From positions 343-5,704 of the forward strand of contig MTSL01000214.1 of NCBI GenBank assembly GCA_002794465.1: 5,362 nt of DNA. The letters are read 5' to 3'. Under the pieces are notes generated by a model. It was given only the letters and a program-made list of their open reading frames with translations. It was not told the DNA's origin and ran no database searches. Below are positions 1 to 5,362 of this stretch, piece after piece. Source of the DNA: Paramicrosporidium saccamoebae KSL3. Lineage: Eukaryota > Fungi > Cryptomycota. Position 1 is the first letter of the stretch. Each line of letters opens with the position of its first letter. The position numbers and the translations under genes are program-made.

Positions 1-12
1 CTCAAATACGGG

Positions 13-725
13 TCACATCACACTGAATCAAATACCACACACTTACGCACCTTGCTATCTAAAACACCCTTATGAAACACTCAGACAAATCAGCTCACTA
101 GATCAAACCGTATTCACGTTACAGCTGATAATACCCTTGTGACTGCTTGCCCAGTGCTCTAAGCTTCCCTGCCTCCAATACTTCTCACATCACACTGAAT
201 TGAATATCTCACACGCACCTTGCTATTACAAACACCTCTACAAAACATCCAGACAAATAAACTCACTAAATCAGACCGCATTCACGACACAGTCGATAAT
301 CATCCCTGCTACCGCCCACCCAAATGCTCCAAGCTTCCCTGCCTTCAATACCCATACATCACTTTGAATTCAGTATCACACATTTAACTAACTATTACAG
401 ACATCCCCACAAAAAAATGGAACAACCCGACTCACTAAATCAGACCGTATTCATTCATCTTACAGTAGATAATAATTACCCTTTTTACTGCTTGCCTAAT
501 GCTCTAAGCTTCCCTGACTTCAATACTCATCATCTCACATTGAATTTAGTATCACGCACACACATATACATACACATACACTTACACTTACACTTACACT
601 TACACTTACACTTACACTTAACTAACCATTACAAACACCCCCCACGAAACATCACGACAAATCAACCCACTGCATTCCACGCTATTCACCTTACAGTAGA
701 TAATCACCCCTTTGTAATTGACTAC
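13..725. repeat. Degenerate tandem repeat, ~170-bp unit, ~4 copies (may continue beyond the left window edge)
   Basis: Anchors recur: TCACATCACACTGAAT at 13 and 185 (variants ending at 369 and 545), CTCACTA at 94/262/431, AAGCTTCCCTG at 161/331/506, and TTACAGTAGATAAT at 460/691 (variants near 119 and 287). Spacing is 168-176 bp. The last unit is 231 bp because of an internal microsatellite. The right boundary is approximate. Confidence 0.85.
557..620. repeat. Hexamer microsatellite (CTTACA)6 plus degenerate 5' units
   Basis: Six perfect CTTACA units (581-616) plus CTTA (617-620), preceded in register by CACACA, CATATA, CATACA, CATACA (557-580). Confidence 0.95.
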
Positions 726-811
726 CCAACACACCGAATTACATCCCCTCTAGCTACAAGGATCCCTCTCCCAAGACTATCCTTGCCGTATCACAGTAAC
801 GAGTGCTGTAT

Positions 812-817
812 TTTAAT
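812..817 (-). other. Possible polyadenylation signal (ATTAAA) for the minus-strand gene
   Basis: ATTAAA on the minus strand about 200 nt after the TAG at 1013. This is a hexamer match only. Confidence 0.2.
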
Positions 818-1012
818 AGAGAGCCTGCCGATCAATCCATTACATCACTATCAGAATGAATATGGTGCGGTGCATTAATCGGCAAGTTCTTTGTGTAGAA
901 AATTCTTGCTTTGTAGATATACCACCTCGCGTAACTACACCACTCGTACAACTACATGACCAACATCTAATCAACAGCCATCAAATAAACACAGTATTCT
1001 TCTTGACATGCA

Positions 1013-1804
1013 CTATAGAAACTTATACTCAACCTCTCCCGCGACATATTGCTTGCCAACTGGGATCAGCACACCGGCTCTTACAAGAATACCTAGAAGA
1101 GCTGCAAATGCTGCTTTTGTGGGCCTTCTCACTGCAGTAGGGTGGGCGGGTCGTGGCCCAGGAAAGACAGTAGAACAGTAAAGATCAAAAGCAATTCCGG
1201 ATCGCTTTCGTGCTTTAAGGTATCGGAGCAAAGCACTTTGTTGACTTTCGTCTATGATATTGGAGAGCTCTATTGCCAGGATGGATCTTGCTATGTTAGC
1301 CGTACCAATGGCCTGAGAATCAAGTGCTGCTTCGCCCATCTGCTCACCAGCTGAACGTGTTCCATAGTCACTGCGGCTGAATTCCAAGTTCACAGACGGC
1401 AATCCGTATTGGGTATGGATTGCCTCATTTGGTTCGTTCAGCTCATTTGGTTTGTTCAACTCATCTGGTTTGCTTAACTCATTTGGTTTGTTCAACTCAT
1501 TTGGTTTGTTTAACTCGTTTGGTTTGTTTAACTCGTTTGGTTCCTCCAGTTCATTTGGTTCGTTCAACCTATCCTGCCCATCCAACCCACTTAGCCCATC
1601 CAACCTATCCTGCCCATTCAACCCACTTAGCCCATCCAACCTATCCTGCCCATTCAACTCACTTAACCCATCCAACCTATCCTGCCCACCCAACCCACTT
1701 AACCCATCCTGCACGCCCAAGTTATAATCGTGTGCCATATTATCTGCATCTTCAAGATTAACAGCAAGAGTAGAAGCGAGCTCGACAAGTGCAAGTGTTT
1801 CCGG
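1013..1804 (-). CDS. 3' coding segment (ORF track 1013..2038): repeat linker plus C-terminal probable winged-helix domain; likely last exon
   Basis: Open frame PETLALVELAS...EVEYKFL*. The ORF-track N-terminus (2038-1869) overlaps the Myb-coding frame and is probably shadow sequence. CAG|CCG at 1807-1802 is an in-frame acceptor candidate. Confidence 0.65.
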   Translation of the reverse strand, partial: PETLALVELASTLAVNLEDADNMAHDYNLGVQDGLSGLGGQDRLDGLSELNGQDRLDGLSGLNGQDRLDGLSGLDGQDRLNEPNELEEPNELNKPNELNKPNELNKPNELSKPDELNKPNELNEPNEAIHTQYGLPSVNLEFSRSDYGTRSAGEQMGEAALDSQAIGTANIARSILAIELSNIIDESQQSALLRYLKARKRSGIAFDLYCSTVFPGPRPAHPTAVRRPTKAAFAALLGILVRAGVLIPVGKQYVAGEVEYKFL

Positions 1805-4800
1805 CTGTCTGTAATCATGACTAATACCTGCCCACGCCAAAGCAACTTGCCTACAGAGGTACGCGCACTGAACTTCTGGTACCCTTCGCAAAGCTATACG
1901 AGGGATCAATAGCAATCCTCTTCCACTTATTGACACCATGCTTTCGTATTCCAGTGAGCAATTCTTCGTCCTCAGGCTCAGTCCATACCACCTTTCGTCT
2001 CTTTGCAGTTTGAACTTCTTCCCTTGAAGCCTGCACATTTTCCGCTGCCGTTTCAGCTTGCGTTACCCCCACCCTTCCTGGCATGAGATCAGCTCCACCC
2101 GGCCCGTAATTCAGCCGCCAAAAGCTCTGCGTCCGGGAAAAAAGACTGGAACGGTTCCTTCCCGTGCAATAATGCAAATACTCCACTTGTAAAGTGTGCA
2201 TTTCTTGCACAATTAAGGCGTCAATGTCCACGGCAGGATGCAGGTTCTTCAATGCCCGAGTTCCAAATAGGTATGGCAGTCTCCACCGCCTGTGCTTTAA
2301 GGGGGCCGTATCAAACAAAATCTTCACTGCATCAAGAGCCAGGATGCTGGCGTGCAATACGCGGTATCCTCGTAATCTTGGCGAACTCTGAAGCAATTGC
2401 AAGGGGTCAGGCATGTCCAGGTGCAAAAAAGTGCCAATGTCTATGGCATAGGTGTGAATCAGAACAGCAATTTTTGTCGGTAGCGAAATGTCTGGATGAG
2501 CCATTTTCACGCAAATGTTCATTCTTCGGAAAAGCCTGTCATCGCCCTTGGTAATACGCTTCAGCACCATCTCCACCAATCCATCTTCCGCAGGGCCGAG
2601 ATCAAAAACACCCTGCATCCATCCCAGGGAATAGAATCCCAGCATGTTGGTCTCTGCAATAAACTCTTTCAATCTGAGGCCAGATCGTCCCCACACTAGC
2701 TCACGTCCATAGCTCCGTTGCGAGCCCGAAAGCAAGGTGGCTGCATGGAGGCTCTCGAGGATGCTCGCACTGGCAATTAGGCGCTTTATATCTTGGAGAG
2801 GCCAAGGATTGCAAAGTTTGTACAGGCACTGCGACAGAGCTTGTGTAAGGATTTGCGTCTGGCTACACACGTATCTCATCAACAAGCCCGATGGGACCAC
2901 AATGACATACTGCGTAATATCCTCCGATTTTGAACAATATAGCGCCATTTGACTTGCCAAGTCTCCTACAGGGCAACGCAACTCGGCTCTAATCCCCGCA
3001 GGCCTTCTACCGACTGCTTCCAAGGTCCTCTGAGCTTTGTGACTGTTTTCCACAACCAATTGGATCAGCTTCCAAAGTTTCCTCTCAGTATCGCCAGGAG
3101 GCAGCATGAGATGCCCGTAGACAAGCTTCCCCACATTCAAAAACTCAAAGGGTGATAGTTGGCATTTCGGCCGTACCAAGGAATATACGGTTGCATAAAA
3201 ATTGACCTTTTCGCAACGCCCTACCTTGCAATTGCCAATCTCATTTGAAATCTGCATGCCGCCCTTACCAACGTAGCTCCGCAGCAGGACAGCAAAGGGA
3301 GAATCCTCAACTAGCGTTTCGTCTGCAATCCGCCTCACCTGCGGAGTGGACTGTACGCAGAAATCAACTTTCAAGTCTTGGATAAACCGCACATCAAAGG
3401 CTTCACAAATGCCCTTTTCAAGCATCCACACGTCCCCATCGCAGGTTGACATTAGCGATTCCTTCAACTGCAGCGACTGAATGTAAAACAGTACATCTGG
3501 AACTATTTGTGTCATCGACGTCACATAGCATTCCAAGACTTGGGTTCCAAAGAAATGCTCCACAAATGCGGCATTCTTCAATCCCCCCTGGGTGTATACC
3601 AGCCTATTTGTTGCCGAGTGGGTGCAGCATGGAGGTGCATTGGAGGATGTGTCCAATTGCAAGACATGCTACATTTGTTCGCCCGACACAGAGTAAAAAA
3701 ACACATCCTTTCCCAAACTGGAATTCACACGGCCAATCTTCCAGATGGATCCCAACAAGGGCCGACCACACGACCTTGCATATTGGTTCATCTTCCGAAC
3801 ATTATGTGGCATTACCCCCCTCGGAACTGACAGAATGTTGGCACCTTTAACAATTGCTTTGCATAAATCGCCAGCTTGAATAAAACCAAAAAGTCCGTCT
3901 ATATCAACAACGCTACTGTACACGAGCTTGTGTCCAAGCTGCGCTAGTTCTTGCATCGCCTGCTCTTCTGTTTTGGAAAAGCTTAGTGGGACGGGCGAAC
4001 GCGCAGCAACCGGACCAAAAGTAGGCCCTGCTTCGTCCTGTTGAGGCGTGTCCCTGTTTACACCACACATGTACTGCTCATCTGACATAAGCTCTTGCAA
4101 GCTTACGCAGGTTGCATGGTTGCTAGCCAAAGTGTCTGTATGATTGCCCAGCGCAAATTCCTCACCCTCATGAGGGTCATCCTCAACCGGGCCACCATCC
4201 TTGGTATCTTTCTCGGTATCCTTTTCGGTATCTTTCTCGGTATCCTTTTCGGTATCTTTCTCGGTATCCTTTTCAGTATCTTCTTCCACATATTCTTCAC
4301 TATCTCCATCTCTATCTTCATCTTCATCTCCGTCTCCGTCTCCTCCACCATCTACTTCTTCAGAGATACCCAACTGATACGTCGGCGCTCTCCCTATGGC
4401 TCCCGCCAGTGAATCATCCATCACAGAGTCAATCACCACTGGATGCCACGAAAAACCACCCGCATACCCTAGATAGGCCGTCGGCAATTCAGGACTGACG
4501 ACAAGGTTGAATATTTGACAGCCCTCGTGCTGCCGAGCCATACCAAACTGAGGGCAAAAAATTGTGGCATTCATCTTCTGTATGCGACACAGCTTTACTA
4601 CCCAGCTTAGATTGGGCTTGGATGAGGTGTTGGTAAAGTCTACGGCATACGCCACGTCATCCACTCGTCTTTGCGAGCCGATCCAGCTCTTGGCATATCC
4701 AGCATCCTCATACACGGTATTTTGCAGGGCAGCACCTGCTTCATTGATACTAATCTTGAAGCCGATAGACGCGGTAAACAAAAAGGCTTCCCGAACGCAT

Positions 4801-4904
4801 GAGCCATCGACCGGATGGACTGCAAGATCCACTTTGAAGGCTCCAAGCAACGAAGGAAATGACCCGCGATATGGGTCCTCGCAAATTTTACAGGATAAGG
4901 ACAT
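1013..4904 (-). CDS. Composite gene model: ~1,270-aa multidomain putative DNA-binding protein (uncharacterised core + Myb + repeat linker + probable winged helix), interrupted by one in-frame TAG and one probable intron; intact gene or recent pseudogene
   Basis: Three consecutive minus-strand ORFs. The first two are in frame across a single TAG (3671-3669). The third joins in frame if 1868-1805 is spliced. All internal tandem repeats have units that are multiples of 3 and keep this frame open. Confidence 0.6.
1016..1237 (-). other. Probable winged helix-turn-helix domain (74 aa) at the C-terminus
   Basis: SALLRYLKARK (helix 1), IAFDLYCSTVF (helix 2), TKAAFAALLGILVRAGVL (helix 3 with the typical L-x-x-L-V-x-x-G-x-L ending) and IPVGK...EYKF (beta-hairpin wing). 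Pattern recognised by eye. Confidence 0.45.
1421..1564 (-). repeat. Coding tandem repeat, 8 x 18 nt, (N/E/S)(K/E)P(N/D)E(L/A)
   Basis: Translates to NEPNEL EEPNEL NKPNEL NKPNEL NKPNEL SKPDEL NKPNEL NEPNEA; exactly 144 nt. Confidence 0.95.
1565..1708 (-). repeat. Coding tandem repeat, 4 x 36 nt, DGLS(G/E)L(G/N/D)GQDRL
   Basis: Four near-identical 36-nt units with no spacers; exactly 144 nt, abutting the 18-nt array. Confidence 0.95.
1685..1705 (-). other. Canonical G-quadruplex motif on the coding strand
   Basis: The minus strand reads GGG TTAAGT GGG TT GGG T GGG, matching G3-N1-7-G3-N1-7-G3-N1-7-G3. Whether it folds is untested. Confidence 0.6.
1805..1868 (-). other. Candidate spliceosomal intron (64 nt; alternative donor GTACCT at 1862 gives 58 nt)
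   Basis: TCA|GTGCGC...TTACAGACAG|CCG. Removing it deletes the TAG/TAG/TGA stops and joins the Myb frame to the 1013 frame in phase 0. The length suits fungi, but there is no clean CTRAY branch point. Confidence 0.45.
1851..3662 (-). CDS. Central coding segment (603 aa): uncharacterised globular core plus C-terminal Myb domain
   Basis: 1.8-kb open frame with ordinary globular composition, ending in a recognisable Myb motif. Its 'start' is TTG, two codons after an in-frame TAG, so it is unlikely to be an independent start. Confidence 0.8.
   Translation of the reverse strand: MQLDTSSNAPPCCTHSATNRLVYTQGGLKNAAFVEHFFGTQVLECYVTSMTQIVPDVLFYIQSLQLKESLMSTCDGDVWMLEKGICEAFDVRFIQDLKVDFCVQSTPQVRRIADETLVEDSPFAVLLRSYVGKGGMQISNEIGNCKVGRCEKVNFYATVYSLVRPKCQLSPFEFLNVGKLVYGHLMLPPGDTERKLWKLIQLVVENSHKAQRTLEAVGRRPAGIRAELRCPVGDLASQMALYCSKSEDITQYVIVVPSGLLMRYVCSQTQILTQALSQCLYKLCNPWPLQDIKRLIASASILESLHAATLLSGSQRSYGRELVWGRSGLRLKEFIAETNMLGFYSLGWMQGVFDLGPAEDGLVEMVLKRITKGDDRLFRRMNICVKMAHPDISLPTKIAVLIHTYAIDIGTFLHLDMPDPLQLLQSSPRLRGYRVLHASILALDAVKILFDTAPLKHRRWRLPYLFGTRALKNLHPAVDIDALIVQEMHTLQVEYLHYCTGRNRSSLFSRTQSFWRLNYGPGGADLMPGRVGVTQAETAAENVQASREEVQTAKRRKVVWTEPEDEELLTGIRKHGVNKWKRIAIDPSYSFAKGTRSSVRVPL
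1866..2003 (-). other. Myb/SANT domain of the TRF/telobox type, helices 1-2 and start of helix 3, preceded by basic KRRK (possible NLS)
   Basis: KRRKVVWTEPEDEELLTGIRKHGVNKWKRIAIDPSYSFAKGTRSSV matches the single-repeat Myb pattern W-x-x-x-E-x-x-x-L-x-x-G-h-x-K-(Y/H)-G-x-x-x-W-x-x-I...F...R-(T/S)-x-V of TRF1/TRF2 and plant TRFL proteins. The expected xLKD(K/R)WR ending is absent. Confidence 0.85.
3669..4904 (-). CDS. N-terminal coding segment (411 aa): unknown domain, acidic repeat tract, VVDIDG-containing region
   Basis: ATG in CCAACATGT context (A at -3), 1.2-kb open frame, frame-preserving 12-nt repeats. It ends at a TAG after which the same frame continues (ATG TAG CAT GTC TTG CAA). Confidence 0.75.
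   Translation of the reverse strand: MSLSCKICEDPYRGSFPSLLGAFKVDLAVHPVDGSCVREAFLFTASIGFKISINEAGAALQNTVYEDAGYAKSWIGSQRRVDDVAYAVDFTNTSSKPNLSWVVKLCRIQKMNATIFCPQFGMARQHEGCQIFNLVVSPELPTAYLGYAGGFSWHPVVIDSVMDDSLAGAIGRAPTYQLGISEEVDGGGDGDGDEDEDRDGDSEEYVEEDTEKDTEKDTEKDTEKDTEKDTEKDTKDGGPVEDDPHEGEEFALGNHTDTLASNHATCVSLQELMSDEQYMCGVNRDTPQQDEAGPTFGPVAARSPVPLSFSKTEEQAMQELAQLGHKLVYSSVVDIDGLFGFIQAGDLCKAIVKGANILSVPRGVMPHNVRKMNQYARSCGRPLLGSIWKIGRVNSSLGKDVFFYSVSGEQM
4203..4286 (-). repeat. Coding tandem repeat, 7 x 12 nt (E-K/E-D-T) with a perfect 24-nt higher-order unit x3
   Basis: The plus strand alternates GGTATCTTTCTC / GGTATCCTTTTC three times (4203-4274), followed by the diverged AGTATCTTCTTC. It is contiguous with the D/E/G-rich tract up to about 4352. 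Confidence 0.95.
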
Positions 4905-5045
4905 GTTGGACTATATAGAAGCAGATAGGTTGCGTGTTGAGTATCGTTTAGAAACGGCTCCCCTTGGCTGAAGAATCTTTTCCAGCCAGCCCTGCCCTGG
5001 GGCTATGGATTCTGGAGATCTTGTTGGCTAGGACTCCGTAGCTCA

Positions 5046-5090
5046 TTAGCTAAATAATGGGACCAACCTGCTAGTAGTACGAGAGCTCAT
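5046..5090 (-). other. Short upstream ORF (MSSRTTSRLVPLFS*) or first exon, in frame with the main ORF
   Basis: CAAACAAAC-ATG is a strong fungal-type start context, in the same frame as ATG 4904. It is followed by CAG|GTTGGT (5067) and a branch-like GCTAAT (5050-5045). Confidence 0.3.
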
Positions 5091-5144
5091 GTTTGTTTGT
5101 TACAGTCAGCAATGGCCTAATTGAAGCACCACGGCTCTAAAGCA

Positions 5145-5183
5145 GGCGGCCCGCCATTATGCCGTTATGCCGTTATATAACGG
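5145..5183. promoter_or_regulatory. Putative promoter module: TATA-centred 14-bp palindrome, three 8-bp direct repeats, three TAACGG sites
   Basis: CCGTTATATAACGG (5170-5183) is a perfect palindrome. GCC(A/G)TTAT occurs three times at 5153/5161/5169, and GGCGG-C-CCGCC at 5145-5155. The module lies about 270 nt upstream of ATG 4904 and about 80 nt upstream of ATG 5090. Confidence 0.5.
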
Positions 5184-5362
5184 TGGTGATACTACGCATT
5201 CATTCTGTCGGGTGGGGAGAGTCTATCCACAATTATTAATCCACCTTGTCCGCAGCGTCTATTCACGATGTATGAAAGATAAGGGCGCTTCGCAGTTTGT
5301 CCTGTGGTGTCGCACCTGTCTACGTAGAGGAGACTCTTATTGCACACGCCAAGTCGGGACTT

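Follow-up and report, generated by a model that had tools for sequence, protein, structure and literature searches.

The window, that is, the whole 5,362-nt stretch of DNA analysed here, carries three open reading frames on its minus strand. ORF1 and ORF2 are in the same frame, with a single TAG at 3671-3669 between them, whereas ORF3 lies in a different frame and overlaps the end of ORF2. From the upstream to the downstream side of the gene, the features are:

4905-5362, minus strand: 5' flank (promoter/5'UTR region) of the conserved unit, 80.8% identical to positions 932-1391 of the Paramicrosporidium contig L014
4904-3672, 3668-1854 and 2038-1016, minus strand: ORF1, ORF2 and ORF3, from the ORF listing
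4425-4904, minus strand: N-terminal Cys/His domain (aa 1-160), tentatively of OTU-like cysteine protease/deubiquitinase fold, from conserved residues, AlphaFold and Foldseek
4155-4361, minus strand: acidic low-complexity linker including (DTEK)n, from Tandem Repeats Finder and translation
2100-3983, minus strand: core of ~650 aa, with motifs conserved across relatives at 17-26% identity
3911-3882, minus strand: core motif S-x-D-[VI]-D-G-x-F-G
3669-3671, minus strand: lesion 1, an in-frame TAG nonsense codon with similarity to P0003 and L015 on both sides
3212-3180, minus strand: core motif K-x-N-x-Y (the core also has a TNR motif)
2999-2970, minus strand: core motif G-x-R-x-E-x-R
2762-2688, minus strand: core motifs ESL..TL..G / ELVW
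2288-2256, minus strand: core motif W-x-x-P-Y-L
2186-2160, minus strand: core motif [VI]E..HY
1866-2003, minus strand: telobox-type Myb domain truncated to helices 1-2, from Pfam Myb_DNA-binding
1860-1865, minus strand: lesion 2, a 17-nt frameshifting deletion, from a MAFFT DNA alignment against L001 in which the gap could be shifted by a few bases
1415-1826, minus strand: linker between the Myb and C-terminal domains, with 18/36/54-nt tandem repeats encoding (DRLDGLSGLNGQ)n and (NELNKP)n
1016-1267, minus strand: C-terminal winged-helix-like domain of ~85 aa, from similarity to P0003, the structural model and a weak profile match
1015-1013, minus strand: TAG stop of the gene
755-1012, minus strand: 3' flank of the conserved unit, 83.5% identical to L014 2321-2594
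1-750, no strand assigned: tandem array of at least four ~170-nt units, running to the window end
560-620: (ACACTT)n microsatellite inside the array

Alignment to homologues that are single proteins shows that the three ORFs are pieces of one gene of ~1,250 residues, as the original prediction had proposed. A tblastn comparison with P0003 (1,252 aa) yielded an unbroken alignment through ORF1, the TAG and ORF2 (P0003 aa 33-1056, 61% identity) and a second one that takes in the C-terminus of ORF3, so that P0003 is collinear with all three frames. The relative at L015 likewise has an uninterrupted ORF of 1,215 aa corresponding to the whole window gene, and the domain order is kept in the distant members P0009, P0012 and P0015 (1,103-1,391 aa). 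Comparison with L002 and L001 gave dN/dS values of 0.10-0.20 (0.10 against L002, given for the core), showing at the codon level that the gene evolved under purifying selection. The merged protein of ~1,270 aa that had been predicted is thus sound as a description of the ancestral gene (merged product ~1,270-1,300 aa), but not as the product of this copy, which carries two lesions.

The first lesion lies within alignable coding sequence. The window's EQM*HVLQL aligns to DQLHQALQL in P0003 and DQMQNALQW in L015, and opposite the TAG itself L015 has CAA (Gln) and L002 has CAC (His). Both the window gene and L015 genuinely end in TAG, the family's normal stop codon; the proposed bypass of this codon therefore does not hold, and reassignment of the stop codon was ruled out for the same reason. 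Repeat-induced point mutation behind the C-to-T-like nonsense change was discarded as well, since the dinucleotide ratios (TpA/ApT 0.75; (CpA+TpG)/(ApC+GpT) 1.36) are not RIP-like. The second lesion removes the greater part of Myb helix 3, which serves as the recognition helix of the telobox, at a site across which L015 (QLKDRERTL) and P0003 from L002 (QLKDRARTL) are continuous. The sole GT..AG interval that would restore the frame at the ORF2/ORF3 junction, found by reading the sequence, is 55 nt long (GTACCA...GGCAG) and aligns to the homologues' coding sequence in both frames. The short intron postulated at this junction thus gives way to a 17-nt gap in the window, and expression of an intact protein from this copy is not supported. 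As judged from these alignments, the window copy is a pseudogene rather than a spliced or readthrough gene, although both lesions could in principle be assembly errors.

The N-terminal Cys/His domain had been overlooked in the earlier reading of this DNA. Residues C5, C8, H30, W101 and H154 are invariant in four sequences, and H154 in eight. Its AlphaFold model is of low confidence (pLDDT 50) and predicts helices followed by four strands, with residues 1-36 unmodelled, so that the placement of C5 and C8 is not visible. All 50 listed PDB matches that Foldseek returned for this pLDDT-50 model were OTU-fold proteases (E 0.014-0.5, TM 0.2-0.47), while Pfam and the profile search of PDB sequences gave no OTU match for the domain (E up to 1-10), nor did the Pfam scan of 25 family members. 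The model tentatively suggests an OTU-like fold. In the acidic linker that follows, a 12/24-nt tandem repeat at 4203-4282 gives rise to (DTEK)n; this linker is not conserved in P0003 or L015.

The core was modelled with pLDDT values of 80-95 over most of its length, and its conserved acidic residues fall on predicted strands. The modelled core is alpha/beta plus helical, and it matched no family or fold in the libraries searched: Foldseek searches of PDB and BFVD produced nothing better than E 0.16, with no RNase-H-like or other nuclease fold, and the core had no Pfam match in 25 members and none among PDB sequences with the family profile. The same Pfam scan of 25 members revealed Myb-type matches only and no transposase, integrase, reverse transcriptase, tyrosine recombinase or Rep/helicase domain, and an NCBIfam scan of the window gave nothing but low-complexity noise. 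The core had rightly been called uncharacterised, and the motifs VVDIDGLFGF, KVNFY and GIRAELRCP, listed in the original prediction, are real and conserved in distant relatives.

The assignment of the Myb domain to the telobox type was corroborated by profile comparison. Pfam PF00249 covers positions 1-27 of 46 in the window (E 2e-6) and 1-45 of 46 in intact relatives, P0003 included. When the family profile A2 was run against PDB, the best 24 matches were all telomere-repeat binders, with TRF1 first at 2e-11 and TRF2, Terfa, plant TBP1/TRP and Tbf1 below it (E 2e-11 to 2e-4). Helix 3 in family members reads [VI]xLKD[KR]xRN[LM], and the telobox motif VxLKDKWRN[LM] is seen in P0014, P0017 and P0023. 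The subfamily to which the window belongs has another residue in place of the third Myb tryptophan (RERT in L015, RART in P0003), which makes TTAGGG binding less certain there. Beyond the Myb domain, profile and fold searches detected no similarity to TRF, Taz1 or Tbf1, including the TRFH dimerisation domain.

About 190-290 aa follow the Myb domain in close copies. The linker repeats are copy-specific, with (GV)n at the same place in L015. The C-terminal domain is 53% identical to the C-terminus of P0003 and alignable in distant members; it is modelled at low confidence (pLDDT 43-64) as H-H-H-E-E (H856-870, H875-883, H900-912, E916-922, E928-932), and its profile weakly matches the winged-helix ribosomal protein eS25 (E 0.01). 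Both results are compatible with the probable winged helix predicted at this position.

Outside the gene, the 5' flank is about as conserved as the coding parts; homology persists up to the edge of the window, and the unit extends past it on the 5' side. On the other side, homology to L014 stops sharply at about window position 750, where the tandem array begins, and the sequence further downstream differs in each copy. A comparable array of 164-nt units lies downstream of a distant relative in L005, a contig from a photosynthetic wastewater bioreactor metagenome (PMC8103865). The sense strand downstream of the gene is G/T-rich (~10% C over 1012 nt), and the window, L001, L002 and L006 all have a G>C skew of 0.24-0.49 on this strand past the gene's 3' end. 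The L006 contig, which encodes the distant relative P0012, ends in (TTAGGG)n 372 nt past the stop codon, with the G-strand in the gene's sense. The window contains no TTAGGG hexamer; the telomere link originally suggested is supported by this one distant relative. Neither the window, which does not reach the unit's 5' end, nor six relatives' contigs showed terminal inverted or long terminal repeats, and for the window and L001-L004 the Rfam and tRNA scans came back empty.

An exhaustive HMMER search of 1.84 billion representatives returned 99 matches, most of them Myb-only, and uncovered ~20 representative divergent relatives (17-26% identity) with a common architecture, including full-length ones. 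All 27 cluster representatives checked derive from metagenome or SRA assemblies except one 83-aa Paramicrosporidium fragment. These figures overturn the description of the protein as an orphan and, equally, its placement in a widespread family of fungal hypothetical proteins. A word-indexed protein search had retrieved one partial relative for ORF2 and nothing real for ORF1, and a 20-sequence profile two proteins; scans of metagenome, viral and genome contig sets revealed no related loci, and we found no description of such a family in the literature. The nearest named relative is the fragment in Paramicrosporidium saccamoebae, a rozellomycotan parasite of amoebae, whose annotation splits the family into the hypothetical fragments PSACC_00002 and PSACC_00003. 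The gene looked like an orphan because prokaryote-style gene calling and this existing annotation had shredded the family. Canonical short GT..AG introns occur at a conserved position in L008-L013, and on this sequence evidence the family consists of eukaryotic nuclear genes. The same introns, joining the halves at a conserved site, ruled out that the short members (550-800 aa) are frameshifted pseudogenes.

Several close copies are nonetheless damaged. At least five of about seven are defective: the start codon of L002 is ATT; P0004, P0010, P0040 and P0007, each from a 3,362-nt contig, match the query one stretch after another, with tails out of frame in P0004 and P0007; and in L014 two internal deletions, of 1.1 kb and 1.85 kb, each with microhomology at its junction, have spared the non-coding flanks on both sides and both ORF ends. 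The comparison of L014 with the window sets side by side either two copies in one genome (paralogues) or orthologues of two species. L003 and L015, from the same metagenome sample, are 75% identical in the ORF, yet over a block of ~185 nt in the 3' flank they agree at ~99% once a single 11-nt indel is set aside. Shared flanks and defective copies would fit multi-copy, subtelomeric behaviour. A single ORF fills most of each 4-6 kb contig, which had been considered as proof of a repeat; this was downgraded to partly a selection effect, as some members lie on 7-14 kb contigs.

Collectively, these data are best read as a decaying member of a multi-copy gene family associated with chromosome ends, an interpretation to which we give about even chances. 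On this view the window would hold a gene copy inactivated not long ago, one of a lineage-restricted eukaryotic family that has escaped annotation and whose intact protein of ~1,100-1,400 aa would comprise the Cys/His domain, an acidic linker, the core, a single telobox Myb, a variable repeat linker and a winged-helix-like tail. The Myb domain may bind double-stranded TTAGGG-type repeats, with the predicted winged helix as a second DNA contact, which would bring the core and the putative protease at the N-terminus to telomeric or subtelomeric chromatin. The genes would lie at chromosome ends and point outward, and their copies may be duplicated and homogenised among ends by recombination, after which they often decay.

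The foremost rival, which we deem unlikely, is that the window holds a defective copy of an autonomous mobile element. Its core, with the conserved acidic/basic motifs D-x-D, D and R-x-E-x-R, would then act as a transposase, recombinase or replicase of a new kind, with Myb and winged helix aiming insertion at (sub)telomeric DNA, a proposal we hold to be similarly doubtful; so is its broader form, a selfish element of early-diverging fungi or protists that homes to chromosome ends with a new class of DNA-acting enzyme. L014, with flanks and ORF ends intact, would pass for a non-autonomous derivative, and the abrupt end of homology near position 750 with copy-specific sequence beyond, the prevalence of defective copies, the ORF-filled contigs and the acidic residues on predicted strands all fit such an element. 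There is also a precedent in TRAS1, a telomere-specific retrotransposon that targets with a Myb-like domain. However, neither terminal repeats nor any mobile-element enzyme domain was detected in the contigs and members searched, and the core found no nuclease fold in spite of its confident model. Moreover, microhomology at deletion junctions is typical of ordinary slippage or end-joining, and a host gene would account just as well for the conserved intron position and the strong purifying selection.

Such conservation would also suit an ordinary host gene in single copy that encodes a telomere-binding or chromatin factor, with the lesions due to assembly or sequencing errors or to recent loss in a strain or species. 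The low dN/dS (0.1-0.2), the intact ORF in L015, introns and architecture conserved over deep divergence, and the error-prone nature of low-coverage metagenome contigs (coverage of L013 is 4.4) speak for this alternative, which we nevertheless regard as distinctly improbable. Several copies bear independent and different defects (a start-codon change, frameshifts, two large deletions), L003 and L015 differ by 25% in one sample and yet share the nearly identical flank, and absence from annotated fungal proteomes, the 83-aa fragment aside, would be odd for a housekeeping gene.

Less probable still is a subtelomeric effector family of intracellular (intranuclear) parasites, in which a putative OTU deubiquitinase would be brought by DNA-binding modules to host telomeric chromatin. 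Paramicrosporidium, the nearest named relative, is intranuclear, subtelomeric and fast-decaying multigene families are typical of parasite effectors, and the N-terminal Foldseek matches include Wolbachia and several viral OTU proteases beside cellular ones. Nonetheless, inspection of the N-terminus, with its conserved Cys at residue 5, revealed no signal peptide, and the OTU call is weak. Finally, a functional copy expressed by TAG readthrough and removal of the 55-nt interval is highly implausible, for all that the interval would restore the frame and the remaining ORF is clean, given that it aligns to coding sequence, that its splicing would delete the telobox recognition helix, that no close relative has an intron there, and that the family normally terminates at TAG.

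Telobox Myb proteins are core readers of TTAGGG-type telomeres and, to our knowledge, every well-studied one combines the Myb with a domain of dimerisation or histone-like type. In the decaying chromosome-end family favoured here, that reader would be attached to a probable protease and to a core of ~650 aa that has no detectable relatives, and the genes themselves, carried by parasites and environmental eukaryotes that have been little sampled, seem to sit at chromosome ends. If telomere binding holds true, these proteins would make up a new class of telomere-associated factor and a marker for chromosome ends in Rozellomycota-like genomes, where, as far as we know, such ends are almost never assembled; if the mobile reading is true, they would embody a new enzyme class.

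Several known systems invite comparison. With Bombyx TRAS1/SART1 the family would share, in its mobile reading, the idea of a selfish unit carrying its own telomere-repeat reader, but it shows no reverse transcriptase or endonuclease domain in the 25 members scanned and no poly(A) or target-site signature, the ends of the unit being undefined. Subtelomeric multi-copy families of the Y'/TLH kind would be similar in having a large single ORF last before telomere repeats (here in L006 only), several diverged and decayed copies, and homogenised flanks (here between the metagenome copies L003 and L015), but the present family shows neither a helicase domain nor any sequence relationship to them. 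OTU deubiquitinases (OTUD1/3, the Wolbachia and nairovirus OTUs, TYMV PRO/DUB) would resemble its N-terminal domain in the predicted succession of a helical and a beta-sheet lobe and in an N-terminal Cys and C-terminal His, both invariant here. In contrast, the domain has no sequence-level match to them, its model is of low confidence, and the D-G-x-C motif is not apparent by inspection, leaving C5 or C8 as the candidate catalytic Cys; a fusion of an OTU protein with a telobox Myb is not known to us. Human TRF1/TRF2, zebrafish Terfa, yeast Tbf1, S. pombe Taz1 and plant TBP1/TRP likewise have a single Myb repeat with a helix-3 telobox. Unlike TRF1/TRF2/Tbf1-type proteins, however, this family has no TRFH or other known dimerisation domain, ~950 aa of unrelated sequence precede its Myb, and the Myb is not C-terminal, the tail ending instead in the winged-helix-like domain. 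Plant TRB proteins (~300 aa) carry a telobox Myb at the N-terminus and a winged-helix globular domain of H1/H5 type. TRB/Smh (single-Myb-histone) proteins thus also combine a telobox Myb and a winged-helix-type domain in one polypeptide, whereas the present family gives no H1/H5 sequence match (weak eS25 only), arranges the domains in a different order with the Myb away from the N-terminus, and adds a large, enzyme-like N-terminal two-thirds.

The minus strand of the window carries three open reading frames (ORFs) in head-to-tail order:

4904-3672, minus strand: ORF1, 411 aa
3668-1854, minus strand: ORF2, 605 aa
2038-1016, minus strand: ORF3, 341 aa

ORF1 and ORF2 are in a common frame with a single TAG (3671-3669) between them; ORF3 lies in a different frame and overlaps the end of ORF2. 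The sole Pfam match on the window, located where ORF2 ends, was to a Myb domain and extended over positions 1-27 of its 46; NCBIfam returned nothing but low-complexity noise. An exhaustive HMMER search of 1.84 billion representative proteins with ORF2 as query yielded 99 matches, headed by P0003, a 1,252-aa protein encoded on contig L002. In tblastn, P0003 residues 33-1056 aligned as one segment over ORF1, the TAG and ORF2 (61% identity), and a further segment matched the ORF3 C-terminus. Contig L015, which extends L001, harbors an unbroken 1,215-aa ORF from Met to stop, and the order of conserved blocks is kept in the distant proteins P0009 (1,103 aa), P0012 (1,287 aa) and P0015 (1,391 aa) despite 17-26% identity. 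Together, these data bear out the original prediction that the three ORFs are one gene; the motifs that it singled out (VVDIDGLFGF, KVNFY and GIRAELRCP) are among the best-conserved blocks in relatives. The start of L015 (1-40) contains a sequence close to that of the Nextera transposase adapter (GCGTATAAGAGACAG), which suggests that this JGI assembly retains untrimmed adapter.

The joins first proposed between the ORFs, a TAG bypass and a short intron, are both replaced by mutations. Sequences on either side of the TAG are alignable (window EQM*HVLQL versus DQLHQALQL and DQMQNALQW in two close homologues), with the codon opposite CAC in L002 and CAA in L015. Since similarity continues on both sides and both the window gene and L015 truly terminate in TAG, the codon reads as a nonsense mutation instead of a recoding site. 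RIP at this position was considered and rejected on dinucleotide indices that are not RIP-like. At the ORF2/ORF3 junction, DNA alignment with L001 revealed a 17-nt gap in the window (~1865-1860), inside alignable Myb coding sequence; the lost codons specify QLKDRERTL, which is helix 3 and the recognition helix of the telobox. In the window, removal of a GT..AG interval of 55 nt could restore the frame; this interval is made of sequence alignable to the homologues' coding DNA, and the close relatives all lack an intron at this site. Because the TAG is a nonsense mutation and the gap falls in Myb coding sequence, the window copy is, as read from its sequence, a two-lesion pseudogene, unless both lesions are assembly errors. 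The ORF is otherwise clean and, compared with L002 and L001, gives dN/dS values of 0.10-0.20 with nearly saturated synonymous sites; purifying selection therefore acted for most of the gene's history, and the lesions are recent.

Within the N-terminus (aa 1-160), C5, C8, H30, W101 and H154 are invariant. Its AlphaFold model, built from four sequences only, is poor (pLDDT 50) and places a helical part before four strands. All 50 matches listed in a Foldseek comparison with the PDB were OTU deubiquitinases/proteases (E 0.014-0.5, TM 0.2-0.47), and sequence profiles gave no OTU match to the N-terminus; on this model the domain is tentatively OTU-like. The core (~aa 308-960), modeled by AlphaFold from P0003 residues 320-1252 with 25 aligned sequences, reached pLDDT 80-95 over most of its length. 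Foldseek against PDB and BFVD found nothing better than E 0.16 for this model, no Pfam match to the core was obtained in any of 25 members, and PDB sequences gave none either. Near-invariant core residues include R-x-E-x-R, ESL..T...G, the W of ELVW, N...F and the W of W..PYL. Compared with the PDB, the family profile ranked TRF1 (2e-11), TRF2, zebrafish Terfa, plant TBP1/TRP and yeast Tbf1 ahead of other Myb proteins, and Myb helix 3 takes forms such as NVDLKDRFRNL and NINLKDKMRNL in members. The predicted telobox-type Myb is a sound sequence-based assignment for the family; the third Myb tryptophan is substituted in the window's own subfamily, and helix 3 is deleted in the window itself. The C-terminal ~85 aa are alignable across the family, were modeled at low confidence as helix-helix-helix-strand-strand, and gave a weak profile match to eS25, a protein with a winged helix (E 0.01). 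Two linkers consist of tandem repeats in the window:

4203-4282: in-frame coding linker repeat, 12/24 nt
1424-1709: in-frame coding linker repeat, 18/36/54 nt

These encode (DTEK)n, (NELNKP)n and (DRLDGLSGLNGQ)n. Repeats of both linkers are copy-specific and completely different between copies, L015 carrying (GV)n and poly-N in place of (NELNKP)n.

The 27 cluster representatives looked up all derive from JGI, ENA or Logan assemblies (metagenomes or sequencing runs), except P0008, a fragment of 83 aa that carries the annotation PSACC_00003 in Paramicrosporidium saccamoebae (Rozellomycota); the sample of one member was a photosynthetic wastewater bioreactor (PMC8103865). What divides the distant AT-rich members that seemed "short" (550-800 aa) is nothing more than canonical short GT..AG introns, conserved in position. 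In contigs L008-L013 these introns span ~40-170 nt, have T-rich 3' ends and lie just before the K-x-N-x-Y motif, and L007 has a short GT..AG intron (437-475) within the N-terminal domain; at all these sites the lineage of the window, P0003 and L015 is intronless. The AT-rich members are genuine eukaryotic nuclear genes broken up by prokaryote-style gene callers. An 11-nt tandem repeat, (GGGATCAAAGT)n, occupies the contig 5' ends of L009 (1-240) and L010 (1-150), upstream of the family gene.

The P. saccamoebae contig that encodes P0008, L014 (MTSL01000002.1), matches the window at 77-90% identity in three blocks:

L014 932-2594: internally deleted copy of the unit
block 1: window 5' flank and first 84 codons
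block 2: 620-nt piece of the core
block 3: last codons and 258 nt of 3' flank

Between the blocks, 1.1 kb and 1.85 kb have been deleted, with microhomology at both junctions (GACGT and AGTATGTC). Public annotation splits this copy into the hypothetical proteins PSACC_00002 and PSACC_00003, and a 145-aa ORF (2942-3379, minus strand) lies directly past the unit. Homology with the window ends at the point where a tandem array starts, 260 nt past the window stop codon. The main rival reading, a genuine mobile element whose catalytic core would be of a new kind, draws on this deletion derivative that retains both flanks and on the sharp 3' boundary of homology; however, terminal repeats were not found in the window or in the contigs of six relatives, nor a recognizable catalytic fold in the Pfam or Foldseek comparisons.

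The window array (1-750) comprises at least four units of ~170 nt, spaced 168-175 nt, reaches the window end, embeds an (ACACTT)n microsatellite (560-620), and is strongly C/A-rich on the plus strand (GC skew about -0.4 to -0.6). A plus-strand ORF wholly inside the repeat tract (324-878, 184 aa, "HLHLHL") is probably not a gene. Contig L005 carries a 164-nt array in the corresponding position (5466-6155, from ~540 nt downstream of the ORF to the contig end), the two proteins being only ~17% identical. In the window, L001, L002 and L006, the flank downstream of the gene has a sense-strand G>C skew of 0.24-0.49; that of the window contains only 10% C. Contig L006, which encodes P0012, ends in GGGTTAGGGTTAGGGTTAGGGTTAGG, (TTAGGG)n, at 4534-4560, 372 nt past the stop codon, the G-strand being on the sense strand of the gene; it is the one member for which telomere repeats are shown to adjoin the gene. 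If Logan k is near 31, as we assume, ~30 nt of a hexamer repeat is roughly the most that a short-k de Bruijn assembly holds before looping; this terminus looks like a real chromosome end, and the P0012 gene appears to be the last before the telomere.

L015 and L003, from the same sample, have ORFs differing by 25% and a common 3'-flank block of ~185 nt that is ~99% identical except for an 11-nt indel (GGGTTTGTGCT; L001 1682-1853, equal to L015 5579-5750, versus L002 5789-5971, with L002 ending within the block). Assuming that these metagenome contigs share a genome, such a pattern is expected for diverged paralogues abutting a homogenized repeat; the block is either a homogenized subtelomeric repeat or a conserved terminal element. 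Many close copies carry damage: two lesions in the window, the start codon in L002, two deletions in L014 and a tail out of frame in P0005. In L002, ATT (1994-1996) stands opposite the window's ATG start and no ATG is visible in ~95 nt of upstream open frame, so the "full-length" P0003 may itself lack a normal start. P0004, P0010, P0040 and P0007 are most likely one frameshifted copy, because each comes from a 3,362-nt contig and their matches follow one another along the query. Among close copies, L015 alone is demonstrably intact. The ORF-like size of contigs is in part a selection effect; some members, P0113, P0120, P0124 and P0101, lie on contigs of 7-14 kb. A simple host factor present in single copy would agree with the selection data, but not with so many independent defective copies or a flank common to diverged ones.

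The evidence best supports a reading in which the window gene is a copy in decay, one of a multi-copy family located at or near the ends of chromosomes. The telobox Myb and the second, winged-helix module would read telomere-type repeats and thereby bring a probable cysteine protease and the core to telomere-type chromatin. We infer that the family product binds TTAGGG, that its N-terminal domain is a deubiquitinase, and that the family spreads via subtelomeric recombination. The architecture and the core have no description in the libraries or literature searched, and the DNA-binding modules are individually of known kinds; something categorically new, a telomere-homing element with a new enzyme, seems unlikely. 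We place the family with telobox telomere-associated proteins and subtelomeric gene families.
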